The notes under the pieces: model-generated
Databases searched by the model: none
What the model saw: only the letters and a program-made list of their open reading frames with translations
Told to the model about the DNA's origin: nothing
From: Escherichia coli
Lineage (GTDB): Bacteria; Pseudomonadota; Gammaproteobacteria; Enterobacterales; Enterobacteriaceae
Direction: 5' to 3' (one strand)
DNA: 64,000 nucleotides
Assembly (NCBI RefSeq): GCF_048403405.1
Contig: NZ_CP183129.1
In this document: piece after piece, positions 1 to 64,000 of the stretch
Layout of the letters: each line of letters starts with the position of its first letter
How positions within the stretch are numbered: the first letter of the stretch is position 1
Position numbers and translations under genes: made by a program

Positions 1-11643: not shown

Positions 11644-12354
11644 ATGGCAACCACTCATTTGGATGTTTGCGCCGTGGTTCCGGCGGCCGGATTTGGCCGT
11701 CGAATGCAAACGGAATGTCCTAAGCAATATCTCTCAATCGGTAATCAAACCATTCTTGAACACTCGGTGCATGCGCTGCTGGCGCATCCCCGGGTGAAAC
11801 ATGTCGTCATTGCCATAAGTCCTGGCGATAGCCGTTTTGCACAACTTCCTCTGGCGAATCATCCGCAAATCACCGTTGTAGATGGCGGTGATGAGCGTGC
11901 CGATTCCGTGCTGGCAGGTCTGAAAGCCGCTGGCGACGCGCAGTGGGTATTGGTGCATGACGCCGCTCGTCCTTGTCTGCATCAGGATGACCTCGCGCGA
12001 TTGTTGGCGTTGAGCGAAACCAGCCGCACGGGGGGGATCCTCGCCGCACCAGTGCGCGATACTATGAAACGTGCCGAACCGGGCAAAAATGCCATTGCTC
12101 ATACCGTTGATCGCAACGGCTTATGGCACGCGCTGACGCCGCAATTTTTCCCTCGTGAGCTGTTACATGACTGTCTGACGCGCGCTCTAAATGAAGGCGC
12201 GACTATTACCGACGAAGCCTCGGCGCTGGAATATTGCGGATTTCATCCGCAGTTGGTCGAAGGCCGCGCGGATAACATTAAAGTCACGCGCCCGGAAGAT
12301 TTGGCACTGGCCGAGTTTTACCTCACCCGAACCATCCATCAGGAGAATACATAA
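11644..12354 (+). CDS. ispD: 2-C-methyl-D-erythritol 4-phosphate cytidylyltransferase
   Basis: 236 aa ORF; ispD-ispF pair. Confidence 0.95.
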
Positions 12355-12833
12355 TGCGAATTGGACACGGTTTTGACGTACACGCCTTTGGCGGTGAAGG
12401 CCCAATTATCATTGGTGGCGTACGCATTCCTTACGAAAAAGGATTGCTGGCGCATTCTGATGGCGACGTGGCGCTCCATGCGTTGACCGATGCATTGCTT
12501 GGCGCGGCGGCGCTGGGGGATATCGGCAAGCTGTTCCCGGATACCGATCCGGCATTTAAAGGTGCCGACAGCCGCGAGCTGCTACGCGAAGCCTGGCGTC
12601 GTATTCAGGCGAAGGGTTATACCCTGGGCAACGTCGATGTCACTATCATCGCTCAGGCACCGAAGATGTTGCCGCACATTCCACAAATGCGCGTGTTTAT
12701 TGCCGAAGATCTCGGCTGCCATATGGATGATGTTAACGTGAAAGCCACTACTACGGAAAAACTGGGATTTACCGGACGTGGGGAAGGGATTGCCTGTGAA
12801 GCGGTGGCGCTACTCATTAAGGCAACAAAATGA
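12354..12833 (+). CDS. ispF: 2-C-methyl-D-erythritol 2,4-cyclodiphosphate synthase
   Basis: 159 aa ORF; start overlaps ispD stop. Confidence 0.95.
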
Positions 12834-13859
12834 TTGAGTTTGATAATCTCACTTACCTCCACGGTAAACCGCAAGGCACCGGGCTGCTGAAAGCCAATCC
12901 GGAAGACTTTGTGGTGGTGGAAGATTTGGGCTTTGAGCCTGATGGTGAAGGTGAGCATATTCTGGTTAGAATCCTCAAAAACGGCTGCAATACTCGTTTT
13001 GTGGCGGATGCACTGGCGAAATTCCTGAAAATTCATGCCCGTGAAGTCAGCTTCGCTGGGCAAAAAGACAAACATGCTGTTACGGAACAGTGGTTATGCG
13101 CTCGCGTGCCGGGCAAGGAAATGCCCGATCTGAGCGCCTTTCAACTGGAAGGCTGCCAGGTGCTGGAGTATGCGCGGCACAAGCGCAAGCTGCGTTTAGG
13201 CGCGCTGAAAGGTAACGCCTTTACCTTGGTACTACGCGAAGTGAGCAATCGCGATGACGTTGAACAACGTCTGATCGATATTTGCGTAAAAGGTGTACCG
13301 AACTACTTCGGTGCCCAACGTTTTGGGATTGGCGGTAGCAACTTGCAGGGCGCGCTGCGCTGGGCGCAAACCAATACTCCGGTGCGCGATCGCAATAAAC
13401 GGAGTTTTTGGTTGTCGGCAGCCCGCAGTGCGTTGTTTAATCAGATTGTTGCTGAGCGCCTCAAAAAAGCAGACGTTAATCAAGTTGTTGACGGCGATGC
13501 GCTACAATTAGCCGGACGTGGTAGCTGGTTTGTCGCAACCACCGAAGAACTGGCGGAATTACAGCGTCGCGTCAACGATAAAGAGCTAATGATAACCGCC
13601 GCATTGCCGGGCAGTGGCGAATGGGGAACTCAGCGTGAAGCGTTGGCATTCGAACAAGCAGCTGTCGCCGCAGAAACTGAATTACAAGCCTTACTGGTGC
13701 GCGAAAAAGTTGAAGCCGCGCGCAGAGCGATGCTGCTGTATCCGCAACAATTAAGCTGGAACTGGTGGGATGACGTCACCGTAGAAATCCGTTTCTGGCT
13801 TCCGGCGGGAAGTTTTGCAACCAGCGTTGTCAGGGAACTTATCAACACAACAGGTGATT

Positions 13860-13879
<20 letters not shown>
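12830..13879 (+). CDS. truD: tRNA pseudouridine(13) synthase
   Basis: 349 aa ORF following ispF. Confidence 0.9.
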
Positions 13880-15241
<1,362 letters not shown>

Positions 15242-15380
15242 AACGTGAGGAAATACCTGGATTTTTCCTGGTTATTTTGCCGCAGGTCAGCGTATCGTGA
15301 ACATCTTTTCCAGTGTTCAGTATGGTGCCTTGCACGGTAATTATGTCACTGGTTATTAACCAATTTTTCCTGGGGGATAA

Positions 15381-16520
15381 ATGAGCGCGGGAAGCCCAAA
15401 ATTCACCGTTCGCCGCATTGCGGCTTTGTCACTGGTTTCGCTATGGCTGGCAGGCTGTTCTGACACTTCAAATCCACCGGCACCGGTCAGCTCCGTTAAT
15501 GGCAATGCGCCTGCAAATACCAATTCTGGTATGTTGATTACGCCGCCGCCGAAAATGGGAACGACGTCTACAGCGCAGCAACCGCAAATTCAGCCGGTAC
15601 AGCAGCCACAAATTCAGGCTACTCAACAACCGCAAATCCAGCCAGTACAGCCAGTAGCTCAGCAGCCGGTACAGATGGAAAACGGACGCATCGTCTACAA
15701 CCGTCAGTATGGGAACATTCCGAAAGGCAGTTATAGCGGCAGTACCTATACCGTGAAAAAAGGCGACACACTTTTCTATATCGCCTGGATTACTGGCAAC
15801 GATTTCCGTGACCTTGCTCAGCGCAACAATATTCAGGCACCATACGCGCTGAACGTCGGTCAGACCTTACAGGTGGGTAATGCTTCCGGTACGCCAATCA
15901 CTGGCGGAAATGCCATTACCCAGGCCGACGCAGCAGAGCAAGGAGTTGTGATCAAGCCTGCACAAAATTCCACCGTTGCTGTTGCGTCGCAACCGACAAT
16001 TACGTATTCTGAGTCTTCGGGTGAACAGAGTGCTAACAAAATGTTGCCGAACAACAAGCCAACTGCGACCACGGTCACAGCGCCTGTAACGGTACCAACA
16101 GCAAGCACAACCGAGCCGACTGTCAGCAGTACATCAACCAGTACGCCTATCTCCACCTGGCGCTGGCCGACTGAGGGCAAAGTGATCGAAACCTTTGGCG
16201 CTTCTGAGGGGGGCAACAAGGGGATTGATATCGCAGGCAGCAAAGGACAGGCAATTATCGCGACCGCAGATGGCCGCGTTGTTTATGCCGGTAACGCGCT
16301 GCGCGGCTACGGTAATCTGATTATCATCAAACATAATGATGATTACCTGAGTGCCTACGCCCATAACGACACAATGCTGGTCCGGGAACAACAAGAAGTG
16401 AAGGCGGGGCAAAAAATAGCAACCATGGGTAGCACCGGAACCAGTTCAACACGCTTGCATTTTGAAATTCGTTACAAGGGGAAATCCGTAAACCCGCTGC
16501 GTTATTTGCCGCAGCGATAA
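15381..16520 (+). CDS. nlpD: Murein hydrolase activator lipoprotein NlpD (LysM + M23 peptidase-like)
   Basis: 379 aa ORF with lipobox LAGCS, proline/glutamine-rich repeats and a LysM segment; directly upstream of rpoS. Confidence 0.9.
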
Positions 16521-16582
16521 ATCGGCGGAACCAGGCTTTTGCTTGAATGTTCCGTCAAGGGATCACGGGTAGGAGCCACCTT

Positions 16583-17575
16583 ATGAGTCAGAATACGCTG
16601 AAAGTTCATGATTTAAATGAAGATGCGGAATTTGATGAGAACGGAGTTGAGGTTTTTGACGAAAAGGCCTTAGTAGAAGAGGAACCCAGTGATAACGATT
16701 TGGCCGAAGAGGAACTGTTATCGCAGGGAGCCACACAGCGTGTGCTGGACGCGACTCAGCTTTACCTTGGTGAGATTGGTTATTCACCACTGTTAACGGC
16801 CGAAGAAGAAGTTTATTTTGCGCGTCGCGCACTGCGTGGAGATGTTGCCTCCCGCCGCCGGATGATCGAGAGTAACTTGCGTCTGGTGGTAAAAATTGCC
16901 CGCCGTTATGGCAATCGTGGTCTGGCGTTGCTGGACCTGATCGAAGAGGGCAACCTGGGGCTGATCCGCGCGGTAGAGAAGTTTGACCCGGAACGTGGTT
17001 TCCGCTTCTCAACATACGCAACCTGGTGGATTCGCCAGACGATCGAACGGGCGATTATGAACCAAACCCGTACTATTCGTTTGCCTATTCACATCGTAAA
17101 GGAGCTGAACGTTTACCTGCGAACCGCACGCGAGTTGTCCCATAAACTGGACCACGAACCAAGTGCGGAAGAGATCGCAGAGCAACTGGATAAGCCAGTT
17201 GATGACGTCAGCCGTATGCTTCGTCTTAACGAGCGCATTACCTCGGTAGACACCCCGCTGGGTGGTGATTCCGAAAAAGCGTTGCTGGACATCCTGGCCG
17301 ATGAAAAAGAGAACGGTCCGGAAGATACCACGCAAGATGACGATATGAAGCAGAGCATCGTCAAATGGCTGTTCGAGCTGAACGCCAAACAGCGTGAAGT
17401 ACTGGCACGTCGATTCGGTTTGCTGGGGTACGAAGCGGCAACATTGGAAGATGTAGGTCGTGAAATTGGCCTCACCCGTGAACGTGTTCGCCAGATTCAG
17501 GTTGAAGGCCTGCGCCGTTTGCGCGAAATCCTGCAAACGCAGGGGCTGAATATCGAAGCGCTGTTCCGCGAGTAA
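16583..17575 (+). CDS. rpoS: RNA polymerase sigma factor RpoS (sigma-38)
   Basis: Track ORF 16547..17575 trimmed to ATG 16583 ([21 protein letters not shown]); 330 aa. Confidence 0.95.
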
Positions 17576-17590
17576 GTAAGCATCTGTCAG

Positions 17591-17629
17591 AAAGGCCAGT
17601 CTCAAGCGAGGCTGGCCTTTTTCTTTTGG
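17591..17629. terminator. Rho-independent terminator between convergent rpoS and the MarR-like gene
   Basis: AAAGGCCAG (17591-17599) pairs with CTGGCCTTT (17612-17620), followed by TTCTTTTGG; A-run before and T-run after allow either direction. Confidence 0.6.
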
Positions 17630-17694
17630 TTGGGGAGCCGGTGTGTTTGTGGGCTGGATAAGCCGCAATAGCGTCTCATCCGGCAATTTGCACC

Positions 17695-18102
17695 CTATGT
17701 GTTCATCATCTTGCGCACTAGCTGCATAAACAGCTCCTGCTCTTCTCCACTCAAACGCCCCAAAAATTCCTCATCCACGCTGTCACCTATCGGTATCGCC
17801 GCAGCAAGTATCTTTTCGCCTTCGGCAGTCAGCCAGACAAAGCGTCGCCGCTTGTCAGCGGCGTCATGTTCACGTCTGACTAAGCCACGATTTTCCATTC
17901 TTGCCAACATTTCTGCCAGCGTTGCTTTGGTGCTGACGGCTGCTTCCATCAGTGCCACCTGTTCGATACCAGGTTTATCAGCAATGGCGCGCATCACCGC
18001 GTACTGTGGTTTGGTCAGATCAGGTAACTCGTGCTGCCAGCGGGCCGTGTGTTGCTGAAAAAGCTGTCGTAACTGATGGAACGCTTTATTTCGTAACGCC
18101 AT
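17695..18102 (-). CDS. MarR/SlyA-family transcriptional regulator
   Basis: 135 aa ORF with winged-helix MarR-like sequence; divergent from the ubiX-like gene. Confidence 0.75.
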   Translation of the reverse strand: MALRNKAFHQLRQLFQQHTARWQHELPDLTKPQYAVMRAIADKPGIEQVALMEAAVSTKATLAEMLARMENRGLVRREHDAADKRRRFVWLTAEGEKILAAAIPIGDSVDEEFLGRLSGEEQELFMQLVRKMMNT

Positions 18103-18248
18103 GTAAACTCCGGGCTAATTCTCTGTCGCTATCATAGCGGTTTTTCAGTGACGAAGAAGATGTTGTTACTTTTCAATCCTTGCCGCTGTGGAAATGAAGG
18201 AGTATGTTAATAATAACGTTCGTATACGAACAATTAAGAGAGTAAGCA

Positions 18249-18842
18249 ATGAAACTGATCGTCGGGATGACAGGGGCTACCGGTGCGCCTCTTGGTGTGG
18301 CATTACTGCAAGCGCTGCGGGAGATGCCGAATGTCGAGACTCATCTGGTGATGTCGAAGTGGGCGAAAACCACTATTGAACTGGAAACGCCTTACAGCGC
18401 TCGCGATGTTGCCGCCCTCGCAGACTTCAGCCATAACCCGGCGGATCAGGCGGCGACTATCTCTTCCGGCTCCTTTCGTACCGACGGCATGATCGTTATT
18501 CCATGCAGTATGAAAACGCTCGCCGGTATCCGCGCTGGTTACGCCGATGGCCTGGTGGGGCGCGCGGCGGACGTCGTGCTCAAAGAAGGCCGCAAACTGG
18601 TGCTGGTGCCGCGTGAAATGCCGCTTAGCACAATCCATCTCGAAAATATGCTCGCACTTTCGCGCATGGGCGTGGCGATGGTGCCGCCGATGCCTGCCTT
18701 TTATAACCATCCCGAAACGGTAGATGACATTGTCCACCACGTGGTAGCCCGCGTGCTGGATCAATTTGGCCTCGAACATCCTCACGCCAGGCGCTGGCAA
18801 GGATTGCCGCAGGCCCGGAATTTTTCTCAGGAGAATGAATAA
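18249..18842 (+). CDS. ecdB: UbiX-like flavin prenyltransferase (decarboxylase partner)
   Basis: 197 aa ORF starting MKLIVGMTGATGAPLG (flavoprotein fold); stop overlaps the next start. Symbol is from memory of O157:H7 annotation. Confidence 0.8.
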   Translation: MKLIVGMTGATGAPLGVALLQALREMPNVETHLVMSKWAKTTIELETPYSARDVAALADFSHNPADQAATISSGSFRTDGMIVIPCSMKTLAGIRAGYADGLVGRAADVVLKEGRKLVLVPREMPLSTIHLENMLALSRMGVAMVPPMPAFYNHPETVDDIVHHVVARVLDQFGLEHPHARRWQGLPQARNFSQENE

Positions 18843-20269
18843 TGGCATTTGATGATTTACGCAGCTTTTTACAGGCGCTTGATGACCACGGCCAGTTACT
18901 GAAAATCAGCGAAGAGGTGAACGCGGAACCGGATCTGGCAGCCGCAGCCAACGCCACCGGGCGTATCGGCGACGGCGCGCCCGCGCTTTGGTTTGATAAT
19001 ATTCGCGGCTTTATCGATGCCCGCGTGGCAATGAACACCATCGGTTCCTGGCAGAACCACGCGATTTCCCTCGGCCTGCCGCCAAACACCCCGGTTAAAA
19101 AACAGATTGATGAGTTTATCCGCCGCTGGGATAACTTCCCCATTACCCCGGAGCGCCGCGCCAATCCAGCCTGGGCGCAGAACACCGTCGATGGCGACGA
19201 GATCAACCTGTTCGATATTCTGCCGCTGTTTCGTTTAAACGACGGTGATGGCGGTTTCTATCTCGATAAAGCGTGCGTGGTTTCCCGCGATCCGCTCGAC
19301 CCGGATAACTTCGGCAAGCAGAACGTCGGCATCTACCGCATGGAAGTGAAGGGCAAACGTAAGCTCGGCCTGCAACCGGTGCCGATGCACGATATCGCTC
19401 TGCATCTGCATAAAGCGGAAGAACGCGGTGAAGATCTGCCGATTGCCATCACCCTGGGTAACGATCCGAACATCACCCTGATGGGCGCCACGCCGCTGAA
19501 ATACGATCAGTCTGAGTACGAAATGGCGGGCGCGCTGCGCGAAAGCCCGTACCCGATCGCCACCGCCCCGCTGACCGGTTTTGATGTGCCGTGGGGCTCG
19601 GAAGTGATCCTCGAAGGGGTTATCGAAAGTCGTAAACGTGAGATTGAAGGGCCGTTCGGTGAGTTTACCGGCCACTACTCCGGCGGGCGTAACATGACCG
19701 TGGTGCGTATCGATAAAGTCTCTTACCGTACCAAACCGATTTTCGAATCGCTCTATCTTGGTATGCCGTGGACCGAAATCGACTACCTGATGGGGCCTGC
19801 CACCTGCGTGCCGCTGTATCAGCAACTGAAAGCCGAGTTCCCGGAAGTGCAGGCGGTAAACGCCATGTACACCCACGGCCTGTTGGCGATTATCTCCACC
19901 AAAAAACGCTACGGCGGCTTTGCCCGCGCGGTGGGCCTGCGTGCAATGACCACGCCGCACGGTCTGGGCTACGTGAAGATGGTGATTATGGTCGATGAAG
20001 ACGTTGATCCGTTCAACCTGCCGCAGGTGATGTGGGCGCTCTCCTCGAAAGTGAACCCGGCAGGCGACCTGGTGCAGTTGCCAAATATGTCCGTGCTGGA
20101 ACTCGACCCTGGCTCAAGCCCGGCGGGGATCACCGACAAGCTGATTATCGACGCCACCACGCCTGTCGCCCCGGACAACCGTGGTCACTACAGCCAGCCG
20201 GTGGTGGATTTACCGGAAACCAAAGCCTGGGCTGAAAAACTGACCGCTATGCTGGCCGCACGTAAATAA
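18842..20269 (+). CDS. ecdC: UbiD-family hydroxyarylic acid decarboxylase, large subunit
   Basis: 475 aa ORF of UbiD-like length, coupled to the ubiX-like gene. Confidence 0.8.
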   Translation: MAFDDLRSFLQALDDHGQLLKISEEVNAEPDLAAAANATGRIGDGAPALWFDNIRGFIDARVAMNTIGSWQNHAISLGLPPNTPVKKQIDEFIRRWDNFPITPERRANPAWAQNTVDGDEINLFDILPLFRLNDGDGGFYLDKACVVSRDPLDPDNFGKQNVGIYRMEVKGKRKLGLQPVPMHDIALHLHKAEERGEDLPIAITLGNDPNITLMGATPLKYDQSEYEMAGALRESPYPIATAPLTGFDVPWGSEVILEGVIESRKREIEGPFGEFTGHYSGGRNMTVVRIDKVSYRTKPIFESLYLGMPWTEIDYLMGPATCVPLYQQLKAEFPEVQAVNAMYTHGLLAIISTKKRYGGFARAVGLRAMTTPHGLGYVKMVIMVDEDVDPFNLPQVMWALSSKVNPAGDLVQLPNMSVLELDPGSSPAGITDKLIIDATTPVAPDNRGHYSQPVVDLPETKAWAEKLTAMLAARK

Positions 20270-20279
20270 GGAGAACAAG

Positions 20280-20516
20280 ATGATTTGTCCACGTTGTGCT
20301 GATGAACAGATTGAAGTGATGGCGAAATCGCCGGTAAAAGATGTCTGGACAGTCTATCAGTGCCAGCATTGCCTCTATACCTGGCGCGATACCGAACCGC
20401 TTCGCCGCACCAGCCGCGAACATTACCCGGAAGCGTTTCGTATGACGCAGAAAGACATTGATGACGCGCCAATGGTGCCGAGCATTCCGCCGCTGCTGGC
20501 GGAAGGTAAGCGCTAA
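20280..20516 (+). CDS. ecdD: Decarboxylase small subunit (EcdD/VdcD-like) with zinc-ribbon-like cysteines
   Basis: 78 aa ORF with CPRC...CQHC cysteine pairs, immediately after the UbiD-like gene. Confidence 0.65.
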   Translation: MICPRCADEQIEVMAKSPVKDVWTVYQCQHCLYTWRDTEPLRRTSREHYPEAFRMTQKDIDDAPMVPSIPPLLAEGKR

Positions 20517-20550
20517 ATAAAAGGTCCGATGCCCATCGGACCTTTTTATT
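20517..20550. terminator. Bidirectional rho-independent terminator between ecdD and ygbN
   Basis: GGTCCGATG / CATCGGACC stem flanked by an A-run upstream and TTTTTATT downstream. Confidence 0.65.
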
Positions 20551-20554
20551 AAGG

Positions 20555-21919
20555 TCAAATTACCGCCCATACGCACCAGGTAATTAAGAATCCGGTAAAA
20601 CCGAGAATGGTCGTTAACACTGTCCAGGTTTTCAGACCGTCTGCTACCGACAACCCCAGATATTTGGTCACAATCCAGAACCCTGAGTCATTAATATGTG
20701 ACGCGCCAAGCCCACCAAAGCAGGCTGCCAGCGTCACCAATACGCACTGAATCGGATTCAATCCCATCACCGCTTCTGAGAGTAACCCGCCGGTTGTCAG
20801 GATTGCTACGGTTGCTGACCCCTGCGATGCACGCAGCGCCAGTGAAATAATAAATGCGGCTGGTAACAGAGGCAGGTCAATCATTTGTAGCATGTTGGCA
20901 AGGGCTTTGCCGACGCCCGATTCCACCAGCACTTTGCCAAATACCCCTCCAGCACCAGTAACCAAAATCACTACCGCCGCGGTGGGAAGGGCTGAGCCCA
21001 TAATGTCGCTGGTGTGTTGTAAGCTCCAGCCGCGACGTAAAGCCAATAACCAGAATGCCAGCACCAGCGCAATCATTAGAGCTACCATTGGTGAGCCGAT
21101 CAGCTGTAGCGTACCAAGCAGGGGATGCGAAGGCGGCATCAGTGTTGCGGAAACCGTACCCGCCATGATAATCGCGATAGGAATAACAATTAGCGAGGTG
21201 ACCAGCGCGACGCCCGGTGGATTTATTTTATCGCTTAATTTTGTCGCGCCTTCCTCACTGGCCGGAGCCAGTTGCATCTGTTCCAGTACTTCCACCGACA
21301 TCGCATATTGGCACTTATTGATTATTTTCGCTGCAAAGTAGCCAACAATCCCTACGGGAATAGAAATCGCAATACCGATGATGGTTAGCCAGCCGATGTC
21401 TGCGTGGAGTAACCCCGCTGCGGCGACAGGGCCTGGATGCGGCGGTACCGCCACATGAACAGTTAGCATGATTCCAGCGACAGGCAGGCCAAATTTGAGT
21501 GGCGATATTTTGGCAACCTTGGCAAAACCGTAAATGATTGGCGCAAGAATAATAAAGCCGACATCAAAGAAGACGGGAATACCGAGGAAGAACGCTGCCA
21601 GAGTCAGCGCAGCGATAGTTCGTTTGTCACCTAACTTGCGACTGAAATAATTAGCCAGTGACTCTGCACCACCAGAGTGTTCGATCATACGCCCCAGCAT
21701 AGCGCCCAGACCAATAATAATAGTGACGGAACCAAGCACACCGCCCATCCCGGCGATCATCACTTTACCCACTTCGCCCGCCGGTATACCCGCCGCAAGT
21801 GCGACTAACAGGCTGACGAGGAGCAGAGCAACGAATGGTTGTACCTTTGCCTTGATGACCAGCAGCAACAGCATGATTACGCCAGTTAACGCAATGCATA
21901 ACAATGTAATTGTGGACAT
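20555..21919 (-). CDS. ygbN: GntP-family permease
   Basis: 454 aa polytopic membrane ORF; position next to ygbM as in K-12. Confidence 0.85.
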   Translation of the reverse strand: MSTITLLCIALTGVIMLLLLVIKAKVQPFVALLLVSLLVALAAGIPAGEVGKVMIAGMGGVLGSVTIIIGLGAMLGRMIEHSGGAESLANYFSRKLGDKRTIAALTLAAFFLGIPVFFDVGFIILAPIIYGFAKVAKISPLKFGLPVAGIMLTVHVAVPPHPGPVAAAGLLHADIGWLTIIGIAISIPVGIVGYFAAKIINKCQYAMSVEVLEQMQLAPASEEGATKLSDKINPPGVALVTSLIVIPIAIIMAGTVSATLMPPSHPLLGTLQLIGSPMVALMIALVLAFWLLALRRGWSLQHTSDIMGSALPTAAVVILVTGAGGVFGKVLVESGVGKALANMLQMIDLPLLPAAFIISLALRASQGSATVAILTTGGLLSEAVMGLNPIQCVLVTLAACFGGLGASHINDSGFWIVTKYLGLSVADGLKTWTVLTTILGFTGFLITWCVWAVI

Positions 21920-22007
21920 GGGAAACCCTGTCTGAAAGTTATAGTTAACCTACCCCATCCGTAGATGGGGGGATGTATGGGTACGTTGTAATTAGGGATT
22001 TAACGAA

Positions 22008-22784
22008 TTAGCGCCAGGCGTCAAACCAGCCCAGCCCTTCTTCGGTGAGGCCACGAGGTTTATATTCACAACCGATCCAGCCCTGATATCCCACCTCATC
22101 GAACAGGCGGAACAGCCACGGATAGTTGATTTCTCCATCGTCCGGTTCATGTCGATCAGGTAGTCCGGCAATTTGTACGTGCGCATATTTCCCGGCGTAG
22201 TCGCGGATTAAATGCGTCAGGTTGCCATCTACTTTTTGCGCATGAAAAGTATCTAGTTGAATAAACACGTTATCTCGCGCAACTTCTTCAACAATAGCCA
22301 GTGCCTGATACTGGCTGGAGAAGAGATAATGAGGCTTAACGCCGGGGCTGAGTGCTTCAACTAATATTCGCTTGCCGTGTGGCGCAAAGCGGTCGGCAGC
22401 GTAGCGGAGATTATCGATAAATACTGCCCTGTACCGTTCAGCATCTTCGCCAGCGGGCACGACGCCTGCCATCACATGGACTTGTTCACAATTGAGCGCC
22501 AATGCATATTCCAGTGCCAGGTCGATGTCTGCGTGTGCTTCGTGCTCACGTCCGGGAAGGGCGGATAATCCCCATTCCCCCGCATTAATATCTCCGGGAG
22601 CGGTATTGAACAGCGCCAGTGTCAGATGGTTTTGCTCCAGTTGCTTTTGGATTTGCAGGGTGGAGTAGTCATAGGGAAACAGAAATTCCACAGCATCGAA
22701 CCCGGCTTTTCGCGCTGCGGCGAAGCGTTCAATAAAAGGCACTTCGGTGAACATCATGGATAAATTAGCTGCAAAACGAGGCAT
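22008..22784 (-). CDS. ygbM: Hydroxypyruvate isomerase-family protein (2-oxo-tetronate isomerase)
   Basis: 258 aa ORF in the ygbJ-N operon. Confidence 0.8.
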
Positions 22785-22788
22785 TGCA

Positions 22789-23427
22789 TTAACTCCTTAA
22801 TTCCGCAATTTCACCTGCGGTCAGATAACGGATCGGGCGGTCACCGAGAATAAAAATCAGCTTTGCCGTTTCCTCCAGCTCTTCCATATTGTTGGCGGCT
22901 TCTTGCAGGCTTTCACCGCAAACCACTGGGCCATGATTTGCCAGTAAAAAAGCCTGATTGTCTGCTGCCAGTTCCGCCAGATCCTGTGCGATGCGTTTAT
23001 CGCCCGGTCGGTAATAAGGCACCAGCGGGACATTTCCCATCCGCATCACCACGTATGGTGTGAACGGACGAATAACGTTGCTGCTGTCCAGCCCTTGCAG
23101 GCAGGAAAGCGCCGTCGACCATGTGCTGTGCAAATGCACCACCGCTTTACAGCGCGGATTGTTGCGATACAGCGCCAGATGAAAGAGCACCTCTTTCGAG
23201 GGTTTGTCACCACTTAACCATTCGCCATCCGCGGCGACTTTGGAAAGCCGCTGCGGATCGAGATTGCCCAGGCATGAACCTGTCGGTGTCGCCAGTAAAT
23301 TCCCGTCAGGTAAAAGCAGCGACAAATTGCCAGCCGAACCGGTTGCATAGCCGCGCTGAAAGAATGAACTGGCAATCCGCGTCATCTCCTCTCGCAAAGA
23401 CTGCTCTACTTTTGCGAAATCGCTCAT
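22789..23427 (-). CDS. ygbL: Class II aldolase/adducin-family protein (3-oxo-tetronate 4-phosphate decarboxylase)
   Basis: 212 aa ORF in the ygbJ-N operon. Confidence 0.8.
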
Positions 23428-24686
23428 GATAAAAACTCTCTTTGGGCTCGTGAAAAAAAGGCTTCATCACCGAAGTTGCCAGATTTAAGGGCGAGTGAGA
23501 CAGGTTTATCCAGTGCGTTTACCCACGGCACGCCGGGAGAAATGGTTGGGCCAATATGAAACCCTTTTATTCCCAGGCTCTGTGTGACTACGCCGGAGGT
23601 CTCACCGCCTGCGACAATAAAGCGTGTCACGCCTTCCGCTGCTAACCGCGCCGCTAGTTGAGAAAACAGTGTTTCTACTGCCTGACTGGCTTTATGTGCA
23701 CCGTATTGCTGTTGAATTGCTGCCAATGCGTCAGTGCTGGCAGTGGCAAAAACCAGTGGAGCAAGTACACTTTCCTGGCCCAGAACCCACTCTGCCAGTT
23801 CGTGTGCATAAGCGGCCAGAGTTTCAATTGAGAGGCAGCGTGCCACATCAACTTCACGGGCTGGTGCAATTTGACGGTAATGTGCTACCTGGCAGTTGGT
23901 CATTTGAGAGCATGAACCGGAGAGCACTACGCCGCGCCCAGCGAGCGGATGCCCTGCTTTGCGAGCCTGGTTACCGTTTTCTTGCGCCCACTGCCGGGCA
24001 AGGCCAATCGCCAGACCAGAACCGCCCGTTACCAGTGGGGTATCGCGCAAGGCTTCTCCCTGAATTTCCAGATGGTGTTCGGTCAGCGCATCAAGCACCG
24101 CGTAGCGGTAGCCCTCTTGCTGTAAGCGAGCCAGCTCTTGACGAACGGCATCCACACCTTGTTCGAAAACATGTGCCGAAACGACGCCGCAGCGCCCTGT
24201 GGATTGCGCTTCAACCAGACGGGGAAGATAGCTGTCGGTCATGGGATTTACCGGGTGATGGCGCATCCCGGATTCGGCCAGCAGTTGATTCATTACGAAC
24301 AAATACCCCTGATAAACCGTACGTCCGTTGACCGGCAGGGCCGGAGAGAAGACCGTAAACGGCGTGTCGAGAGCATCCATTAATGCATCGGTAACCGGGC
24401 CGATATTACCTTTCGCCGAACTGTCGAAAGTAGAGCAGTATTTGAAATAGATCTGTTTGCAACCTTGCTGTTGCAACCAGCTCAGTGCCGCCAGCGATTG
24501 CTGTGTGGCTTCAACCACCGGACAGGAACGCGTTTTCAGGCTGATCACCAGTGCGTCGATTGCTTCCGGCATTTTACCTGTTGGAACACCGTTAATTTGT
24601 ACCGTTGGTAGACCGTTTTCCACCAGAAAACTGGCGATATCCGTCGCGCCGGTAAAATCATCGGCGATAACGCCAATCTTGATCAT
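23424..24686 (-). CDS. ygbK: Four-carbon acid sugar kinase (3-oxo-tetronate kinase)
   Basis: 420 aa ORF; overlaps neighbours by 4 nt at both ends. Confidence 0.8.
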   Translation of the reverse strand: MIKIGVIADDFTGATDIASFLVENGLPTVQINGVPTGKMPEAIDALVISLKTRSCPVVEATQQSLAALSWLQQQGCKQIYFKYCSTFDSSAKGNIGPVTDALMDALDTPFTVFSPALPVNGRTVYQGYLFVMNQLLAESGMRHHPVNPMTDSYLPRLVEAQSTGRCGVVSAHVFEQGVDAVRQELARLQQEGYRYAVLDALTEHHLEIQGEALRDTPLVTGGSGLAIGLARQWAQENGNQARKAGHPLAGRGVVLSGSCSQMTNCQVAHYRQIAPAREVDVARCLSIETLAAYAHELAEWVLGQESVLAPLVFATASTDALAAIQQQYGAHKASQAVETLFSQLAARLAAEGVTRFIVAGGETSGVVTQSLGIKGFHIGPTISPGVPWVNALDKPVSLALKSGNFGDEAFFSRAQREFLS

Positions 24687-25591
24687 GATTTCGCTCCCGG
24701 TAGAGTGATGCCAGAGAAAATCTTGATAACTGCGCTATCGTCTTCTTTCCCGTAACCCGCGTTACTGGCGCTGGTGAACATATTCAATGCTGTTGAGGCC
24801 AATGGCAGCGGGAAGTGCAGGGCTTTGGCTGTATCGGCAACCAGACCAAGATCCTTAACAAAAATATCGACGGCTGAATGCGGGGTGTAATCGCCATCCA
24901 CCACATGACGCATCCGGTTTTCGAACATCCAGGAATTTCCGGCGGCATTGGTCACGACGTCATACATCACATCCAGCGGGATCCCCGCACGGGCTGCAAG
25001 TGCCATCGCTTCGGCTCCGGCAGCAATATGTACGCCCGCTAACAACTGGTGAATAATTTTTACGGTCGAACCTAGTCCCGGTTCTGCACCTATGCGATAA
25101 ACTTTTCCGGCAACGGCTTCCAGCACGGGTGCCAGTCGTTCAAAGGCAATATCGCTACCGGAGGCCATGACAGTCATTTCACCGTTAGCGGCTTTTACTG
25201 CACCACCAGAAACTGGCGCATCCAGCATTTCCAGATCGAATCCAGCCAGAGCGGTAGCAATTTCTTGCGCATCAGCACTAGCGATAGTGGAAGAAACCAT
25301 TACTGCCGTACCGGGTTTCAGATGTTGTGCAACGCCTGTTTCACCAAACAGCACCTGTTTAACCTGGGCCGCATTGACCACCAGCACCAGCAGAGCGTCC
25401 AGTTTTTCGGCAAACGTCGCGGCGTTATCAGAAACCCCGCAAGCACCTGCCTCTTTCAACGTAGCGCAGGCATTGCTGTTCAGGTCTGCGCCCCAGGTAG
25501 AAAGACCTGCGCGGACACATGACAGTGCTGCTCCCATTCCCATTGACCCTAAGCCAACGATACCGACATGAAACTCAGATCCCGTTTTCAT
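24683..25591 (-). CDS. ygbJ: NAD-dependent dehydrogenase, 3-hydroxyisobutyrate dehydrogenase family (L-threonate dehydrogenase)
   Basis: 302 aa ORF with N-terminal Rossmann motif GIVGLGSMG. Confidence 0.8.
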   Translation of the reverse strand: MKTGSEFHVGIVGLGSMGMGAALSCVRAGLSTWGADLNSNACATLKEAGACGVSDNAATFAEKLDALLVLVVNAAQVKQVLFGETGVAQHLKPGTAVMVSSTIASADAQEIATALAGFDLEMLDAPVSGGAVKAANGEMTVMASGSDIAFERLAPVLEAVAGKVYRIGAEPGLGSTVKIIHQLLAGVHIAAGAEAMALAARAGIPLDVMYDVVTNAAGNSWMFENRMRHVVDGDYTPHSAVDIFVKDLGLVADTAKALHFPLPLASTALNMFTSASNAGYGKEDDSAVIKIFSGITLPGAKS

Positions 25592-25756
25592 CTGCTCTCC
25601 TTGTTAATTTAAGTGATGTTTTGTTTGATATTGTGAATATAGGCGCTGGAAGATAACGATATGGTGAGCTGATTCACAAAAATTAACATTGTGTGTTATT
25701 TTATGTGAACTAAGCGTTAGTTGCGCCGCGCACGTTTCGCAGGCAAATAGCGTAGA

Positions 25757-26554
25757 ATGTCAGCAGGACAAAGGAAGGAGCAAAAGTTGATACCCGTAGA
25801 GCGTCGCCAAATCATCCTTGAGATGGTAGCTGAAAAAGGCATTGTCAGTATTGCTGAACTAACGGACAGAATGAATGTGTCACATATGACCATTCGTCGG
25901 GATTTACAAAAACTGGAGCAGCAGGGAGCCGTTGTGCTGGTGTCCGGAGGCGTCCAGTCTCCGGGACGCGTGGCGCATGAACCTTCTCATCAGGTAAAAA
26001 CTGCGCTGGCAATGACGCAAAAAGCGGCTATTGGCAAGCTGGCGGCAAGTCTTGTTCAGCCGGGAAGTTGTATCTATCTGGATGCGGGAACGACCACGCT
26101 AGCGATAGCACAGCATCTGATTCACATGGAGTCACTGACTGTGGTCACAAACGATTTCGTTATTGCGGACTACTTGCTCGACAACAGTAATTGCACAATT
26201 ATTCACACTGGCGGTGCAGTGTGTCGGGAAAACCGTTCCTGTGTCGGGGAAGCCGCTGCGACCATGCTGCGCAGCCTGATGATTGATCAGGCTTTTATTT
26301 CTGCATCGTCATGGAGTGTGCGGGGGATTTCTACGCCAGCGGAAGATAAAGTCACGGTGAAACGGGCGATTGCCAGTGCCAGCCGCCAGCGAGTTTTGGT
26401 CTGTGATGCGACGAAATATGGTCAGGTGGCGACATGGCTGGCGTTACCATTAAGCGAGTTTGATCAGATTATTACAGACGACGGTTTGCCGGAGAGTGCC
26501 AGTCGCGCGCTGGCGAAGCAGGATCTCTCTTTGCTGGTAGCGAAAAATGAATAA
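25757..26554 (+). CDS. ygbI: DeoR-family transcriptional regulator
   Basis: 265 aa from ATG 25757; an in-frame TTG at 25787 preceded by AGGAAGGAG is an alternative start. Divergent from ygbJ. Confidence 0.8.
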   Translation: MSAGQRKEQKLIPVERRQIILEMVAEKGIVSIAELTDRMNVSHMTIRRDLQKLEQQGAVVLVSGGVQSPGRVAHEPSHQVKTALAMTQKAAIGKLAASLVQPGSCIYLDAGTTTLAIAQHLIHMESLTVVTNDFVIADYLLDNSNCTIIHTGGAVCRENRSCVGEAAATMLRSLMIDQAFISASSWSVRGISTPAEDKVTVKRAIASASRQRVLVCDATKYGQVATWLALPLSEFDQIITDDGLPESASRALAKQDLSLLVAKNE

Positions 26555-26577
26555 TGGCCTGCAATAACACCGGGTTA

Positions 26578-26603
26578 CTCATGCTTCACAGAAGAAGCAT
26601 GAG
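26578..26603 (+). terminator. Hairpin downstream of ygbI (possible terminator)
   Basis: CTCATGCTTC / GAAGCATGAG 10-bp stem with 6-nt loop, then T-rich ACTACTTTATTTTA. Confidence 0.4.
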
Positions 26604-26604
26604 A

Positions 26605-27261
26605 CTACTTTATTTTATAAAATGACAGCCGCCCGCTTTTCGGCGATCCGGTATCAATATAAATCTGGTTTGCGAGCGTCTGAATGTTATCAAACATCAT
26701 ATGTCCAAATATAAAATAATCAGCGCCGTTTATTTGTTGTAACTCGCCATTAAGCGATTTCTGCACACGATCAACAGGCCAGAGTAGTTCTCTCTCCGCT
26801 ATTTCTTTGCCAAAGAGATATTCATTCCCCGGATAATCTGCATGTGCGATGACATATTTTATTATGTCGTTAGTGATTTCAATAATATGTGGAAGGCGAT
26901 GAAATTTCAGCAACAGATTTATTGCTTCTTGTTGTTCCGTCTCATTTAATTCAAAGAACCAGTCGCCGCCGCTGGCAAGCCACATATTTCCATCGCCAGT
27001 TTCGAATGCATCAAGCGCCATCGCTTCATGGTTGCCTTTAACCGATGTAAACCAGGGCTGGTTTAACAGGCGTAGTACGTTAAGACTCTCCGGCCCACGA
27101 TCAATATTATCGCCGACAGAAATAAGTAAGTCGGTTTCAGGGAAAAAAGAGAGTTGATGTAAGCGGGATTGTAATAATTGATAGTCACCATGAATATCAC
27201 CAACGGCCCATATATAACGATAGTGATGGGCATTAATTTTTTGATAGCGTGTAGATGGCAT
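26605..27261 (-). CDS. pphB: Serine/threonine protein phosphatase 2
   Basis: 218 aa ORF with metallophosphatase motifs (GDIHGD, GDNIDRG, GNHE). Confidence 0.9.
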   Translation of the reverse strand: MPSTRYQKINAHHYRYIWAVGDIHGDYQLLQSRLHQLSFFPETDLLISVGDNIDRGPESLNVLRLLNQPWFTSVKGNHEAMALDAFETGDGNMWLASGGDWFFELNETEQQEAINLLLKFHRLPHIIEITNDIIKYVIAHADYPGNEYLFGKEIAERELLWPVDRVQKSLNGELQQINGADYFIFGHMMFDNIQTLANQIYIDTGSPKSGRLSFYKIK

Positions 27262-27366
27262 GGTTTTACCCTGTAAAATAAGATTTCCTATTATACAGGG
27301 TGTTTTTATTTGATTCGTCAGTTGTCGTTAATATTCCCGATAGCAAAAGACTATCGGGAATTGTTA

Positions 27367-29928
27367 TTACACCAGACTCTTCAAGCGATAAATCCACTCC
27401 AGCGCCTGACGCGGAGTCAGTGAATCCGGGTCGAGGTTTTCCAGTGCCTCGACCGCAGGCGAAGTTTCTTCTGGTACGGACAGCAAAGACATCTGCGTGC
27501 CATCTACCTGCGTCGCGGCGGCATTCGGCGAAATGCTCTCCAGCTCACGCAGTTTCTGCCGCGCGCGTTTGATCACCTCTTTTGGCACGCCCGCAAGGGC
27601 TGCAACCGCCAGGCCGTAGCTTTTGCTCGCCGCGCCATCCTGCACGCTGTGCATAAAGGCAATGGTGTCGCCGTGCTCCAGTGCATCGAGATGCACGTTG
27701 GCGACGCCTTCCATTTTCTCCGGTAACTGGGTCAGCTCGAAATAGTGGGTGGCAAACAACGTCAACGCTTTAATCTTATTCGCCAGATTTTCCGCGCACG
27801 CCCACGCCAGCGACAGACCATCGTAAGTGGACGTCCCGCGCCCAATCTCATCCATCAGTACCAGACTGTACTCGGTGGCGTTATGTAAAATATTGGCGGT
27901 TTCGGTCATTTCCACCATAAAGGTTGAACGCCCGGATGCCAGATCATCCGCTGCCCCTACGCGGGTAAAGATGCGATCGATAGGTCCAATCTCGACTTTT
28001 TGTGCCGGTACATAGCTGCCGATGTAGGCCATCAGCGCAATCAGTGCGGTCTGGCGCATATAGGTACTTTTACCGCCCATATTCGGACCGGTAATGATCA
28101 ACATGCGACGCTGCGGCGACAGGTTCAGCGGGTTGGCGATAAACGGCTCATTCAGCACCTGTTCAACCACCGGATGGCGGCCTTCGGTGATGCGAATACC
28201 CGGTTTATCAATAAAGGTCGGGCAGGTGTAGTTCAGGGTATAGGCCCGTTCCGCCAGGTTCACCAGCACGTCGAGTTCCGCCAGTGCGCTCGCGCTCTGT
28301 TGCAACGCTTCCAGATGCGGCAACAGCAGGTCGAACAGCTCTTCATAAAGCTGTTTTTCCAGTGCCAGTGCTTTGCCTTTTGAAGTGAGAACTTTGTCTT
28401 CGTACTCTTTTAGCTCTGGAATAATGTAGCGCTCGGCGTTTTTCAGCGTCTGGCGACGCATGTAATTGATGGGTGCCAGATGGCTTTGTCCACGGCTGAT
28501 CTGAATGTAATAACCATGAACCGCGTTAAAGCCGACTTTCAGGGTGTCCAGGCCAGTACGTTCACGCTCGCGGACTTCCAGACGCTCCAGATAATCGGTC
28601 GCGCCGTCAGCCAGCGCGCGCCACTCATCCAGCTCTTCGTTATAGCCCGGTGCGATAACACCACCGTCGCGTACCAGCACCGGCGGTGTGTCGATGATTG
28701 CTCGCTCCAGCAGATCGCGCAGCTCGGCAAACTCGCCCATTTTTTCACGCAGCGCCTGTACCGGAGCGCTATCGACATTTTCTAACTGCGCGCGCAGCTC
28801 CGGCAGTTGCTGGAAAGCGTGACGCATACGGGCCAGATCGCGTGGGCGAGCAGTTCGTAAAGCCAGACGCGCCAGAATACGTTCCAGGTCGCCGACCTGA
28901 CGCAGTACCGGCTGCAGCTCGGCGGTGAAATCCTGCAATGCGCCAATAGTTTGCTGGCGCTCAAGCAAGACGCGGGTATCGCGCACTGGCATATGCAGCC
29001 AGCGTTTCAGCATACGGCTGCCCATCGGCGTGACGGTGCAGTCGAGCACAGAAGCCAGCGTATTTTCCGCACCGCCCGCCAGGTTCTGGGTAATTTCCAG
29101 GTTACGACGCGTCGCGGCATCCATAATGATGCTGTCCTGCTCACGTTCCATGGTGATAGAACGAATATGCGGCAGGGTCGTGCGTTGAGTATCTTTCGCA
29201 TACTGCAACAGACAACCGGCAGCACAAAGTCCGCGCGGCGCGTTCTCGACGCCAAAACCGACCAGATCGCGGGTGCCAAATTGCAGATTCAACTGCTGGC
29301 GCGCGGTGTCGATTTCAAACTCCCACAGCGGGCGACGGCGCAGTCCGCGACGACCTTCAATCAGCGACATCTCGGCGAAATTTTCTGCATACAACAGCTC
29401 TGCCGGATTAGTGCGTTGCAGCTCTGCCGCCATCGTTTCGCGGTCAGCCGGTTCGCTCAGGCGAAAACGACCGGAACTGATATCCAGCGTCGCGTAGCCG
29501 AAACCTTTGCTGTCCTGCCAGATAGCCGCCAGCAGGTTATCCTGACGCTCCTGCAACAGCGCTTCATCGCTGATGGTGCCCGGCGTAACGATACGCACAA
29601 CTTTGCGCTCAACCGGACCTTTGCTGGTCGCCGGATCGCCAATTTGTTCGCAGATGGCAACGGACTCGCCCTGATTCACCAGTTTGGCGAGGTAGTTTTC
29701 CACCGCATGGTAGGGGATCCCCGCCATCGGGATCGGCTCTCCCGCCGAAGCACCGCGTTTGGTCAGTGAAATATCCAGCAGTTGCGACGCGCGTTTTGCG
29801 TCGTCATAAAACAGTTCATAAAAATCACCCATCCGGTAAAACAGCAGGATCTCGGGATGCTGGGCTTTCAGCTTGAGATATTGCTGCATCATGGGCGTAT
29901 GGGCATCGAAATTTTCTATTGCACTCAT
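27367..29928 (-). CDS. mutS: DNA mismatch repair protein MutS
   Basis: 853 aa ORF starting [18 protein letters not shown] with Walker [10 protein letters not shown]. Confidence 0.97.
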
Positions 29929-30214
29929 GGGGTTATGTCCGGTTCCCTGATATTAAATGGGGTGTGATGGTTTTTATTTTCGTTGTAATCACATAAGGCG
30001 CACATGATACCGGAGTTAATCATTTCAGGGGAAGAAGCGAACGGCGAGTTCTTGATGCTGGTTCCGGGAAAGATGCTGTTTTGCAGCTTTTGCGTGATGC
30101 TTATGAAGCAAGTACGCAAAATTGTATCGGTTGGCTAACCCTTCTTCTTTAGAGTCATAGTGCCCTTTAAGATTAAGTTGTAATATAAATGCATCTTAAT
30201 GAGATGGAGGCAGC

Positions 30215-30559
30215 ATGTCCGGCAAGCGTATCTCTCGTGAAAAACTGACGATTAAAAAAATGATCGATCTTTATCAAGCGAAATGCCCGCAGGCGTCAGC
30301 GGAGCCGGAGCATTATGAGGCGTTGTTTACTTACGCGCAAAAGCGGCTGGATAAATGTGTGTTCGGCGAAGAGAAACCAGCCTGTAAGCAGTGTCCGGTG
30401 CACTGTTACCAGCCTGCAAAGCGTGAAGAGATGAAACAGATTATGCGTTGGGCTGGGCCGCGAATGCTGTGGCGTCATCCGATCTTAACCGTGCGTCATC
30501 TCATCGATGACAAGCGTCCGGTGCCGGAGTTGCCAGAAAAATATCGTCCAAAGAAATAA
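30215..30559 (+). CDS. ygbA: Uncharacterized protein YgbA
   Basis: 114 aa cysteine-containing ORF with GGAGG RBS, divergent from mutS as in K-12. Confidence 0.7.
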   Translation: MSGKRISREKLTIKKMIDLYQAKCPQASAEPEHYEALFTYAQKRLDKCVFGEEKPACKQCPVHCYQPAKREEMKQIMRWAGPRMLWRHPILTVRHLIDDKRPVPELPEKYRPKK

Positions 30560-30563
30560 ATCT

Positions 30564-30586
30564 GCCGGAGAGCCATACTCTCCGGC
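30564..30586. terminator. Hairpin between convergent ygbA and the molbindin gene
   Basis: GCCGGAGAG / CTCTCCGGC stem with A/T-rich flanks on both sides. Confidence 0.45.
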
Positions 30587-30597
30587 AAATAAGGCGC

Positions 30598-31026
30598 TTA
30601 CGCTTTGGTGGCAATCAGGATGGCTGATGCTTTGATCAATGCAATAACGCGCGAGCCAGTGGTGAGTTTCATTTCATCCTGACTTTCATTTGTTACCACT
30701 GCCACAATTTCAAAACCCGCATCCGTTTTGATATGGACAGTGGCGTTCACTGCGCCTTCGGTGATTGTCGACACGCTGCCAGCAAACTGGTTGCGAGCAG
30801 AGAATTTCAGTCCACAGTCTTCCGTTGCCAGCGTTACCCACGGGGCTTTAATCAGGGCAATCGCTTCTTTCCCTTTCGCCAGACCCAGCGCTTGCTGGCT
30901 GCTGTGAGTCACAATTGCCACCAGCTTTGCACCACCTGCCAGCGTCAGTTCTACTTCATCATTCACAGCGCCCATTGCTACTGCGCTAACTGTTCCGGTT
31001 AATTGATTTCTTGCTGAAACTGCCAT
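30598..31026 (-). CDS. Molybdopterin/molybdate-binding protein with two TOBE (Mop) domains
   Basis: Track ORF trimmed to ATG at 31026, which has AGGAGG 4 nt upstream; 142 aa with two repeated ~70-aa halves (SARNQLTGTVS / SARNQFAGSVS). Confidence 0.75.
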   Translation of the reverse strand: MAVSARNQLTGTVSAVAMGAVNDEVELTLAGGAKLVAIVTHSSQQALGLAKGKEAIALIKAPWVTLATEDCGLKFSARNQFAGSVSTITEGAVNATVHIKTDAGFEIVAVVTNESQDEMKLTTGSRVIALIKASAILIATKA

Positions 31027-31070
31027 ACTGCCTCCTTTCATTGAATGTTGATCGAGTATAACCACATCTG

Positions 31071-33149
31071 TTAAATCAATGCCGATTTATCAATTCCCAG
31101 TCGCTTCATCCGTGACAGCAGAGTCGTGCGTTTCAGCCCCAGACGTTGCGCAGCGCCTTTAGGCCCGGCAACCACGCCGTTAGTTTCTTTCAGCACGCGA
31201 ACAATCAACTGATATTCATCTTCGCCCTCCTGGGCGACAACCGTTGCGGCAGGCGGCGTTTCAGGCTCCGGTAAAGCAATATCTGGCAATGACAGCTGCA
31301 GCACGTTGCCGCGTGTTAGCAATACCGCGCGCTCGATGACGTTTTCCAGCTCACGCACGTTGCCCGGCCATTCCATGTTGCTCAGGATGCGCAGCGTCTC
31401 GGCAGGAATGCTGTCGATATTGCGCCCCAGACGACGGGCAATTTTGAAGGTAAAGGCTTTCGCCAGCAGCGGAATATCTTCCGGACGCTCGCGTAGTGGC
31501 GGCAGGTGGATCGGGAATACATTCAGGCGGTAATAGAGATCGCTACGGAACTCACGGTCGGCGACCATTTTTTTCAGATCGCGGTTAGTCGCGGCAATTA
31601 AACGCACGTCCGTCTGAATGATTTTGTTGCTGCCGAGACGTTCAAACTCCTGTTCCTGTAATACACGCAGCAACTTCGGCTGTAACTCCAGTGGCATATC
31701 GCCCACTTCGTCGAGGAACAGGGAGCTTTTATCCGCCAGTTCAAAACGACCAATGCGCTGGGCGCTGGCACCGGTAAAAGCCCCACGCTCATGACCAAAC
31801 AGATCGCTCTCCAGCAATCCGGCAGGCATCGCCGCGCAGTTCATTTTTACCATGCGGCGATTATTACGCCCACTGAGATTATGGATCGCGCGGGCAATCA
31901 GCTCTTTACCCGTGCCAGTTTCACCGAGGATCAGCACGGTACTGTCACTTTGCGCCACCATTTCAACTTGTTTAAGCACGCTGTACATGGCTTCGCTGCG
32001 GCCAATAATCTCGCCAAATTCACTATCAACATTGTTGAGCTGCTCGGTCAGGGCGAGGTTTTCATCAACCAGCCGTTCTTTCAGACGATGGATTTCCTGA
32101 TAGGCGAGGGCGTTATCGACAGCGATTGCCACACGTTCGGCAATCTGGCGCAGTAAATTCAGATTGGTAGTGGTAAACACTTTCTCTTCGCATTGCGCCA
32201 GTTTCAGCACGCCCAGCATGGTGTCGCCAGACATCAGCGGTAACAGGCACAAGGTTTGAATCTGGTTGCCCCAGGTGTCGAACAACATGCGTTCATAGGG
32301 GGCTAAATCGTCCCGCTCGTGGAGATTAATCAGCAGCATCTCTTTGCTTTTGAACACGCGTTCGGTGAGGGTTCCGGCTTCATCGACTTCGCTCTGTTCG
32401 TGGGCGGGATGCTGTTTATCAAGATAGTGAGTGGAGTAGATGTTGAGTTTGTTTTTACGGTGGCTGCGTAAGACGATGCTGATATCGTCAATGTCGAAGT
32501 AGTAATGGATTTCTTTGGCGACTTCGCTGACCAGTTCGTCCATATCCAGGCGGGAAAGCACCGCGTTGGTAATGGCAACCAGGATGCGGAAGTTATCGCG
32601 CTCCCGGCATAACAACTCATAGTCGACATTGTTAACGACGCGGCTCTGGATTTGTTCGGTGACGACAGAAACGATCTGCGTAAATGTTTGCAGACGATTG
32701 AACTCTTTTTCGCTCCAGGGGCGATCGTCATAACGAATAAATTCACAGCCACCAAAAATATGCCCTTCCGCCGCCAGTGGCATCAGGCAATAGTGACCAA
32801 ATTTGGGGTATAGCCCACCTGCGGCCAGCTGCGGCCAGGTTTCACAAAATTCTTCGTAACTGCAATGCAGCGTATCAGGGCGCGACAAAATGCTGCGTAC
32901 CGGACCGTGTGCCAGAACAGTTTCGTCTTCATATTTAATGGGGGGGTCTTTTTCACGCGATGCGTAATAAGACGCACGTTGAGTCTGCGCTTGCCACAAC
33001 ACAATAGCCGCGTTGTCGGCGAGCGCAGAACGCTTTACCAGTTGCGAAAGAGCCTCACACAGCGAGGCCAGATCGGGCTGCTGCAATAGTGTCCGAGTGA
33101 TGTCGAACAACCCTTGTTGTCCGAGATCACTCATCGGTGTATATGACAT
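31071..33149 (-). CDS. fhlA: Formate hydrogenlyase transcriptional activator (sigma-54 enhancer-binding protein)
   Basis: Track ORF trimmed to ATG at 33149 (MSYTPMSDLGQQGLFDITR); 692 aa; AAA+ motif GETGTGKE and C-terminal HTH. Confidence 0.95.
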   Translation of the reverse strand: MSYTPMSDLGQQGLFDITRTLLQQPDLASLCEALSQLVKRSALADNAAIVLWQAQTQRASYYASREKDPPIKYEDETVLAHGPVRSILSRPDTLHCSYEEFCETWPQLAAGGLYPKFGHYCLMPLAAEGHIFGGCEFIRYDDRPWSEKEFNRLQTFTQIVSVVTEQIQSRVVNNVDYELLCRERDNFRILVAITNAVLSRLDMDELVSEVAKEIHYYFDIDDISIVLRSHRKNKLNIYSTHYLDKQHPAHEQSEVDEAGTLTERVFKSKEMLLINLHERDDLAPYERMLFDTWGNQIQTLCLLPLMSGDTMLGVLKLAQCEEKVFTTTNLNLLRQIAERVAIAVDNALAYQEIHRLKERLVDENLALTEQLNNVDSEFGEIIGRSEAMYSVLKQVEMVAQSDSTVLILGETGTGKELIARAIHNLSGRNNRRMVKMNCAAMPAGLLESDLFGHERGAFTGASAQRIGRFELADKSSLFLDEVGDMPLELQPKLLRVLQEQEFERLGSNKIIQTDVRLIAATNRDLKKMVADREFRSDLYYRLNVFPIHLPPLRERPEDIPLLAKAFTFKIARRLGRNIDSIPAETLRILSNMEWPGNVRELENVIERAVLLTRGNVLQLSLPDIALPEPETPPAATVVAQEGEDEYQLIVRVLKETNGVVAGPKGAAQRLGLKRTTLLSRMKRLGIDKSALI

Positions 33150-33222
33150 TTTGTTCTTCCAGGAAAGCACCGCAAAGCGGTGCAAAAGGTCATTGACTAA
33201 CTATAGGAGATTTAGAATTTTA

Positions 33223-34233
33223 TTAGCATATACGCGGAAGCGGTTCGGCGTGTGGTAAATCGAGGGTTCGTTTCACGCCATACAGACCGGCAAGACGAAC
33301 ACCTTTACGTTCCACCACTTCACCAATCAGCGCCGCGTCTTTCCCCAGTGGATGGGAATGTAACGCTGCCAAAACTTGCTCTGCCGCGTTGCGTTCAACG
33401 GCGATCACCAGTTTGCCTTCGTTGGCAAAGTTAAGGGCGTCCAGTCCCAGCAGTTCGCAAACGCCGCGCACAGCAGGTTTAACCGGCAGTGCCGCTTCTG
33501 AAATTTCAATACCGCAACCGCAGGCTGCCGCGAACTCATGAACTACCGCGTTTACACCACCACGGGTGGCATCACGCAGCGCTTTCACGCCGGGAATGTC
33601 ACGCAGCGTCTGAATAAGCGGCGTTAGTACCGCGCAGTCGCTGACCAGTTCGCCGTCCAGCCCCAGTTGCTCACGCAGGTTAAGGATAGTCGCCCCGTGG
33701 TCGCCGAGCGTGCCGCTAACCAGTAATACATCGCCTGCGGTTAGCGTCTGTGCGCCCCAGTGAATATTCGCCGGAATTGCGCCCATGCCAGCGGTGTTGA
33801 TAAACAGTTTATCTGCCGCGCCGCGCTGCACCACTTTAGTATCGCCAGTGACGATGGCAATGCCTGCCGCGCGGGCGGTTTCTGCCATGCTGGTCACTAC
33901 GGCTTTCAGTGTCTCCATCGGCAATCCTTCTTCGAGGATAAAGCCACAGGAGAGATAGCGCGGAATAGCGCCACTGACCGCAACGTCATTCGCGGTTCCG
34001 CAAATCGCCAGCTTGCCGATATTACCGCCAGGAAAGAACAGCGGGTCAATGACGTAACTGTCGGTGGAGAACGCCAGACGGTCGCCTTCCGCTACCAGCT
34101 GCGCCAGATCAAGACGTGCCTGATCTTCCTGCTCTGCCAGCCACGGGTTGGCAAAGGCTTCCATAAACAGGCTGTTGATTAATTGCTGCATCGCCTGGCC
34201 GCCGCTACCGTGGGCGAGTTGGATATTATTCAC
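33223..34233 (-). CDS. hypE: Hydrogenase maturation protein HypE
   Basis: 336 aa ORF; last gene of hypABCDE. Confidence 0.95.
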   Translation of the reverse strand: MNNIQLAHGSGGQAMQQLINSLFMEAFANPWLAEQEDQARLDLAQLVAEGDRLAFSTDSYVIDPLFFPGGNIGKLAICGTANDVAVSGAIPRYLSCGFILEEGLPMETLKAVVTSMAETARAAGIAIVTGDTKVVQRGAADKLFINTAGMGAIPANIHWGAQTLTAGDVLLVSGTLGDHGATILNLREQLGLDGELVSDCAVLTPLIQTLRDIPGVKALRDATRGGVNAVVHEFAAACGCGIEISEAALPVKPAVRGVCELLGLDALNFANEGKLVIAVERNAAEQVLAALHSHPLGKDAALIGEVVERKGVRLAGLYGVKRTLDLPHAEPLPRIC

Positions 34234-35351
34234 GCTTCACTCTCCTGCTGACGATACTGATACCACGCGGCGCACGCTCCTTCGGAGGAAACCATCAGCG
34301 CACCAAACGCGGTTTGAGGATTACAGGTGTTACCAAACAGCGGGCATTGATGCGGCTTACATTTGCCCGTTAATACTTCGCCACAACGCGCGCGCGGGTC
34401 ATCGCAGACCTGCTGCGGTGCCGGGCGGAAATGTGCTTCGGCATCGAATCGCTGATAATCCGGCGTCAGGTGCACCCCGGAAGATTCAATCACGCCTAAG
34501 CCGCGCCATTCGCTGTCGCCGTTGACACAGAACACATCGGCAATTGCCTGTTGCGCCAGCAGGTTACCGGCATCCGGCACTACCCGGCGATACTGATTCT
34601 CTACCTTGCTGTGGGCCGCTATTTTCTGCTCCACTAGCATGACCACGCCTTGCAGTAGATCAAGCGGTTCGAAACCAGCCACCACCAGCGGACGATGAAA
34701 ATCGCTGGCGATAAAATTATAGGCATCAGTGCCGATCACCATACTGACGTGGCCCGGCGCGAGGAACGCGTCGATACCGTTATCCGGCTGTTCCAGCAAA
34801 CTGCGCAGTGTTGGGATGAGCGTAATGTGCTGGCAGAAGAAGTAAAAATTCTGCACATCGCGGGCTTTTGCCTGTTGCAGAGTGATGGCGGTGGTCGGCA
34901 TGGTGGTTTCAAAACCTAAGCCGAAGAACACCACTTTGCGGGTTGGATTCTCCTGCGCCAGTTTCAACGCATCCATCGGCGAGTAAACGATGCGCACATC
35001 GGCACCGCGTGCCTTTGCCTGTAACAGCGAACCCTGTTTCCCTGGTACGCGCATGGCGTCGCCAAAGGTACAGAAGATGACTTCCGGATGGCTGGCAATC
35101 TCCACGCAGGTGTCGATTCTACCCATCGGCAGTACACACACCGGGCAACCGGGACCGTGGATAAACTCAACGTTTTCCGGTAGCAACTGGTCGAGGCCGA
35201 ATTTAAAAATGGCGTGGGTATGACCGCCACACACTTCCATAATCCGCAGAGGGCGTTCGGCGGTGTAAGAGAGATGTGAAGCACGTTCGCGCAGATGCTC
35301 AATTAACTGCATCACCTGTTCCGGCGCGCGATATTCATCAACAAAACGCAT
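34230..35351 (-). CDS. hypD: Hydrogenase maturation protein HypD
   Basis: 373 aa ORF with conserved cysteine motifs. Confidence 0.95.
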   Translation of the reverse strand: MRFVDEYRAPEQVMQLIEHLRERASHLSYTAERPLRIMEVCGGHTHAIFKFGLDQLLPENVEFIHGPGCPVCVLPMGRIDTCVEIASHPEVIFCTFGDAMRVPGKQGSLLQAKARGADVRIVYSPMDALKLAQENPTRKVVFFGLGFETTMPTTAITLQQAKARDVQNFYFFCQHITLIPTLRSLLEQPDNGIDAFLAPGHVSMVIGTDAYNFIASDFHRPLVVAGFEPLDLLQGVVMLVEQKIAAHSKVENQYRRVVPDAGNLLAQQAIADVFCVNGDSEWRGLGVIESSGVHLTPDYQRFDAEAHFRPAPQQVCDDPRARCGEVLTGKCKPHQCPLFGNTCNPQTAFGALMVSSEGACAAWYQYRQQESEA

Positions 35352-35623
35352 TATTTTTCCTCGCCATACAACAGCGCGCCGACATCTGGCTCAACGTCAA
35401 ACATGTTTTGTAAGGCGTCGAGAGTGTCGCGTGCTTCGGCTTCATTAATTACGCTCATGGCAAAGCCAACGTGAACCAGTACCCACTGGCCCACGCGTGG
35501 CTGACCGTTTTCATCGCAGCTGCCGACTAACGTTAAATCGACGTCGCGCTGAATGCCGCAGACGTCGACTTTCGCCTGGTTGCCGTCAATGGTGCGGATC
35601 TGGCCGGGAACGCCTATGCACAT
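35351..35623 (-). CDS. hypC: Hydrogenase maturation chaperone HypC
   Basis: Track ORF trimmed to ATG at 35623 (MCIGVPGQI); 90 aa. Confidence 0.9.
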
Positions 35624-36486
35624 CGCTGTGTCTCCAGCCAGTTCAGCCACTGGTCCATCCCTTCGCCGCTGGTGGCGGAAATAAGGATGATTTCAATTTC
35701 TGGATTGACTTCGCGGGCGCAGGCGATGCACTTCTCAACGTCAAAGTTGAGATACGGCAGCAGGTCAACTTTGTTGAGCAGCATCAGCGAGGCGGCGGCA
35801 AACATATGGGGATATTTCAGCGGTTTGTCTTCACCTTCGGTAACGGAAAGCACCGCCACTTTGTGTTTTTCACCGAGATCGAAGCTCGCCGGGCATACAA
35901 GGTTGCCAACGTTTTCGATAAACAGAATACCGTTATCGTCCAGTGGCAGGCGCGGCGCGGCGTCGGCAATCATCTGTGCGTCAAGATGGCAGCCTTTACC
36001 GGTGTTCACCTGAATCGCTGGTGTGCCGGTAGCGCGAATGCGTGCGGCATCGTTCACGGTTTGCTGGTCGCCTTCAATAACCGCGCACGGAACGCTGTCT
36101 TTCAGGCGCATTAAGGTTTCCGTCAGCAGGGTGGTTTTACCGGAACCAGGGCTGGAAACCAGGTTGAGCACCAGTTGCTTGCGGGCAGCAAAGCGCGCGC
36201 GGTTGCGTTCAGCCAGACGGTTGTTTTTGTCCAGCACGTCAATTTCAACTTCCAGCATCCGGCGCTGGCTCATGCCCGGCGCGTGAGTGCCCGCTTCGCC
36301 ATGACCGTAATGCAGGTCGCCTTCTTCAGTCTGGCTGGGGGTAAATTCAGGCGTTTTAATGCCGGTGATTTTCATCTTCGGGCGTGCCGCCGGGGCAAAT
36401 GGCGCGCTACGAAACGCGGAATGAGGGTTATGTTCATCACCCTCGATATACAGGTTGCCTTCACCGCAACCGCATGTTGTACACAT
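35614..36486 (-). CDS. hypB: Hydrogenase nickel-incorporation GTPase HypB
   Basis: 290 aa ORF with N-terminal CxxCGC metal site, histidine-rich stretch and GTPase motifs. Confidence 0.95.
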
Positions 36487-36489
36487 CGC

Positions 36490-36840
36490 TCACTCCTGGT
36501 CTATTTCTATCCGCCGAATCTGTAAACCGTCGTCTGCCACAATCTGTAGCATGTCACCATGACACTGTGGACAGCGGCGGACGCGCTGGGTCAGTAGCGT
36601 CACATACTGTTGGCATGTTTCACACCAGCATTCGGCCTCTTGTTCTTCGAGGTGCAGTTTACAACCTTCCGCCACGCTGCCGCGGCAAACCAGATCAAAA
36701 CAAAAGGCAAGAGAGCTGGTTTCGACACAAGAAAATGCGCCAATTTTGAGCCAGACCCCAGTTACGCGTTTTGCGCCGTGTTTTGCGGCCTGCTGTTCGA
36801 TCAATTCCAGTGCCCGTTGGCAGAGGGTTATTTCGTGCAT
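36490..36840 (-). CDS. hypA: Hydrogenase nickel-incorporation protein HypA
   Basis: Track ORF trimmed to ATG at 36840 (MHEITLCQRALE), which has GGAGG upstream; 116 aa. Confidence 0.9.
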   Translation of the reverse strand: MHEITLCQRALELIEQQAAKHGAKRVTGVWLKIGAFSCVETSSLAFCFDLVCRGSVAEGCKLHLEEQEAECWCETCQQYVTLLTQRVRRCPQCHGDMLQIVADDGLQIRRIEIDQE

Positions 36841-36870
36841 ATCGCCTCCCATTAACTATTGCCAGCTACA

Positions 36871-36886
36871 AGCAATAATTGTGCCA
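36871..36886 (-). promoter_or_regulatory. Sigma-54 promoter (-24/-12) for the hyp operon
   Basis: Minus strand reads TGGCACAATTATTGCT, a perfect TGGCAC-N5-TTGC match, about 30 bp upstream of hypA. Confidence 0.55.
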
Positions 36887-36999
36887 GTGTTGATTATCCC
36901 TGCAGTGAATAATGTCGATGATGTCGAAATGACACGTCGACACGGCGACGAAATTCATCTTTAGCTTAAAAATCGCTTTAATAACAATGAATTAAAAGT

Positions 37000-37015
37000 T
37001 GGCACAGAAAATGCT
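37000..37015 (+). promoter_or_regulatory. Sigma-54 promoter (-24/-12) for the hyc operon
   Basis: TGGCACAGAAAATGCT, near-consensus TGGCAC-N5-TTGC, 37 bp upstream of hycA ATG. Confidence 0.5.
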
Positions 37016-37051
37016 TAAAGCTGGCATCTCTGTTAAACGGGTAACCTGACA

Positions 37052-37513
37052 ATGACTATTTGGGAAATAAGCGAGAAAGCCGATTACATCGCACAGCGGC
37101 ATCGTCGCCTACAGGACCAGTGGCACATCTACTGCAATTCGCTGGTTCAGGGGATCACGTTATCGAAAGCGCGCCTGCATCACGCCATGAGCTGCGCGCC
37201 GGACAAAGAACTCTGTTTCGTCCTTTTTGAACATTTTCGTATTTACGTCACCCTGGCGGATGGCTTTAACAGCCACACCATCGAGTATTACGTCGAAACA
37301 AAAGATGGTGAAGACAAACAGCGGATTGCGCAGGCGCAACTGAGCATTGACGGCATGATTGATGGCAAGGTCAACATCCGCGATCGCGAACAGGTTCTGG
37401 AACACTATCTCGAAAAAATCGCTGGCGTTTACGACAGCTTATACACCGCCATTGAAAACAATGTGCCGGTGAATTTAAGCCAACTGGTAAAGGGACAAAG
37501 CCCGGCAGCATGA
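37052..37513 (+). CDS. hycA: Formate hydrogenlyase regulatory protein HycA
   Basis: 153 aa ORF, first gene of the hyc operon. Confidence 0.9.
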   Translation: MTIWEISEKADYIAQRHRRLQDQWHIYCNSLVQGITLSKARLHHAMSCAPDKELCFVLFEHFRIYVTLADGFNSHTIEYYVETKDGEDKQRIAQAQLSIDGMIDGKVNIRDREQVLEHYLEKIAGVYDSLYTAIENNVPVNLSQLVKGQSPAA

Positions 37514-37637
37514 GCTGAGGCTTTGCCCGTTTTGCAGGCGTTACGCCTGTTTGGGGATGGGCGTGTCGATGAGTGTCGAAAATGACATTTCATCGGCATG
37601 TTTTCGTCAAAAATGACAATCACCTGAGGAATGCCTG

Positions 37638-38249
37638 GTGAATCGTTTTGTAATTGCTGACTCCACGCTCTGTATCGGCTGCCACACCTGTGAGGCCGCC
37701 TGTTCAGAGACGCATCGCCAGCACGGCCTGCAATCAATGCCGCGCCTGCGAGTGATGCTCAATGAAAAAGAATCTGCGCCGCAGCTCTGTCACCACTGTG
37801 AAGATGCGCCCTGTGCGGTGGTTTGCCCGGTTAACGCCATCACCCGCGTTGATGGGGCCGTGCAGTTGAATGAAAGTCTGTGCGTAAGCTGCAAACTGTG
37901 CGGCATCGCCTGCCCATTTGGCGCAATTGAATTTTCCGGCAGCCGTCCGCTGGATATTCCGGCAAACGCCAATACCCCGAAAGCGCCACCGGCACCGCCT
38001 GCTCCGGCGCGTGTCAGCACATTGCTTGACTGGGTGCCAGGTATTCGCGCGATCGCCGTCAAATGTGACCTTTGCAGTTTTGATGAACAAGGTCCGGCCT
38101 GCGTGCGGATGTGCCCGACTAAAGCCCTGCATCTGGTGGATAACACCGATATCGCCCGCGTTAGCAAACGTAAGCGTGAGCTGACCTTTAACACGGACTT
38201 TGGCGATCTCACCTTGTTTCAGCAGGCTCAAAGTGGAGAGGCTAAATGA
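37638..38249 (+). CDS. hycB: Formate hydrogenlyase subunit 2 (4Fe-4S ferredoxin-like)
   Basis: 203 aa ORF with multiple CxxCxxCxxxCP motifs; GTG start with GAGGA RBS. Confidence 0.95.
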   Translation: MNRFVIADSTLCIGCHTCEAACSETHRQHGLQSMPRLRVMLNEKESAPQLCHHCEDAPCAVVCPVNAITRVDGAVQLNESLCVSCKLCGIACPFGAIEFSGSRPLDIPANANTPKAPPAPPAPARVSTLLDWVPGIRAIAVKCDLCSFDEQGPACVRMCPTKALHLVDNTDIARVSKRKRELTFNTDFGDLTLFQQAQSGEAK

Positions 38250-40072
38250 GCGCAATTTCCCTGATCAATAGCGGCGTGGCGTGGTTTGTCGCCGCCGCTG
38301 TTCTGGCATTTCTCTTTTCTTTTCAAAAGGCGCTAAGCGGCTGGATAGCCGGAATTGGCGGCGCGGTGGGTAGTCTGTATACGGCAGCCGCGGGCTTCAC
38401 TGTACTGACTGGCGCGGTTGGCGTGAGCGGTGCGCTGTCGCTGGTAAGCTACGATGTGCAAATCTCTCCGCTTAACGCGATTTGGCTGATTACGCTCGGT
38501 CTGTGCGGTCTGTTTGTCAGCCTCTATAACATTGACTGGCATCGCCACGCGCAGGTGAAGTGCAACGGCTTGCAGATCAATATGTTGATGGCTGCCGCCG
38601 TCTGCGCCGTCATTGCCAGCAACCTCGGCATGTTCGTGGTAATGGCCGAAATCATGGCCCTGTGCGCGGTGTTCCTTACCAGCAACAGCAAAGAGGGCAA
38701 AGTGTGGTTTGCGCTGGGGCGTCTTGGCACTCTGCTGCTGGCGATTGCCTGTTGGCTGCTGTGGCAGCGTTACGGCACGCTGGATCTGCGCCTGCTGGAT
38801 ATGCGTATGCAACAGCTGCCGCTCGGTTCCGATATCTGGCTGCTCGGTGTGATTGGTTTTGGCCTGCTGGCCGGGATTATTCCGCTGCACGGCTGGGTGC
38901 CGCAGGCACATGCTAACGCCTCTGCGCCAGCTGCCGCGTTGTTTTCTACGGTAGTCATGAAAATTGGCCTGCTGGGCATTTTAACCCTGTCGCTGCTGGG
39001 CGGTAATGCACCGCTGTGGTGGGGGATCGCGCTGCTGGTGCTCGGCATGATCACCGCGTTCGTCGGCGGTCTGTATGCGCTGATGGAGCACAACATCCAG
39101 CGCCTGCTGGCTTACCACACCCTGGAGAATATCGGCATCATTCTGCTGGGGCTGGGCGCTGGCGTAACGGGTATCGCGCTCGAACAACCGGCGCTGATTG
39201 CCCTTGGTCTGGTCGGTGGTCTGTACCATCTGCTTAACCATAGCCTGTTCAAAAGCGTACTGTTCCTCGGGGCGGGGAGCGTCTGGTTCCGTACCGGGCA
39301 TCGCGATATCGAAAAACTTGGCGGTATTGGCAAGAAAATGCCGGTTATCTCCATCGCCATGTTAGTCGGGCTGATGGCAATGGCTGCGCTGCCGCCGCTG
39401 AACGGGTTTGCCGGGGAATGGGTTATCTATCAATCCTTCTTCAAACTGAGCAATAGTGGCGCGTTTGTTGCCCGTCTGCTGGGGCCGCTGCTCGCTGTGG
39501 GGCTGGCAATTACCGGTGCGCTGGCGGTGATGTGTATGGCGAAAGTCTATGGCGTCACGTTCCTCGGCGCGCCGCGTACCAAAGAAGCCGAAAACGCCAC
39601 CTGTGCGCCGCTCCTGATGAGCGTAAGCGTGGTGGCACTGGCGATTTGCTGCGTCATTGGCGGTGTTGCTGCGCCGTGGCTGCTGCCGATGCTCTCTGCT
39701 GCTGTACCTCTGCCGCTGGAGCCTGCTAACACCACCGTTTCTCAACCCATGATCACGTTGCTGCTGATTGCCTGCCCGCTGCTGCCATTCATCATTATGG
39801 CGATTTGCAAAGGCGATCGTTTGCCGTCGCGTTCCCGCGGCGCGGCCTGGGTGTGCGGCTACGACCATGAAAAATCAATGGTGATTACTGCTCACGGTTT
39901 TGCCATGCCGGTGAAACAGGCGTTTGCGCCGGTGCTGAAACTGCGCAAATGGCTGAATCCGGTGTCGCTGGTACCGGGCTGGCAGTGTGAGGGGAGTGCG
40001 TTGCTGTTCCGCCGGATGGCGCTGGTTGAACTGGCGGTACTGGTGGTGATTATTGTTTCACGAGGAGCCTGA
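38246..40072 (+). CDS. hycC: Formate hydrogenlyase membrane subunit 3
   Basis: 608 aa polytopic membrane ORF (antiporter-like). Confidence 0.95.
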   Translation: MSAISLINSGVAWFVAAAVLAFLFSFQKALSGWIAGIGGAVGSLYTAAAGFTVLTGAVGVSGALSLVSYDVQISPLNAIWLITLGLCGLFVSLYNIDWHRHAQVKCNGLQINMLMAAAVCAVIASNLGMFVVMAEIMALCAVFLTSNSKEGKVWFALGRLGTLLLAIACWLLWQRYGTLDLRLLDMRMQQLPLGSDIWLLGVIGFGLLAGIIPLHGWVPQAHANASAPAAALFSTVVMKIGLLGILTLSLLGGNAPLWWGIALLVLGMITAFVGGLYALMEHNIQRLLAYHTLENIGIILLGLGAGVTGIALEQPALIALGLVGGLYHLLNHSLFKSVLFLGAGSVWFRTGHRDIEKLGGIGKKMPVISIAMLVGLMAMAALPPLNGFAGEWVIYQSFFKLSNSGAFVARLLGPLLAVGLAITGALAVMCMAKVYGVTFLGAPRTKEAENATCAPLLMSVSVVALAICCVIGGVAAPWLLPMLSAAVPLPLEPANTTVSQPMITLLLIACPLLPFIIMAICKGDRLPSRSRGAAWVCGYDHEKSMVITAHGFAMPVKQAFAPVLKLRKWLNPVSLVPGWQCEGSALLFRRMALVELAVLVVIIVSRGA

Positions 40073-40074
40073 GA

Positions 40075-40998
40075 ATGAGTGTTTTATATCCGTTAATTCA
40101 GGCGCTGGTGTTATTTGCCGTTGCGCCGCTGCTCTCCGGTATAACCCGCGTGGCGCGCGCCCGCTTGCATAACCGTCGCGGGCCGGGCGTGTTGCAGGAG
40201 TATCGCGACATTATCAAACTGCTGGGCCGCCAGAGTGTTGGCCCGGATGCCTCCGGCTGGGTGTTCCGCCTGACGCCGTATGTGATGGTGGGCGTCATGC
40301 TGACTATCGCTACTGCGCTGCCGGTGGTGACCGTTGGTTCTCCGCTGCCGCAGCTGGGCGATTTGATCACCTTGCTGTATCTCTTTGCCATCGCGCGTTT
40401 CTTCTTTGCCATTTCTGGTCTGGATACCGGTAACCCGTTTACCGCTATCGGCGCGAGCCGTGAAGCGATGCTTGGCGTGCTGGTCGAACCGATGCTGCTG
40501 CTTGGTCTGTGGGTTGCGGCGCAGGTTGCCAGTTCCACCAACATCAGCAACATCACCGACACCGTTTATCACTGGCCGCTGAGCCAGAGCATCCCGCTGG
40601 TGCTGGCGCTTTGTGCCTGTGCGTTCGCCACTTTTATCGAAATGGGCAAACTGCCGTTCGACCTGGCGGAAGCCGAGCAGGAGTTGCAGGAAGGGCCGCT
40701 CTCTGAATACAGCGGTAGCGGCTTTGGCGTCATGAAATGGGGTATCAGCCTGAAACAGCTGGTGGTGTTGCAGATGTTCGTCGGGGTGTTTATTCCGTGG
40801 GGACAAATGGAAACCTTCACCGTCGGTGGGCTGCTGCTGGCGCTGGTGATTGCCATCGTCAAACTGGTGGTTGGCGTCCTGGTTATCGCGCTGTTCGAAA
40901 ACAGCATGGCCCGTCTGCGTCTTGATATTACTCCGCGCATTACCTGGGCTGGGTTTGGCTTTGCATTTTTAGCGTTCGTCTCCTTGCTGGCGGCGTGA
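40075..40998 (+). CDS. hycD: Formate hydrogenlyase membrane subunit 4
   Basis: 307 aa membrane ORF. Confidence 0.95.
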   Translation: MSVLYPLIQALVLFAVAPLLSGITRVARARLHNRRGPGVLQEYRDIIKLLGRQSVGPDASGWVFRLTPYVMVGVMLTIATALPVVTVGSPLPQLGDLITLLYLFAIARFFFAISGLDTGNPFTAIGASREAMLGVLVEPMLLLGLWVAAQVASSTNISNITDTVYHWPLSQSIPLVLALCACAFATFIEMGKLPFDLAEAEQELQEGPLSEYSGSGFGVMKWGISLKQLVVLQMFVGVFIPWGQMETFTVGGLLLALVIAIVKLVVGVLVIALFENSMARLRLDITPRITWAGFGFAFLAFVSLLAA

Positions 40999-41015
40999 TT
41001 AAAGAGAGTTTGAGC

Positions 41016-42725
41016 ATGTCTGAAGAAAAATTAGGTCAACATTATCTCGCCGCGCTGAATGAGGCATTTCCCGGCGTCGTGCTGGACCACGCCTGGCAGA
41101 CCAAAGATCAGCTGACTGTCACCGTAAAGGTGAACTACCTGCCGGAAGTGGTGGAGTTTCTTTACTACAAACAGGGTGGCTGGCTGTCGGTGCTGTTTGG
41201 CAACGACGAACGCAAACTGAATGGTCATTACGCCGTTTACTACGTGCTGTCGATGGAGAAGGGCACTAAGTGTTGGATTACGGTTCGCGTCGAAGTTGAC
41301 GCCAACAAACCGGAGTATCCGTCCGTGACGCCGCGCGTTCCGGCGGCGGTGTGGGGCGAGCGCGAAGTGCGCGATATGTACGGTTTGATTCCGGTTGGTC
41401 TGCCGGATGAACGTCGTCTGGTGCTGCCGGATGACTGGCCGGATGAACTTTATCCGCTGCGTAAAGACAGCATGGATTATCGTCAACGTCCGGCACCGAC
41501 TACCGATGCTGAAACCTACGAGTTCATCAACGAACTGGGCGACAAGAAAAACAACGTCGTGCCGATTGGTCCGCTGCACGTCACTTCCGACGAACCGGGT
41601 CACTTCCGTCTGTTCGTCGATGGCGAAAACATTATCGACGCCGACTACCGCCTGTTCTATGTCCATCGCGGCATGGAAAAACTGGCGGAAACCCGCATGG
41701 GTTACAACGAAGTGACCTTCCTCTCTGACCGTGTGTGCGGGATCTGCGGCTTTGCTCACAGCACCGCCTACACCACGTCGGTGGAAAACGCGATGGGTAT
41801 TCAGGTGCCAGAACGTGCGCAGATGATCCGCGCCATTCTGCTGGAGGTAGAACGCCTGCACTCGCATCTGCTCAACCTCGGCCTCGCCTGTCACTTTACC
41901 GGCTTCGACTCCGGCTTTATGCAGTTCTTCCGCGTGCGTGAAACCTCCATGAAAATGGCAGAGATCCTTACCGGTGCACGTAAAACCTACGGCCTGAACC
42001 TGATCGGCGGGATTCGTCGCGATCTGCTGAAAGATGACATGATCCAGACCCGTCAACTGGCACAGCAGATGCGTCGTGAAGTGCAGGAGCTGGTGGATGT
42101 GCTGCTGAGCACACCGAACATGGAACAGCGCACCGTCGGCATTGGTCGTCTGGATCCGGAAATCGCTCGCGACTTCAGTAACGTTGGCCCGATGGTCCGT
42201 GCCAGCGGTCACGCCCGTGATACCCGTGCCGATCACCCGTTTGTTGGTTATGGCCTGCTGCCAATGGAAGTCCACAGCGAGCAGGGCTGCGACGTTATTT
42301 CCCGTCTGAAAGTGCGTATCAACGAAGTCTATACCGCGCTGAATATGATCGATTACGGTCTGGATAACTTGCCGGGCGGCCCGCTGATGGTGGAAGGCTT
42401 TACCTACATTCCGCACCGTTTCGCGCTGGGCTTTGCCGAAGCGCCGCGCGGCGACGATATCCACTGGAGCATGACCGGCGACAACCAGAAGCTGTACCGC
42501 TGGCGCTGCCGTGCGGCGACCTACGCGAACTGGCCGACCCTGCGCTACATGCTGCGCGGCAACACCGTTTCCGATGCGCCGCTGATTATCGGTAGCCTGG
42601 ACCCTTGCTACTCCTGTACCGACCGCATGACCGTGGTCGATGTGCGTAAGAAAAAGAGCAAAGTGGTGCCGTACAAAGAACTCGAGCGCTACAGCATTGA
42701 GCGTAAAAACTCGCCGCTGAAATAA
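41016..42725 (+). CDS. hycE: Hydrogenase 3 large subunit
   Basis: Track ORF starts at GTG 40995; ATG 41016 gives MSEEKLGQHYLAALNEAF; 569 aa. Confidence 0.95.
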   Translation: MSEEKLGQHYLAALNEAFPGVVLDHAWQTKDQLTVTVKVNYLPEVVEFLYYKQGGWLSVLFGNDERKLNGHYAVYYVLSMEKGTKCWITVRVEVDANKPEYPSVTPRVPAAVWGEREVRDMYGLIPVGLPDERRLVLPDDWPDELYPLRKDSMDYRQRPAPTTDAETYEFINELGDKKNNVVPIGPLHVTSDEPGHFRLFVDGENIIDADYRLFYVHRGMEKLAETRMGYNEVTFLSDRVCGICGFAHSTAYTTSVENAMGIQVPERAQMIRAILLEVERLHSHLLNLGLACHFTGFDSGFMQFFRVRETSMKMAEILTGARKTYGLNLIGGIRRDLLKDDMIQTRQLAQQMRREVQELVDVLLSTPNMEQRTVGIGRLDPEIARDFSNVGPMVRASGHARDTRADHPFVGYGLLPMEVHSEQGCDVISRLKVRINEVYTALNMIDYGLDNLPGGPLMVEGFTYIPHRFALGFAEAPRGDDIHWSMTGDNQKLYRWRCRAATYANWPTLRYMLRGNTVSDAPLIIGSLDPCYSCTDRMTVVDVRKKKSKVVPYKELERYSIERKNSPLK

Positions 42726-42734
42726 GGAATCGCC

Positions 42735-43277
42735 ATGTTTACCTTTATCAAAAAAGTCATCAAAACCGGCACGGCGACCTCGTCTTATCCGCTGGAGCCG
42801 ATTGCGGTTGATAAAAACTTCCGTGGTAAGCCAGAGCAGAACCCGCAGCAGTGCATCGGCTGCGCGGCCTGCGTCAATGCCTGCCCGTCAAACGCCTTAA
42901 CGGTTGAAACCGACCTCGCCACAGGAGAGCTTGCCTGGGAGTTTAATCTCGGGCGCTGCATCTTCTGTGGACGCTGCGAAGAAGTTTGCCCGACGGCGGC
43001 GATCAAACTGTCGCAAGAGTACGAACTGGCGGTGTGGAAGAAAGAAGACTTCCTGCAACAGTCCCGTTTCGCGCTGTGCAACTGCCGCGTCTGCAATCGT
43101 CCTTTCGCCGTCCAGAAAGAGATCGACTACGCCATTGCGCTGCTTAAGCACAATGGTGACAGCCGCGCGGAAAACCACCGCGAAAGCTTTGAGACTTGCC
43201 CGGAATGTAAGCGCCAGAAATGCCTGGTGCCGTCCGACCGTATTGAACTGACTCGCCATATGAAAGAGGCCATCTGA
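42735..43277 (+). CDS. hycF: Formate hydrogenlyase subunit 6 (iron-sulfur)
   Basis: 180 aa ORF with two 4Fe-4S cysteine clusters. Confidence 0.95.
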
Positions 43278-44044
43278 TGAGCAATTTATTAGGCCCCCGT
43301 GACGCCAACGGCATTCCGGTCCCGATGACGGTGGATGAATCCATCGCCAGCATGAAGGCGTCGTTACTGAAAAAAATCAAACGTTCTGCCTACGTTTACC
43401 GCGTGGACTGCGGCGGCTGCAACGGCTGCGAAATCGAAATTTTCGCCACGCTTTCGCCGCTGTTTGATGCAGAACGCTTCGGCATTAAAGTCGTTCCTTC
43501 ACCGCGTCATGCGGATATTTTACTGTTTACCGGCGCGGTCACCCGTGCAATGCGATCCCCTGCGCTGCGTGCGTGGCAGTCCGCGCCGGACCCGAAAATT
43601 TGTATCTCCTACGGTGCCTGCGGTAACAGCGGCGGGATCTTCCACGATCTCTACTGCGTGTGGGGCGGTACGGATAAAATCGTCCCGGTGGATGTTTATA
43701 TCCCTGGCTGCCCGCCAACGCCTGCCGCCACGCTGTACGGCTTTGCAATGGCGCTCGGCCTGCTGGAGCAGAAAATTCACGCCCGTGGGCCGGGTGAGCA
43801 GGATGAACAACCGGCGGAGATCCTGCATGGCGATATGGTGCAGCCGCTGCGCGTGAAAGTGGATCGCGAAGCTCGCCGCCTGGCGGGTTACCGTTACGGT
43901 CGCCAGATTGCCGATGACTTCCTGACACAGTTAGGGCAGGGCGAAGAGCAGGTTGCACGCTGGCTGGAAGCGGAAAACGATCCGCGTCTGAACGAGATTG
44001 TCAGCCATCTGAATCATGTTGTTGAAGAGGCGCGTATCCGATGA
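43277..44044 (+). CDS. hycG: Hydrogenase 3 small subunit
   Basis: 255 aa ORF following hycF. Confidence 0.95.
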
Positions 44045-44451
44045 GTGAAAAGGTGGTGTTCAGTCAACTGAGCCGTAAATTTATTGATGAGAACGATGCC
44101 ACGCCCGCCGAGGCGCAGCAGGTGGTCTATTACAGCCTGGCGATTGGTCACCACCTTGGGGTTATCGATTGCCTGGAAGCGGCGCTCACCTGTCCGTGGG
44201 ATGAATATCTGGCATGGATTGCCACTCTGGAGGCGGGCAGCGAAGCCCGCCGCAAAATGGAAGGCGTGCCGAAATATGGTGAGATCGTCATCGACATTAA
44301 CCATGTGCCGATGCTGGCCAACGCATTCGATAAAGCCCGGGCTGCGCAAACTTCGCAGCAGAAAGAATGGAGTACAATGCTGTTAAGTATGCTGCATGAT
44401 ATTCATCAGGAAAACGCCATCTATTTGATGGTGAGGAGATTGCGTGACTGA
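44041..44451 (+). CDS. hycH: Formate hydrogenlyase maturation protein HycH
   Basis: 136 aa ORF in the conserved position. Confidence 0.9.
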
Positions 44452-44914
44452 CGTTTTACTCTGTGTTGGCAATAGCATGATGGGCGATGATGGCGCAGGT
44501 CCGCTGCTGGCGGAAAAGTGTGCCGCCGCGCCGAAAGGTAACTGGGTGGTGATTGACGGCGGTAGCGCACCGGAAAACGACATCGTCGCTATTCGCGAAC
44601 TGCGCCCGACACGACTGTTGATTGTCGACGCCACGGATATGGGGCTAAACCCCGGCGAGATCCGCATCATCGATCCGGATGATATCGCCGAGATGTTTAT
44701 GATGACTACCCATAACATGCCGTTGAACTACCTTATCGACCAGTTGAAAGAAGACATTGGCGAAGTGATTTTCCTCGGCATCCAGCCGGATATCGTCGGC
44801 TTTTACTACCCGATGACCCAGCCGATTAAAGACGCCGTAGAAACCGTTTATCAACGACTGGAAGGCTGGGAACGGAATGGCGGATTCGCGCAGTTAGCGG
44901 TGGAAGAAGAGTAG
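44444..44914 (+). CDS. hycI: Hydrogenase 3 maturation protease HycI
   Basis: 156 aa ORF, last gene of hyc. Confidence 0.9.
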   Translation: MTDVLLCVGNSMMGDDGAGPLLAEKCAAAPKGNWVVIDGGSAPENDIVAIRELRPTRLLIVDATDMGLNPGEIRIIDPDDIAEMFMMTTHNMPLNYLIDQLKEDIGEVIFLGIQPDIVGFYYPMTQPIKDAVETVYQRLEGWERNGGFAQLAVEEE

Positions 44915-44970
44915 TTCGTAGACAAACATGTTCACGTTTTGGAATTTGGACGTGCAATTGTGACGTGTAG

Positions 44971-44999
44971 ACGGGTGTTTACATATTGTGAACACCCGT
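44971..44999. promoter_or_regulatory. Imperfect 29-bp palindrome upstream of the higB-like gene (candidate operator)
   Basis: ACGGGTGTTTACA-TAT-TGTGAACACCCGT, one mismatch between arms, 82 bp upstream of the toxin ATG. Confidence 0.35.
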
Positions 45000-45080
45000 G
45001 TGATCAACTACTATAGAAAAATAAATCCGAAGGAATGGTAGTCCAGGTTTAGTCATTCAGGCGCTAATAAGGAAGTTAAA

Positions 45081-45392
45081 ATGCACATCATTTCGAAAGC
45101 GCCATTTGAAGAGTGTGCGCGCAAATATCCTAACGACGCTCTGGCTCTACACTCATTGTATCGGGTTATTAAGGAAACGGATTTTTCTACACCAGAAGAA
45201 ATGCGAACGGCGTTTCCTAACCTCGACAATTTTAAATATCGCAACAAATGGTACGTTCTGGATGTCGGCGGGAACAATCTTAGGGTTATTGCCTACATAA
45301 ACTTTGTTAATAAGCGGTTCTTTGTGAAGCACATAACGAATCACGCAGAGTATGACAAACTGACACGTTACTACAGAGAGAACAAAGAATGA
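45081..45392 (+). CDS. HigB-like type II toxin (RelE/ParE superfamily)
   Basis: 103 aa ORF; resembles remembered HigB (FPNLDNFKY...VLDVGGNNLRVIA); AAGGAAG RBS; stop overlaps antitoxin start (ATGA). Confidence 0.8.
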   Translation: MHIISKAPFEECARKYPNDALALHSLYRVIKETDFSTPEEMRTAFPNLDNFKYRNKWYVLDVGGNNLRVIAYINFVNKRFFVKHITNHAEYDKLTRYYRENKE

Positions 45393-45808
45393 CTGCTAAT
45401 GCTGCACGCGCTGTTAAAGCAACAAGAGAACTGGTCAATGCAGTCCCCTTTCTGGGAGGCAGTGACTCAGAAGATGATTATCGTGAAGCACTGGAACTGG
45501 TCGAATATTTGATTGAAGAAGATGACACCAATCCACTTATCGACTTTCTGGCGAGCCGCATTGCAGAATATGAAAACAACAACGAAAAGTTTGCAGAGTT
45601 CGACAAAGCCGTTGCAGCAATGCCGGTTGGCGTGGCGTTACTTCGTACGCTGATTGATCAACATAATTTGACCTATGCGGATTTGAAGAACGAAATCGGC
45701 TCTAAATCTCTGGTCAGTCAGATTTTGTCTGGGCAACGATCCCTGACGATATCCCATATTAAGGCACTTTCAGCCCGATTTGGCGTTAAGCCGGAATGGT
45801 TTCTTTGA
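45389..45808 (+). CDS. HigA-like antitoxin (HTH)
   Basis: 139 aa ORF coupled to the toxin; C-terminal HTH-like segment (IGSKSLVSQILSGQRSLTISHIKALSARFGV). Confidence 0.8.
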   Translation: MTANAARAVKATRELVNAVPFLGGSDSEDDYREALELVEYLIEEDDTNPLIDFLASRIAEYENNNEKFAEFDKAVAAMPVGVALLRTLIDQHNLTYADLKNEIGSKSLVSQILSGQRSLTISHIKALSARFGVKPEWFL

Positions 45809-45886
45809 TTTTGACTGATGCCAAACCCAAGATTGCCCGATGCGCAACGCTTATCGGGCTTTCCTGGTTCGTGCGACGGTAGTTAC

Positions 45887-48777
<2,891 letters not shown>

Positions 48778-49036
48778 CGGATTTTATCCTGTTATCAGTA
48801 GGGTAGATGTAGTTGTTATCAGTCGACGTGACGGAAAAATGCCGATGCTGAAACGGAATTAGGAAACCGGTTTCACAAAATCATGAATAGTTGTCACTAA
48901 ATAAGCAAGAGAGTTAATTGTTCATTTTTTATATTTGTGAAACCGGTCACCTGAATATTTTTCCCGCCGATTGCGCAAGGACAATCGGCAAACGGTGCAG
49001 TACACTGCGTTGATTGCGTGTAAAGGGATGAAAATG

Positions 49037-50047
49037 ATGACGACGATGCTGGAAGTGGCGAAGCGCGCCGGGGTTTCAAAAGCGACCGTTTCCCGCGTGC
49101 TTTCAGGTAATGGCTACGTCAGCCAGGAGACTAAAGATCGCGTGTTTCAGGCGGTAGAAGAGAGCGGTTACCGCCCAAACTTGCTGGCGCGCAATCTGTC
49201 GGCGAAGAGTACTCAGACGCTGGGGCTGGTCGTGACCAACACGCTTTACCACGGCATTTATTTTAGTGAATTACTCTTTCATGCCGCGCGAATGGCGGAA
49301 GAGAAAGGGCGACAGTTGCTATTGGCAGATGGTAAACACAGCGCCGAAGAAGAGCGCCAGGCGATTCAGTATCTGCTGGATTTGCGCTGCGACGCCATTA
49401 TGATTTACCCGCGTTTTTTAAGCGTGGATGAGATTGATGACATCATTGACGCACACAGTCAGCCGATAATGGTGCTTAATCGCCGCCTGCGCAAAAACAG
49501 CAGCCATAGCGTCTGGTGCGATCATAAACAGACCAGCTTTAACGCCGTGGCAGAGTTGATAAACGCCGGACATCAGGAGATTGCTTTCCTTACCGGCTCG
49601 ATGGATTCTCCCACCAGCATTGAACGTCTTGCCGGGTATAAAGACGCGCTGGCGCAGCATAGTATTGCGCTCAATGAAAAACTTATCGCTAACGGTAAAT
49701 GGACGCCCGCCAGCGGGGCCGAAGGGGTAGAAACGTTGCTCGAACGTGGGGCTAAATTTAGCGCGTTAGTTGCCAGTAACGACGATATGGCGATAGGTGC
49801 GATGAAAGCGTTACACGAGCGCGGCGTAGCGGTGCCAGAGCAGGTGTCAGTTATCGGATTCGATGATATCGCCATTGCCCCCTATATCGTTCCGGCGCTC
49901 TCCAGCGTAAAAATTCCGGTGACTGAGATGATTCAGGAAATTATTGGACGGCTGATTTTTATGCTCGATGGTGGGGATTTCTCACCGCCGAAAACCTTCA
50001 GCGGAAAACTGATCCGCCGCGGCTCCCTCATTGCTCTTTCGCAATAA
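49037..50047 (+). CDS. ascG: LacI-family repressor of the asc operon
   Basis: Track ORF starts at TTG 48971; ATG 49037 gives MTTMLEVAKRAGVSKATVSRVL; 336 aa; divergent from ascF. Confidence 0.85.
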   Translation: MTTMLEVAKRAGVSKATVSRVLSGNGYVSQETKDRVFQAVEESGYRPNLLARNLSAKSTQTLGLVVTNTLYHGIYFSELLFHAARMAEEKGRQLLLADGKHSAEEERQAIQYLLDLRCDAIMIYPRFLSVDEIDDIIDAHSQPIMVLNRRLRKNSSHSVWCDHKQTSFNAVAELINAGHQEIAFLTGSMDSPTSIERLAGYKDALAQHSIALNEKLIANGKWTPASGAEGVETLLERGAKFSALVASNDDMAIGAMKALHERGVAVPEQVSVIGFDDIAIAPYIVPALSSVKIPVTEMIQEIIGRLIFMLDGGDFSPPKTFSGKLIRRGSLIALSQ

Positions 50048-50060
50048 ACATTGTCATCAC

Positions 50061-50095
50061 ATGTCATCGTCACTAGTGTCGATGACATCGTTTTT
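50061..50095 (+). terminator. Rho-independent terminator after ascG
   Basis: ATGTCATCG / CGATGACAT stem followed by CGTTTTT, 14 nt after the ascG stop. Confidence 0.55.
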
Positions 50096-50195
50096 CCTGC
50101 ATTACAGAATTTAATTTCTTTAAATAACAGTAAATTAAAAACTGGCATGATTTGTGAATGTATCGGCGCATTAACTGTCATTGCTGGAGAATTTG

Positions 50196-50723
50196 ATGAA
50201 CCGTTTCATCATTGCTGACGCGAGTAAATGTATTGGTTGCCGTACCTGTGAAGTGGCGTGCGTGGTTTCTCATCAGGAGAATCAGGACTGTGCATCGCTG
50301 ACCCCGGAAACTTTTTTACCGCGAATCCATGTCATTAAAGGTGTGAACATTTCTACGGCAACAGTCTGCCGTCAGTGTGAAGATGCACCGTGCGCTAACG
50401 TCTGCCCAAATGGTGCTATCAGCCGTGATAAAGGGTTTGTTCATGTGATGCAGGAACGTTGCATTGGTTGCAAAACCTGCGTTGTGGCTTGCCCGTATGG
50501 CGCGATGGAAGTGGTGGTACGTCCGGTGATTCGCAACAGCGGCGCAGGGCTGAATGTACGGGCTGACAAAGCCGAAGCCAATAAATGCGACCTCTGTAAC
50601 CATCGTGAAGACGGCCCGGCGTGTATGGCGGCTTGCCCGACCCATGCGCTGATTTGTGTCGATCGTAATAAACTTGAACAACTGAGCGCAGAAAAACGCC
50701 GCCGTACGGCGCTGATGTTCTAA
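50196..50723 (+). CDS. hydN: Ferredoxin-like electron transport protein HydN
   Basis: Track ORF starts at TTG 50181; ATG 50196 with GGAGA RBS; 175 aa with four 4Fe-4S motifs. Confidence 0.9.
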
Positions 50724-50875
50724 AAATCTTACAGAACTGTTCTGGCATCAAAGGAATTCCCGGAAATATTCGTAGAATACGGAGCGGGCGGTATCGCCGA
50801 CCTGTGATTGCCGGATACGACGCTGTCGTGTCCGGCAGGGCGGGTTACGCAATTCATGATGGCGGGAATAACTCA

Positions 50876-53116
50876 ATGGCAAAAAACACATCTTGCGGTG
50901 TCCAACTGCGTATTCGTGGCAAAGTGCAGGGCGTCGGTTTTCGTCCGTTTGTCTGGCAGCTGGCACAGCAATTAAATCTTCACGGCGATGTCTGTAATGA
51001 CGGCGATGGCGTAGAAGTCCGGCTGCTGGAAGACCCGGAAACGTTTCTTGTGCAGTTGCATCAGCACTGCCCGCCGCTGGCGCGTATTGATAGCGTCGAG
51101 CGTGAGCCGTTTATCTGGTCACAACTGCCCACCGAGTTCACTATACGCCAGAGCACAGGCGGCACCATGAATACGCAAATTGTTCCCGATGCCGCTACTT
51201 GCCCTGCCTGTCTTGCCGAAATGAATACCCCAGGCGAGCGGCGTTATCGTTATCCGTTTATCAACTGTACTCACTGTGGCCCGCGTTTCACCATTATTCG
51301 CGCCATGCCTTACGACCGCCCGTTTACCGTGATGGCGGCGTTTCCGTTGTGTCCGGCTTGTGACAAAGAGTACCGCGACCCGCTCGATCGTCGCTTCCAC
51401 GCCCAGCCGGTGGCCTGCCCGGAGTGTGGCCCACATCTTGAATGGGTAAGTCATGGTGAACATGCGGAACAAGAGGCGGCATTACAGGCAGCTATCGCAC
51501 AGTTAAAAATGGGCAACATTGTCGCCATCAAAGGGATTGGCGGATTTCATCTTGCCTGCGATGCACGTAACAGTAACGCGGTGGCGACACTGCGGGCGCG
51601 CAAACATCGCCCGGCGAAACCGCTGGCGGTCATGTTGCCAGTGGCAGAAGGTTTACCAGACGCTGCGCGCCAGTTGCTCACCACACCCGCCGCGCCGATT
51701 GTGCTGGTGGATAAAAAATACGTTCCTGAGCTTTGTGATGATATCGCCCCTGGCCTTAACGAAGTTGGGGTGATGTTGCCTGCGAATCCGCTTCAGCATT
51801 TGCTGTTACAGGAACTGCAATGTCCGCTGGTGATGACCTCCGGCAACCTGAGCGGTAAACCACCGGCTATCAGCAACGAACAGGCGCTGGCGGATTTGCA
51901 GGGCATTGCCGACGGATTCTTGCTACATAACCGCGACATCGTGCAGCGGATGGATGATTCGGTGGTGCGCGAAAGCGGCGAAATGCTGCGCCGTTCGCGG
52001 GGGTATGTGCCGGATGCGCTGGCTTTGCCTCCGGGCTTTAAAAATGTTCCGCCTGTGCTGTGTCTCGGCGCGGATCTGAAAAACACCTTCTGCCTGGTGC
52101 GCGGTGAACAAGCGGTGTTGAGTCAGCATCTGGGCGATTTAAGTGACGATGGCATCCAGATGCAGTGGCGCGAAGCGTTACGCCTGATGCAAAACATCTA
52201 CGATTTCACTCCGCAATACGTTGTGCATGACGCGCATCCGGGCTATGTCTCCAGCCAGTGGGCACGCGAAATGAATCTGCCGACGCAAACGGTGCTGCAT
52301 CATCATGCTCATGCGGCGGCGAGTCTGGCAGAGCATCAGTGGCCGCTGGATGGCGGTGATGTCATTGCGTTGACGCTCGACGGTATCGGTATGGGGGAGA
52401 ACGGCGCTTTGTGGGGCGGCGAATGCCTGCGGGTGAACTATCGCGAATGTGAGCACCTGGGCGGCTTGCCTGCGGTGGCGCTTCCGGGGGGCGATTTGGC
52501 TGCAAAGCAGCCGTGGCGTAACCTGCTGGCGCAGTGCCTGCGCTTTGTGCCGGAGTGGCAGAATTACCCTGAAACGACAAGTGTGCAACAGCAAAACTGG
52601 AGCGTGCTGGCGCGGGCCATTGAGCGTGGAATTAACGCGCCGCTGGCGTCATCGTGTGGGCGTTTGTTCGATGCTGTGGCGGCGGCACTGGGCTGTGCGC
52701 CAGCCACGTTAAGTTATGAAGGTGAAGCGGCTTGTGCTCTGGAGGCGCTCGCAGCTTCGTGCGACGGAGTGACGCATCCGGTGACGATGCCGCTGGTGGA
52801 CAATCAACTGGATCTCGCCACTTTCTGGCAGCAGTGGCTGAACTGGCAGGCACCGGTTAATCAACGCGCGTGGGCGTTTCATGATGCGCTGGCGCAGGGT
52901 TTTGCCGCGTTGATGCGTGAGCAGGCCACGATGCGCGGTATCACTACGCTGGTATTTAGCGGTGGGGTTATTCATAACCGATTGCTGCGTACACGCCTGG
53001 CGCATTATCTCGCTGATTTCACATTGCTCTTTCCACAGAGTTTACCGGCGGGTGATGGCGGCTTGTCTCTGGGGCAGGGGGTTATTGCTGCGGCGCGCAT
53101 CCTGCATACTGCATAG
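50876..53116 (+). CDS. hypF: Carbamoyltransferase HypF (hydrogenase maturation)
   Basis: Track ORF trimmed to ATG 50876 ([25 protein letters not shown], acylphosphatase-like start); zinc-finger CxxC pairs. Confidence 0.9.
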
Positions 53117-53193
53117 TGGCGGATGTGGCGTAACTAAGCGTAAATAGAGCGCGGACAGTCCCCTCGCCCTTTGGGCGAGGGAGAAAAACATGC

Positions 53194-54327
53194 CTATACC
53201 GGCAACGTTTTCAACAATCCAAACGCCTCTTTCATCCGATCCTCACTGACCACAAAGGCGCGAAGCTGGTCAGCATCATCAACACCGCGCGCCACCATTC
53301 CCTGGTGTTCGGTATTAATTTGCCAGCGTAAATCCTGACGCTGGGTTTCGCCTGCCAGATGCAGCGGTAATTCCGGCGTTTTGATTTTCACCAGCATCGC
53401 CGGGAGTTTCAGCGGCGTGTTATTGCCGAGAAGATTTTTTGCCAGCACCATCGCGCTAAGTTGAATCGGCTGGAGGAACGGCAATACCTGACCGTTAATT
53501 TCCGCGCAATCGCCCAGCGCATAAATATCGGCATTACTGGTTTGCAGATAACTATCGACGCAAACGCCGCGATTAATCGTCAGCCCGGCGCGTCGTGCCA
53601 GGGCGGTTTCCGGGCGCAGCCCGGTGGCGGCAATTACCGCATCCACTTCGATGCTGCGCTGGCGGTCCAGCGTTGCCTGAATGCCAGAATCCGCTTTTTC
53701 CAGCCCCTGCAACTGAGATTTTAACAGCAGATGAACGCCCATCTCCGTCAACCGATGCTGTAAGCGGCTGCTTACTTCCGGTGGCATTAACGACGCCAGA
53801 ATACTGGCAGCGTTGTCGATTAGCGTGACCGCTTTGCCTGCACGACAAAAATCCATCGCCAGTTCGCTACCAATCAAACCACCGCCGACAATCAACACGC
53901 GTCGGGCATCCCGCAGTTGCGTTTCACAGGCGCGATACTCTTGCTGACTATTTAACGTCAGCATTAACTCACGTCCGGGCACTGGCGGGACAAAGGCGCT
54001 GGCACCGGTTGCCAGCACTAACTTGTCGTATTGCCACTGATTATTCTGACTTTTCACCACATGGGCTTCGGCATCGATATCCGTCACCCAGGTTTGCGGA
54101 AACAGGCGCAGATTAAACTGCTCGGCAAATTCACCCGCTGTCTGGCGGGTAAGGTCATCGGCACGTTGCCCCTGGCTGATAACATGGCTGAGATCCGGTT
54201 TGTTGTACTCATCCATGCTGTCGGCGGCAATCAGGGTTAATGAAATACAGGCGTCCTGTTTGCGAATATTTTTCACCAGTTGGCGGGCGGCGAAGCCCGA
54301 ACCAATGATCACAATGCCGTTGCTCAT
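53194..54327 (-). CDS. norW: NADH:flavorubredoxin reductase
   Basis: 377 aa ORF with FAD-binding GSGFAARQ N-terminus; overlaps norV by 4 nt. Confidence 0.9.
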
Positions 54328-55763
54328 TTTGCCTCCGATGCCAGTTCGTCAAAGACGTCTTTGCCAAGGGAGCATTCCGGGCACAGGAAGTTATCCGGGA
54401 CTTCACTCCACGGCGTTCCTGGCGCAACGTCCTGCATTGGCTCGCCTTTTGCCGGATCGTAAATCCACTGGCAGACGCTGCACTGCATCCGTGGGCCGAG
54501 GTCAGCCGTCGTGTTGGCAGAGGTTTCTTCTTTAACCACCGTATTCACCGTGCTCTGCGGCAGCGGCGCGAGCGCCCACTGACGGGCGATTTCGCGACCG
54601 TGTTCACGACATAACTCCAGAGCGTCCTGGTCCGGTCGCCATTTGGCTTTCAGGCTAAGCGACATTTCGAAACCCGCATCCTGCAGGCGCGTGGAAAGAC
54701 GATCCACCGCACCGCCGCTCCAGCCGTGAGAGCCGAAAGCACTGGCGCGTTTGTTACGAAAGCGTAAACCAGTCATCTCCTCCACCAGCCCGGCGATTTT
54801 TGGCATCATCACGTTATTCATCGTCGAAGTGCCGACCAGCACGCCTTTTGAGCGGAAGACATTGGTCAGGATTTCGTTTTTATCGCTTCGGGCGACGTTG
54901 AAAATTTTTACCGCCACGCGTGGGTCGGTTTCCGCAATACCCTGGGCGATAGCGTCAGCCATCATGCGGGTGTTATTCGACATGGTGTCGTAGAAAATGG
55001 TGATTCTGTCTTCCTGATAATCCGCCGCCCATTTCAGGTACAGCTCGACAATTTGCGTCGGGTTATCGCGCCATACCACGCCGTGAGAGGTCGCTATCAT
55101 ATCGACTGGCAAGTTAAAGCCCAGGATCTCGGTAATTTTCGGCGTTACCAGGCGGCTGAACGGCGTCAGGATATTGGCGTAGTAACGCTGGCACTGCTCG
55201 AAAAGCTCAGTCTGATCCACTTCATCGTTGAAAAGATGCTCGTCGCAGTAGTGCTGACCGAAAGCATCGTTACTGAACAGCACCGCGTCGCCTGTCAGGT
55301 AAGTCATCATGCTGTCCGGCCAGTGCAGCATTGGTGTTTCGACAAAAATGAGCTGTTTGCCGTTGCCGATATCCAGCATGTCGCCAGTTTTCACCACATT
55401 AAAATTCCACTCCGGATGATGGTGATGACCATTTATCGAGTCGATAGCGTTGGCAGTACAGTAGATCGGCGTATCGGGAATTTGTGCCATCAGTTCGGTC
55501 AGCGCCCCGGCGTGGTCCTCTTCTGCATGGTTAATCACGATGTAATCGATATCCGCCAGATCGATTTCATTACGCAGGTTCTGCACAAATTCGCGGCTGA
55601 ATTTATGGTCAACGGTGTCGATCAGCACGTTTTTTTCTTCGCGGATGAGGTAGCTGTTGTAGCTGCTGCCGCGCAGCGTTTTATATTCTGTGCCGTGAAA
55701 ATCACGCACTTCCCAGTCACGTTGACCAACCCAATGAATGTTATTTTTCACCACAATAGACAT
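54324..55763 (-). CDS. norV: Anaerobic nitric oxide reductase flavorubredoxin
   Basis: 479 aa ORF with C-terminal rubredoxin CxxC motifs. Confidence 0.95.
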
Positions 55764-55810
55764 AGCAACCTCAATTTATTCAGCGTGTTCTAAAAAGATG
55801 TCTTGCTAAT

Positions 55811-55826
55811 TGCAGATTGCGTGCCA
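55811..55826 (-). promoter_or_regulatory. Sigma-54 promoter (-24/-12) of norVW
   Basis: Minus strand reads TGGCACGCAATCTGCA, about 48 bp upstream of the norV start. Confidence 0.6.
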
Positions 55827-55881
55827 GTTTTTTATCTGATTGTTTTTACTCTATAAATAAAATTGTGCTCATTAATGAGTA

Positions 55882-55937
55882 GTCAAAATGACTATTAATC
55901 AAATGGTCGATATGACAATATCTATAGTCAAATTGAC
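55882..55937. promoter_or_regulatory. Three NorR-type enhancer sites (GTCA-N3-TGAC)
   Basis: GTCAAAATGAC (55882-55892), GTCGATATGAC (55906-55916), GTCAAATTGAC (55927-55937) between divergent norV and norR. Confidence 0.6.
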
Positions 55938-55949
55938 AGTGAGGCAAAG

Positions 55950-57464
55950 ATGAGTTTTTCCGTTGATGTGCTGGCGAATATCGCCATCGAATTGCAGCGT
56001 GGGATTGGTCATCAGGATCGTTTTCAGCGCCTGATCACCACGCTGCGTCAGGTGCTGGAGTGCGATGCGTCTGCATTGCTGCGTTACGACTCGCGGCAGT
56101 TTATTCCGCTTGCCATCGACGGGCTGGCAAAGGATGTACTCGGTAGACGCTTTGCGCTGGAAGGGCATCCACGGCTGGAAGCGATTGCCCGCGCCGGGGA
56201 CGTGGTGCGCTTTCCCGCAGACAGCGAATTGCCCGATCCCTATGACGGTTTGATTCTCGGGCAGGAGAGTCTGAAGGTTCACGCCTGCGTTGGTCTGCCA
56301 TTGTTTGCCGGGCAAAACCTGATCGGCGCATTGACGCTCGACGGGATGCAGCCCGATCAGTTCGATGTTTTCAGCGACGAAGAGTTACGGCTGATTGCCG
56401 CGCTGGCGGCGGGAGCGTTAAGCAATGCGTTGCTGATTGAGCAACTGGAAAGCCAGAATATGCTGCCGGGCGATGCCGCGCCGTTTGAAGCGGTGAAACA
56501 GACGCAGATGATTGGCTTGTCGCCAGGCATGACGCAATTGAAAAAAGAGATTGAGATTGTGGCGGCGTCCGATCTCAACGTCTTAATCAGCGGTGAGACG
56601 GGAACCGGTAAGGAGCTGGTGGCGAAAGCGATTCATGAAGCCTCGCCACGGGCGGTGAATCCGCTGGTCTATCTCAACTGTGCCGCACTGCCGGAAAGTG
56701 TGGCGGAAAGTGAACTGTTCGGGCATGTGAAAGGGGCGTTTACTGGTGCTATCAGTAACCGCAGCGGGAAGTTTGAAATGGCGGATAACGGCACACTGTT
56801 TCTCGATGAGATCGGCGAGTTGTCGTTGGCATTGCAGGCCAAGTTGCTGCGAGTGTTGCAGTATGGCGATATTCAGCGTGTTGGCGATGACCGCAGTTTG
56901 CGGGTCGATGTGCGCGTGCTGGCGGCGACTAACCGCGACTTACGCGAAGAGGTACTGGCAGGGCGATTCCGCGCTGACTTGTTCCACCGCCTGAGCGTGT
57001 TTCCACTTTCGGTGCCGCCGCTGCGTGAGCGGGGCGATGATGTCATTCTGCTGGCGGGGTATTTCTGCGAGCAGTGTCGTTTGCGGCTGGGGCTCTCCCG
57101 CGTGGTATTAAGTGCCGGGGCGCGAAATTTACTGCAACACTACAGTTTTCCGGGAAACGTGCGCGAACTGGAACATGCTATTCATCGGGCGGTAGTACTG
57201 TCGAGAGCCACTCGCAGCGGCGATGAAGTGATTCTTGAGGCGCAACATTTTGCTTTTCCTGAGGTGACGTTGCCGCCGCCAGAAGCGGCGGCGGTGCCCG
57301 TTGTTAAGCAAAACCTGCGTGAAGCGACAGAAGCGTTCCAGCGTGAAACTATTCGTCAGGCACTGGCACAAAATCATCACAACTGGGCTGCCTGTGCGCG
57401 GATGCTGGAAACCGACGTCGCCAACCTGCATCGGCTGGCGAAACGTCTGGGATTGAAGGATTAA
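55950..57464 (+). CDS. norR: Anaerobic nitric oxide reductase transcription regulator (sigma-54 enhancer-binding protein)
   Basis: 504 aa ORF with AAA+ GETGTGKE motif; divergent from norVW. Confidence 0.95.
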
Positions 57465-58426
57465 ATAATCCCGGCCTGATAGAAATCCTGCAGGTTAATT
57501 GCGCCGGTGAGTTTGCCGTTTTCATCTACCACCGGTGCGGCAGTGATTTTGCGCTTCATCAGGATCTCTTTGGCGTCGATGGCACGGCTTTGCGCCTGTA
57601 ATGTGGTGCCGCCTGTCGTCATCGCTTCATTAACTGGCGTGGTGAGTGCGCCGCCGCCAACCAGCCAGCGACGTAAATCGCCGTCGGTAAAGACGCCTTG
57701 TACCTGTTGTTGAGCGTCACATACCGCCACCAGCCCCAGACCAGTGCGGCTGAGTTCCAGCATCGCATCCATCACGCTGGCGGTTAACGCTACCTGCGGG
57801 ATAGCGTCATCACGGCGCATCAGATGATGCACTTTATTCAGCAAGCGAGCACCCAATGCTCCAGCAGGGTGGGAGCGGGCAAAATCTTCTTCATTAAATC
57901 CGCGCGCCTGCATGACCGCCATCGCCAGCGCGTCACCCATCATCAGGGTATTGACGGTGCTGGAGGTCGGCGCAAGGTGCATCGGACAGGCTTCGCGTTC
58001 TACGGAGATATCCAGCACCGCTTTCGCCGCCAGGCCCAGCGGTGACGTCGGTTTGCCGGTCATCGCCAGCAGTGCGATAGATTTATCTTCCAGACGCGGA
58101 ATAATCAGATCCAGTTCCTTCGCGCCACCGGAGTAAGAGATAAACAGCATCACATCGCGGCTTTCGATCATCCCCAGATCGCCGTGCAGTGCCTCTGCCG
58201 GATGGACAAAAAAAGCCGGTGTGCCGGTACTGGCAAGCGTTGCGGCGATTTTCTTACCAATGTGGCCCGATTTGCCAATTCCCGAAACCACCACTTTGCC
58301 TTCGCAGTGCAGGATGATATTGGCGGCGCGAACAAAATCATCGCCCAGACGTTCCGGTAAACGGCTTGCTTCCTGCAACTCCAGCATTAACGTCTGACGT
58401 CCCGCGTTCAGTAGTGCTTCACTCAT
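57461..58426 (-). CDS. gutQ: Arabinose 5-phosphate isomerase
   Basis: 321 aa ORF with SIS and CBS-like regions; end of the srl/gut operon. Confidence 0.9.

Positions 58427-64000: not shown

Follow-up and report, generated by a model that had tools for sequence, protein, structure and literature searches.

In-frame length alleles of a tandem repeat in the N-terminal tether of the Escherichia coli lipoprotein NlpD

The nlpD gene of Escherichia coli contains a short array of imperfect tandem repeats, which raises the question of whether the number of repeat units differs between strains and, if so, how such differences arise and what they do to the protein. According to the original prediction for this locus, units of about 21-24 bp encode a low-complexity linker of QQPQIQPV-like repeats that could vary in copy number by slippage. 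We analysed the array in a window of 64,000 nucleotides of E. coli DNA (contig NZ_CP183129.1), to which all coordinates below refer, and compared it to complete E. coli genomes, other assemblies and protein database entries. A repeat in this lipoprotein has already been known since 1994, as judged from the title of the report by Ichikawa, Li, Fu and Clarke (J Bacteriol 1994;176:1630, PMC205248; cited in PMC1084345), which announces unusual repeats in the amino acid sequence of a lipoprotein and concerns the same gene at the same chromosomal locus, beside pcm, as the one studied here.

The identity of the gene is borne out by its position, its sequence and its domains. The open reading frame at 15381-16520 encodes 379 amino acids on the plus strand, as do all features of the gene described below, and the gene order in the window is surE, pcm, nlpD and rpoS, with pcm located upstream and rpoS downstream of nlpD. 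RefSeq genes labelled "nlpD: murein hydrolase activator NlpD" are 100% identical to the window over 300 nt, and the nlpD annotation was matched in 5,420 RefSeq E. coli genomes, with a best match of 100% identity. The product is an outer-membrane lipoprotein (PMC5533458) annotated as a murein hydrolase activator. Its lipobox, L23-A24-G25-C26 (15447-15458), was recognized by eye in the translation (SLWLAGC followed by SDTS) rather than with a signal-peptide predictor, and puts the lipid anchor on Cys26, at the start of the mature protein. Both expected domains scored above their Pfam curated cut-offs, with a peptidoglycan-binding LysM domain at residues 123-165 (15747-15875; PF01476, E = 2.7e-12, 46.8 bits against a cut-off of 20.9) followed by the C-terminal, amidase-activating LytM/M23 domain at residues 279-372 (16215-16496; PF01551, Peptidase_M23, E = 4.6e-33, 113.7 bits against 28.7). 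The start codon in the RefSeq/PGAP annotation is codon 16 of this frame (MSLVSLW, at 15426), which gives a protein of 364 amino acids and a gene of 1095 bp, as compared to 379 amino acids from the upstream ATG at 15381. Annotated NlpD lengths are thus shifted by 15 residues between the two start choices, which matters when lengths are compared across databases.

The Pfam domain limits leave an N-terminal tether of residues 27-122 (15459-15746) between the lipid anchor and LysM, and the repeat is located inside it. In a previous study, NlpD was described as a lipoprotein of the outer membrane that has an N-terminal linker, a LysM domain, a second linker and a LytM domain named dLytM, with both linkers predicted to be disordered (Tsang et al., 2017, PMC5533458). 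The same study found LysM to be necessary and sufficient for septal localization, and an mCherry fusion with the N-terminal linker alone to give weak enrichment at midcell. The placement of the array between Cys26 and LysM agrees with the suggestion that it encodes part of a low-complexity linker, which is predicted to be disordered. Solved structures of relatives (EnvC, DipM and LytM domains) match residues 235-379 of NlpD only.

The repeat covers codons 66-98 (15576-15674), and thus extends slightly beyond the segment first pointed out, 15581-15670, which corresponds to codons 67-97. It consists of three 24-bp units and a partial fourth unit with a nested 9-bp doublet, and the peptide from Q66 to Q98 reads QQPQIQPV, QQPQIQAT, QQPQIQPV and QPVAQQPVQ. 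Tandem Repeats Finder reported a period of 24, 2.7 copies and 70% matches at 15579-15643, and a direct-repeat search recovered three copies at a spacing of 24 nt with identities of 100, 71 and 89%. Both programs recovered unit 1 (codons 66-73, 15576-15599) and unit 3 (codons 82-89, 15624-15647), both QQPQIQPV, while unit 2 (QQPQIQAT, codons 74-81, 15600-15623) is the most divergent, with 8 nt differences to unit 1 and 9 nt differences to unit 3. The degenerate fourth unit, QPVAQQPVQ, spans codons 90-98 (15648-15674), as seen in the sequence and in the direct-repeat search. Only two differences, both synonymous, were counted between units 1 and 3 (in a register shifted three bases downstream, QPQIQPVQ), which shows that the peptide rather than the DNA has been kept. 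An imperfect tandem repeat of QQPQIQPV-like units within nlpD was thereby confirmed, with a period of 24 bp, or eight amino acids, at the upper end of the predicted range; a period of 21 bp was not supported.

Within the array, three pairs of identical blocks were identified. The longest is a 12-nt direct repeat, CAGCCGGTACAG, with a left copy at 15591-15602 and a right copy at 15663-15674, 72 nt further downstream. An 11-nt direct repeat, CAACCGCAAAT, is present at 15579-15589 and, 48 nt downstream, at 15627-15637. Finally, Tandem Repeats Finder identified a perfect 9-bp tandem doublet, two copies of CAGCCAGTA encoding QPV-QPV, at 15639-15656.

A search with matched controls was needed for the survey of length alleles. 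Whole-region BLAST identity and coverage had suggested a repeat that is essentially invariant (2 of 5,420 genomes), a reading that was overturned by a junction search. Calibration with synthetic variants showed that only changes of +/-24 bp are visible in the whole-region search, since deletions of 48 or 72 bp and larger insertions are split into two pieces that are re-joined and thus hidden. The short allele of strain Z142-6 was equally uninformative as a query, as normal genomes also cover 100% of it in two joined pieces. We therefore used concatenated junction sequences of 39-42 nt with no more than 27 nt in common with normal alleles, such that the 28-nt word of megablast cannot seed on normal genomes. 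In a local validation, all eight loci that carry one of the tested junctions were matched, and the negative controls that lack them were not (three full-length alleles of E. coli type, RM9387 and a divergent locus with seven units).

With this search, length variants were identified in 71 of 5,426 complete E. coli genomes, every match lying inside nlpD and every variant being in frame. Most of them carry a deletion of 48 bp (59 genomes, in three junction haplotypes of 2, 15 and 42 genomes), while deletions of 9 bp were found in seven genomes, insertions of 9 bp in three, and deletions of 72 bp in two, Z142-6 and USDA-ARS-USMARC-49610. Duplication junctions of 72 bp and 48 bp gave no matches among the 5,426 genomes. 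The modal allele is thus common to about 98.7% of the complete genomes, and the remaining 1.3% is a lower bound, since the counts cover pre-specified junction classes only and other insertions could be missed; six of the 5,426 genomes gave no nlpD match at all. No change of a single unit (+/-24 bp) was seen, and the 300-nt nlpD search returned no records in the 90-95% identity band. In a second whole-region search the same band held 89 records, consisting of the ten alleles of +/-9 bp and others, of which the only one checked by sequence, E400634, differs by SNPs and is unchanged in length. Of 120 records sampled evenly, all kept the matched length except RM9387, with 3 bp added outside the array, and Z142-6, which lacks 72 bp.

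The alleles were verified by sequence as the interval bounded by the anchors CCGCCGAAAATGGG on one side and ATGGAAAAYGG on the other. This interval is 115 nt in the modal allele, as found in the window, ATCC 43894 and E400634, and 67 nt in EC4115, PK8566, AMSHJX01, ECCWS199 and P276M. It measures 106 nt in the alleles with one 9-bp unit less (OkiPb01683, 2014C-3061), 124 nt in the allele with one more (13P460A), and 43 nt in the two genomes that lack 72 bp (Z142-6, USMARC-49610). Gene lengths annotated in RefSeq agree with these values (1047, 1086, 1104 and 1023 bp, as compared to the modal 1095 bp). The repeat number is thus not identical in all strains, and the suggestion that copy number varies between strains holds for these alleles as well as for those in other assemblies, which include a 72-bp insertion (L005), a 57-bp deletion (L007), the 48-bp deletion in Shigella and a form with seven units (L004). 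In the protein database, we identified variants with 24 additional residues (P0003), 16 fewer residues (P0008) and seven units (P0004). A single 90% protein cluster contained the form that is 16 residues shorter in Shigella dysenteriae, S. flexneri, S. boydii and E. coli, along with E. coli forms that are 19 and 3 residues shorter.

One of the control genomes differs in a wider region. In E. coli RM9387 (L001, NZ_CP009104), the segment from surE to rpoS shares only about 90% identity with the window, the NlpD protein matches a cluster named after E. fergusonii (P0010), and the three extra bases are located just upstream of the array (STGIQQPQ). This segment could represent a divergent lineage or have been imported.

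Every breakpoint of the length alleles falls in a direct repeat of 9-12 nt. The 72-bp deletion joins the two copies of CAGCCGGTACAG, and in Z142-6 it collapses the array in frame to 10 residues; the 72-bp insertion is its exact counterpart, a reciprocal tandem duplication with the 12-mer CAGCCGGTACAG at its borders. In the 48-bp deletion, the upstream flank of unit 1 is joined to sequence of the unit 3 type (AAATC) via the 11-mer, and the alleles of -9 and +9 bp have lost or gained one copy of CAGCCAGTA. The 57-bp deletion carries the junctions of the 48-bp and 9-bp deletions together. The form with seven units corresponds to a duplicated 72-bp block of three units plus one further unit, and was found at a locus that is about 90.8% identical to the window at the nucleotide level over 7.2 kb, a value that points to another Escherichia lineage. 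All alleles are multiples of three bases, with LysM and LytM intact.

Breakpoints in short direct repeats and reciprocal products are what replication misalignment is expected to yield at unstable repeats in E. coli. As judged from the breakpoint homology and from the reciprocity of the 72-bp deletion and duplication, the length alleles of nlpD probably arose by slipped misalignment, which lends support to slippage as the source of the changes in copy number. RecA-dependent unequal exchange or recombinational import could give the same length products. Simple slippage might also predict changes of a single 24-bp unit, and the fact that none was seen is likely explained by the divergence of unit 2, which leaves neighbouring units without a long identical block.

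The 48-bp deletion was found on at least five flanking haplotypes. One of these is seen in a subset of O157:H7 genomes (L012; H155-H191; EC4115, TW14359, SS17, SS52, JEONG-1266 and others), while full-length nlpD is present on identical flanks in the O157:H7 strains ATCC 43894, SS TX 754-1 and G5295. At all 14 variable flank sites, EC4115 is identical to the full-length ATCC 43894, which indicates that the 48 bp were lost within O157:H7, in the group of EC4115, TW14359, SS17, SS52 and JEONG-1266, and the allele may serve as a lineage marker within O157:H7. The recurrence on several haplotypes could in part reflect recombination after fewer events or a single event, and not independent deletions.

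Two simpler readings would remove the phenomenon altogether. If the periodicity were a chance product of a short, low-complexity segment rich in glutamine and proline, no true repeat would need to be invoked. We tested this with the best 48-nt self-match at period 24, for which 33 of 48 positions matched in the observed sequence, against codon shuffles. Shuffling the codons of the whole gene gave a mean of 24.9 and a maximum of 29, such that none of 300 shuffles reached 33, and neither did any of 1000 shuffles of the N-terminal linker. When only the Q/P segment was shuffled, 18 of 2000 reached this score, and the excess over compositional bias is to that extent modest; unit 2, moreover, is just 71% identical to unit 1. 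The repeat nevertheless exceeds what composition alone gives, the period of 24 was obtained independently by two repeat finders, and the seven clean units of a related lineage are built on a duplicated 72-bp block. Most directly, the alleles found in nature are exactly 48 or 72 bp apart in length and their breakpoints keep the register, which refutes a chance periodicity and leaves it with next to no probability. The other reading is that the alleles are artefacts of sequencing or assembly, in which repeats were collapsed or expanded. Short-read assemblers can indeed collapse repeats, and draft or metagenome assemblies are the source of some variants, such as P0003 on a single TPA contig and P0008 on a 3.3-kb metagenome scaffold. 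However, the array is only about 100 bp, which is less than one read, and its units have diverged, which makes a collapse unlikely. The 48-bp deletion was recovered in 59 complete genomes from many laboratories, with at least 25 O157:H7 genomes among the matches listed (e.g., EC4115, TW14359, SS17, SS52), and on 24 or more contigs of Shigella dysenteriae. Two independent complete genomes carry the 72-bp deletion, the 57-bp deletion is present on 13 contigs, and all variants are in frame. Artefacts are therefore a very improbable source of the alleles.

Structurally, the array qualifies as a coding minisatellite, with head-to-tail copies (2.7 of period 24 and two of the 9-bp unit) and in-frame differences of whole units, with two units lost in the 48-bp deletion, three lost or gained in the 72-bp changes and the nested unit lost or gained in the 9-bp changes. 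High variability among close isolates, in contrast, was not observed, as the 48-bp deletion is stable across many O157:H7 genomes. A phase-variable contingency locus, switched on and off by frameshifts or promoter spacing, was ruled out, since the unit lengths are 24 and 9 bp and, in all alleles seen, the frame is maintained and the C-terminal domains are complete. The nlpD repeat is accordingly a slow coding minisatellite in a tether predicted to be disordered and not a contingency locus. It shares head-to-tail units in multiples of three and in-frame strain differences with the coding VNTRs used in MLVA typing of enteric bacteria, but it is far less variable, with one allele in about 98.7% of genomes and alleles that are stable within lineages. 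No MLVA scheme that uses the nlpD repeat was found in the literature searched.

A search of the literature for nlpD VNTRs or polymorphisms found no allelic series for E. coli, only a 12-bp in-frame deletion in Salmonella Typhimurium UK-1, which its authors placed outside the rpoS promoter (Luo et al., PLoS One 2012, PMC3391293). The deleted sequence, CGCCGCAACAAG as reverse complement, decodes to TPQQ, which places the deletion in the homologous Q/P-rich tether, and two Salmonella protein clusters (P0037 and P0038) differ by the same four residues, QQ(TPQQ)APQ. Like the E. coli alleles, the UK-1 deletion is an in-frame, strain-specific indel in nlpD; it differs in belonging to another species, in its 12-bp unit and in being reported from a single strain, and Salmonella lacks the clean array of three 24-bp units.

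Outside Escherichia, the clean 8-mer array is replaced by a degenerate Q/P/V tract. The distance from the lipid-anchored cysteine to LysM, however, is 88-98 amino acids in 107 of 111 measurable cluster representatives from the Enterobacteriaceae, and the four outliers are deletion and expansion alleles. Disordered or proline-rich periplasmic tethers are known from other envelope proteins, such as the linker of LpoB and the proline-rich spacer of TonB, and Lpp acts as a length ruler. The NlpD tether would resemble these as a low-complexity, proline-rich connection between an anchor and a globular domain acting at the peptidoglycan, a resemblance drawn from general knowledge and not from sequence homology, in which length rather than sequence is kept. 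By this measure, NlpD works like the class of disordered periplasmic tethers, its disorder being the published prediction (PMC5533458).

Differences in the length of such tracts were also observed elsewhere. In one Citrobacter freundii cluster (P0050), the Q/P segment has 20 residues, as compared to 33 in the near-identical tract of P0078 and other Citrobacter, and the Kosakonia cowanii proteins P0072-P0079 differ in the number of QPV triplets, their tethers being 90 and 96 residues long. In E. coli, an NlpD protein of 340 amino acids (P0030) has an in-frame deletion of 39 residues in the linker between LysM and LytM (VAVAS joined to TTEPT), which indicates that the second linker, rich in threonine, serine and proline, is also polymorphic in length.

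Taken together, we suggest that the repeat forms the Gln/Pro/Val-rich core of a disordered N-terminal tether, which would link the lipid anchor at Cys26 to LysM, which binds peptidoglycan, and to LytM, which activates amidases. The three units of eight residues and the partial one may stem from an old tandem duplication and be kept at the protein level. Identical blocks of 9-12 nt at spacings of 9, 48 and 72 nt would occasionally allow the strands to misalign during replication, whereby the intervening material is deleted or duplicated. As the changes are always multiples of three bases, the frame is kept and only the length of the tether is altered, by -24, -19, -16, -3, +3 or +24 residues in the alleles considered here. 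That the alleles recur yet stay rare, and that the length of the tether varies little between genera, would fit weak stabilizing selection on the reach of the tether and not on its exact sequence, and such selection on exact length must be weak, since the 48-bp deletion is fixed in apparently healthy lineages. We consider this account as a whole highly probable, and conclude from the sequence comparisons that the segment presumably is a flexible tether, the length of which would be under weak stabilizing selection.

The alleles could also be read as adaptive, or the repeat as acting at the level of the nucleic acid. Under the latter reading, the repeat would be an element that regulates the nlpD-rpoS transcript, or an array to which proteins bind, in favour of which one may cite the joint transcription of nlpD and rpoS from the nlpD promoters and the complexity of rpoS regulation (PMC3391293, PMC5533458). 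The main rpoS promoter is located inside the nlpD coding sequence (PMC5533458), with TTGCGT at 15982-15987 as the -35 element, a spacer of 17 nt and TATTCT at 16005-16010 as the -10 element, in agreement with published positions (PMC1852560), about 567 nt upstream of the rpoS ATG at 16583. Since the repeat lies about 330 nt upstream of this promoter, it is outside the 567-nt rpoS leader. A scan of positions 15000-17000 matched no Rfam family, the synonymous differences between units 1 and 3 argue for conservation of the peptide rather than the DNA, and other genera keep the Q/P/V composition and the length, not the DNA repeat; a function at the nucleic acid level is thus extremely unlikely. 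Somewhat less remote, although still improbable in our view, is that the length changes represent adaptive tuning of the reach of LytM from the outer membrane to the septal peptidoglycan, in which case the O157:H7 group of EC4115 and TW14359 as well as Shigella would have fixed the loss of 16 residues for an effect on cell separation, the envelope or virulence. The recurrence of the 48-bp deletion on at least five haplotypes and its fixation in whole lineages would fit this reading, as would the conservation of tether length across genera and the description of NlpD as a virulence factor in Yersinia pestis in PMC2736372. However, a mutational hotspot predicts recurrence equally well, hitch-hiking can explain fixation in lineages, and the variants total 1.3% of the genomes. 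The "reach" of the outer-membrane-anchored NlpD to the peptidoglycan was discussed as a possible regulatory principle by Tsang et al. (2017), who also noted that two long linkers make a restriction of reach by anchoring alone unlikely (PMC5533458). Weak stabilizing selection on a flexible tether remains our preferred reading.

The region around rpoS showed further variation. Three chimeric open reading frames (P0045, P0087 and P0092) consist of the first 80-85% or so of NlpD fused to sequence of the UbiD family or of sigma-70 region 4, which suggests that some strains have lost part or all of rpoS by deletion. In a Shigella dysenteriae genome (L011, CP026828), rpoS downstream of an nlpD allele with the 48-bp deletion was called as two open reading frames of 29 and 277 amino acids (positions 2155-3092 of that locus), and the gene is probably disrupted, as judged from these calls. 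In the window, genes for a MarR-family regulator (minus strand) and for UbiX-like and UbiD-like proteins are located downstream of rpoS, at 17695-18842 and beyond. We take K-12 to lack this set of MarR, UbiX-like and UbiD-like genes, such that the window would presumably not be K-12-like at that position. This region 3' of rpoS corresponds to the variable mutS-rpoS region treated in PMC4209514.

The importance of these findings is small, as the repeat was first published in 1994 and NlpD is functionally well studied, and the allelic series in E. coli is an unsurprising strain-level polymorphism that specialists will find ordinary. The modest additions are a quantified series, with about 1.3% of genomes in four in-frame classes, breakpoints in 9-12 nt repeats and several haplotypes, and the conservation of tether length across the Enterobacteriaceae despite divergent sequences. 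The natural alleles with 16 or 24 fewer residues, or 24 more, are ready material for studies of whether the reach of NlpD matters for the activation of amidases. It is more doubtful still than adaptive tuning in general that the recurrent shortening by 16 residues is non-neutral and that tether length sets the reach of the activator to the septal peptidoglycan and AmiC. If this were true, these alleles would amount to naturally occurring "ruler" mutants, coupling the distance between the outer membrane and the peptidoglycan to the separation of daughter cells or the robustness of the envelope in pathogens.

Follow-up and report, generated by a model that had tools for sequence, protein, structure and literature searches.

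The interval between mutS and rpoS is documented as polymorphic in Escherichia coli (PMC4209514), as the original prediction had stated. The 2.9-kb segment of the O157:H7 type belongs to LeClerc (1999) and Herbelin (2000), as cited in PMC4209514. HosA represses the operon and is released by 4-hydroxybenzoate (4-HBA) according to Roy & Ranjan (2016), as cited in bioRxiv 10.1101/2024.04.24.590444 and PMC6261655, and relief of DNA binding by 4-HBA is also reported for UMN026 HosA. VdcD is a Zn ribbon needed for the activity of VdcC on 4-HBA and vanillate, and oxygen inactivates the enzyme (PMC8379154). Several para-hydroxy aromatic acids serve as substrates of the VdcCD enzymes, which act reversibly. 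When kpdBCD was expressed in E. coli, 4-HBA was converted to phenol (Lupa, 2005, as cited in PMC6424909).

The DNA analysed here is a stretch of 64,000 nucleotides from E. coli (the window). According to the list of open reading frames (ORFs), four intact genes are located at 17695–20516, between rpoS and ygbN. We consider, with a probability of about 0.9, that this block consists of hosA and ecdBCD, a HosA-regulated non-oxidative hydroxyarylic acid decarboxylase locus, and that it is an old resident of the Enterobacteriaceae that has been deleted in K-12-type strains. No observation spoke against this reading. The ecdBCD genes are also named pad1-yclC-yclD, or described as kpdBCD-like or vdcBCD-like. 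We infer the substrates, the ligand response, the subunit roles and the oxygen sensitivity from published proteins that are near-identical or homologous.

Gene content and boundaries of the block

The left flank is rpoS (16583–17575, + strand), which is common to K-12 (98.8% nucleotide identity) and is so annotated in the near-identical locus of E. coli TUM14771 (5 differences from the window in 40,554 positions). The rpoS intrinsic terminator hairpin (17589–17622, + strand) has a 15-bp stem followed by a T run (−24.5 kcal/mol, z −4.4). In the spacer downstream of hosA, an imperfect palindrome is located at 17653–17684 within the block. It forms a hairpin in the fold of 17625–17697, its pattern matches both strands (chance expectation 0), and it is presumably REP-like. 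The gene hosA (17695–18102, − strand) encodes 135 residues, and the divergent hosA-ecdB control region occupies 18103–18248. On the + strand, ecdB (18249–18842; pad1/vdcB/kpdB type) encodes 197 residues, ecdC (18842–20269; vdcC/kpdC/yclC type) encodes 475 residues and ecdD (20280–20516; vdcD/kpdD type) encodes 78 residues. All four genes are full length with none (0/4) disrupted, and the ORFs lie exactly where the original prediction had placed them.

The three ecd genes are tightly packed. The ecdB stop overlaps the ecdC ATG by 1 nt, the gap between ecdC and ecdD is 10 nt, and ribosome-binding sites are present, including AAGGAG 5′ of ecdD. The order B-C-D, with one upstream control region and a terminator 3′ of ecdD, is that of a single operon. 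Long antisense ORFs of 181, 193 and 241 residues were observed within ecdB and ecdC. Substitutions between alleles are nearly all synonymous in the annotated frames.

Downstream of ecdD, a bidirectional terminator hairpin at 20520–20548 serves ecdD and the convergent ygbN. This inverted repeat forms a hairpin on either strand (about −17.5 kcal/mol, z −4.6), its sequence is identical in K-12, and it lies outside the indel. The terminator scan alone missed it, as the T run is taken up in its A-T pairs, yet folding shows the hairpin clearly. The right flank ygbN (o454; 20555–21919, − strand) encodes a GntP-family transporter and is 98.9% identical to K-12 ygbN at the nucleotide level. In the annotation of TUM14771, all four block genes are intact coding sequences, and so are ygbN, ygbM, otnC, otnK, ltnD and ygbI. 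By this comparison the block and the complete ygbI-N cluster coexist in the strain, as had been proposed. A search of the whole window against Rfam at the gathering thresholds gave no match, hence no known RNA element is located in or near the block.

The original prediction held that rpoS directly adjoins ygbN in K-12. In K-12 MG1655 the two stop codons are indeed separated by 93 bp, against 2979 bp in the window, and the hosA-ecdBCD block is missing from K-12. Neither of the two observations that would have refuted the prediction (the block at this site in K-12, or disrupted ORFs) was made. The size of the indel is thus about 2.89 kb. On the left side, homology to K-12 runs to about 17622, and the break at 17622/17623 coincides with the 3′ edge of the hairpin that terminates rpoS. 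On the right side, the TAA stop of ecdD contains the break (about 20515/20516), after which homology resumes, and K-12-type genomes match from window position 20516 onward. The K-12 junction has approximately 6–8 nt of its own sequence (..ctGTGCAC..). The left edge had been predicted near 17630. The right edge, predicted near 20550, has to be moved about 35 bp to the left, since K-12 also contains 20517–20554.

HosA and the control region

A divergently transcribed MarR-like regulator had been predicted between rpoS and ygbN, and the hosA product corresponds to it. HosA of the window matches PDB entry 8AGA ('Transcriptional regulator HosA') over residues 1–135 (E = 7e-84), and it differs from HosA of E2348/69 by 3 residues and from that of O157:H7 by 4 residues. 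The earlier label 'MarR/SlyA' is correct as to the MarR family. SlyA proper was rejected, since the model NF002926 gives only 29 bits (cut-off 120); HosA is a MarR-family relative, a repressor predicted to sense 4-HBA.

The control region is the most diverged portion of the block, with 88–89% identity to other E. coli alleles. The HosA operator and the ribosome-binding site nevertheless do not vary among three diverged E. coli alleles. The operator GTTCGTATACGAAC is a perfect 14-bp palindrome at 18218–18231, upstream of ecdB, and the distance to the ecdB ATG as read from the sequence is 18 nt. The core of GTTCGTATACGAAC and its flanks recur in the published oligonucleotides of HosA binding sites (PMC6261655 supplement). 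The pattern GTTCG-N4-CGAAC, with at most two mismatches, precedes the operon at 76 of the 80 species loci. A distal operator GATCGTATACGAAC, located about 57 nt 5′ of the main operator, is found in many genera and is degenerate in the window. Another palindrome, CGCTATCATAGCG at 18127–18139, looked like a possible second operator but is assigned no role here: it occurs in E. coli-type sequences only, and the single locus among the 80 that contains it is probably an E. coli-like contig. A scan of 17500–20700 with the sigma-70 consensus detected no site. A weak candidate promoter is TTGCCG-17-TATGTT at 18180–18208, from which transcription would start just upstream of the operator.

In the proposed mechanism, HosA bound to GTTCGTATACGAAC just upstream of ecdB would block transcription. 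Binding of 4-HBA to HosA would then release the protein from the DNA, and the operon would be induced.

The ecdBCD operon is maybe not the sole target of HosA, because HosA is also linked to motility in enteropathogenic E. coli (EPEC): a hosA mutant is reported to show reduced FliC and reduced motility. HosA may have further targets beyond the local operon. Taken further, the same report, together with the name 'slyA' given to the gene in the older literature, could mean that HosA is mainly a global regulator of motility or virulence and that its adjacency to ecdBCD is incidental. We regard this as improbable. In 76 of 80 species, including taxa that have the locus elsewhere, the regulator and its operator accompany the operon; direct repression and release by 4-HBA are reported, and the match to the SlyA model is weak, as described above. 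A local repressor of ecdBCD is the preferred reading.

The decarboxylase subunits

A three-gene operon for a UbiX/UbiD-type non-oxidative decarboxylase had been predicted, and the products score above the cut-offs of the VdcB, VdcC and VdcD models. EcdB gives 312.2 bits with NCBIfam NF041206 VdcB (cut-off 290) and 246 bits with TIGR00421, and it matches UbiX subfamily models. It aligns over its full length with PDB entry 1SBZ, Pad1 of E. coli O157:H7 (E = 1.6e-129), and differs from the O157:H7 protein by 1 residue. EcdC gives 787.3 bits with NF041204 VdcC (cut-off 650) and matches chain A of 7AE4, VdcC of Sedimentibacter hydroxybenzoicus (E = 1.8e-159). The catalytic residues R-E-E are aligned at Arg166, Glu269 and Glu274, and the motifs GIYR (Arg166) and EGPFGE (Glu269 and Glu274) are conserved. 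EcdD gives 121.2 bits with NF041205 VdcD (cut-off 30) and matches chain a of 7AE4, ShdD (E = 3e-11). Cys3, Cys6, Cys28 and Cys31 of EcdD correspond in position to the four residues that bind Zn in ShVdcD (PMC8379154). These proteins belong to the three-subunit B/C/D (Vdc/Bsd/Kpd/Ecd) class, with a UbiX-type B, a C of the VdcC clade, and a D of about 70–80 residues with two CxxC knuckles. Solved structures of identical or close relatives are available for all four proteins of the block (HosA 8AGA, Pad1 1SBZ and VdcCD 7AE4).

By analogy with these relatives, EcdB, a UbiX-family flavin prenyltransferase, would supply the prenylated-FMN (prFMN) cofactor. EcdC, the UbiD-family catalytic subunit, is expected to be hexameric, and with prFMN it would reversibly strip CO2 from 4-HBA to give phenol, and from vanillate and related phenolic acids. 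The zinc-ribbon protein EcdD would bind EcdC, whose activation should require it. The holoenzyme would be oxygen-sensitive and so work mainly under anaerobic or microaerobic conditions, for example in the gut. The strain can probably convert 4-HBA to phenol at low oxygen.

The substrate range and reversibility of the VdcCD enzymes raise the alternative that the enzyme physiologically acts on a different aromatic acid, such as vanillate, protocatechuate or gallate, or that it carboxylates, and the B and D homologues of Enterobacter and Klebsiella boost the protocatechuate decarboxylase AroY. This is unlikely, since 4-HBA is the ligand to which the cognate HosA responds (KD about 4.7 µM), and formation of phenol from 4-HBA is reported for kpdBCD. 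In addition, the Enterobacter cloacae P240 enzyme, of 475 residues and roughly 96–97% identical, is said to have been purified as a 4-hydroxybenzoate decarboxylase by Matsui in 2006. We regard 4-HBA as the more probable physiological substrate.

Distribution, origin and known systems

Among 5426 complete E. coli genomes, the block is carried by 2380 (approximately 44%), the ecdD-ygbN junction of the window is found in 1601, and the allele class of the window (at least 99% identity) is found in only 26. The alleles are about 4% diverged, and there are 10–57 synonymous against 0–5 non-synonymous differences per gene. Compared with other E. coli alleles, ecdD shows 10–13 synonymous and no non-synonymous differences. 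The values of dN/dS against other E. coli alleles are 0–0.08 (0.06–0.08 for hosA and 0.02 for ecdC), and therefore hosA-ecdBCD is under purifying selection. As more than half of the E. coli genomes are without the block, one might suppose that the four genes are in decay and have lost their function in this strain. The dN/dS values effectively refute this already, the four ORFs are full length, the catalytic and Zn-ligand residues are intact, and we give decay next to no weight.

The gene order hosA-B-C-D occupies the interval between rpoS and mutS in Citrobacter, Klebsiella, Enterobacter, Kluyvera, Leclercia, Kosakonia, Atlantibacter, Franconibacter, Mangrovibacter, Cedecea, Pseudocitrobacter, Salmonella and Phytobacter. 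The rpoS gene is within 6 kb of the block in 51 of the 80 loci from other species, and 5 more loci, which are truncated, show mutS only. According to this synteny with rpoS and mutS, the position of the block looks ancestral to the Enterobacteriaceae, and the difference would thus be a deletion in K-12 and not an insertion here. K-12-type E. coli would have undergone a clean deletion of the block, B2 strains have a different 2.1-kb segment in the rpoS-mutS interval, and the present strain retains the block alongside ygbI-N.

According to a preprint, hosA was gained horizontally, from Shigella dysenteriae, and the block might accordingly be a horizontally acquired island inserted beside rpoS in this lineage. 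Its patchiness in E. coli (44% of genomes), its G+C content (0.56–0.61, somewhat above 0.50–0.54 in the flanks) and the signs of inter-genus exchange in ecdCD are in line with such an insertion. The synteny across genera, with rpoS at 51 of 80 loci, argues strongly against it, and the K-12 junction resembles a simple deletion between two terminators. As for signs of a mobile island, no integrase or transposase ORF, no direct or inverted repeats at the boundaries and no tRNA gene were found, and no plasmid-borne copy of the block was found. An acquired island is thus highly improbable. The ancestral position with loss in K-12-type strains, which we prefer, is a modest correction of the literature, contrary to the statement of the preprint.

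The divergence along the block is mosaic, and ecdCD was apparently exchanged between Escherichia and Pseudocitrobacter. EcdC of E. coli is 97% identical in amino-acid sequence to that of Klebsiella, Enterobacter or Citrobacter, a conservation higher than that of MutS. In Pseudocitrobacter, ecdC-ecdD shows 91–96% nucleotide identity to the window, whereas the neighbours show the ordinary divergence between genera (hosA 71%, ecdB 80–82%, rpoS 89% and mutS 83–88%). We tentatively suggest, at slightly less than even odds, that ecdC-ecdD has been conserved to an unusual degree and was transferred between genera by homologous replacement in the rpoS-mutS recombination hot spot, the window representing a rare allele class. 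If so, selection on the enzyme in gut Enterobacteriaceae would be stronger and more dynamic than one would expect of an enzyme that is 'dispensable' in K-12.

The locus adds little that is new, and is useful as the correct annotation of an already well-studied block. Sources of 4-HBA include parabens, plant phenolics and tyrosine breakdown, and its conversion to phenol bears on how phenol and the precursors of uraemic toxins are produced in the gut. A 4-HBA biosensor that uses HosA and its operator already exists. The layout is a lineage marker (typing pattern IV of mutS-rpoS or o454-nlpD).

The three-subunit enzymes VdcBCD/BsdBCD/ShdBCD (Bacillus subtilis, Sedimentibacter hydroxybenzoicus and Streptomyces) and KpdBCD (Klebsiella) have the gene order B-C-D in common with the window, as well as the R-E-E catalytic residues and, in D, the CxxC...CxxC Zn ribbon. 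The Gram-positive Vdc, Bsd and Shd enzymes are distant from the window proteins, the D subunit aligning only at the E value given above for ShdD. In the literature found, a HosA-type regulator is not described for the Vdc, Bsd, Shd and Kpd systems. The housekeeping UbiX and UbiD of E. coli, which function in ubiquinone biosynthesis, have both families and the prFMN chemistry in common with B and C of the window. However, they are encoded by separate genes elsewhere, act on a membrane-bound polyprenyl-hydroxybenzoate and have no D subunit, and EcdC gives 174 bits with the UbiD equivalog model, far under its cut-off of 788.

The closest systems are found within E. coli. The O157:H7 segment has four genes (slyA-like/hosA, pad1/ecdB, yclC/ecdC and yclD/ecdD) in the same order and with the same rpoS left junction. 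The proteins differ from those of the window by 0–4 residues, whereas the nucleotide identity is only 94.5–97%. In O157:H7, ecdD is directly followed by pphB and mutS without ygbI-N (pattern I, PMC4209514), whereas the window has ygbN through ygbI. EPEC E2348/69, whose HosA has solved structures (8AGA and others), is of pattern IV, and its layout rpoS-hosA-ecdBCD-ygbN...ygbI-pphB-mutS is identical to that of the window. The two differ only in their alleles (95.8–97.3% nucleotide identity for the genes and 89% for the control region). In the window, a block of the slyA/hosA-kpdBCD type is located between rpoS and o454 (ygbN), and ygbN is present. The block is the published 2.9-kb mutS-rpoS polymorphism in the o454-nlpD 'pattern IV' (PMC4209514), and its regulator HosA, the ligand 4-HBA, the operator and the enzyme mechanism are all already published.

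Genes and products of the hosA-ecdBCD block

The block (17695-20516) lies between rpoS (16583-17575, + strand) and ygbN (20555-21919, - strand, convergent with ecdD). It contains four uninterrupted reading frames: the MarR-type gene hosA (17695-18102, - strand, 135 aa), and on the + strand ecdB (18249-18842, 197 aa), ecdC (18842-20269, 475 aa) and ecdD (20280-20516, 78 aa). The ecdB stop codon and the ecdC ATG overlap by 1 base, an operon-like packing, and a gap of 10 nt separates ecdC from ecdD, with AAGGAG ahead of ecdD. The rpoS terminator, a hairpin followed by a T run, is located at 17589-17622 (-24.5 kcal/mol, z -4.4 by folding). A symmetric hairpin 3' of ecdD (20520-20548), of which both strands fold equally well (z -4.6), can serve as a terminator for both the ecdBCD operon and ygbN. 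The 72-nt spacer from the rpoS terminator to the hosA stop codon holds a REP-like imperfect palindrome (17653-17684), which belongs to the segment absent from K-12.

The operon proteins all exceed the curated cut-offs of the NCBIfam models for subunits B, C and D of the non-oxidative hydroxyarylic acid decarboxylases (EcdB, 312 bits against 290; EcdC, 787 against 650; EcdD, 121 against 30). EcdB differs by one substitution from the O157:H7 Pad1 of solved structure 1SBZ (E 1.6e-129), and is a member of the UbiX flavin prenyltransferases. EcdC aligns end to end with VdcC of Sedimentibacter hydroxybenzoicus (7AE4; E 1.8e-159) and retains the catalytic Arg and two Glu (R166, E269 and E274). EcdD aligns with ShdD/VdcD (7AE4 chain a), and its Cys3, Cys6, Cys28 and Cys31 are the four zinc-binding positions of that chain. 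The regulator is HosA, as it matches 8AGA and six more PDB entries (E 7e-84); three positions separate it from the crystallised HosA of EPEC E2348/69. The original prediction of a divergent MarR-like regulator and a three-gene UbiX/UbiD-type decarboxylase operon is thus borne out. SlyA as the identity of the regulator was rejected (29 bits against a model cut-off of 120).

Compared with the O157:H7 and E2348/69 alleles, 2.7-5.5% of the nucleotides of the block genes differ, and almost all the changes are synonymous. The ecdC gene shows 43-57 synonymous and 3-5 non-synonymous changes, and ecdD 10-13 and none. As the changes are near-exclusively synonymous (dN/dS 0-0.08), the reading of the block as pseudogenes was set aside.

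The window differs from the E. coli genome TUM14771 at 5 of 40,554 positions compared. Together, a type I-E cas operon (casA-cas2) and a short CRISPR array occupy 239-6496, upstream of iap, the array being placed at about 6100-6496 by transfer of the TUM14771 annotation; Rfam gave nothing for the array at the gathering threshold. The TUM14771 cas3, just beyond the window edge, is annotated as frameshifted.

Predicted catalysis and regulation

According to work on these or homologous proteins, prenylated FMN is the product of the UbiX-type B subunit. PMC8379154 describes VdcC as requiring prenylated FMN and VdcD, with which it forms a tight complex of six small subunits per C hexamer; VdcD is thought there to keep the catalytic loops in position. 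Phenol is reported to be formed from 4-hydroxybenzoate when kpdBCD of Klebsiella is expressed in E. coli (Lupa 2005, cited in PMC6424909). By analogy, EcdB would supply prenylated FMN to EcdC, which would also need EcdD.

HosA is reported to bind a palindrome downstream of the transcription start, repressing its own gene and the operon, and to be freed from DNA by 4-hydroxybenzoate (Roy & Ranjan 2016, summarised in bioRxiv 10.1101/2024.04.24.590444 and PMC6261655), for which a KD of ~4.7 uM is given (PMC6261655). The HosA of the window would likewise repress hosA and ecdBCD until 4-hydroxybenzoate releases it. The perfect palindrome GTTCGTATACGAAC at 18218-18231, 18 nt ahead of the ecdB ATG, is the predicted HosA operator, and its flanks agree with the published HosA binding-site oligonucleotides. 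Divergence within the block is highest in the hosA-ecdB control region, which is 88-89% identical to those of O157:H7 and E2348/69; despite this, neither the palindrome nor the ribosome-binding site varies. Of the 80 species examined, 76 have GTTCG-N4-CGAAC ahead of the operon.

In many genera (scan loci L005, L008, L009, L016, L018 and others), the hosA-ecdB control region holds another HosA-like site, GATCGTATACGAAC, ~57 nt further upstream than the main operator; its E. coli counterpart (~18159-18172) is degenerate. A further palindrome, CGCTATCATAGCG, followed by a T run, is found at 18127-18139, 25-37 nt ahead of the hosA start. The E. coli alleles share it, but just one of 80 other loci has it, on an E. 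coli-like contig.

Synteny and possible exchange in other genera

An EcdC scan using one genome per species gave 80 loci. In 51 of them rpoS lies less than 6 kb from the block, and five more, truncated, loci show mutS only. The linked genera are Citrobacter, Klebsiella, Enterobacter, Kluyvera, Leclercia, Lelliottia, Kosakonia, Atlantibacter, Franconibacter, Mangrovibacter, Cedecea, Pluralibacter and Pseudocitrobacter, together with Salmonella and Phytobacter, in which the block is inverted. The locus is at another genomic place in Pantoea, Erwinia, Rahnella and Vibrio. Searches for ORFs, repeats and tRNAs found no mobility genes, boundary repeats or tRNA at the block. Given the synteny and the lack of mobility signs, the most parsimonious interpretation is an ancestral presence of the block between rpoS and mutS in Enterobacteriaceae, followed by its deletion in the K-12-type lineage. 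Such a history does not fit the origin of hosA from Shigella stated in a recent preprint (bioRxiv 10.1101/2024.04.24.590444). In most other genera mutS is directly 3' of ecdD; thus, the ygbI-N cluster seems to have come in later, and O157:H7 may be nearer to the ancestral arrangement.

Conservation of EcdC is striking: its amino-acid identity is 97% to the Klebsiella, Enterobacter and Citrobacter counterparts and still 88-92% to those of Pantoea, Rahnella and Vibrio. Across Enterobacterales (L005-L084) the identity is 88-99%, whereas the neighbours in the same loci are less conserved (HosA 50-81%, NlpD 68-85%, even MutS 88-96%). In three Pseudocitrobacter loci (L005, L008 and L009; ~6001-7680), ecdC-ecdD is 91-96% identical in nucleotides to window 18842-20516, as near as the E. 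coli alleles are to one another, whereas hosA (71%), ecdB (80-82%), rpoS (89%) and mutS (83-88%) have diverged to an extent usual between genera. The difference is suggestive of a homologous replacement of ecdCD that involved Escherichia and Pseudocitrobacter.

In about 12 species (L043, L052, L053, L062, L064, L069, L073, L074, L076, L079, L082 and L083), hosA directly adjoins ecdC with no UbiX-type ecdB between; the housekeeping UbiX presumably serves in its place. The Citrobacter bin HRGM_Genome_0066 carries two copies of the locus (L006 and L013), one E. coli-like on a 6-kb contig (HosA 98% aa) and one Citrobacter-like (HosA 78%). Contamination of the bin by E. coli probably accounts for the short contig.

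The rpoS-mutS interval in E. coli

The distance from the rpoS stop to the ygbN stop is 93 bp in K-12 MG1655 and 2979 bp in the window; rpoS directly adjoins ygbN in K-12, as the original prediction states. Sequence shared with K-12 ends on the left at ~17622, where the rpoS terminator ends, and resumes on the right from ~20515/20516, within the TAA of ecdD; the K-12 junction holds 6-8 nt of its own. The edges had been predicted near 17630 and 20550; the right one is thus ~35 bp further left.

The interval is mosaic, which fits the known recombination at mutS. Compared with K-12, rpoS (98.8%; 98.8-99.8% to the reference strains) and ygbN and ygbM (20555-22784, ~99%) are close; pphB and mutS (26605-29928) are 93.6% and 95.4% identical to K-12, and 93-95% to K-12, O157:H7 and E2348/69. 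The otnK/ygbK gene (23424-24686, - strand) encodes 420 aa and overlaps otnC by 4 nt. In K-12 MG1655 a 1-nt deletion near its 3' end causes a frameshift and a 388-aa product; thus, the ygb cluster is more intact in the window. A TOBE-domain gene (30598-31026, - strand; c3292-like, putative molybdenum-pterin-binding protein) lies in the ygbA-fhlA interval, where the K-12 and O157:H7 loci lack it.

The block (at least 80% covered) is present in 2380 of 5426 complete E. coli genomes, chromosomal in every case. The ecdD-ygbN junction matches that of the window in 1601 genomes, and the other carriers (~780) resemble O157:H7. Few genomes, 26 of the 5426, carry the allele class of the window at 99% identity or more. 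In O157:H7, ecdD is directly followed by pphB and mutS without ygbI-N, and the E2348/69 layout is exactly that of the window. The window carries the block together with the complete ygbI-N cluster, as predicted; hosA, ecdBCD, ygbN, ygbM, otnC, otnK, ltnD and ygbI are all annotated as intact in TUM14771. In the published o454-nlpD typing (PMC4209514), pattern I is O157:H7, II is K-12, III is B2 strains, in which another insert of 2.1 kb is found, and IV is the block with o454/ygbN; the interval is polymorphic, as the original prediction states. The layouts of O157:H7, K-12 and E2348/69 found here reproduce this scheme; for the 2.9-kb segment, PMC4209514 refers back to LeClerc et al. 1999 and Herbelin et al. 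2000. The observation and the interpretation of the original prediction are both right, and the block is an already known locus of textbook level, structurally and biochemically characterised, in a published common arrangement.

Follow-up and report, generated by a model that had tools for sequence, protein, structure and literature searches.

The MarR repressor PcaV of Streptomyces coelicolor is released by protocatechuate: the dimer occupies a palindromic site between divergent genes, and its ligand is a hydroxybenzoate-type substrate of the regulated pathway. PcaV differs from HosA of Escherichia coli in having another operator sequence and in serving a ring-cleavage pathway instead of a decarboxylation. 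For HosA, a "14-bp TFBS of HosA" has been described from E. coli UMN026 (Cao et al. 2018, PMC6261655, citing Roy & Ranjan 2016 for the site). In that study, the 14-bp site was used for EMSA and BLI; HosA shifted the site in EMSA, 4-hydroxybenzoate (4-HBA) dissociated the complex, and a KD of 4.74 µM was obtained for HosA and 4-HBA by ITC. Release of HosA from the site by 4-HBA is credited to Roy & Ranjan (2016), as relayed by Cao et al. (2018). Two preprints on the structure of HosA, summarizing Roy & Ranjan, state that HosA represses both the operon for the non-oxidative hydroxyarylic acid decarboxylase (HAD) and itself and that 4-HBA relieves the repression; they also place the palindromic site downstream of the transcription start, and a preprint abstract reports crystal structures of HosA with 4-HBA. 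In what follows, HosA binding to the 14-mer, its release by 4-HBA, repression of the operon and autorepression are taken from these experiments of others. Our own analysis contributes the identity of protein and site, synteny and conservation, together with predicted promoter hexamers, predicted transcription starts and a proposed −10 role for a second palindrome.

The locus was read from a 64-kb window, by which we mean the whole stretch of E. coli DNA that was analysed (64,000 nucleotides). An earlier note on this DNA had pointed to two palindromes between a "MarR-like" gene and a divergent "ubiX-like" decarboxylase operon and had proposed both as candidate operators of the regulator, for substrate-responsive control of the operon. 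The genes concerned are the following:

17695-18102, minus strand: hosA, MarR-family repressor, 135 aa
18249-18842, plus strand: vdcB (ecdB/pad1-type), UbiX-family flavin prenyltransferase (NCBIfam NF041206, 312.2 bits, cut-off 290; Pfam Flavoprotein match)
18842-20269, plus strand: vdcC, UbiD-family decarboxylase subunit C (NCBIfam NF041204, 787.3 bits, cut-off 650; all three Pfam UbiD domains)
20280-20516, plus strand: vdcD, small subunit D (NCBIfam NF041205, 121.2 bits, cut-off 30)

The hosA product matches Pfam MarR PF01047 (46.3 bits, cut-off 24.6) and PF12802 (42.1 bits, cut-off 27) and is identical end to end at 132 of 135 residues (98%) to the protein deposited as "Transcriptional regulator HosA" in PDB entries 8AGA/8PQ4. 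Judged by this similarity, the "MarR-like" gene is hosA; judged by their family matches, the genes of the "ubiX-like" operon are vdcBCD, for the three subunits of HAD. Gene order in the window is rpoS (16547-17575), hosA, vdcBCD and mutS (27367-29928), so that hosA and vdcBCD are neighbours sharing a control region within the rpoS-mutS variable region of E. coli, flanked by rpoS and mutS. The locus has thereby gained its correct label, hosA-vdcBCD of the rpoS-mutS variable region. According to RefSeq annotation, these genes are carried by 2404 of 5426 complete E. coli genomes and are always chromosomal, and the 1.3-kb segment around the palindromes is 100% identical to several of the complete E. 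coli genomes.

Some features on the rpoS side of hosA were recorded in passing. A strong intrinsic terminator hairpin of rpoS occupies 17589-17622, where arms of 13 nt are 92% complementary and a T-run comes next; a sub-threshold Rfam match there to ctRNA_p42d reflects just the hairpin. Between this terminator and the hosA stop codon, the segment 17640-17694 (…GGCTGGATAAGCCGCAATAGCGTCTCATCCGGCAAT…) has the appearance of a REP-type palindromic unit. The mechanically called rpoS open reading frame begins 12 codons 5' of the point where the RpoS family model starts to align (residue 13; the extra codons span 16547-16582), and the internal ATG at 16583 is probably where rpoS truly starts.

The spacer between hosA and vdcB measures 146 bp (18103-18248), and both palindromes of the earlier note were found in it by direct scan:

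18218-18231, no strand: P1, here also O1, GTTCG-TATA-CGAAC, identical to the 14-bp HosA binding site of Cao et al. 2018, with matching flanks
18127-18139, no strand: P2, CGCTAT-C-ATAGCG, in its fully palindromic form only within Escherichia

P1 (GTTCGTATACGAAC) is a perfect 7+7 palindrome lying 17 nt from the vdcB ATG at 18249, and P2 (CGCTATCATAGCG) spans 13 bp and lies 24 nt from the hosA start codon at 18102. An inverted-repeat tool with a seed of 6 listed neither palindrome as such, and the direct scan listed both. The note had envisaged that corrected start sites might place the palindromes inside coding sequence; both instead fall within the spacer. The hosA and vdcB start codons are each the first possible start 3' of an in-frame stop, the boundaries of both coding sequences agree with RefSeq in other E. 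coli genomes, and residue 1 of the hosA product aligns with residue 1 of crystallised HosA.

Palindromes of either type are about as common in the window as chance would have it: there are 4 perfect ones of 7+7, compared to ∼3.9 expected for random sequence, and 20 of the 6-N-6 type, compared to ∼15.6 expected. As these counts are near expectation, the significance of P1 and P2 rests on position and conservation, and the conservation read from aligned spacers settles the matter for P1 but is only partial for P2. The reading that we prefer, with a probability of roughly 0.88, is that the HosA dimer has P1 as its one high-affinity operator and that the core of P2 is a −10 element of the hosA promoter, not a HosA operator.

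The proposal that P1 is an operator of the divergent regulator is borne out by the literature, as the published 14-mer of E. coli HosA is the same sequence. The oligonucleotides of Cao et al. (2018), of the form ...AATAATAAC-GTTCGTATACGAAC-AATTAAGAGA..., match the window over 18209-18241. Their layout is CAGAGGCGTATTTTAATAATAAC-[box]-AATTAAGAGAATAAACATGAG; oligo T_H contains GTTCGTATACGAAC, and DNA-HosA-F0 agrees with the window in its flanks. In the machine-read Table S1 of that paper, the box is printed as GTTTCGTATACGAAC, a nonpalindromic string of 15 letters with an extra T. We take this to be a reading error because the text gives 14 bp, the identical string stands in both complementary oligos, and T_H has the 14-letter form. 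With the extra T removed, the published probe matches at 98.3% the spacer before "decarboxylases subunit B" in 1902 E. coli genomes. When the HosA box was searched as GTTCGNNNNCGAAC with at most one mismatch, 5 matches were returned, compared to 2.3 expected, with P1 as the sole exact one. The function of P1 is therefore already known experimentally, and the site is used in biosensors; likewise, the substrate-responsive control that the earlier note envisaged, with phenolic acids as ligands, had already been published for HosA as relief by 4-HBA.

To place the spacer in a wider context, a HosA alignment was scanned against one genome per species, which gave 80 loci from ∼20 genera (Escherichia, Citrobacter, Salmonella, Klebsiella, Enterobacter, Kluyvera, Kosakonia, Leclercia, Lelliottia, Phytobacter, Pseudocitrobacter, Atlantibacter, Rahnella, and others). 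In 74 of the 80, a divergent vdcB lies 125 to 199 bp from hosA. O1 is present with two or fewer mismatches in all 74 of these hosA-vdcB spacers, and its outer ten positions, GTTCG/CGAAC, are kept in 70 to 74 of them: positions 2 to 5 and 10 to 14 do not vary, and 70 loci have G at position 1. Mean majority-base identity over the 74 spacers is 0.95 for O1 versus 0.61 for the remaining spacer. The central four base pairs (18223-18226) differ among genera by transitions only (T/C, A/G, T/C, A/G), giving the refined operator consensus GTTCG-YRYR-CGAAC. As a separate observation, the YRYR pattern is kept at the center although the palindrome is often broken there, which suggests that the center may be read through DNA shape and not through base identity.

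Next to O1, the spacer contains a predicted promoter of vdcBCD and the vdcB Shine-Dalgarno region:

18180-18185, plus strand: predicted vdcBCD −35, TTGCCG (TTG kept in 73 to 74 of 74 loci)
18203-18208, plus strand: predicted vdcBCD −10, TATGTT, family consensus TAnnTT (T1 in 73/74, A2 in 73/74, T6 in 74/74)
18236-18242, plus strand: vdcB Shine-Dalgarno region, AAGAGAG, aligned with TGAGG conserved in other genera

A consensus scan at a threshold of 9/12 listed no sigma-70 site; hexamers were then scored with a weight matrix of our own, and the promoters given here are predictions. By this score, TTGCCG-17-TATGTT ranks first among sigma-70-like matches on the plus strand of the spacer. The −10 hexamer ends 9 to 11 bp before the HosA box in 55 of the 74 loci, with a distance of 9 bp in the window. 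The predicted vdcB transcription start falls at ∼18215, which would put O1 at approximately +3 to +16, in agreement with the placement downstream of the transcription start in the citing papers. HosA bound at O1 would then block RNA polymerase at the vdcB promoter; 4-HBA, a substrate of the decarboxylase, binds HosA and removes it from the DNA, which switches on the operon.

A rival account gives the palindromes a role in RNA: P1 would form a hairpin at the 5' end of vdcB mRNA that controls its stability or translation, and P2 a terminator-like hairpin. A pattern scan did flag both palindromes as terminator-like stem-loops, and P1 can be folded as a 5-bp stem with a UAUA loop. The fold of 18215-18270, however, reaches only −6.5 kcal/mol (z = 0.54), and 132 of 200 shuffled sequences fold at least as well; the O1 center changes by transitions only, without compensation; P2 has no plus-strand gene reading into it, and the T-run that follows it is not conserved. 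Direct binding of P1 as DNA is, moreover, published (PMC6261655). We regard the hairpin account as scarcely credible, and the terminator-like calls at P1 and P2 were rejected for the lack of read-in to P2, the nonconserved T-run and a P1 fold no better than that of the shuffles. An Rfam scan of 15000-22000 found nothing in the spacer, the sole match being the sub-threshold one on the rpoS terminator hairpin.

The comparison of spacers brought out two further architectures. A second HosA-like box, G[AGT][TCG]CG-YRYR-CGAAC, is present in 35 of the 74 loci (L007, L018, L019, L028, L034, L036 and L042 among them), 56 to 57 bp upstream of the proximal operator, measured center to center. It adjoins the vdcB −35, and the equivalent position in the window is ∼18161-18174. 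Genera with this distal box are Klebsiella, Enterobacter, Kluyvera, Leclercia, Lelliottia, and Pseudocitrobacter; among the 74 spacers, it was not found in Escherichia, Salmonella, or the Citrobacter freundii group. The other case is E. coli 15.TR.026_OXA (NZ_CP032145.1, locus L083), in which an IS26 copy stands in place of hosA and of the left part of the spacer with P2, the breakpoint corresponding to about position 18164 of the window; vdcB, its −35, its −10 and the operator are intact. This locus is a natural hosA knock-out and should express the decarboxylase constitutively.

The proposal that P2 is likewise an operator was not supported. A position weight matrix (PWM) of the HosA box, built from the 74 proximal boxes, scores P1 at +26.5 bits and the next-best 14-mer of the spacer at −15.8 bits, and the latter is not at P2. 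P2 is absent from the top six PWM matches in the spacer and shares no half-site with GTTCG/CGAAC. Its palindromy is confined to Escherichia, all six arm pairs being complementary in only 4 of 68 homologous 13-mers, all from Escherichia (the commonest value is 4/6). No base of P2 differs among four full-length E. coli alleles, E. albertii, and E. whittamii, spacers that are up to ∼10% different elsewhere; at this place, another locus from an Escherichia sp. (L003) reads CGATATCATAGCG (CGATAT). Conservation across genera is asymmetric: the core positions T18130, A18131, T18132, S18133, A18134, T18135, A18136, G18137, and C18138 are kept in 61 to 72 of 74 loci, and C18138 is kept in 69 of 74, whereas the complementary G stands at the mirror position, 18128, in just 6 of 74. 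Such asymmetry fits a strand-specific promoter element and not a site for a symmetric dimer. A degenerate match, TTTCAGTGACGAAG at 18143-18156, was considered as a further HosA box and rejected, as its 8/14 agreement is at chance level and its PWM score is the −15.8 bits given above.

On the hosA strand, the P2 core instead reads as a promoter element:

18131-18138, minus strand: predicted hosA −10, GC-TATGAT (hexamer 18136→18131, G at −14 at 18138)

The corresponding hexamer TATSAT, with T1, A2 and T6 fixed and S free at position 4, is kept in 67 to 72 of 74 loci, and the G at −14 is kept in 69 of 74. TATSAT is the top sigma-70-like −10 on the hosA strand in 52 of the 74 spacers, where it lies 28 to 30 nt from the hosA start codon, with a GGAG ribosome-binding site after it. 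In other genera, it is paired with a TTAAAA −35 at 17 bp. The −35 available in the window is poor (TTCTTC, 2/6, spacer 16, score 5.6), and three other minus-strand promoter matches here outrank the combination. From the family-wide pattern, the P2 core most likely serves the hosA promoter as its −10 element. Any TAT-S-ATA sequence is inherently self-complementary, and in Escherichia the CGC/GCG flanks would extend it to 6+1+6 by coincidence. For annotation, this carries the warning that P2 is not to be labeled an operator.

Two other accounts of P2 have to be weighed against this one. The first retains the proposal of the earlier note, namely that both palindromes are HosA operators and that P2 is a second site for autoregulation of hosA. 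Autorepression of hosA is reported in the citing papers, P2 lies just 24 nt from the hosA start, it is constant across the aligned full-length Escherichia alleles, and two sites are common among MarR regulators. Set against these points, P2 has no recognizable HosA half-site, the best score apart from P1 lies elsewhere in the spacer, and palindromy at P2 is lost outside Escherichia while HosA and O1 are conserved. In addition, the second HosA-like boxes of other genera sit at a different place, by the −35 of vdcB. We consider a second HosA operator at P2 quite improbable. In the second account, P2 is bound by some other dimeric regulator or, in Escherichia only, has taken over from the distal HosA box that was lost there. 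It can point to a CTAT-N-ATAG core that is palindromic in most genera (again with 4/6 as the commonest number of arm pairs) and to a full 13-mer that is constant in Escherichia alleles amid variable neighboring bases; this constancy exceeds what a bare −10 element requires. The right arm, however, is kept as ATAGC in 61 to 72 of 74 loci, and the outer left positions 18127-18129 are complementary in only 4 to 52 of 74; conservation also runs on rightwards (G18140, T18142), which suggests a strand-specific element, and the distance from the hosA start codon suits a −10 followed by a ∼21-nt 5'UTR. A different regulator, or a replacement box, is thus unlikely in our judgment, if less so than a second HosA operator. 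For the reported autorepression of hosA, the minus strand of the spacer offers a candidate:

18210-18237, minus strand: candidate alternative hosA promoter, TTAATT (18237→18232)-16 bp-TATTAT (18215→18210), score 9.45, speculative

On the minus strand of the spacer, no sigma-70-like match scores higher than TTAATT-16-TATTAT. Its own 16-bp spacer is O1, which the two hexamers flank exactly, and the arrangement is not conserved outside Escherichia. A promoter with O1 as its spacer would explain the reported autorepression; purely as a hypothesis, autorepression of hosA could therefore be direct, from the single operator O1. Escherichia lacks the distal box that about half of the other genera possess, and its spacer is ∼25 bp shorter. 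One may speculate, with small odds in favor, that P2 serves a second factor as a site peculiar to Escherichia, or HosA as a weak site, and rewires hosA autoregulation; alternatively, autorepression could be exerted through the promoter overlapping O1.

Compared with the published E. coli HosA system (Cao et al. 2018; Liang et al. 2019), the window has the same 14-bp box, the same immediate flanks and the same divergent hosA-vdcBCD arrangement between rpoS and mutS. The differences from the UMN026 probe are allelic only (GGAGTATGTTAAT here versus GGCGTATTTTAAT, and AGAGAGTAAGCA here versus AGAGAATAAACA), with no functional difference apparent. Overall, little is new in this respect, as the HosA/4-HBA switch and its 14-bp operator have already been published. 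The next-best solved relative of the hosA product is PcaV of S. coelicolor (PDB entries 4FHT/4G9Y; E = 5.8e-16), which is distant in sequence. Within the family, the two-box spacers of Klebsiella, Enterobacter, Kluyvera, and Leclercia share with the window the proximal box, the predicted vdcB −35 and −10 and the core of the predicted hosA −10, but they have the distal box, whereas the window is without it and ∼25 bp shorter. The two-box architecture, which has no counterpart in Escherichia, may matter when HosA sensors are transplanted or when regulation is compared across species.

What the first reader, a model, noticed from the sequence alone, without database searches (positions are those of the whole stretch)
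27268..27360. Plus-strand terminator-like hairpins in the pphB-mutS intergenic region
ACCCTGTA...TACAGGGT (27268-27301) followed by GTTTTTATTTG, and TTCCCGATAG...CTATCGGGAA (27334-27360) followed by TTGTTATT, both look like intrinsic terminators for plus-strand transcripts. The flanking genes are both on the minus strand. The first hairpin also leaves only 6 nt between itself and the pphB start codon, so it may gate pphB translation or stop antisense transcription.
Basis: seen in the sequence. Interest (0 to 1): 0.3.

Follow-up and report, generated by a model that had tools for sequence, protein, structure and literature searches.

The report
Sense-strand hairpins ending the mutS message
The two hairpins between mutS and pphB are real, but published E. 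coli K-12 transcript maps and sequence comparison indicate they act in the RNA of the gene strand (the mutS message ends at the foot of one of them) rather than as terminators for the opposite strand, which makes this an ordinary feature.

Summary
Observation confirmed. Both inverted repeats sit exactly where stated in the 105-nt E. coli mutS–pphB spacer. They fold far better than shuffled sequence and have T-rich runs on the + strand.

Interpretation only partly supported. Both folds are more stable as minus-strand (sense) RNA: four pair positions are G·U on the sense strand and A·C on the other, against one the other way.

In K-12, whose spacer differs at 2 of 105 positions, SMRT-Cappable-seq puts the 3' end of full-length mutS transcripts at 2859753. 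That is window 27268(−), the last base of hairpin 1. It also lists a mutS-pphB co-transcript. A ±bicyclomycin data set puts a sense-strand Rho-termination peak at 2859755. I found no + strand 3' end in the one Term-seq table I could read.

Non-homologous variants of this junction each carry their own hairpin 5–12 nt after the mutS stop. The + strand T-tail of hairpin 2 is absent in E. albertii.

Hairpin 1 also holds a TATAAT box, conserved upstream of pphB in unrelated contexts, and the pphB ribosome-binding site.

Best reading: hairpin 1 is the 3'-terminal protective stem-loop of a Rho-terminated mutS mRNA. It probably also blocks pphB translation on read-through RNA. Hairpin 2 is a mutS-proximal stem-loop. 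Low interest.

The parts
27367..27369 (-). mutS stop codon (TAA). Hairpin 2 begins 5 nt downstream on the sense strand.
   Evidence: ORF list, sequence, annotation of identical or near-identical E. coli records.
27333..27361 (-). Hairpin 2. Sense RNA is AUUCCCGAUAG(U) CUUUU (G)CUAUCGGGAAU, 11 Watson-Crick pairs plus a closing U·G. It is the first structure after the mutS stop codon. Sense tail AUAUUAACG is U-poor; + strand tail UGUUAUUA overlaps the mutS stop and last codons.
   Evidence: Folds (−17.6 sense, −15.8 antisense). Stem invariant in 10 E. coli sequences, with variation only at the loop-closing position (U·G to C-G). There is one compensatory U-A to A-U change and one U·G in E. albertii. 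Non-homologous hairpins occupy the same position in other lineages.
27326..27331 (-). TTAACG, the −35-like hexamer of the promoter predicted by Shimada et al. 2014 for the mutS>pphB spacer (TTAACG-17-TAAAAA).
   Evidence: PMC3946193 table, matched to the sequence. The paper reports RpoD holoenzyme binding to this spacer in vitro and flags H-NS there. The hexamer assignment is their prediction.
27303..27308 (-). TAAAAA within the A-rich tract CAAATAAAAAC. It is the predicted −10 of the Shimada promoter. Read on the + strand, the same bases are the T-tract (GTTTTTATTTG) behind hairpin 1.
   Evidence: The A-tract is conserved in E. albertii.
27268..27301 (-). Hairpin 1. Sense RNA is ACCCUGUA-U-AAUAGG AAAU CUUAUU-U-UACAGGGU, 14 pairs including one G·U and a 1x1 internal loop. 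It is followed by AAAACC-AUG with no U-tract.
   Evidence: Folds (−17.2 sense, −14.0 antisense). Stems are invariant in 10 E. coli sequences while the fourth loop base is T, G or A. The hairpin is weakened in E. albertii (−7.9).
27290..27295 (-). Perfect TATAAT inside hairpin 1 (end of the 5' outer arm through the start of the inner arm). It is the likely −10 of pphB's own promoter, with a predicted start near 27283±2 (−), which would leave the 5' arm untranscribed.
   Evidence: Sequence. A TATAAT 28-31 nt upstream of the pphB ATG recurs in otherwise non-homologous upstream regions that lack the hairpin: E. marmotae L092, E. coli L003 (TGGTATAAT) and metagenome L095 (TGTTATAAT). The transcription start is not mapped.
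27269..27272 (-). pphB Shine-Dalgarno core AGGG, 7 nt before the ATG and buried in the 3' arm of hairpin 1.
   Evidence: Sequence. The probability of being unpaired is 0.00 in read-through RNA. Transcripts that start after TATAAT have only a weak −4.1 kcal/mol long-range helix at this site.
27264..27268 (-). Mapped 3' end of full-length mutS mRNA in K-12. The TTS is 2859753, which is window 27268. Because the four following bases are A and reads were poly(A)-trimmed, the true end lies within 27268-27264. The Rho-score peak 2859755 corresponds to window 27266.
   Evidence: PMC6131387 Supplementary Data 1, Rich_TTS sheet: TSS 2857024, TTS 2859753; 246 reads at the TSS, 23 at the TTS, 10 passing through, 4 ending within 50 bp, median read-through 375 nt. 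PMC7815308 supplementary file 2. Coordinates checked.
27228..27267 (-). C-rich, G-poor stretch directly downstream of hairpin 1 on the sense strand, covering the first codons of pphB. It is a candidate Rho-loading (rut) region.
   Evidence: 12 C against 3 G in the first 40 nt. That it is a rut site is inferred, not shown.
27259..27261 (-). pphB start codon.

Best explanation
Both hairpins work as RNA on the minus (sense) strand, inside transcripts that start at the mutS promoter.

RNA polymerase reads through hairpin 2, which lies 5 nt after the mutS stop and has no usable U-tract in E. coli, and then through hairpin 1. It enters the AT-rich pphB gene, where Rho terminates it diffusely. 3'-to-5' exonucleases trim the tail back to hairpin 1, which becomes the stable 3' terminus of mutS mRNA. 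Hairpin 2 is a second mutS-proximal stem-loop: a back-up barrier or weak terminator, and the main one in E. albertii.

On read-through RNA, hairpin 1 also buries the pphB Shine-Dalgarno sequence. pphB is then not translated from mutS transcripts, which leaves the C-rich start of pphB free for Rho.

pphB's own promoter has its −10 (TATAAT) inside the hairpin. Its transcripts would therefore lack the 5' arm and be translatable.

Shown: the structures, their conservation, the K-12 sense-strand 3' end, the bicyclomycin sensitivity and the mutS-pphB co-transcript. Inferred: exonucleolytic trimming, the rut site, translational occlusion, and the pphB transcription start.
For: Sense-strand 3' end of mutS transcripts at K-12 2859753, the last base of hairpin 1. 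The K-12 spacer differs from the window at only 2 of 105 positions, one in the hairpin 1 loop and one between the hairpins.

10 of 37 reads that reach the site pass through it, with a median read-through of 375 nt. This places their ends inside the 657-nt pphB gene. A mutS-pphB operon variant is also listed.

A Rho-termination region peaks at 2859755(+). Coverage downstream rises from 39 to 172 with bicyclomycin, while coverage upstream stays at 71 and 69 (p 2.7e-10).

The hairpin is stable, is not followed by U's on the sense strand, and is followed by 12 C against 3 G in 40 nt. This matches the architecture Dar & Sorek 2018 describe for Rho-dependent transcripts.

Sense folds are more stable than antisense folds in E. 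coli, E. albertii, Superficieibacter and Citrobacter werkmanii. The named structure pairs in 99.0% of cells on the sense alignment and 91.8% on the antisense alignment.

All 7 variable sites in the spacer among 9 E. coli sequences fall outside the stems, 2 of them in loops.

Non-homologous hairpins sit 5-12 nt after the mutS stop in every junction variant examined. In 54 of 80 gammaproteobacterial loci a hairpin of −12 kcal/mol or better starts within 40 nt of the stop.

The Shine-Dalgarno sequence is fully paired only in read-through RNA. The TATAAT box is conserved in unrelated pphB upstream regions. RpoD holoenzyme binds the spacer and H-NS is flagged there.
Against: All transcript evidence is from K-12, not from this strain, and rests on 23 reads in one condition (rich medium).

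Term-seq in Adams et al. did not call a mutS 3' end at all.

With bicyclomycin, downstream coverage (172) exceeds upstream coverage (69). Part of the Rho effect must therefore act on transcripts that start at or after the spacer, or reflect de-silencing of pphB, rather than on mutS read-through alone.

No pphB-only transcription start was found in the data sets I could read.

Hairpin 1 is much weaker in E. albertii (−7.9), so its role is not conserved beyond E. coli.

Covariation is minimal: one compensatory pair, with 61 of 500 shuffles doing as well. One E. albertii pair is compatible only with the antisense RNA.

Both T-tracts lie on the + strand in E. coli. This model has to explain them away as promoter A-tract and mutS coding sequence.
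Confidence: 0.6

Rival explanations
1. Both hairpins are intrinsic (Rho-independent) terminators for + strand transcripts. They stop ygbI read-through, or antisense RNAs that start inside pphB, before these run antisense into mutS.
For: In E. coli the T-rich tails are on the + strand: GTTTTTATTT after hairpin 1 and TGTTATTA after hairpin 2 (tail scores 2.83 and 2.27, against 0.03 and 1.03 on the − strand). The pattern scan calls hairpin 2 on the + strand. Plus-strand transcription antisense to pphB exists and rises about tenfold downstream (23 to 225) when Rho is inhibited, so a back-up terminator would have something to stop. The A/T-tract next to hairpin 1 is also conserved in E. albertii.
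Against: No + strand gene ends here. No + strand 3' end is listed at these positions in the curated Term-seq tables I could read. Antisense transcripts are already Rho-terminated about 460 nt upstream of hairpin 1. The + strand folds are the weaker ones, and four pair positions are A·C mismatches on that strand. Hairpin 2's + strand tail consists of the mutS stop and last codons and is lost in E. albertii (tail score 0.39, against 2.43 on the sense strand). Hairpin 1 on the + strand is only −5.7 kcal/mol in E. albertii. Every alternative junction type keeps a hairpin positioned relative to the mutS stop.
Confidence: 0.15
2. Hairpin 1 is mainly a translational control element of pphB. It would be an SD-sequestering 5'-UTR hairpin, possibly temperature- or factor-responsive, and the mutS 3' end at its foot would be incidental.
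For: AGGG lies 7 nt before the ATG in the 3' arm and is fully paired. The hairpin ends 6 nt from the ATG. The stems are invariant across E. coli while the loop varies. From my own knowledge, PrpB/PphB was described in the response to misfolded envelope proteins (Missiakas & Raina 1997).
Against: The hairpin is present only in RNA that starts upstream of it: mutS read-through, or the predicted TAAAAA promoter, which would clip the 5' arm. The conserved TATAAT inside it predicts a pphB start that excludes the 5' arm. Other pphB lineages have no such hairpin and E. albertii has a weak one. There is no Rfam match.
Confidence: 0.2
3. The palindromes act on DNA rather than RNA. Hairpin 1's symmetry would be a by-product of the pphB promoter (a −10 box mirrored on both strands plus an A-tract or H-NS site), and hairpin 2 would be a dimeric regulator's binding site.
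For: RpoD holoenzyme binding and an H-NS flag in this spacer. TATAAT lies within hairpin 1, with a mirrored + strand promoter-like hit (TTTACC-18-TATTAT). The spacer is 33% G+C. A compensatory change in a palindrome is also what a symmetric protein site would show.
Against: Arms of 11-14 bp with 4-7-nt loops are typical of RNA stems, not operators. The G·U positions are mismatches in a DNA palindrome. An RNA 3' end falls exactly at the stem foot. Non-homologous hairpins replace hairpin 2 at the same distance from the mutS stop in other lineages.
Confidence: 0.08

Closest known systems
[quoted passage not shown] The classical case, from my own knowledge, is trp t / trp t' (Mott, Galloway & Platt 1985).
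   Same: A stable stem-loop not followed by U's on the sense strand. A steady-state 3' end immediately at its foot. Bicyclomycin-sensitive read-through. A C-rich, G-poor stretch just downstream.
   Different: Exonuclease dependence is untested here. The hairpin also overlaps the next gene's −10 box and Shine-Dalgarno sequence. Part of the bicyclomycin response must come from transcripts that do not originate at mutS.
Canonical intrinsic (Rho-independent) terminators, including bidirectional ones shared by convergent genes. An example is the mutS/rpoS terminator seen in other Enterobacterales (L024, L032, L040, L045).
   Same: A hairpin plus a T-run. Hairpin 2 sits where other species have the mutS terminator, and in E. 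albertii it has a U-richer sense tail.
   Different: In E. coli the T-runs are on the strand with no gene to terminate, and the sense tails are U-poor. The mapped mutS 3' end is at hairpin 1, not hairpin 2, and lies at the stem foot rather than 7-9 nt into a U-tract.
Shine-Dalgarno-sequestering hairpins that uncouple a downstream gene from upstream read-through and so cause translation-dependent Rho polarity.
   Same: The SD core sits in the 3' arm, the start codon is 6 nt away, and the downstream ORF is Rho-sensitive.
   Different: No translation data exist. Whether the pphB mRNA made from its own promoter contains the hairpin is unknown.

Membership tests
   −14.0 kcal/mol (hairpin 1) and −16.9 (hairpin 2), with z-scores −3.2 and −5.9. 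Both are weaker than the − strand folds.
   GUUUUUAUUU after hairpin 1 and UGUUAUUA after hairpin 2. The hairpin 2 tail is mutS coding and stop sequence and is not conserved in E. albertii.
   None is listed at K-12 28595xx-28598xx in the curated Term-seq tables of PMC7815308 or in the SMRT-Cappable-seq TTS table.
   The nearest + strand gene, ygbI, ends at 26554, about 700 nt upstream, and has its own hairpin at 26578-26603. Its read-through is Rho-terminated near 26804.
Protective 3' stem-loop of a Rho-dependent transcript (Dar & Sorek 2018) | Stable stem-loop not followed by a U-rich sequence | tested here: met
   Hairpin 1 sense fold is −17.2 kcal/mol, followed by AAAACCAUG; tail T-score 0.03.
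Protective 3' stem-loop of a Rho-dependent transcript (Dar & Sorek 2018) | Precise steady-state 3' end immediately downstream of the stem | tested here: met
   K-12 TTS 2859753 is the last stem base. The true end lies 0-4 nt further because of poly(A) trimming. Data are from K-12, not this strain.
Protective 3' stem-loop of a Rho-dependent transcript (Dar & Sorek 2018) | Read-through increases when Rho is inhibited | tested here: met
   Rho score 4.54 at 2859755(+), p 2.7e-10. Caveat: downstream coverage with bicyclomycin exceeds upstream coverage.
Protective 3' stem-loop of a Rho-dependent transcript (Dar & Sorek 2018) | C-rich, G-poor rut region just downstream | tested here: inconclusive
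   12 C against 3 G in the first 40 nt, falling to 18 against 13 by 80 nt. This is composition only.
Protective 3' stem-loop of a Rho-dependent transcript (Dar & Sorek 2018) | 3' end created by PNPase / RNase II trimming | not testable with these tools
   Needs exonuclease mutants.
SD-sequestering 5'-UTR hairpin / RNA thermometer | Shine-Dalgarno sequence paired in a stem next to the start codon | tested here: met
   AGGG at 27269-27272 has P(unpaired) 0.00 in read-through RNA.
SD-sequestering 5'-UTR hairpin / RNA thermometer | The whole hairpin lies within the gene's own mRNA | tested here: inconclusive
   True for the mutS-pphB co-transcript. The conserved TATAAT inside the hairpin predicts an own-promoter start that omits the 5' arm. 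No transcription start has been mapped.
SD-sequestering 5'-UTR hairpin / RNA thermometer | Match to a described thermometer or leader family | tested here: not met
   Rfam search at E ≤ 10 gives only two chance-level hits far below gathering scores.
Repetitive extragenic palindromes (REP/BIME and similar) | Many copies per genome | tested here: not met
   One copy in the window at up to 3 mismatches. Median of one place per E. coli genome.

The most novel reading that the evidence does not exclude
Hairpin 1 is a three-way element that sorts transcripts by origin. RNA arriving from mutS contains both arms, so it folds, hides the pphB ribosome-binding site, is handed to Rho, and is trimmed back to give the stable mutS 3' end. 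RNA started at the −10 box embedded in the hairpin lacks the 5' arm and is translated. On the opposite strand, the same palindrome with its U-tract acts as an intrinsic terminator that shields mutS from antisense transcription when Rho fails.
Probability: 0.15. Interest if true: 0.4.

Novelty: new member of a known kind. Interest (0 to 1): 0.15.

Why it matters
The result adds a small piece of annotation. It defines the 3' end of the mismatch-repair gene's mRNA and suggests why pphB is insulated from mutS read-through, at a junction (mutS–rpoS region) that is polymorphic among Escherichia.

It also serves as a caution for sequence-only reading. A hairpin next to a T-run can be a promoter A-tract, or coding sequence read backwards, while the hairpin functions on the other strand. 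It does not open or settle any larger question.

Tried and rejected
Rfam search of 26300-28300 at a permissive threshold returned nothing meaningful.

A d'Aubenton-Carafa-type terminator score, written from memory, was negative for every hairpin, including the ygbI/pphB hairpin used for comparison. I discarded the absolute score and used only stem energy and tail T-score.

Supplementary tables of several 3'-end or TSS studies were not held, or the papers themselves were not held: PMC9023263, PMC8848933, PMC12259150, PMC6061677, Thomason 2015 and Ju 2019.

The held Cappable-seq supplements contain no entry at 28596xx-28601xx. I cannot tell whether the full TSS list is among the held files.

The search for E. 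coli genomes intermediate between the E. coli and E. albertii spacers found none; the best was 83% identical.

The comparison of sense and antisense stability over 80 mutS loci (43 against 26, Wilcoxon p 0.008) is biased, because I picked each hairpin on the sense strand. I do not use it as evidence for strandedness.

Covariation statistics on 8 distinct sequences are not significant (61/500 and 71/500 shuffles).

The small ORFs overlapping the spacer (43 aa on −, 90 and 37 aa on +) were not pursued. They overlap mutS or the hairpins, and nothing suggests they are genes.

The REP/repeat-element idea was rejected because the hairpins are single-copy.

Full report
**Locus.** The window is E. coli. 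The 331 nt around the finding are 100% identical to strain 7/2 and 94.9% identical to K-12. On the minus strand, mutS (27367-29928) is followed by a 105-nt spacer (27262-27366) and then pphB (26605-27261). ygbI lies further left on the plus strand (25757-26554). The same spacer type is present in about 5200 of 5426 complete E. coli genomes, in single copy.

**Observation.** They fold far better than dinucleotide shuffles on either strand, with z-scores from −3.2 to −5.9. Among all 40-nt windows of the 64-kb window they lie at about the 1% tail on the minus strand, and at the 5.9% and 1.7% tails on the plus strand. This is despite the spacer being only 33% G+C. They are not repeats and match no Rfam family.

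**Which strand: sequence evidence.** The T-runs are on the plus strand in E. coli. The tail T-score is 2.83 against 0.03 for hairpin 1 and 2.27 against 1.03 for hairpin 2. Everything else points the other way.
- The minus-strand RNA folds are the more stable ones: −17.2 against −14.0 for hairpin 1 and −17.6 against −15.8 for hairpin 2. The reason is that G·U pairs on the sense strand become A·C mismatches on the antisense strand.
- On an alignment of 10 E. coli-type spacers plus E. albertii, the named structure pairs in 99.0% of cells on the sense strand and 91.8% on the antisense strand. Four pair positions are compatible only with the sense RNA and one only with the antisense RNA.
- Among 9 E. 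coli sequences, all 7 variable spacer sites avoid the stems. Two fall in the loops, and the fourth loop base of hairpin 1 is T, G or A.
- In E. albertii, hairpin 2 is retained with one compensatory U-A to A-U change and one U·G pair. There its T-rich tail is on the sense strand (2.43 against 0.39). The plus-strand tail of hairpin 2 in E. coli is therefore not a conserved feature. It consists of the mutS stop codon and last codons read backwards.
- Covariation is too sparse to be statistically significant (61 of 500 shuffles do as well).

**Position relative to mutS.** The mutS–pphB junction is polymorphic, and each variant has its own unrelated hairpin 5-12 nt after the mutS stop.
- Strain EcPF15 has a TPR-repeat gene inserted and the hairpin ATGAGCCCCGA…TCGGGGCTCAT.
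- Strain R32_14_1F and E. marmotae have a 177-aa ORF on the other strand and the hairpin CCCGACGGCA…TGCCGTCGGG.
- Superficieibacter and Citrobacter werkmanii have others again.
- In 54 of 80 gammaproteobacterial mutS loci, a hairpin of −12 kcal/mol or better starts within 40 nt of the stop. Often it is a canonical bidirectional terminator shared with a convergent rpoS.

What is conserved is a stem-loop tied to the end of mutS, which is a sense-strand feature.

**Published transcript maps (K-12).** The K-12 spacer differs from the window at 2 of 105 positions, neither in a stem.
- SMRT-Cappable-seq (Yan et al. 2018, PMC6131387, Supplementary Data 1, rich medium) lists a transcript from the mutS start 2857024 to a termination site at 2859753 on the forward strand. 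It records 246 reads at the start, 23 at the 3' end, 10 passing through, 4 ending within 50 bp, and a median read-through of 375 nt.
- I checked the MG1655 coordinates and the base itself. Position 2859753 is the last T of …UACAGGGU, the foot of hairpin 1, which is window 27268 on the minus strand.
- The next four bases are A and the reads were poly(A)-trimmed, so the true end lies 0-4 nt further on.
- The same paper lists a mutS-pphB operon variant from the same start.
- Adams et al. 2021 (PMC7815308, supplementary file 2) list a Rho-termination region peaking at 2859755 on the forward strand. Coverage upstream and downstream is 71 and 39 without bicyclomycin, and 69 and 172 with it (p 2.7e-10). 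A second region at 2860217 on the reverse strand is antisense to pphB, with coverage 66 and 23 rising to 109 and 225. That position is window ~26804 on the plus strand, about 460 nt before hairpin 1.
- Their curated Term-seq tables contain no 3' end on either strand in this interval. mutS itself is also missing from them, so depth is limiting.
- Shimada et al. 2014 (PMC3946193) report RpoD holoenzyme binding in the mutS>pphB spacer, flag H-NS there, and predict the promoter TTAACG-17-TAAAAA.

**Mechanism.** Dar & Sorek 2018 showed that Rho-dependent E. coli transcripts end, at steady state, immediately after stable stem-loops that lack a U-tract. These loops protect against PNPase and RNase II, and rut sites lie just downstream. 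Hairpin 1 on the sense strand fits this architecture.
- The stem is stable (−17.2 kcal/mol).
- The tail is AAAACC.
- The mapped 3' end is at the stem foot.
- Read-through is bicyclomycin-sensitive.
- The next 40 nt contain 12 C against 3 G.

I therefore read hairpin 1 as the 3'-terminal protective stem-loop of mutS mRNA. Hairpin 2 is transcribed through in E. coli, because the mapped end lies beyond it, and I read it as a mutS-proximal secondary stem-loop. In E. albertii hairpin 2 is stronger (−20.9) and has a U-richer sense tail, while hairpin 1 is weak (−7.9). The division of labour between the two seems to have shifted between the species. Trimming by exonucleases and the rut assignment are inferences.

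**pphB.** Hairpin 1 carries two pphB signals.
- The Shine-Dalgarno core AGGG (27269-27272) is in the 3' arm. It is predicted to be fully paired in read-through RNA. Transcripts that lack the 5' arm have only a weak −4 kcal/mol long-range helix there.
- A perfect TATAAT (27290-27295) lies inside the hairpin. A TATAAT 28-31 nt upstream of the pphB ATG recurs in three otherwise unrelated pphB upstream regions that have no such hairpin, and two of them have an extended −10. This argues that it is the real −10.

If so, pphB's own transcripts start near 27283 and omit the 5' arm, and only mutS read-through RNA forms the occluding hairpin. This would insulate pphB from mutS transcription and leave the untranslated pphB 5' region open to Rho.

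This part is inferred. No pphB start site is mapped in the data I could read. The bicyclomycin response (172 downstream against 69 upstream) shows that some Rho-sensitive RNA arises at or after the spacer. That is consistent with an H-NS/Rho-silenced, AT-rich pphB (41% G+C against 57% for mutS).

A plus-strand terminator role is not excluded. Hairpin 1 plus GUUUUUAUUU is a respectable terminator pattern, and antisense RNA rises when Rho is inhibited. But there is no plus-strand gene to terminate and no plus-strand 3' end in the accessible tables. Antisense transcripts are stopped by Rho well before they reach the hairpins. The plus-strand folds are the weaker ones, and hairpin 2's plus-strand tail is not conserved. 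I give it about 0.15 as a primary function.

**Verdict.** The feature is real and ordinary: a new, undescribed instance of a known kind, with a mildly interesting overlap of a terminal hairpin with the next gene's −10 box and ribosome-binding site. Interest is about 0.15.

Noticed in passing
window 27262-27366; loci L002 (2011-3002), L003 (3109-3775), L092 (834-1500): The mutS–pphB junction is polymorphic in Escherichia. Most E. coli genomes have the 105-nt spacer. Some carry a TPR-repeat gene between mutS and pphB. Others, and E. marmotae, carry a 177-aa ORF of unknown function on the opposite strand. Each variant has a different hairpin just after the mutS stop.
   Followed up: partly
window 26578-26603: A 10-bp hairpin (CTCATGCTTC…GAAGCATGAG) lies in the 50-nt gap between the convergent genes ygbI (+) and pphB (−). 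It is a candidate shared 3'-end structure. Its T-tails are weak on both strands.
   Followed up: no
window ~26804 (+), equal to K-12 2860217 (−): A published Rho-termination region antisense to pphB (Adams et al. 2021). ygbI read-through into pphB antisense is Rho-terminated, and downstream coverage rises about tenfold with bicyclomycin.
   Followed up: partly
window 27265-27294 (+): A plus-strand promoter-like match, TTTACC-18-TATTAT, mirrors the minus-strand TATAAT inside hairpin 1. This raises the possibility of a symmetric or bidirectional −10 element.
   Followed up: no
window 26605-27261: pphB is AT-rich (41% G+C) compared with mutS (57%) and the window as a whole (53%). A genomic SELEX study flags the spacer as H-NS-associated. 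This is consistent with a horizontally acquired, silenced gene.
   Followed up: partly
loci L024, L026, L032, L040, L045 (about 20-60 nt after the mutS stop): In several other Enterobacterales, mutS is directly convergent with rpoS and the two share one canonical bidirectional terminator (A-run, GC stem, T-run). This is probably the ancestral arrangement, into which the E. coli mutS–rpoS segment was inserted.
   Followed up: no
loci L013 and L029, 25-100 nt after the mutS stop: G+C-rich palindromic elements resembling repetitive extragenic sequences (CCCCTC…GGGGAGAGGG) follow mutS in an unnamed Enterobacteriaceae isolate and in Serratia silvae.
   Followed up: no

Follow-up and report, generated by a model that had tools for sequence, protein, structure and literature searches.

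The intergenic region upstream of ygbA in Escherichia coli raises the question of whether a binding site for the repressor NsrR is present in it and, if so, which bases constitute that site. The original prediction, made from the window (the whole stretch of DNA analyzed, 64,000 nucleotides in length), had pointed to a 29-base string, AAGATTAAGTTGTAATATAAATGCATCTT, as a tentative NsrR-type site framed by the pentamers AAGAT and ATCTT, with a right half resembling the NsrR half-site and a spacing thought not to fit the canonical 11-1-11 arrangement. The string is located at 30169-30197 on the + strand, as claimed. We are highly confident, however, that the operator by which the NO-sensing Rrf2-family repressor NsrR controls ygbA is the 23-mer at 30175-30197, which begins 6 bp further to the right and is a canonical 11-1-11 site. 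On the side of the present analysis the evidence consists of the match to known NsrR sites, of orthology to sites already published, and of where the element lies and how well it is conserved; on the side of the literature it consists of NsrR-dependent expression of ygbA and of binding in vivo in K-12.

The element belongs to the mutS-ygbA-fhlA region of E. coli, in which it is framed by the following genes:

27367-29928, - strand: mutS
30215-30559, + strand: ygbA, the regulated gene, an open reading frame of 114 amino acids (Pfam YgbA_NO, E = 5e-41)
30598-31065, - strand: open reading frame of 155 amino acids for a TOBE-domain protein (Pfam TOBE, E = 1e-34), between ygbA and fhlA
31071-33185, - strand: fhlA

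The gene is annotated as ygbA in RefSeq, including in a strain whose sequence matches the 286-bp mutS-ygbA intergenic query at 100% identity. The region downstream of ygbA departs from K-12. The 3' end of the gene (30548-30600) is unlike that of K-12, giving a protein of 114 amino acids versus 117, and similarity to K-12 drops just past the ygbA stop codon, on the border of the segment with the TOBE gene. This gene is not found in K-12, and the segment occurs in 1892 of the 5426 complete E. coli genomes; RefSeq annotates a TOBE domain-containing protein of 142 amino acids at 30598-31065. A hairpin with a 14-bp stem follows the ygbA stop codon (30560-30590) and was called as terminator-like on the - strand.

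The E. coli-type NsrR operator is defined as two 11-bp AANATGCATTT motifs in inverted orientation, separated by a 1-bp spacer, and this arrangement is found at 30175-30197:

30175-30197, no strand assigned: NsrR operator, the 11-1-11 inverted repeat AAGTTGTAATA-T-AAATGCATCTT, identified by matrix score, register and conservation
30175-30185: left half-site
30186: spacer
30187-30197: right half-site

The operator ends 17 nt before the ygbA ATG at 30215 (intervening bases 30198-30214) and matches 18 of the 22 consensus positions, 11 of 11 in the right half and 7 of 11 in the left. The right half, AAATGCATCTT, is an exact copy of AANATGCATTT on the - strand, which bears out the resemblance noted in the original prediction, and is the sole exact match in the 64-kb window. 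A lone exact half-site in 64 kb is nonetheless not rare by chance, since 0.34 are expected and 27% of randomized windows carry at least one. A search of the window with the full consensus AAGATGCATTTNAAATGCATCTT, allowing up to three mismatches, returned no match, because the ygbA site carries four. As the site is canonical in its spacing, the reason for caution given in the original prediction falls away.

A palindromized weight matrix was therefore built from sites of other genes; leaving ygbA aside, the 27 11-1-11 sites that Mehta et al. (2015) list for CFT073 provided 25 distinct sequences. With ygbA thus excluded, 30175-30197 scored 23.6 bits and ranked first in the window, a score reached in none of 200 randomized windows (first-order Markov), the largest maximum of which was 22.5 bits. 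With the same matrix, the 23-mer in the register of the original prediction (start 30169) scored 10.4 bits. The second-best match in the window, AAATGACATTTCATCGGCATGTT at 37580-37602, scored 16.9 bits and was itself in the training set. It lies between hycA (37052-37513, + strand) and hycB (37638-38249, + strand), shares the 11-1-11 arrangement of the ygbA site but is placed between two co-oriented genes, and is identical to the CFT073 hycB NsrR site, which gave the second-strongest NsrR ChIP-seq peak in that strain (Mehta et al. 2015, PMC5320621); in nitrate-grown CFT073, hycB was down-regulated rather than induced (PMC5320621).

The same register is found in the sites published for ygbA itself. 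The site predicted for K-12, GATGtAaTaTAAATaCATC at -37 (Rodionov et al. 2005, supplementary table, PMC1274295), is the 19-bp core of the 23-mer at 30175-30197. Alignment with the K-12 ygbA promoter, the check proposed with the original prediction, proceeded base for base and placed the K-12 site at the same position, in the same register and at the same distance from the ATG (17 nt), with 21 of 23 operator bases shared; the differences are at position 4 (A in K-12, T in the window) and position 17 (A in K-12, G in the window). The right half is consequently perfect in the allele of the window, whose left half is slightly weaker than that of K-12, while both alleles match 18 of 22 consensus positions. 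The 11-1-11 site listed for CFT073 ygbA, AAGGTGCATTTATATTACAACTT, is given on the other strand (Mehta et al. 2015, PMC5320621 Table 4); its reverse complement, AAGTTGTAATATAAATGCACCTT, falls in the same register and shares 22 of 23 bases with the window, the exception being position 20, which is T in the window and C in CFT073 and other B2 strains. The attribution of the element to NsrR is thus supported by orthology to the predicted ygbA sites of both K-12 and CFT073, and an NsrR site in the ygbA promoter is accordingly already described, with nothing novel in the element itself. A comparison with ytfE, whose operator AAGATGCATTTAAAATGCATCTT is the near-perfect palindrome defining the NsrR consensus (PMC5320621 Table 4), shows the same 11-1-11 arrangement and an identical right half; the left half of the ygbA site departs from it at four positions, and appears to carry a -10-like TAATAT at positions 7-12.

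Control of ygbA by NsrR is reported in the literature. The gene is stated to be a known NsrR-regulated gene (Bodenmiller & Spiro 2006, as cited in PMC5320621) and its promoter to be bound in K-12 ChIP-chip experiments (Partridge et al. 2009, as cited in PMC5320621); these two studies and Karlinsey 2012 are drawn on here through the accounts of them in PMC5320621, PMC2884951 and PMC1274295. In nitrate-grown CFT073, ygbA was among the most highly up-regulated genes (PMC5320621), and in a Salmonella nsrR mutant its mRNA rose 31.8-fold. ChIP-seq in CFT073 gave no ygbA peak, which its authors regarded as a probable false negative (PMC5320621). The regulator gene lies outside the 64-kb window and is nearly universal in the species: of 5426 complete E. 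coli genomes, 5425 carry nsrR at an identity of at least 95%.

Conservation was followed first within E. coli. The promoter fragment was found in 5418 of 5426 complete genomes, and the 286-bp mutS-ygbA intergenic region is 100% identical in strains such as CFSAN061763. Three operator positions, 4 (T/A), 17 (G/A) and 20 (T/C), are variable among nine E. coli sequences; this amounts to 3 of 23 columns, compared with 27 of 102 columns of flanking non-coding sequence, and all of the alleles score 20-22.5 bits. Conservation inside E. coli is only weakly informative, and it is therefore the cross-species comparison that carries the argument. Two strains differ in the neighborhood of the gene: E. coli wlxctx60 carries an IS1 transposase ~200 bp upstream of ygbA, in E. 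coli ECL27829 the neighbor is replaced by a gene for a nuclease-related domain protein, and in both mutS is not next to ygbA while the NsrR operator and ygbA are intact.

For the cross-species comparison, 464 YgbA relatives were collected at one genome per species and the best 80 loci, almost all from Enterobacteriaceae, were kept. In all 80 loci the best matrix match in the 250 nt preceding ygbA stops 12-22 nt short of the ATG. These upstream matches have a median score of 19.9 bits; in 1699 control windows of 250 nt drawn from the same loci, by comparison, scores reached 8.7 bits at the 99th percentile and 14.6 bits at most, and in 79 of the 80 species loci the operator is the top match of the entire roughly 6.3-kb locus. 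A MAFFT alignment of the 120 nt upstream of ygbA in 81 sequences, made without the matrix, showed strong non-coding conservation in a single block, 30175-30197, in which 16 of 23 columns carry 1.2-2 bits. The palindromic positions AA/TT at the ends and G6/C18 are invariant in this alignment, and the mirror-related segments AA (30175-30176), ATGCA (30189-30193) and CTT (30195-30197) are conserved at 83-100%.

The conserved block also appears to harbor the core promoter of ygbA, and we infer the following promoter elements, other than the Shine-Dalgarno sequence, from cross-species conservation:

30158-30163, + strand: predicted weak -35 hexamer TAGTGC (TTGnnn across species), 17 bp upstream of the -10 hexamer
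30181-30186, + strand: predicted -10 hexamer TAATAT, embedded in the left half-site
30193, + strand: predicted transcription start, to within about 1 nt, 7 nt downstream of the -10 hexamer
30206-30210, + strand: Shine-Dalgarno sequence GGAGG, read from the sequence, 4 nt before the ATG

Positions 1, 2, 5 and 6 of the -10 hexamer (T, A, A and T at 30181, 30182, 30185 and 30186) are 99-100% invariant in the 81 sequences, and the hexamer takes the forms TATTAT, TAAAAT and TAGAAT elsewhere. The A at 30185 (operator position 11) runs contrary to the preference of NsrR, most other published sites having T at this position, which points to a second constraint acting on the left half. In the -35 region G30160 is present in 93% of the 81 sequences and T30158 and T30159 in 52-57%, while the surrounding columns carry about 0 bits; A30193 is kept in 95% of sequences, and G-rich columns mark the Shine-Dalgarno sequence across species. 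A generic sigma-70 scan called no promoter between mutS and ygbA, having missed the predicted ygbA promoter because its -35 element is weak. With transcription starting at 30193, the operator would cover about -18 to +5. An NsrR dimer would bind the 11-1-11 repeat at 30175-30197 and, as the predicted -10 hexamer (30181-30186) and start (about 30193) both fall within this repeat, would deny RNA polymerase access to the promoter while bound. Holo-NsrR is described as an Fe-S-containing Rrf2-family dimer whose reaction with NO abolishes DNA binding (PMC5320621). Nitrosylation of the Fe-S cluster by NO would thus be expected to release the repressor and allow transcription of ygbA. Occlusion of the polymerase is as firm as the predicted -10, -35 and start positions on which it depends. 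That the left half-site looks degenerate, and was overlooked in the original prediction, is probably due to its doubling as the -10 element.

Three other readings of the region must be weighed against an NsrR operator at 30175-30197. One would retain the wide dyad of the original prediction, AAGAT...ATCTT or, extended, TTAAGAT...ATCTTAA, centered on 30183, as a functional 11-7-11 site or as a third half-site, AAGATTAAGTT. The inverted-repeat search indeed returned two dyads, with centers at 30183 and 30186, the wide register appearing as a 16-nt dyad of 75% complementarity; AAGATTAAGTT matches 8 of 11 half-site consensus positions, and a proposal exists that NsrR can bind to a single 11-bp motif (Partridge 2009, as cited in PMC5320621). 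The existence of the second register is explained by a tandem repetition of TTAAG (TTAAGA followed directly by TTAAGT, 30167-30178), owing to which the right-hand CTTAA can pair with either copy. The wide-dyad arm, however, does not contain G6 and C7, which are informative bases of the TGCAT core, and its pentamer (30169-30173), which the original prediction took as the left arm, lies outside the site. This pentamer is polymorphic in E. coli, occurring as AAGAT, AAAAT or CAAAT among the nine sequences, and four of its five columns carry 0.03-0.2 bits across the 81 sequences, T30173 being moderately conserved at 0.8 bits, so that the AAGAT arm is not conserved. The pairing of AAGAT with ATCTT is moreover at chance level, because the window contains 79 inverted repeats with 5-nt arms and a 19-nt spacer where 72.5 +/- 9.2 are expected. 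The AAGAT-N19-ATCTT dyad thus fails on both arm conservation and excess over chance. Considering also the 10.4 bits of the 23-mer from 30169 and a 7-bp spacer that would presumably put the half-sites on different faces of the helix, a function for the wide dyad is extremely improbable.

A second reading takes the conserved block as the bare ygbA core promoter (-10 hexamer and start) with a chance resemblance to an NsrR site and no repressor bound. Promoter constraint on part of the block is indeed indicated by the invariant hexamer TAnnAT and by the conserved TTG upstream of it, but conservation extends far beyond the -10 hexamer, to 30175-30176, 30189-30193 and 30195-30197, mirrored as an NsrR palindrome requires; a matrix derived from the sites of other genes ranks the block top in 79 of 80 species loci, and expression of ygbA is NsrR-dependent according to the literature. 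We consider this reading very unlikely. Least credible of the three is that the palindrome serves another regulator, such as FNR, or folds into a hairpin in the leader RNA of ygbA. The region can form a small hairpin (-9.4 kcal/mol), but this fold is no better than those of shuffled sequences (z = -1.0; 33 of 200 shuffles fold equally well), the predicted start at about 30193 would leave most of the palindrome untranscribed, and Rfam returned no family in the window. No FNR box (TTGAT-N4-ATCAA, up to two mismatches) overlaps 30169-30197, the nearest being at 30094-30107 and 30264-30277. Over the whole window such FNR-box-like matches number 53 versus 28.3 +/- 5.4 expected, about twofold, a number reached in none of 100 shuffles; the anaerobic hyc/hyp region lies inside the window.

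Other features were seen upstream of the NsrR operator in the mutS-ygbA intergenic region. An open reading frame of 44 amino acids (30004-30138, + strand) goes under the label 'hypothetical protein' in many RefSeq annotations of E. coli; frameshifted in APEC 102026, unannotated in the B2 strain uk_P46212 and without a match in Pfam, it probably represents a spurious call. A perfect 8-nt inverted repeat, TTTTGCGT (30088-30095) and ACGCAAAA (30114-30121), with an 18-nt spacer and enclosed by an imperfect repeat of 13 nt, lies upstream of the ygbA promoter, and a terminator-like hairpin was called at 30075-30087 on the + strand.

The alleles of the operator leave room for some variation in its strength. 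Six of the eight combinations of positions 4, 17 and 20 are present in a small Escherichia sample, and these variants could conceivably tune the affinity of NsrR and so set a lineage-specific NO threshold for the derepression of ygbA; we regard this proposal as unlikely. If it were true, the perfect right half-site would place the allele of the window among those that bind NsrR more tightly. Beyond correct annotation the significance of the element is small: it constitutes a textbook NO-responsive switch of a small gene of the NsrR regulon, and what is gained is a correction of its coordinates to 30175-30197 from 30169-30197. The view of ygbA as a core gene of the NsrR regulon gains support from the conservation of the operator in at least 80 enterobacterial species.

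Follow-up and report, generated by a model that had tools for sequence, protein, structure and literature searches.

Molbindins and related proteins

ModG of Azotobacter vinelandii, a cytoplasmic molbindin, consists solely of two tandem Mop/TOBE domains. The modG gene belongs to the mod locus and is tied to the supply of the nitrogenase cofactor; linkage to mod genes or control by ModE is typical of modG, but not strictly defining. MopII of Clostridium pasteurianum, Mop of Sporomusa ovata and Tub of Eubacterium limosum, the last being a tungstate store, are molbindins with a single domain per chain. In single-domain molbindins, and similarly in ModG, the oxyanion sites on the threefold axis are formed by the backbone of an Ala-Val-Asn loop, and those at the interfaces by a Ser and an Arg of the N-terminal region, a Ser from the middle of the domain and a Lys-Ala pair (PMC11980592). 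The ModG/TudG class comprises 5,379 proteins in a census of a human-gut genome catalogue (PMC11980592). TOBE domains of the same superfamily are also present in ModC, WtpC and MalK, which carry an ABC ATPase domain, and a di-Mop region makes up the C-terminal half of ModE from E. coli.

Formate dehydrogenase H, which formate hydrogenlyase requires, is a molybdoenzyme. For fdhF and hyc to be expressed maximally, molybdate and ModE are needed in addition to FhlA and formate (PMC3149613). Here we examine a gene, referred to as mop, that encodes a ModG-type protein directly downstream of fhlA in an E. coli genome.

A di-Mop gene follows fhlA

Between positions 10100 and 51300, the window, the whole stretch of 64,000 nucleotides analysed here, matches the chromosome of E. 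coli TUM14771 with 99.99% identity. The mechanical open reading frame of interest spans 30598..31065 on the minus strand and encodes 155 residues from a GTG. An ATG at 31026 yields a protein of 142 residues (MAVSARNQ...LIATKA) with its TAA stop codon at 30598-30600, and we assign the mop coding region to 30598..31026. This start Met is common to all mop orthologues, and the 13-codon extension up to the GTG displays no conservation among them. A Shine-Dalgarno sequence, AGGAGG, is located at 31031..31036 (minus strand), 4 nt before the ATG, in agreement with the strong ribosome-binding site reported in a preliminary description of this DNA, and GGAGG is found at equal spacing in about 40 orthologous loci. 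The RefSeq annotation mapped onto the window places the stop codon of fhlA at 31071 (feature 31071..33149, minus strand), which leaves a spacer of only 44 nt and agrees with the position directly downstream of fhlA given in that description. On the other side, ygbA (30215..30559, plus strand) is convergent with mop and encodes 114 residues, compared with 117 in K-12. Between mutS and ygbA, a further open reading frame of 44 codons (30004-30138, plus strand; RefSeq hypothetical protein WP_000611932.1) is a putative gene that is present in K-12-type genomes as well.

In TUM14771, the product of mop is annotated as WP_000301062.1, 'TOBE domain-containing protein', and a RefSeq annotation of the gene is present in every carrier examined. 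The gene is thus already annotated, its family is well known, and in this respect it is ordinary. It is also not new to the literature, as a gene between fhlA and ygbA was mentioned as 'modE' by Lerminiaux et al. 2020 (PMC7232297); this is the same gene under a wrong name. In our literature search, we found no paper characterising the enterobacterial mop orthologue in terms of binding, oligomeric state, transcript or phenotype.

The gene displays strong purifying selection. In 21 orthologous loci ranging from E. albertii to Edwardsiella, mop always has 142 codons and is colinear. Ratios of dN/dS against the window copy could be estimated for 17 loci in all, synonymous sites being saturated in the other 4 of the 21. 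The values were 0.02-0.09 for 15 Enterobacteriaceae loci and 0.12 for Edwardsiella, the most distant locus. These ratios, the ribosome-binding site of its own and the full-length match to ModG described below led us to reject the possibilities that mop is a pseudogene or a fragment of an ABC transporter gene. We confirmed mop to be a real, intact gene, an observation far beyond chance.

Domain structure and predicted fold of the Mop protein

Pfam identified the TOBE domain (PF03459) twice, at residues 4-66 (1.6e-17) and 76-137 (6.2e-16), and the NCBIfam model TIGR00638 ('Mop') matched two stretches of the 142-residue protein with 142 bits against a cut-off of 55. No further domain was found with Pfam or NCBIfam. 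Residues 1-71 and 72-142 share 42% identity, with an alignment score of z = 13 against shuffled sequences. The two tandem Mop/TOBE-like halves recognised in the preliminary description, which had named a search with the PF03459 model as a check, were thus confirmed.

The N-terminal Mop domain (residues 1-71; 30814..31026, minus strand) contains the motifs S4-A-R6-N, G19-A-V-N22, T40-x-x-S43 and K60-A61, as judged from alignments with ModG, ModE and the orthologues. The corresponding motifs of the C-terminal domain (residues 72-142; 30601..30813, minus strand), S76-A-R78-N, G91-A-V-N94, T112-x-x-S115 and K132-A133, are all intact. In an alignment of 21 sequences, S4, R6, T40, S43 and K60 are invariant, and S76, R78, V93, N94, T112 and K132 are at least 90% conserved, the exceptions being confined to ModE. 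With the ligand roles of these motifs taken from the description of Tub and ModG in PMC11980592, the oxyanion-ligand residues (SARN, GAVN, TxxS and KA) occur in both halves of the Mop protein, as they do in both halves of ModG.

The closest solved structure was that of A. vinelandii ModG (1H9J; E 5e-33), with residues 1-140 of the query aligned to residues 4-143 of the chain. Over the full length, 68 of 142 residues (48%) are identical between the two proteins, and the di-Mop half of E. coli ModE ranked second among solved structures. An AlphaFold2 model built from the 21-sequence alignment had a mean pLDDT of 96.1 and a pTM of 0.87. The top Foldseek matches of this model were the ModG structures 1H9J, 1H9K and 1H9M (TM 0.94-0.95, rmsd 1.3-1.4 Å), and superposition on 1H9J gave a TM of 0.95 and an rmsd of 1.3 Å over 142 columns. 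The predicted structure of the Mop protein thus has the di-Mop beta-barrel fold, and all sequence- and fold-level features of the ModG/TudG class (TOBE,TOBE) are present. The two proteins agree in length, in the architecture of two tandem Mop/TOBE domains only, in fold and in the intact motifs of both halves. They differ in context. The window gene follows hyp-fhlA in a non-diazotroph, and the enterobacterial protein is known here from its sequence and predicted fold. Its neighbours are fhlA and ygbA rather than mod transport or regulation genes. A distant homologue from Fibrobacteres adjoins modB/modC-like genes.

Each half of the Mop protein also matched the single-domain molbindins MopII (1GUG), Mop (1FR3) and Tub (9BEB), with E values from 2e-9 to 3e-5 and TM scores to the target of 0.84-0.92. 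These proteins have the same ligand residues and follow the same logic of eight sites per hexamer equivalent (PMC11980592). As two Mop domains are fused in each chain of the window protein, three chains would stand for six.

Distribution of mop and its absence from K-12

A scan of one genome per species yielded 49 loci with a mop relative. In 36 of these 49 species representatives, FhlA is encoded immediately upstream of mop, with HypE before it. This hypE-fhlA-mop order is found in E. albertii, a cryptic Escherichia lineage, eight Citrobacter, Pseudocitrobacter, Klebsiella/Raoultella, Kluyvera, Enterobacter, Pluralibacter, Yokenella, Lelliottia and Kosakonia, and E. fergusonii-type and Raoultella loci retrieved by exact-protein look-up have it too. 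Three of the 49 loci (L044, L049 and L056, from Phytobacter/Kosakonia) have hypE directly upstream of mop and lack fhlA; their hypE-mop spacers contain a conserved palindrome, ATACCCAT-N9-ATGGGTAT, approximately 60-100 nt upstream of mop. Two genomes (L023 and L039) have kept mop without hyc-hyp-fhlA upstream, and in Serratia, Cedecea and Edwardsiella the gene stands alone in unrelated contexts.

Some Salmonella serovars harbour an 87-89% identical copy in islands away from fhlA. In Salmonella enterica (L003, L004 and L009-L011), these islands include IS21/IS66 fragments and fimbrial usher/chaperone genes, and one island type with mop also holds a YedY-like molybdoenzyme pair. Di-Mop copies with 75-79% identity are present alone on large Klebsiella and Enterobacter plasmids. 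The copy on the K. pneumoniae plasmid pCAV1344-250 (L062, locus 7001-7429) lies beside an IS3 transposase gene. About ten further enterobacterial plasmids (Klebsiella, Enterobacter and Pantoea), large conjugative IncF plasmids, also carry di-Mop genes. Two 4.9-Mb 'plasmid' records in PLSDB with a 100% identical copy of mop look like mislabelled E. coli chromosomes.

The divergence of mop tracks that of its neighbour genes. In the E. fergusonii-type loci L005 and L006, identity to the window falls from 94.9% over hypA-E (locus 6-3735) to 79.2% over fhlA-mop-ygbA (3840-6857), and this drop at the hypE/fhlA boundary indicates a recombination mosaic reaching into fhlA. As the fhlA-mop arrangement recurs across Escherichia lineages and other genera, its presence is ancestral, and K-12 carries a deletion. 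By comparison of gene order, mop is shown to be ancestral to Enterobacteriaceae at the position adjacent to fhlA. The preliminary description had taken mop to be wedged between ygbA and fhlA, a view which the 36 species representatives with this arrangement and the deletion carried by K-12 do not bear out.

Within E. coli, mop was found in 1892 of 5426 complete genomes, always as a single copy and always on the chromosome, and in 1889 of these the copy extends over at least 80% of the gene. The gene is not universal, and K-12 has no gene at this position, in line with the preliminary description. All 60 sampled E. coli records with mop have the gene annotated, and 59 contain an intact coding region. 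The weakest match of the 60 (H90, FDAARGOS_1285) is a truncated partial pseudogene. In this strain (L066; NZ_CP070152.1, locus 2288-3126), an IS1 element joins nlpD to the middle of mop. The strain lacks rpoS, mutS and the variable region between them, together with ygbA and the C-terminal part of mop, and would accordingly be expected to be an rpoS-null mutator. APEC O18 is among the carriers, some of which we take to be ST131, and K-12 and two large-genome cattle isolates are among the strains without mop. A published comparison of the locus lists IAI39 as mop-positive and K-12 and O157:H7 as alike there (PMC7232297).

K-12 has approximately 470 bp fewer than the window between fhlA and ygbA. 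The missing part extends cleanly from the fhlA stop codon to a retained terminator hairpin, which is all that remains between that stop codon and ygbA, and mop is absent from this junction. In Citrobacter amalonaticus, a hairpin similar to the retained one follows mop. The junction of GTCCGGCAATTTGCAG with TTAAATCAATGCC was identical in 4 of the 4 mop-less genomes read (K-12, strain 124, EC11 and 20.1). The sampled mop-less records have the same span of 735 bp, apart from one alignment of 733 bp (L065) with the same junction. This last genome, from the bovine E. coli strain 20.1 (NZ_AP027170.1), has fhlA annotated as a frameshifted pseudogene. Judging from these junctions, one deletion allele of approximately 470 bp accounts for the absence of mop in most E. 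coli, including the K-12 lineage.

Expression of mop

A perfect match to the sigma-54 -24/-12 consensus, TGGCACAATTATTGCT, is located upstream of hypA (36871..36886, minus strand) and is presumed to be the promoter of hypABCDE-fhlA(-mop). Directly after mop, we found an intrinsic terminator (30550..30590, minus strand) with a 14-pair stem, a GC-rich core and the tail TTATTTCTTT; the hairpin is common to the convergent ygbA. Following the minus strand from the hyp promoter, this hairpin with its T-rich tail (30590-30560) is the first site that resembles a terminator, and no other was found before it. Since transcription would meet no terminator before this hairpin and the spacer is only 44 nt, read-through from hyp-fhlA is the simplest expectation. 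The mop gene would then come last in the hypABCDE-fhlA transcription unit, and is probably expressed by read-through from this operon. In Lelliottia, a terminator-like hairpin followed by GTTATAAAT lies between fhlA and mop, so co-transcription of the two genes is not universal.

The spacer contains a conserved element, GGTTATACT (31055..31063, minus strand), whose TATACT is a possible -10 sequence of a mop-specific promoter. The element is conserved in the fhlA-mop spacers of Escherichia, Citrobacter, Kluyvera and Pluralibacter. Elements of this type are also present upstream of mop in the Salmonella islands and Edwardsiella, where there is no fhlA upstream. Taking into account that the element travels with mop in the absence of fhlA and that GTTATAAAT follows the hairpin in Lelliottia, a mop-specific promoter is possible, and TATACT may be its -10 sequence. 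In its general form GGYTATA(C/T/A), the element is conserved across genera, with its position at -37 from the mop ATG in L003 and L009 and at -49 in L059, and could be either a promoter -10 or a half-operator. A consensus scan detected no sigma-70 promoter in the fhlA-mop spacer, and by eye there is no acceptable -35 sequence 16-18 nt from TATACT. The E. coli ModE operator consensus CGnTATATA-N6-TATATAnCG (PMC545781) had no match anywhere in the window, even with 3 mismatches allowed. We rejected GGTTATACT as a full ModE box, as by eye only the left half-site matched. A sigma-54 match at 30916-30931 has one mismatch, is on the plus strand and lies inside the mop coding region. As the five sigma-54-like sites found in the window are at chance level (4.1 expected), this internal site was disregarded.

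Alternative explanations for the gene

Some JGI annotations call the product of mop a 'molybdate transport system regulatory protein', and the name 'modE' was used in the 2020 paper on the SPI-1 locus (PMC7232297). The protein might thus be the transcriptional regulator ModE, with whose C-terminal di-Mop half (1H9S, 1O7L and 1B9M) it indeed shares its fold (TM 0.85-0.90), 37% sequence identity and the motifs of the N-terminal Mop domain. The two TOBE domains, however, fill all 142 residues. The ModE equivalog model NF007957 scored 88 bits against a cut-off of 369 and was matched only at positions 124-261 of 263, and therefore there is no N-terminal DNA-binding domain in the Mop protein. Moreover, the second Mop domain is degenerate in E. 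coli ModE (NADN, GAEQ and NAD), whereas its ligand motifs are intact in the window protein, as in ModG. Since both halves keep their motifs, the protein is of the ModG type and not of the ModE type. Lacking the N-terminal winged-helix DNA-binding domain and starting at the first Mop domain, mop is refuted as a ModE by its domain content, and we regard the chance that it is ModE as practically nil. With no DNA-binding domain and a ligand-competent second Mop domain, a ModG-like trimer rather than a ModE dimer would be expected by analogy. We likewise rejected the ATPases ModC and WtpC, because the free-standing Mop protein has its own ribosome-binding site and lacks the ABC ATPase domain that accompanies the TOBE domains of ModC, WtpC and MalK; models of the ModC/WtpC type matched only with their C-terminal ~65 profile positions (26-49 bits against cut-offs of 285-440).

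With regard to origin, mop could be a single-gene island that some E. coli acquired recently between fhlA and ygbA. The interval from fhlA to mutS is known as a hotspot of gene gain and loss (PMC7232297), related genes occur on plasmids and in IS-flanked islands, and the GC3 of mop (0.48) is somewhat lower than that of its neighbours (0.55-0.64). However, the gene has the same position and orientation in three further lineages of Escherichia and in about ten additional genera, its divergence parallels that of the neighbours, and no mobile-element scars were found at its flanks. In addition, mop-less strains have a single junction in common, and the terminator located after mop in other genomes is still present in them. 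On the basis of this synteny, we rejected horizontal insertion, which we consider very improbable, in favour of ancestral presence and deletion. With regard to function, an interaction of the Mop molbindin with the ModE-like regulator MopB has been reported in Rhodobacter capsulatus. The window protein might similarly act mainly as a regulator partner, contacting FhlA or ModE in its molybdate-loaded form, or competing with ModE for molybdate, and thereby tune the transcription of hyc, fdhF and mod. The adjacency of fhlA and mop in 36 of 49 species representatives and the dependence of formate hydrogenlyase gene expression on molybdate and ModE (PMC3149613) are in line with this possibility. 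Nevertheless, the molybdate dependence of hyc and fdhF works in mop-less K-12, the protein consists of the two Mop domains alone, and solo copies occur in genomes and on plasmids without fhlA nearby, so that a mainly regulatory role seems quite improbable to us.

Predicted function and formate hydrogenlyase

Taken together, we find it likely that mop, intact and under selection, codes for a ModG-type molbindin which would serve as a molybdate/tungstate buffer and be expressed by read-through from hyp-fhlA, and that the gene is ancestral at this position and was deleted in the K-12 lineage. The 48% identity and the near-identical predicted fold to ModG suggest that three Mop chains would assemble into a ModG-like pseudo-hexamer able to hold as many as eight oxyanions of molybdate or tungstate. 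Of these, two would be bound on the threefold axis through the backbone of the GAVN loops, and six at the domain interfaces through the Ser and Arg of SARN, the Thr and Ser of TxxS and the Lys and Ala of KA. From what is known of the family, the protein would buffer or store cytoplasmic molybdate and sequester tungstate. By analogy to ModG, a trimeric cytoplasmic buffer of molybdate and tungstate is the most likely function.

If mop is expressed with its upstream genes, a molybdate buffer would be made alongside the hydrogenase maturation proteins and FhlA, which would be sensible for a pathway that depends on a molybdoenzyme. On the basis of the conserved gene order, a dedicated supply of molybdenum to the formate dehydrogenase H of formate hydrogenlyase can be weakly inferred. 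An obligatory link is opposed by the genomes that have kept mop without fhlA, and by K-12 and most other E. coli, which run formate hydrogenlyase without mop. The preliminary description had proposed a storage or sensing role for molybdate or tungstate tied to formate hydrogenlyase. Binding of these oxyanions is indeed the activity to be expected from the identity to ModG and the fold, and the tie to formate hydrogenlyase is plausible from gene order, although mop also persists where fhlA is missing and is found alone on plasmids and in islands. A more far-reaching possibility, which we hold to be unlikely, is that the Mop protein is a conserved, overlooked accessory of formate hydrogenlyase. 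Made together with HypA-E and FhlA, it would hold molybdate or trap tungstate for formate dehydrogenase H when molybdate is scarce, and might even feed back on ModE- or FhlA-dependent transcription.

Whichever the case, the view of the locus changes from that of an insertion to that of a gene which ancestrally ended the hyp-fhlA cluster and was deleted in the K-12 lineage. If the link to formate hydrogenlyase were true, work on K-12 would have missed a component of the molybdenum supply to formate dehydrogenase H, and K-12 and most E. coli would be natural deletion mutants for a component kept by most Enterobacteriaceae. Roughly one in three sequenced E. coli and most related genera carry the gene in question. 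Without such a link, mop would simply be another representative of a family that is structurally well understood.

Other genes in the window

Two further gene groups were observed in the window. In the RefSeq annotation of TUM14771, whose corresponding segment is 99.99% identical, genes for a HigB-family toxin and an HTH antitoxin lie between hycI and ascB (45081-45808 of the window); to our knowledge, this pair is not present in K-12. Between rpoS and ygbN (17695-20516), there are genes for a MarR-family regulator and the subunits B, C and D of a non-oxidative hydroxyarylic acid decarboxylase, a segment which is the known strain-variable part of the mutS-rpoS region.

Follow-up and report, generated by a model that had tools for sequence, protein, structure and literature searches.

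The hypA-hycA locus

We analysed one strand of a 64-kb stretch of DNA (64,000 nucleotides, hereafter the window), in which position 1 is the first letter. The window comes from Escherichia coli: a 501-base query from around the locus matches 5,425 of the 5,426 complete E. coli genomes, with 100% identity in several, and the genes annotated beneath the match in the E. coli genomes with 100% DNA matches are hypA and hycA. The 24.5 kb around the locus are collinear with strain 2012C-4221 and share its gene order, with mutS, ygbA, fhlA and hypEDCBA on one strand and hycABCDEFGHI on the opposite strand.

The first gene of hypABCDE-fhlA is hypA (36490-36840, minus strand, ATG at 36840), and the first gene of hycABCDEFGHI is hycA (37052-37513, plus strand, ATG at 37052). 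In E. coli, hyc is the hydrogenase-3 operon and hyp the hydrogenase-maturation operon, and the product of hycA is an antagonist of FhlA. The spacer between the two ATGs runs from 36841 to 37051, exactly the 211 bp that had been claimed from a first reading of the sequence (the original prediction). A ribosome-binding site for hypA, GGAGG, can be read on the minus strand at 36845-36849, and it is invariant in the 81 loci that we compare below.

Two -24/-12 elements in the spacer

The original prediction had placed a perfect TGGCAC-N5-TTGCT on the minus strand of the spacer and TGGCAC-N5-ATGCT on the plus strand. Both are present, the first as TGGCACAATTATTGCT at 36871-36886 (minus strand, facing hypA; the hyp element) and the second as TGGCACAGAAAATGCT at 37000-37015 (plus strand, facing hycA; the hyc element), and we identified both by motif and by matrix score. 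In each of them the GG and the GC are exactly 10 bp apart within TGGCAC-N5-TTGCW, and the hyc element has A, not T, directly before the TGC. Each element sits at the side of the spacer that adjoins its target gene, with 30 nt (hyp) or 36 nt (hyc) between the end of the motif and the ATG, and the upstream faces of the two are turned toward each other with 113 bp between them.

On either strand of the window, TGGCAC-N5-WTGCW has only two matches, and these are the hyp and hyc elements. Shuffling the window gave a mean of 0.37 matches, with two or more in 5 of 100 shuffles. We also scored the window with a sigma-54 weight matrix of 186 published sigma-54 promoters, copied from PMC7658346. The hyp element scores 19.06 and ranks first in the window, and the hyc element scores 15.59 and ranks third; rank two (16.32) is taken by the known norV promoter, a published sigma-54 site at 55811-55826 on the minus strand (TGGCACGCAATCTGCA). 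The exact tail probabilities per position are 8.9e-8 for the hyp element and 2.6e-6 for the hyc element, and the numbers of matches expected per strand of the 211-bp spacer are ~2e-5 and ~5e-4, respectively.

On score alone the hyp element is exceptional. The hyc score alone is not beyond chance for a window this large, a score of that level being expected ~0.3 times per 128 kb, and the hyc element is significant because of its place, its orientation and its conservation. For two correctly oriented matches of these scores in one 211-bp spacer, the joint expectation is ~1e-8.

The two promoters also form a 27-nt imperfect inverted repeat (78%) at 36860-36886 and 37000-37026, which extends beyond the -12 region into the start region, where both read ...TGCTTnnAGCTGGCA. 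The extension past -12 is without conservation outside Escherichia.

Published binding and expression data

Both elements coincide with sites that have been published for E. coli K-12. In the sigma-54 ChIP-seq study of Bonocora et al. (2015), they are OS27 at hycA (TTGGCACAAAAAATGCT, occupancy 91) and OS28 at hypA (CTGGCACAATTATTGCT, occupancy 201, motif score 14.09), OS28 has both the top occupancy and the top motif score among the intergenic peaks, and for both sites the study notes an experimentally confirmed promoter in EcoCyc (PMC4591121). A gSELEX peak of the sigma-54 holoenzyme also lies within the hypA-hycA spacer (PMC8743547). Zhao et al. (2010) placed the motifs at -52 to -35 (hycA) and -46 to -29 (hypA) from the start codons (PMC2831329), and the positions are identical in the window. 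The K-12 hycA/hypA promoters match ours in locus, genes and start-codon offsets (-52 and -46). In the array data of the same study, hycA was 13-fold up on sigma-54 overproduction and 2.3-fold down in an rpoN deletion, and hypA was 2.4-fold up and 1.3-fold down, respectively (PMC2831329).

Bonocora et al. predicted the transcription starts to lie 19 bp from the motif centre, 26 nt (hycA) and 20 nt (hypA) before the genes (PMC4591121). Applied to the window, the 19-bp rule gives predicted starts near 37026 for hyc and near 36860 for hyp, with leaders of ~26 nt to the hycA ATG and ~20 nt to the hypA ATG, equal to those of K-12. These exact start points are predictions that rely on secondary citations.

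The divergent pair is orthologous to that of Salmonella Typhimurium LT2 (hycA, STM2853; hypA, STM2854), where the sites TGGCATGGAAAATGCT and TGGCATAAATATTGCT were bound by the sigma-54 holoenzyme in ChIP-chip and a constitutive activator raised the expression of the operons 26-fold and 5.6-fold (PMC3844500). The Salmonella elements differ from those of the window in having TGGCAT in both, where the window has TGGCAC, and in their spacer bases. FhlA is named as the activator of the Salmonella hyc and hyp operons (PMC4987338), and fhlA-dependent induction by formate is stated in several papers (PMC4591121, PMC4987338, PMC11291172). The hyp genes are also under FNR regulation (PMC3149613), and sigma-54 is therefore not the sole control of hyp.

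The ChIP-seq, gSELEX and rpoN array data and the Salmonella FhlA assignment all agree with the FhlA and sigma-54 dependence that the original prediction claimed for both operons. It had also called the finding confirmatory rather than novel, and this is borne out; both promoters are already known and the finding is an ordinary one. Characterisation of the hyp and hyc promoters goes back to 1990, and every E. coli regulatory database contains them. The original mapping of divergent NtrA-dependent promoters at this locus was reportedly that of Lutz et al. in 1990. The value of the locus is as a positive control, in which a validated regulatory element was found from raw sequence at the right coordinates.

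Variation within E. coli

The spacer is 211 bp long in both the window and K-12, with four single-base differences between them, none of which falls in the core bases of the elements or in the FhlA boxes. The hyp element is identical in the window and in K-12 OS28. In the hyc element the window has G, not A, at 37007, which is in the non-conserved spacer of the element. Around the hyc element, 46 bases of the window recur unchanged in 1,813 of 5,249 E. coli records and with one mismatch in 3,434, including the K-12 derivative J53; around the hyp element, 51 bases recur unchanged in 4,818 of 5,253 records.

Conservation across Enterobacteriaceae

A scan of 100,044 species genomes for HycA yielded 80 loci, which together with the window gave 81 sequences from ~15 genera (Escherichia, Citrobacter, Salmonella, Enterobacter, Klebsiella, Raoultella, Kluyvera, Kosakonia, Lelliottia, Pseudocitrobacter, Pseudescherichia and others). 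The back-to-back hypA/hycA pair is kept in all 81, with a spacer of 188-223 bp, and in 81/81 the best matrix match on each spacer strand is the orthologous promoter. The end of the motif lies 34-37 nt from the ATG for hyc and 28-34 nt for hyp, with a single exception of 42.

The TGGCA and TGC of the elements are unchanged in 81/81 loci, in the hyp and hyc promoters alike. The sixth base of the -24 element is C or T, and each position of the element spacers shows 2-4 different bases. Column by column, the identity of the spacer to the window is 61% overall, and the invariant blocks in this profile are both promoter cores, the hypA ribosome-binding site and the FhlA boxes. This comparison, which is new here, shows strict purifying selection on both elements.

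The two promoters differ in the base 5' of the -12 TGC. In the hyp promoter it is T in 81/81 loci (36875 in the window), and in the hyc promoter it is never the consensus T, being A in 30, G in 30 and C in 21 (37011 in the window). As a side observation, the non-T base of hyc parallels its lower ChIP-seq occupancy in K-12, 91 for hyc as opposed to 201 for hyp.

The distance from -24 to -24 falls into separate classes of 112-116 bp (59 loci), 102-103 bp (19 loci) and 92 bp (3 loci), with none between; the shorter classes are found in Citrobacter, Kosakonia, one Enterobacter sp. locus and Pseudescherichia. When the distance is split at the FhlA boxes, the interval from the hyp -24 element to the boxes is 33-35 bp in most of the well-aligned loci, and that from the boxes to the hyc promoter is 79-80, 68-70 or 57 bp, in steps of ~11 bp. 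This two-interval split is reliable for the well-aligned majority only, as anchor-based spacing failed for ~10-15 of the 81 loci, mostly Klebsiella and Raoultella (6-10 anchor mismatches); the total -24 to -24 distance is unaffected by the anchors. Steps of ~11 bp are what a requirement for the same face of the helix between the enhancer and the hyc promoter would produce. To our knowledge, there is no comparative description of a strict face-of-the-helix requirement for this locus. The comparative data thus add modest detail to what is known of the promoters, namely the unvarying cores, the non-T base before the hyc TGC and the ~11-bp indel steps.

FhlA boxes and an IHF-like site between the promoters

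Between the two promoters, at 36913-36955, we found a cluster of FhlA boxes, TGTCGATGATGTCGAAATGACACGTCGACACGGCGACGAAATTC, which we refer to as the enhancer UAS-1 and which we recognised by FhlA matrix, half-sites and conservation. It extends from ~-71 to ~-113 relative to the predicted hyc start and from ~-53 to ~-95 relative to the predicted hyp start. The 14-bp FhlA matrix scores 16.13 at 36913-36926, the second best match in the window, and since the matrix was made from 13 characterised FhlA sites, very probably including these same ones, its scores are not independent evidence. The conservation of the UAS-1 boxes, as seen in the aligned sequences, is independent of the matrix: the TGTCGA and GACA blocks show little or no change in the 81 loci. 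TTTCGWC half-sites occur in UAS-1 at 36923 and 36947, two of the 19 in the window; a 900-bp region around hycA holds 7 of the 19.

The 16-bp FhlA palindrome CATTTCGTACGAAATG (quoted in PMC4987338) has no match in the hypA-hycA spacer at 5 or fewer mismatches, and at that threshold the sole match in the locus is at 37600-37615, with 5 mismatches, inside the second cluster described below. The sites fit a 14-bp TGWC-N6-GWCA form together with TTTCGWC half-sites, and the poor fit to CATTTCGTACGAAATG reflects how the FhlA consensus is written and not the sites themselves.

A predicted IHF-like site, TAACAATGAATTA (36982-36994, plus strand), has one mismatch to WATCAANNNNTTR and begins 18 bp upstream of the -24 element of hyc, in a stretch of ~79% A+T. 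Allowing one mismatch at most, this stretch has a match in 59 of the 81 loci, most of the listed examples at the 18-bp offset, with the reservation that the consensus is a loose one in A+T-rich DNA. IHF is listed as an activator of the hyc and hyp genes (PMC2636881), and it may act at the hyc promoter through this site. A scan for FNR boxes returned 53 loose matches in the window, and the sole one near the spacer falls in the A+T-rich IHF stretch and is uninformative.

A second cluster of FhlA boxes between hycA and hycB

A second cluster, UAS-2 (GTGTCGATGAGTGTCGAAAATGACA...TTTTCGTCAAAAATGACA, 37562-37620), beyond the coordinates given in the original prediction, follows the stop codon of hycA and precedes the ribosome-binding site of hycB. 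Relative to the predicted starts it is ~730 bp upstream for hyp and ~565 bp downstream for hyc. The FhlA matrix scores 17.50 at 37574-37587, out of a maximum possible 17.67, and 12.2 at 37605-37618, the two boxes being 31 bp apart. UAS-2 is a near-repeat of UAS-1, with TGTCGATGAGTGTCGAAAATGACA followed by CGTCAAAAATGACA 31 bp on. The block hardly varies among 77 distinct sequences drawn from many genera, and the remaining hycA-hycB spacer is unalignable. The sole match in a scan for terminators is the inverted repeat of the FhlA boxes, and an Rfam scan of 36300-37800 gave no RNA match at E <= 1.

Schlensog et al. (1994) are said to have described FhlA footprints at the hycA-hycB site, which reportedly activates hyp from ~0.7 kb. 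UAS-2 is probably this known remote enhancer of hyp. Which enhancer would serve which promoter is a matter that sequence alone cannot decide.

A divergent promoter pair of the formate regulon

Based on the evidence above, we are almost certain that the spacer holds the divergent sigma-54 promoter pair of the E. coli formate regulon. In the mechanism that we propose, sigma-54 RNA polymerase would be held in a closed complex at 36871-36886, directed leftward into hypABCDE-fhlA, and in another at 37000-37015, directed rightward into hycABCDEFGHI. Opening of both complexes would need the ATPase activator FhlA, switched on by formate. FhlA would occupy the TGTCGA and GACA boxes at 36913-36955 as well as the second cluster at 37562-37620, and would be looped to the polymerase, where ATP hydrolysis would open the complexes. 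Bending by IHF of the A+T-rich segment (site 36982-36994) may deliver the FhlA bound between the promoters to the hyc promoter. The last gene of the leftward operon is fhlA, and the first of the rightward one is hycA, which encodes the FhlA antagonist, so that one spacer would fire positive and negative feedback loops together.

Alternative readings

The alternative that survives best accepts both promoters as real and has the single shared enhancer at 36913-36955 fire both of them, with the cluster between hycA and hycB acting in some other way, for instance as a roadblock, as a binding site for a different factor or in controlling the translation of hycB. UAS-1 is indeed at a workable distance from both predicted starts, its spacing from the hyp -24 element is nearly constant in most well-aligned loci, and the end of UAS-2 is only ~6 nt before the hycB ribosome-binding site. 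However, UAS-2 nearly copies UAS-1, as TGTCGATGA(G)TGTCGAAA(A)TGACA, with a near-maximum FhlA matrix score, and its conservation is as strict as that of the promoters. The reported FhlA footprint at the hycA-hycB site, serving hyp, also speaks against a single enhancer, and we consider this reading unlikely.

A third sigma-54 promoter could lie within hycA, at TGGCACATCTACTGCA (37121-37136, plus strand), and would give hycB-I transcripts without an intact hycA. With a score of 15.05 this match is the fourth in the window and almost equal to the hyc promoter; it is in the sense orientation, 121 bp downstream of the hyc promoter, with FhlA boxes downstream of it, and intragenic sigma-54 sites are common in E. 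coli. Nevertheless, ~0.5 such matches are expected by chance in the window, and this one is spelled by the conserved codons Trp-His-x-Tyr-Cys (Trp-His-Ile-Tyr-Cys in the window). The GC at -12 is lost in 19 of the 81 loci, where the Cys codon is TGT, and the His codon is replaced by one for Arg or Gln in about half of them. The site is absent from the high-stringency ChIP-seq sites, in which the hyc peak 121 bp away could hide it. We set TGGCACATCTACTGCA aside as a real promoter on conservation grounds, as it is probably a by-product of coding, and such a promoter is very improbable. If TGGCACATCTACTGCA and UAS-2 did make up a third start that responds to formate, in Escherichia and its close relatives, to which we give equally little credence, the resulting hycB-I mRNA without HycA would uncouple enzyme synthesis from negative feedback.

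That both motifs are chance look-alikes in an A+T-rich spacer, with the operons read from sigma-70 promoters, has next to no probability: a match at the hyc level could by itself be fortuitous and there is one sigma-70-like hexamer pair, at 36852-36879 (plus strand), but the two motifs share one short spacer in the correct orientations, they remain invariant across the 81 loci although their spacers have drifted, both are bound by sigma-54 in vivo in K-12 and in Salmonella, and the hexamer pair is unsuitably placed and is the 1 match where 1.5 are expected, so that the scan of 1.3 kb found no sigma-70 promoter above chance.

Related promoters and other features of the window

The divergent sigma-54 pair of hyp and hyc can be compared with other promoters of the FhlA/formate regulon. 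Those of fdhF and hydN-hypF likewise have sigma-54 -24/-12 elements with upstream FhlA boxes of the TTTCGWC type, but they are single promoters. The zraP/zraS spacer of E. coli is similar in arrangement, with one sigma-54 site on each strand at a distance of ~150 bp, and ChIP-seq showed occupancy of both (OS38 and OS39), but there the activator is ZraR and the signal zinc, unlike FhlA and formate for hyp and hyc.

The hydN promoter is itself in the window, as a weak published sigma-54 site at 50143-50158 on the plus strand (TGGCATGATTTGTGAA), and it is much weaker than the hyp and hyc elements, with a score of 11.0 and GA instead of GC at -12. We noted FhlA-matrix matches of 11.8-13.8 at 49429-49451 (minus strand) and 49029-49042 (plus strand), ~0.7-1.1 kb upstream of the hydN sigma-54 element, at scores near the chance level for the window. 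Another published sigma-54 site in the window is intragenic, in hycC at 39457-39472 on the plus strand (TGGCGCGTTTGTTGCC; IS31 of Bonocora et al.).

Between hycI and ascB, at 45081-45808, there is a gene for a HigB-family toxin together with a gene for a helix-turn-helix partner (as annotated in NZ_CP027437). The hycI-ascB gap is 972 bp in the window, whereas in K-12 it is 158 bp and gene-free, and the pair is therefore a strain-variable toxin-antitoxin insertion.

Follow-up and report, generated by a model that had tools for sequence, protein, structure and literature searches.

A stable composite stem-loop was found on the mRNA strand of Escherichia coli between the hycA stop codon and an FhlA-type enhancer that takes up most of the hycA-hycB gap, at positions 37525-37562 of the window (the whole 64,000-nucleotide stretch of DNA that was analysed). 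The structure is restricted to one clade of the Enterobacteriaceae, is maintained on the hyc mRNA strand according to comparisons that give this moderate support, and has poor terminator features in all species tested. The reading favoured here, which is held tentatively, is that of an intercistronic mRNA stem-loop that would mark or protect the 3' end of a hycA-only RNA with little true termination.

Composition of the hycA-hycB gap

The gap between hycA and hycB comprises positions 37514-37637, exactly 124 bp. In the RefSeq annotation of an identical E. coli locus, the boundaries of both genes are the same and the gap carries no annotated feature. Moreover, the GTG start of hycB is used in all of the 80 orthologous loci that were compared. 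The features of the region are as follows.

36490-36852, minus strand: hypA, in the E. coli hyp/hyc region
36871-36886, minus strand: sigma-54 promoter of hypA, TGGCACAATTATTGCT, from a motif search; presumed target of the enhancer in the gap
36913-36959, no strand assigned: FhlA-type enhancer of the hypA-hycA divergent region, TGTCGATGATGTCGAAATGACACGTCGACACGGCGACGAAATTCATC, recognised by the shared TGTCGATGA and GTCGAAATGACA motifs
37000-37015, plus strand: sigma-54 promoter of hycA, TGGCACAGAAAATGCT, from a motif search; the only known promoter for hycA-I
37052-37513, plus strand: hycA coding sequence, 153 amino acids, FhlA anti-activator, from the open reading frame list and homologues named HycA with PF11046; stop codon TGA at 37511-37513
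37525-37562, plus strand: composite 38-nt stem-loop, outer helix GCCCGUUUU/GGGAUGGGC around an apical hairpin, from folding and conservation
37535-37549, plus strand: apical hairpin, 6-bp stem CAGGCG/CGCCTG and loop TTA, from sequence and folding
37550-37556, plus strand: TTTGGGG tail, a run of three U's followed by a G-run, from sequence and folding
37563-37620, no strand assigned: FhlA-type enhancer (UAS) block, from repeats, shared motifs, consensus half-sites and conservation
37620-37641, plus strand: hairpin pairing the hycB Shine-Dalgarno sequence (GAGG, 37626-37629) with the GTG start (37638), TCACCUGAGGAAUGCCUGGUGA, from whole-gap folds
37638-38249, plus strand: hycB coding sequence, 203 amino acids, GTG start at 37638, from the open reading frame list, orthologues and RefSeq annotation
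from 38246: hycC

To our knowledge, the genes hycB-I have no promoter of their own, and a sequence scan of the hycA-hycB gap found no match to a sigma-70-type promoter, so that read-through past the hairpin must dominate. Near-identical sigma-54 sites for hycA and hypA are given in the ChIP-seq table of PMC4591121. The two divergent promoters (36860-36886 and 37000-37026) are the arms of a 27-nt inverted repeat with 78% complementarity, separated by 113 nt. A further sigma-54-like -24/-12 motif, TGGCACATCTACTGCA, lies within hycA at 37121-37136 on the plus strand; it points the same way as the real hycA promoter and follows it by about 120 bp. It was rejected as a second promoter, which would have let the operon tolerate a terminator, and is probably a by-product of coding, because across the 80 loci it tracks the conserved codons for W-H-x-Y-C and is lost where His is replaced by Arg or Gln; the site is not among the entries examined in the PMC4591121 site table.

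A sequence-only reading had described a hairpin behind hycA, and its letters and coordinates hold. CAGGCG occupies 37535-37540, TTA 37541-37543 and CGCCTG 37544-37549, followed by TTTGGGG at 37550-37556, and the hairpin begins at the 22nd base past the hycA stop, within the 124-bp gap. A G37534.U37550 pair can lengthen it. Taken as an isolated element, this apical hairpin is only partly beyond chance: it folds at -9.2 kcal/mol (z = -1.9), and 11 of 200 shuffled sequences were equally stable. In the same way, perfect GC-rich 6-bp hairpins with loops of 3-8 nt number 173 in the window versus 106 +/- 13 in shuffles, where they occur at a rate of about 0.10 per 124-nt stretch.

The hairpin is the mere tip of a larger stem-loop that the sequence-only reading had overlooked. 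With its outer helix, the composite structure at 37525-37562 is clearly non-random, as it folds on the plus strand at -20.1 kcal/mol (z = -3.4, with 1 of 200 shuffles as stable), versus -13.2 kcal/mol on the minus strand. Within this structure the first U and the distal G's of the TTTGGGG tail are base-paired.

The 3' part of the gap has a different character. The block at 37563-37620, about 60% of the gap, was likewise overlooked and is, judged by its motifs, an FhlA-type enhancer. It contains TGTCGATGA (37564-72) and the direct repeats GTCGAAAATGACA (37575-87) and GTCAAAAATGACA (37606-18), 31 bp apart, together with the half-sites CGAAAATG, CATTTCATCG, GTTTTCG and CAAAAATG; as RNA, the inverted repeat of the block forms a second hairpin at 37563-37599. 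For FhlA enhancers, PMC4987338 gives the consensus CATTTCGTACGAAATG, citing Leonhartsberger et al. (2000), and GTTTTCGTCAAAAATG agrees with it at 11 of 16 positions. The 3' 60% of the gap resembles the upstream activating sequences for FhlA in the formate regulon (fdhF, hyc, hyp and hydN-hypF): it carries half-sites of CATTTCGTACGAAATG, and both TGTCGATGA and GTCGAAA(A)TGACA are common to the block, the hyc/hyp divergent region and the region upstream of hydN. The 9-mer TGTCGATGA has 6 matches in the window versus 0.52 expected, of which those at 37564 (gap), 36913 (hypA-hycA divergent region) and 50077 (upstream of the hydN sigma-54 promoter at 50143-58) fall in these three FhlA-controlled regions. 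Other exact copies are located outside them at 28689 (plus strand), 44288 (minus) and 62851 (minus).

The block is also conserved across species, in nearly all of the 80 loci, with a divergence of 0.088 versus 0.29 at synonymous sites. The strongly selected part of the gap is therefore the enhancer, which explains the presence of a gap in all genera. Binding of FhlA between hycA and hycB, at a site serving the hyp operon, was reportedly described by Schlensog et al. in 1994, and Leonhartsberger et al. in 2000 are said to have treated the same site. A full-text literature search, to which the key papers of the 1990s were out of reach, found nothing specific on an FhlA site or a terminator between the two genes. 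In strain MR40, hycA was replaced by fdhF fused to hycB, after which the native hyc promoter that remained gave low expression and less H2 was produced (bioRxiv 10.1101/2021.01.06.425572). This replacement presumably removes the hycA-hycB spacer, and its phenotype would be consistent with a spacer or an enhancer that matters, a point that the paper does not address.

Folding of the whole gap brings these parts together. The 124 nt fold at -49.3 kcal/mol (z -4.3), none of 200 shuffles being as stable, into two adjoining structures, i.e. the stem-loop at 37525-37562 and the inverted repeat at 37563-37599, which occupy most of the gap along with the Shine-Dalgarno/start hairpin. The latter may limit hycB translation. 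The mean predicted probability that the Shine-Dalgarno sequence is paired is 0.59 for the short-gap genera and 0.77 for the clade with long gaps. The sequence of its helix differs among genera, for example CACCUG...CCUGGUG versus CACCCG...CCCGGUG.

Such extensive folding could mean that the segment is a structural filler, in which a folded untranslated spacer with little single-stranded RNA would keep Rho from loading and so avoid polarity, or would modulate the translation of hycB. We regard this as quite improbable. The stability of the whole gap, the coverage of most of it by hairpins and the occurrence of the extra segment only where the gap is long are in its favour, but a large share of the fold signal is due to palindromes that FhlA binding requires in the DNA, and a helix closing the 5' end of the gap onto the Shine-Dalgarno sequence is strong only in the Citrobacter freundii group and absent from E. 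coli and Salmonella. For this last reason, a long-range helix coupling hycB translation to hycA termination was rejected. In the C. freundii group (seven loci: L007, L008, L011, L014-L016 and L019), the sequence GCCUCGGG right after the hycA stop, within the first 10 nt, is predicted to pair with the hycB Shine-Dalgarno sequence some 130 nt away, with P 0.91 in L007. This helix is a possible lineage-specific device of translational coupling, not common to E. coli and Salmonella. Finally, a small open reading frame starting at ATG 37557 was discarded, its frame being broken by a GAAAATG/GAAATG indel in Citrobacter and its ATG missing in C. amalonaticus.

Distribution and apparent maintenance of the stem-loop

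The 80 orthologous loci were retrieved with a HycA profile from species-representative genomes, and hycB lies downstream in all of them. By gap length, the loci group into classes: 124 bp in Escherichia; 128-146 bp in Salmonella, Citrobacter and Intestinirhabdus; 94-97 bp in Kosakonia; 67-83 bp in Enterobacter, Klebsiella, Kluyvera, Lelliottia, Raoultella, Pseudocitrobacter and others; and 52 bp in Klebsiella indica. While the enhancer block and the hycB Shine-Dalgarno sequence are conserved in essentially all loci, the hairpin-bearing 5' segment is confined to the two long-gap classes. The stem-loop is thus present in Escherichia, Salmonella, Citrobacter and Intestinirhabdus only, and in the 55 loci without it hycA is directly followed by the conserved TGTCGA/CGAAAATG/TTTCGTCAAAAATGAC block. 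The stem-loop must be dispensable for the function of the hyc operon, since most Enterobacteriaceae lack it, a point against the favoured reading.

Two groups of loci depart from this layout in their own way. In Kosakonia and a soil metagenome-assembled genome (L072, L075 and L077-L080), which have no hycA-proximal stem-loop, a GC-rich insert of about 15-25 nt, such as CGCCCGTAACCAGGGTG or GCCCGTAAGCGGGCG, is located between the enhancer and the Shine-Dalgarno sequence; it is a second, independent insertion of a putative hairpin in the same spacer. In Klebsiella indica (L068), the TGTCGA...TGTCGAAAATGACA half of the enhancer is missing from the 52-nt gap, only TTTCGTCAAAAATGAC being left, and the hycA frame extends 12-30 nt further than elsewhere.

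A search with a covariance model of 16 long forms gave exactly one copy in each of 26 clade sequences (41 bits and E about 1e-10 for E. coli) and no match in the other 55 loci or elsewhere in the window. A survey of 5,426 E. coli genomes gave a single copy of the 47-nt E. coli segment in 5,425 of them, and 5,370 of the 5,426 records matched it at 99% identity or more. A REP/BIME, a MITE or another dispersed palindrome was rejected on these grounds, and the copy counts make the stem-loop a clade-specific single-copy element. It does not belong to a known RNA family either, as Rfam 15 run over 36400-38400 gave three chance-level matches, none of them across the hairpin.

Its place directly against the enhancer (37562/37563) raises the question of a role as DNA, as a palindromic protein site or a cruciform that helps another regulator or the FhlA enhancer next to it. 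In Citrobacter and Salmonella, the arm motif TCGTGA/TCACGA and a TTTnGGGA stretch are indeed fairly conserved. Yet the E. coli arms differ (CAGGCG/CGCCTG), the spacing between arms ranges from 3 to about 17 nt, and the imperfections are mostly G.U pairs, which are real mismatches in DNA. Furthermore, the arms lack the FhlA half-site (TTTCG/CGAAA) and most genera with the same enhancer have no palindrome; the likeness to an FhlA upstream activating sequence applies to 37563-37620 and not to the hairpin. A DNA-level element is accordingly the reading to which we give the least credit, as highly improbable.

At the RNA level, each of the 25 distinct clade sequences, from four genera and three size classes, folds into a stem-loop that keeps its relative position. 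The plus-strand fold is more stable than the minus-strand one in 24 of these 25 sequences, with fold z-scores of -2.3 to -4.9 for the clade representatives. With all 25 sequences aligned by MAFFT, the deletion in Escherichia puts the arms out of register, so that RNAalifold found no structure; the analysis was therefore based on the 16 long forms and on the covariance-model alignment. In the long forms, 86.4% of the cells are paired, compared with 18-50% once the partners are shifted. Both sides have changed in seven pairs, a number matched by 13 of 500 shuffles, and the covariation score is above that of all 500. A compensatory series, U-A to C.A to C-G, is clearly visible in the alignment (one case).

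Relatedness inflates such pairing and covariation numbers, and for this reason neutral decay was simulated at the third-codon rate, starting from an ancestor with all pairs intact and following a tree built on the third positions of hycA and hycB. At this rate (1x), the paired fraction exceeds the 76.5 +/- 4.4% expected (P about 0.009) and the double-change pairs exceed the 2.5 simulated (P about 0.006). G.U cells outnumber A.C cells (43 vs 21), the two being equal in the simulation (P about 0.04), an excess that favours the mRNA strand. At 0.7x the rate, the double-change count is still significant, as 0 of 1000 simulations reach it, whereas the paired fraction is not (P = 0.15). A stable intercistronic stem-loop maintained on the mRNA strand is what these comparisons point to, with wobble pairs favouring the plus strand. 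The support is only moderate, because significance depends on the assumed neutral rate.

The same numbers have to be set against the possibility of a neutral relic, in which a palindrome of 45-65 bp would have entered or arisen in the spacer, on the hycA side of the enhancer, in the common ancestor of Escherichia, Salmonella and Citrobacter, and would since have decayed slowly, with hairpin-centred deletions and no function. We consider this reading, the main rival of the favoured one, possible, if rather on the unlikely side. It accords with the fact that 55 of 80 loci lack the stem-loop and have hyc operons that are intact in other respects. It also accords with stems that diverge at roughly the synonymous rate (0.26 vs 0.29), with A.C mismatches that persist across whole subclades and with the non-significant paired fraction at 0.7x, three observations that equally count against the favoured reading. 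Within Escherichia, the hairpin segment varies at 9 of 49 positions (18%) versus 2 of 75 (2.7%) for the enhancer and Shine-Dalgarno block; 48 of 153 hycA third positions vary.

The shortening of the stem also speaks for a relic and against the favoured reading. The E. coli hairpin is a shortened derivative of an ancestral stem of 13-14 bp, now reduced to 6 bp. Symmetric deletions of palindromes keep hairpins without selection, and the short Escherichia and Intestinirhabdus forms need none, since internal deletions in a palindrome preserve the hairpin automatically. Moreover, no compensatory inference can be drawn from the comparison of E. coli with the ancestral form, because MAFFT and the covariance model disagree on the part that was lost. 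A relic would on the other hand account poorly for double-sided changes in excess of the neutral simulation at both rates, for the G.U excess, for the compensatory series, for a loop that diverges about twice as fast as the stems (0.57) and for the near-identity of the 47-nt segment among E. coli records. Within Escherichia, three of the four stem substitutions are C-to-T changes opposite G, by which a wobble pair is kept.

Terminator features of the hairpin

The sequence-only reading had further proposed that the hairpin partially terminates or attenuates transcription and thereby uncouples hycA from the structural genes. A GC-rich stem-loop is present in the transcribed RNA close behind the stop codon (6-bp stem with 5 G-C pairs), and the combination of a 6-bp hairpin with TTT directly after the stem, as in E. 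coli, is rare, with 6 cases in the 64-kb window versus 2.0 +/- 1.5 in shuffles, or 0.002 per gap. Across the clade, a coding-strand U-run follows the hairpin in 23 of the 25 distinct sequences, with 2-5 U's and then G's; TTT plus GGG is preserved in nearly all members, and no U-run follows the hairpin on the minus strand.

A U-rich tract is nevertheless lacking. The tail TTTGGGGA holds 3 U in 8, and a consensus terminator scan, which applies a rule of at least 5 T in 8, did not call the apical hairpin; in the region it called 12 terminator-like sites versus 14.7 expected, which is no excess. A terminator index computed with a formula of the d'Aubenton-Carafa type was -28 for the E. coli hairpin and ranged from -15 to -72 across all species tested, versus +19 (20523) and +12 (26274) for two terminator-like control sites of the window. 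The first of these controls, at 20523-20542, is a perfect 8-bp GC-rich hairpin on both strands, GGTCCGAT(N4)ATCGGACC, with T-runs flanking it on either strand, and looks by its sequence like a bidirectional intrinsic terminator (the index of +19 being that of the plus strand).

A canonical intrinsic terminator was rejected on these results. A leaky one, in which hairpin and U-run would free a meaningful fraction of the polymerases after hycA, is unlikely in our view, as the three U's of E. coli give way to GGGG, the U-run of the long forms begins 2-3 nt past the stable stem and hycB-I rely on read-through from the hycA promoter. Leaky internal terminators are known within operons, for instance the partial terminator between rplL and rpoB. 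The hyc hairpin resembles that type in having U's behind it and in lying within an operon whose downstream genes need read-through, and differs from it in a U-tract of 2-5 nt that runs into G's, in the failed scan and in an index that is negative in every species tested. What survives of the original proposal is that some role at the hycA/hycB boundary is plausible, given a coding-strand hairpin with its conserved U-run and the signs of maintenance on the mRNA strand; what does not survive is a recognisable intrinsic terminator in any species.

Entries for hycA and hycB are absent from the two E. coli 3'-end mapping data sets that were searched, which come from aerobic cultures, where hyc is, as generally known, hardly expressed. 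The literature search found no report of a terminator, a small RNA, a CsrA site or an Hfq site at the position of the hairpin and, with the conserved GGGA in mind, no link of hycA or hycB with CsrA, Hfq, CLIP-seq or RIL-seq.

Proposed fate of the hyc messenger and related systems

In the favoured reading of an intercistronic mRNA stem-loop at the end of hycA, the structure at 37525-37562 would form in the polycistronic hyc mRNA between the hycA stop and the FhlA enhancer and would define or protect the 3' end of a hycA-only RNA, while most polymerases would read on into hycB-I. Such an end would mainly result from an endonucleolytic cut in the neighbouring U-rich stretch, after which the stem-loop would stop exonucleases that degrade the RNA in the 3'-to-5' direction; pausing or termination at the hairpin would be weak and at most a secondary route. 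We infer both the formation of a 3' end at the stem-loop and the exonuclease barrier from the structure and its position. In this way hycA would be modestly uncoupled from the structural genes, by the fate of the RNA and not by efficient termination, and the predicted 3' ends would be those expected from the sequence-only proposal, reached by another route. One consideration tells against this reading beyond those already given, namely that there is no obvious reason why extra hycA message should benefit the cell.

Intercistronic stem-loops that block 3' exonucleases or mark processing sites in polycistronic operons are known, the REP hairpins of the malE-malF interval being one example. Like them, the hyc stem-loop is stable, lies on the mRNA strand just past an upstream stop codon and requires no long U-tract, and the predicted effect is alike, i.e. 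a differential abundance of the upstream and downstream segments. Unlike the malE-malF REP, it is single-copy, is not a REP/BIME and occurs in one clade only, and it is known here from sequence and predicted folds. The stem-loop is thus a clade-restricted new example of the familiar intercistronic mRNA stem-loop, beside a long-known enhancer.

A more far-reaching version can be imagined, in which the ancestor of Escherichia, Salmonella and Citrobacter gained a selected RNA stem-loop upstream of a transcribed enhancer and in which a separate, longer-lived hycA-only transcript tunes the negative feedback of HycA on FhlA. The spacer would then serve twice, as DNA in the hyp enhancer and as RNA in setting the stoichiometry of hycA and hycB. 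We consider this version unlikely.

The composition of the spacer has a bearing on strain engineering, as hycA deletions and hycB fusions remove or move it. Since most of the gap is an FhlA-type enhancer, any manipulation of the hairpin must spare 37563-37620, otherwise hyp expression would be confounded. If a hycA-only RNA is indeed produced, the stem-loop would add a post-transcriptional layer to the formate/FhlA/HycA feedback that controls hydrogen production in E. coli.

What the first reader, a model, noticed from the sequence alone, without database searches (positions are those of the whole stretch)
44971..44999. 29-bp near-perfect palindrome upstream of the toxin gene
ACGGGTGTTTACA-TAT-TGTGAACACCCGT lies 82 bp upstream of the higB-like ATG, where an autoregulatory antitoxin operator would be expected. 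It is preceded by repeated CACGT/ACGTG motifs at 44930-44968.
Basis: seen in the sequence. Interest (0 to 1): 0.3.

Follow-up and report, generated by a model that had tools for sequence, protein, structure and literature searches.

The report
HigA antitoxin operator upstream of higBA
The 29-bp palindrome is almost certainly the binding site through which the HigA antitoxin switches off its own toxin-antitoxin operon, which is an ordinary, well-understood kind of control element and here a one-site version of a normally two-site design.

Summary
The palindrome is real: ACGGGTGTTTACA-TAT-TGTGAACACCCGT at 44971-44999, with 12 of 13 arm pairs. It lies 82 bp upstream of a HigB (PF09907)/HigA (HTH_3) pair inserted between hycI and ascB of E. 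coli. Its inner 17 bp, GTTTACAtatTGTGAAC, match a motif (GTTnnCn-N3-nGnnAAC) that I found upstream of higB in all 85 family loci examined. The motif is about 960-fold enriched over the flanks. Its variable dinucleotide changes in step with a residue of the HigA recognition helix.

In relatives the site overlaps the -35 box, and a second site follows the -10 box. The window keeps the same geometry (TTGTGA-17-TACTAT) but has only the first site.

The outer 6 bp of each arm are specific to this lineage. They are broken in one E. coli variant and absent in about 746 genomes that keep only the core. The CACGT repeats are present but are neither conserved nor significant.

Verdict: this is the cognate HigA operator (O1), a new member of a known kind. 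Binding and the transcription start were not tested. Interest is low.

The parts
44971..44999 (.). 29-bp near-perfect palindrome (13-bp arms, 3-nt spacer, 1 mismatch)
44977..44993 (.). 17-bp core operator GTTTACA-tat-TGTGAAC (family motif GTTnnCn-N3-nGnnAAC). Half-site centres are 10 bp apart. Inferred binding site of a HigA dimer (O1).
   Evidence: It is the only match to GTTYACA-N3-TGTRAAC in the window, even with 2 mismatches allowed. The motif is present in 85 of 85 family loci. The identical 19-mer GTGTTTACATATTGTGAAC is found in 1,089 E. coli genomes.
44971..44976 (.). Outer left arm ACGGGT (pairs with 44994-44999 ACCCGT). This lineage-specific extension of the palindrome has no established function.
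   Evidence: It is broken in strain WL297 and absent in the ACN002/O111 type. Flanks of the core pair at chance level in two-site loci.
44994..44999 (.). Outer right arm ACCCGT, lying in the predicted -35/-10 spacer
44987..44992 (+). Predicted -35 hexamer TTGTGA, inside the right half of the operator (inferred, not mapped)
   Evidence: The homologous position is scored as TTGTGA-17-TATAGT in the E. coli sister variant, TTGTAA-17-TATAGT in L014 and TTGTCA-17-TATACT in Salmonella prophage copies. The window scores 8 of 12, below the scan threshold.
45010..45015 (+). Predicted -10 hexamer TACTAT, 15 nt after the operator core, the same spacing as in relatives (inferred)
45016..45080 (+). 65-nt stretch between the predicted -10 box and the ATG, with Shine-Dalgarno AGGA at 45070-45073. 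The second operator (O2) that relatives carry right after the -10 box is missing.
45081..45392 (+). higB-family toxin gene (103 aa)
   Evidence: PF09907, E = 3.8e-23. Matches 5IFG_A, E = 7e-22. RefSeq annotation.
45389..45808 (+). higA-family antitoxin gene (139 aa, C-terminal HTH_3). Recognition helix is GSKSLVSQILSG, with Q111.
   Evidence: PF01381, E = 2e-9. Matches 5IFG_B, E = 2.5e-35..
44917..45814 (+). Extent of the higBA cassette relative to strains with an empty hycI-ascB spacer
44933..44967 (.). Three CACGT/ACGTG pentamers (44933, 44950, 44963). They are present, but there is no evidence that they are a functional element.

Best explanation
The palindrome contains the cognate operator (O1) of the HigA antitoxin encoded 400 bp downstream.

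Proposed mechanism: a HigA dimer, free or carrying HigB, places its two C-terminal helix-turn-helix motifs on the half-sites GTTTACA and TGTGAAC. These are 10 bp apart centre to centre, on one face of the helix. The right half-site contains the predicted -35 hexamer TTGTGA, which pairs with TACTAT 17 bp downstream. Bound HigA would therefore exclude RNA polymerase and repress higBA. Loss of the labile antitoxin would then derepress the operon.

Unlike most relatives, which carry a second site immediately after the -10 box, this E. coli cassette relies on one site.

Shown here:
- the sequence, its non-random nature, and the family-wide conservation and position of the motif;
- covariation of the motif with the recognition helix;
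- homology of both proteins to K-12 HigB and HigA.

Inferred:
- actual binding and the promoter hexamers;
- the transcription start, predicted near 45022;
- repression.
For: - **Motif in every locus.** GTTnnCn-N3-nGnnAAC occurs within 130 nt upstream of higB in 85 of 85 loci from Enterobacterales, Vibrionales, Oceanospirillales, Pseudomonas and Burkholderiaceae, plus prophage and plasmid copies. Perfect-core matches number 118 in 9,690 upstream positions against 4 in 314,748 flanking positions, about 960-fold enrichment.
- **Fixed geometry.** In the window's closest relatives the order is O1, 15 nt, -10 box, O2, about 18 nt, ATG. The scan tool calls -35 inside O1 plus 17 nt plus -10 in L087, L014 and the E. 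coli sister variant. The window keeps the 15-nt O1-to-hexamer distance.
- **Specificity covariation.** HigA residue 111 tracks the half-site dinucleotide: Q goes with TA/CA (74 of 76 half-sites), M with CA (44 of 48), K with GA, Gly107 plus Lys111 with TC (24 of 26), and N with TT (12 of 12). The window has Q111 and TA/CA.
- **Core conservation within E. coli.** The 19-bp core is identical in 1,089 E. coli genomes, across two upstream contexts that are otherwise highly diverged.
- **Homology to K-12.** HigA is a 45%-identical homologue of K-12 HigA. The K-12 promoter carries the same design, GTTGCCAatcTGGCAAC plus a second site, and is repressed by HigA in vivo (PMC2814082). The family member SehB shifts its own promoter in EMSA (PMC7160566).
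Against: - No binding, footprint or transcription-start data exist for this locus.
- The predicted promoter is weak, at 8 of 12 consensus matches, and was not called by the scan.
- The site is 104 bp from the ATG, further than in any close relative (35 and 73 bp), and the usual second operator is missing. Regulation may therefore differ quantitatively.
- hyc operon read-through could place the palindrome inside a transcript. No terminator-like site was found on the + strand between hycI and higB; the two sites reported lie elsewhere.
Confidence: 0.85

Rival explanations
1. The whole 29-bp palindrome, not just the core, is the functional unit. On this reading the outer arms (ACGGGT/ACCCGT) were selected to strengthen or extend the HigA or HigB-HigA contact, or to allow cruciform or hairpin formation. 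That would compensate for the loss of the second operator in this lineage.
For: - Six of six outer pairs are complementary, against a chance expectation of about 0.33 consecutive pairs.
- Long extensions are seen only in the window lineage (6), K-12 O1 (5) and the single-operator Burkholderiaceae loci (7).
- In the Burkholderiaceae loci the outer arms differ between species by compensatory double changes: GGCAGAA, GGAAGAA, GGCCGGA and GGCGGAA.
- Single-site loci average 2.5 extra pairs, against 0.4 in two-site loci.
Against: - This amounts to only two or three independent lineages.
- Within E. coli the outer arms are not conserved. WL297 has two changes in the right arm, and the roughly 746 genomes of the ACN002/O111 type also have a single site but no extension.
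- Other single-site loci (Pantoea, Mixta, Pseudomonas) have 7-8-bp arms only.
- Template-switch correction of quasi-palindromes could produce the same pattern without selection. That mechanism rests on general knowledge and was not tested here.
Confidence: 0.15
2. The palindrome acts as an RNA or DNA hairpin, either as a terminator or processing signal for hyc operon read-through or as a stabilising 5' structure, rather than as a protein-binding site.
For: - The cassette is inserted directly after the hycI stop, upstream of the hairpin that follows hycI in empty-site strains.
- The stem is stable, at -11.7 kcal/mol as DNA.
Against: - There is no T-run on either strand, and no terminator-like site was called there.
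- There is no Rfam match.
- The stem-forming outer arms are not conserved, whereas the sequence-specific core is. The core is conserved in cassettes in unrelated genomic contexts where no hyc operon is upstream.
Confidence: 0.04
3. The palindrome is a site for something other than HigA: another transcription factor, or a recombination or integration site that marks the cassette boundary.
For: It lies near the left end of the inserted cassette, 54 bp from the boundary.
Against: - It is not at the boundary, and no matching repeat exists at the right end.
- The inverted orientation (ACA-N3-TGT) and 3-nt spacing do not fit CRP's TGTGA-N6-TCACA consensus. This rests on direct reading of the sequence and general knowledge.
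- The motif travels with higBA in chromosomes, prophages and a plasmid, and covaries with HigA.
Confidence: 0.03

Closest known systems
E. coli K-12 higBA (ygjNM) promoter/operator, autoregulated by HigA (Christensen-Dalsgaard et al. 2010, PMC2814082; structures 5IFG, 6KML)
   Same: - Same protein families: HigB PF09907, E = 7e-22 to 5IFG_A; HigA E = 2.5e-35 to 5IFG_B, 45% identity.
- Same gene order, with a 4-nt higB/higA overlap.
- Same operator design: 7-bp half-sites GTTnnCA/TGnnAAC with a 3-nt spacer, and an extended palindrome (27 bp in K-12, 29 bp here).
   Different: - Half-site specificity differs: GTTGCCA with Arg in the recognition helix in K-12, GTT(T/C)ACA with Gln111 here.
- K-12 has a second site right after the -10 box and a 29-bp site spacing. 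The window has one site, 104 bp from the ATG.
- The predicted -35 is in the left half-site in K-12 and in the right half-site here (inference).
- The chromosomal locus differs: fadH-rlmG in K-12, hycI-ascB here.
Salmonella Typhimurium SehAB (HigBA-like). SehB binds the sehAB promoter (PMC7160566). The original report of two palindromes over -35 and -10, PMC3868539, is marked retracted.
   Same: The antitoxin has an N-terminal dimerisation domain and a C-terminal HTH. It represses and binds its own promoter, and HTH mutations abolish binding (PMC7160566).
   Different: SehA was not among the relatives I retrieved, so I could not inspect its operator sequence. Two sites are described there, against one here.
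Proteus vulgaris (Rts1) HigB-HigA with operators O1 and O2 (PMC12266136)
   Same: It works the same way. An HTH antitoxin dimer binds inverted repeats overlapping the -35 and -10 boxes, and a single operator is reported to be sufficient for substantial repression.
   Different: The toxin and antitoxin sequence families and the operator sequence are different. The paper states that the P. vulgaris complex does not bind the E. coli hig operators. The likeness is in how it works, not in family membership.

Membership tests
Operator of a YgjM/K-12-type HigA antitoxin (type II TA autoregulation) | [quoted passage not shown] | tested here: met
   The palindrome ends 82 bp upstream of the higB ATG, with no ORF between.
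Operator of a YgjM/K-12-type HigA antitoxin (type II TA autoregulation) | Inverted repeat with half-sites one helical turn apart, as expected for an HTH dimer | tested here: met
   7-bp half-sites plus a 3-nt spacer give 10 bp centre to centre.
Operator of a YgjM/K-12-type HigA antitoxin (type II TA autoregulation) | Matches the family motif GTTnnCn-N3-nGnnAAC conserved upstream of homologous higBA loci | tested here: met
   The window scores 8 of 8 fixed positions. 85 of 85 loci have a site, with 960-fold enrichment over flanks.
Operator of a YgjM/K-12-type HigA antitoxin (type II TA autoregulation) | Half-site sequence fits the specificity class of the adjacent HigA recognition helix | tested here: met
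   Q111-type HigA goes with TA/CA half-sites in 74 of 76 cases. The window has Q111 with TA and CA.
Operator of a YgjM/K-12-type HigA antitoxin (type II TA autoregulation) | Overlaps the core promoter elements | tested here: inconclusive
   By homology the -35 is TTGTGA inside the right half-site and the -10 is TACTAT. The window promoter scores only 8 of 12 and was not called. The transcription start is not mapped.
Operator of a YgjM/K-12-type HigA antitoxin (type II TA autoregulation) | Two operators (O1 over or near -35, O2 after -10) | tested here: not met
   There is only one site in the window, even with 2 mismatches allowed. 63 of the 82 loci scanned within 250 nt upstream of higB have two or more. 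This is typical of the family but not universal: 19 of the 82 had a single site.
Operator of a YgjM/K-12-type HigA antitoxin (type II TA autoregulation) | Direct, sequence-specific binding by the cognate antitoxin and repression in vivo | not testable with these tools
   Needs EMSA or footprinting and reporter assays. Shown only for K-12 HigA (PMC2814082) and SehB (PMC7160566).
Intrinsic (rho-independent) terminator | GC-rich stem followed by a T-run | tested here: not met
   No T-run follows the stem on either strand, and the terminator scan did not report it.

The most novel reading that the evidence does not exclude
In lineages that have lost the second operator, namely this E. coli cassette and the Burkholderiaceae loci, the remaining site has been extended into a 29-31-bp perfect palindrome. 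On this reading the outer arms are maintained for complementarity rather than for sequence, as the compensatory changes in Burkholderiaceae suggest. That would imply a structural role, such as cruciform or hairpin extrusion, or extended symmetric contacts by the HigB2-HigA2 complex, which substitutes for two-site repression.
Probability: 0.12. Interest if true: 0.4.

Novelty: new member of a known kind. Interest (0 to 1): 0.2.

Why it matters
It gives a concrete, testable operator and promoter model for an uncharacterised second higBA module carried by about a fifth of sequenced E. coli, including EPEC E2348/69. It also defines a family-wide HigA operator motif with a simple recognition-helix/half-site code. 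That code predicts that the paralogous K-12-type and hycI-ascB-type modules are transcriptionally insulated from each other. None of this changes how type II toxin-antitoxin autoregulation is understood.

Tried and rejected
- **Chance palindrome.** Rejected: 8 observed against 0.37 expected in shuffles, and the motif is conserved across the family.
- **Terminator or known RNA.** The promoter/terminator scan and an Rfam search at E <= 1 found nothing at the site.
- **CACGT/ACGTG cluster as a second regulatory element.** The three copies are real. However, the third is lost in WL297, and the region is unrelated in the ACN002-type upstream and in other genera. Three copies of one pentamer, picked out after the fact, is not significant, so I dropped it.
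- **A second operator in the window.** None was found with up to 2 mismatches. A possible relic left half-site, GTTTAGT at 45047-45053, sits at the position where relatives have O2. The surrounding similarity is at chance level, so I do not claim it.
- **Literature search.** Searches for the operator strings, the RefSeq protein accessions and hycI/ascB/toxin-antitoxin found no paper on this locus.
- **Comparison with sehAB.** I tried to retrieve it for a direct operator comparison. The Salmonella hits were prophage-borne paralogues, not SehA.
- **CRP site.** TGTGA is present, but the orientation and spacing are wrong (direct reading of the sequence).

Full report
**Observation**

The window at 44971-44999 reads ACGGGTGTTTACA-TAT-TGTGAACACCCGT. 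The repeat finder reports 13-nt arms, 92% complementary, with a 3-nt spacer. Palindromes of this quality (13-bp arms, at most 1 mismatch, spacer 0-8) occur at 8 centres in the window, against 0.37 +/- 0.60 in dinucleotide-preserving shuffles. The feature is therefore not a chance event.

**Context**

The window is E. coli and is 100% identical to strain TUM14771 over the locus.

- hycG, hycH and hycI end at 44914.
- A 103-aa ORF at 45081-45392 matches Pfam HigB_toxin PF09907 (E = 3.8e-23) and K-12 HigB (5IFG_A, E = 7e-22).
- An overlapping 139-aa ORF at 45389-45808 has a C-terminal HTH_3 and matches K-12 HigA (5IFG_B, E = 2.5e-35, 45% identity).
- ascB follows on the opposite strand.

K-12 and O157 strains have a short empty hycI-ascB spacer. 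The stretch from about 44917 to 45814 is therefore an inserted higBA cassette, and the palindrome lies 54 bp inside its left end.

The exact upstream region with the 29-bp palindrome occurs in 343 of 5,426 complete E. coli genomes.

**Comparative test of the operator idea**

I collected 80 loci encoding HigB relatives (53-80% identity) from the one-genome-per-species collection. To these I added three Salmonella prophage copies and K-12 higBA.

In every one of the 85 loci, the 130 nt upstream of higB contain at least one match to GTTnnCn-N3-nGnnAAC. Perfect-core matches number 118 in 9,690 upstream positions, against 4 in 314,748 positions elsewhere in the same loci. That is about 960-fold enrichment.

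The window's inner 17 bp, GTTTACAtatTGTGAAC (44977-44993), match all 8 fixed motif positions. This is the only match to GTTYACA-N3-TGTRAAC in the 64 kb, even with two mismatches allowed.

**Promoter geometry**

In the closest relatives (Leclercia, Yokenella, Kluyvera, Citrobacter, Mangrovibacter and others) the layout is O1, 15 nt, TATAGT, O2, about 18 nt, ATG. The consensus scan places the -35 hexamer inside the right half of O1 with a 17-nt spacer:

| Locus | -35, spacer, -10 |
|---|---|
| L014 | TTGTAA-17-TATAGT |
| Salmonella prophage copy (L087) | TTGTCA-17-TATACT |
| E. coli sister variant ACN002 (L089) | TTGTGA-17-TATAGT |
| Window (by homology) | TTGTGA (44987-44992)-17-TACTAT (45010-45015) |

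The window keeps the same 15-nt distance from the core to the hexamer. Its promoter scores 8 of 12 consensus matches, just under the scan's threshold, which is why one search did not list it.

So the core operator overlaps the predicted -35 box. This assignment is inference by homology, because no transcription start is mapped for this locus.

**Specificity covariation**

I aligned the HigA proteins of these loci and sorted them by operator type. The variable dinucleotide of the half-site (GTT-NN-C) tracks a residue of the predicted recognition helix (GSKSLVS-Q111-ILSG in the window).

| Recognition-helix residue(s) | Half-site dinucleotide | Count |
|---|---|---|
| Gln111 | TA/CA | 74 of 76 half-sites |
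| Met111 | CA | 44 of 48 |
| Lys111 | GA | 64 of 68 |
| Arg111 | GA/GC | K-12 type |
| Gly107 plus Lys111 | TC | 24 of 26 |
| Asn111 | TT | 12 of 12 |

The window has Gln111 with TA and CA half-sites. The counts are not phylogenetically independent. Even so, the pattern of several distinct switches is what a cognate protein-DNA pair would show.

**Published experiments on relatives**

- K-12 higBA is transcribed from a single mapped promoter. It is derepressed when the locus is deleted and repressed by HigA supplied in trans, and the authors drew inverted repeats in the promoter as putative binding sites (PMC2814082).
- The K-12 upstream sequence shows the same design: a perfect 27-bp palindrome CATCCGTTGCCA-atc-TGGCAACGGATG plus a second, weaker site after the -10 box.
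- SehB, a family member, shifts its own promoter, and HTH mutations abolish binding (PMC7160566). The earlier SehAB paper, PMC3868539, is marked retracted and I do not rely on it.
- In the unrelated P. vulgaris HigBA, O1 and O2 overlap the -35 and -10 boxes, and one operator already gives strong repression (PMC12266136).

**How the window differs from relatives**

First, it has one site, not two. Sixty-three of the 82 loci scanned within 250 nt upstream have two or more sites. In the two-site loci the spacing is 38 bp in Enterobacterales and 28-29 bp in marine gammaproteobacteria and K-12. The window's site is 104 bp from the ATG, against 73 and 35 bp in relatives. The sequence after the -10 box is an unrelated 65-nt stretch with a good Shine-Dalgarno sequence.

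Second, the palindrome extends 6 bp beyond the core on each side, and that extension is lineage-specific. Strain WL297 has two substitutions in the right arm. About 746 further E. coli genomes, which carry a 250-aa hypothetical ORF between hycI and higBA, keep the identical 19-bp core GTGTTTACATATTGTGAAC in an otherwise diverged upstream region with no extension.

Across the family, flanks of the core pair at chance level in two-site loci (0.42 consecutive pairs against 0.33 expected). Long extensions occur only in three places:

- here, with 6 pairs;
- at K-12 O1, with 5 pairs;
- in single-operator Burkholderiaceae loci, with 7 pairs and compensatory differences between species.

This may mean that extended symmetry helps a lone operator. 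It may equally reflect neutral quasi-palindrome correction. With two or three independent lineages I cannot decide between these.

**Rejected alternatives**

- No T-run or terminator call at the site, and no Rfam match.
- The site is not at the cassette boundary.
- The TGTGA does not form a CRP-type site.
- The CACGT cluster is not conserved in WL297, in the ACN002 type or in other genera. It is not significant once the after-the-fact choice of pentamer is considered.

**Verdict**

This is the HigA operator of an uncharacterised, accessory higBA module, a new member of a known kind.

The functional part is most likely the 17-bp core overlapping the -35 box. The one-site architecture and the lineage-specific arm extension are its only unusual traits. 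Binding, the transcription start and repression remain to be shown experimentally.

Noticed in passing
window 44915-45815; L002, L003, L004, L089, L092: The hycI-ascB spacer is a polymorphic spot in E. coli. It can be empty (K-12, O157), or carry higBA with the 29-bp palindrome (343 genomes). It can also carry a 250-aa hypothetical secreted-looking ORF plus higBA with only the 19-bp core (about 746 genomes), or a frameshifted ORF plus an orphan higA with higB deleted (O103 WL1467).
   Followed up: partly
window 44912-44920 and 45829-45870: The cassette is inserted between the hycI stop codon and the REP-like hairpin that directly follows hycI in empty-site strains. No terminator-like site was found on the + strand between hycI and higB, so hyc operon read-through into higBA is possible.
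   Followed up: no
window 45047-45053: GTTTAGT lies 34 bp from the ATG, where relatives have the left half of O2 (35 bp). The window's O1 is exactly 31 bp further from the ATG than in relatives. This may be a relic of O2 after a 31-bp insertion, but the surrounding similarity is at chance level.
   Followed up: partly
L039, L043, L045, L048, L049 (about 60 nt upstream of higB): Burkholderiaceae higBA loci have a single 31-bp perfect palindrome. Its core contains a consensus -35 hexamer (TTGACA). Its outer 7 bp differ between species by compensatory double substitutions (GGCAGAA, GGAAGAA, GGCCGGA, GGCGGAA).
   Followed up: partly
L086-L088 (Salmonella enterica), L074 (Candidatus Fukatsuia symbiotica plasmid): Close homologues of this higBA module sit in P22-like prophage regions next to a Cro-like gene, and on a symbiont plasmid. 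Each has the two-operator promoter. This shows the module moves on mobile elements.
   Followed up: no
family-wide: The commonest half-site in non-enterobacterial members, GTTGACA, contains the sigma-70 -35 consensus TTGACA itself. In those members the operator and the -35 box are the same hexamer.
   Followed up: no
window 20518-20548, 50061-50088, 50809-50837, 59652-59680, 17591-17620, 30560-30590, 27268-27301: Seven other palindromes in the window have 13-bp arms and at most 1 mismatch. From their composition they are probably terminators or REP elements. I did not examine them.
   Followed up: no
E. coli genome collection: The K-12-type higBA (fadH-rlmG locus) is complete in 2,824 of 5,426 genomes, so many strains probably carry both paralogous modules. 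Their operators (GTTGCCA against GTTTACA) and recognition residues (Arg against Gln) differ, which predicts no cross-regulation.
   Followed up: no
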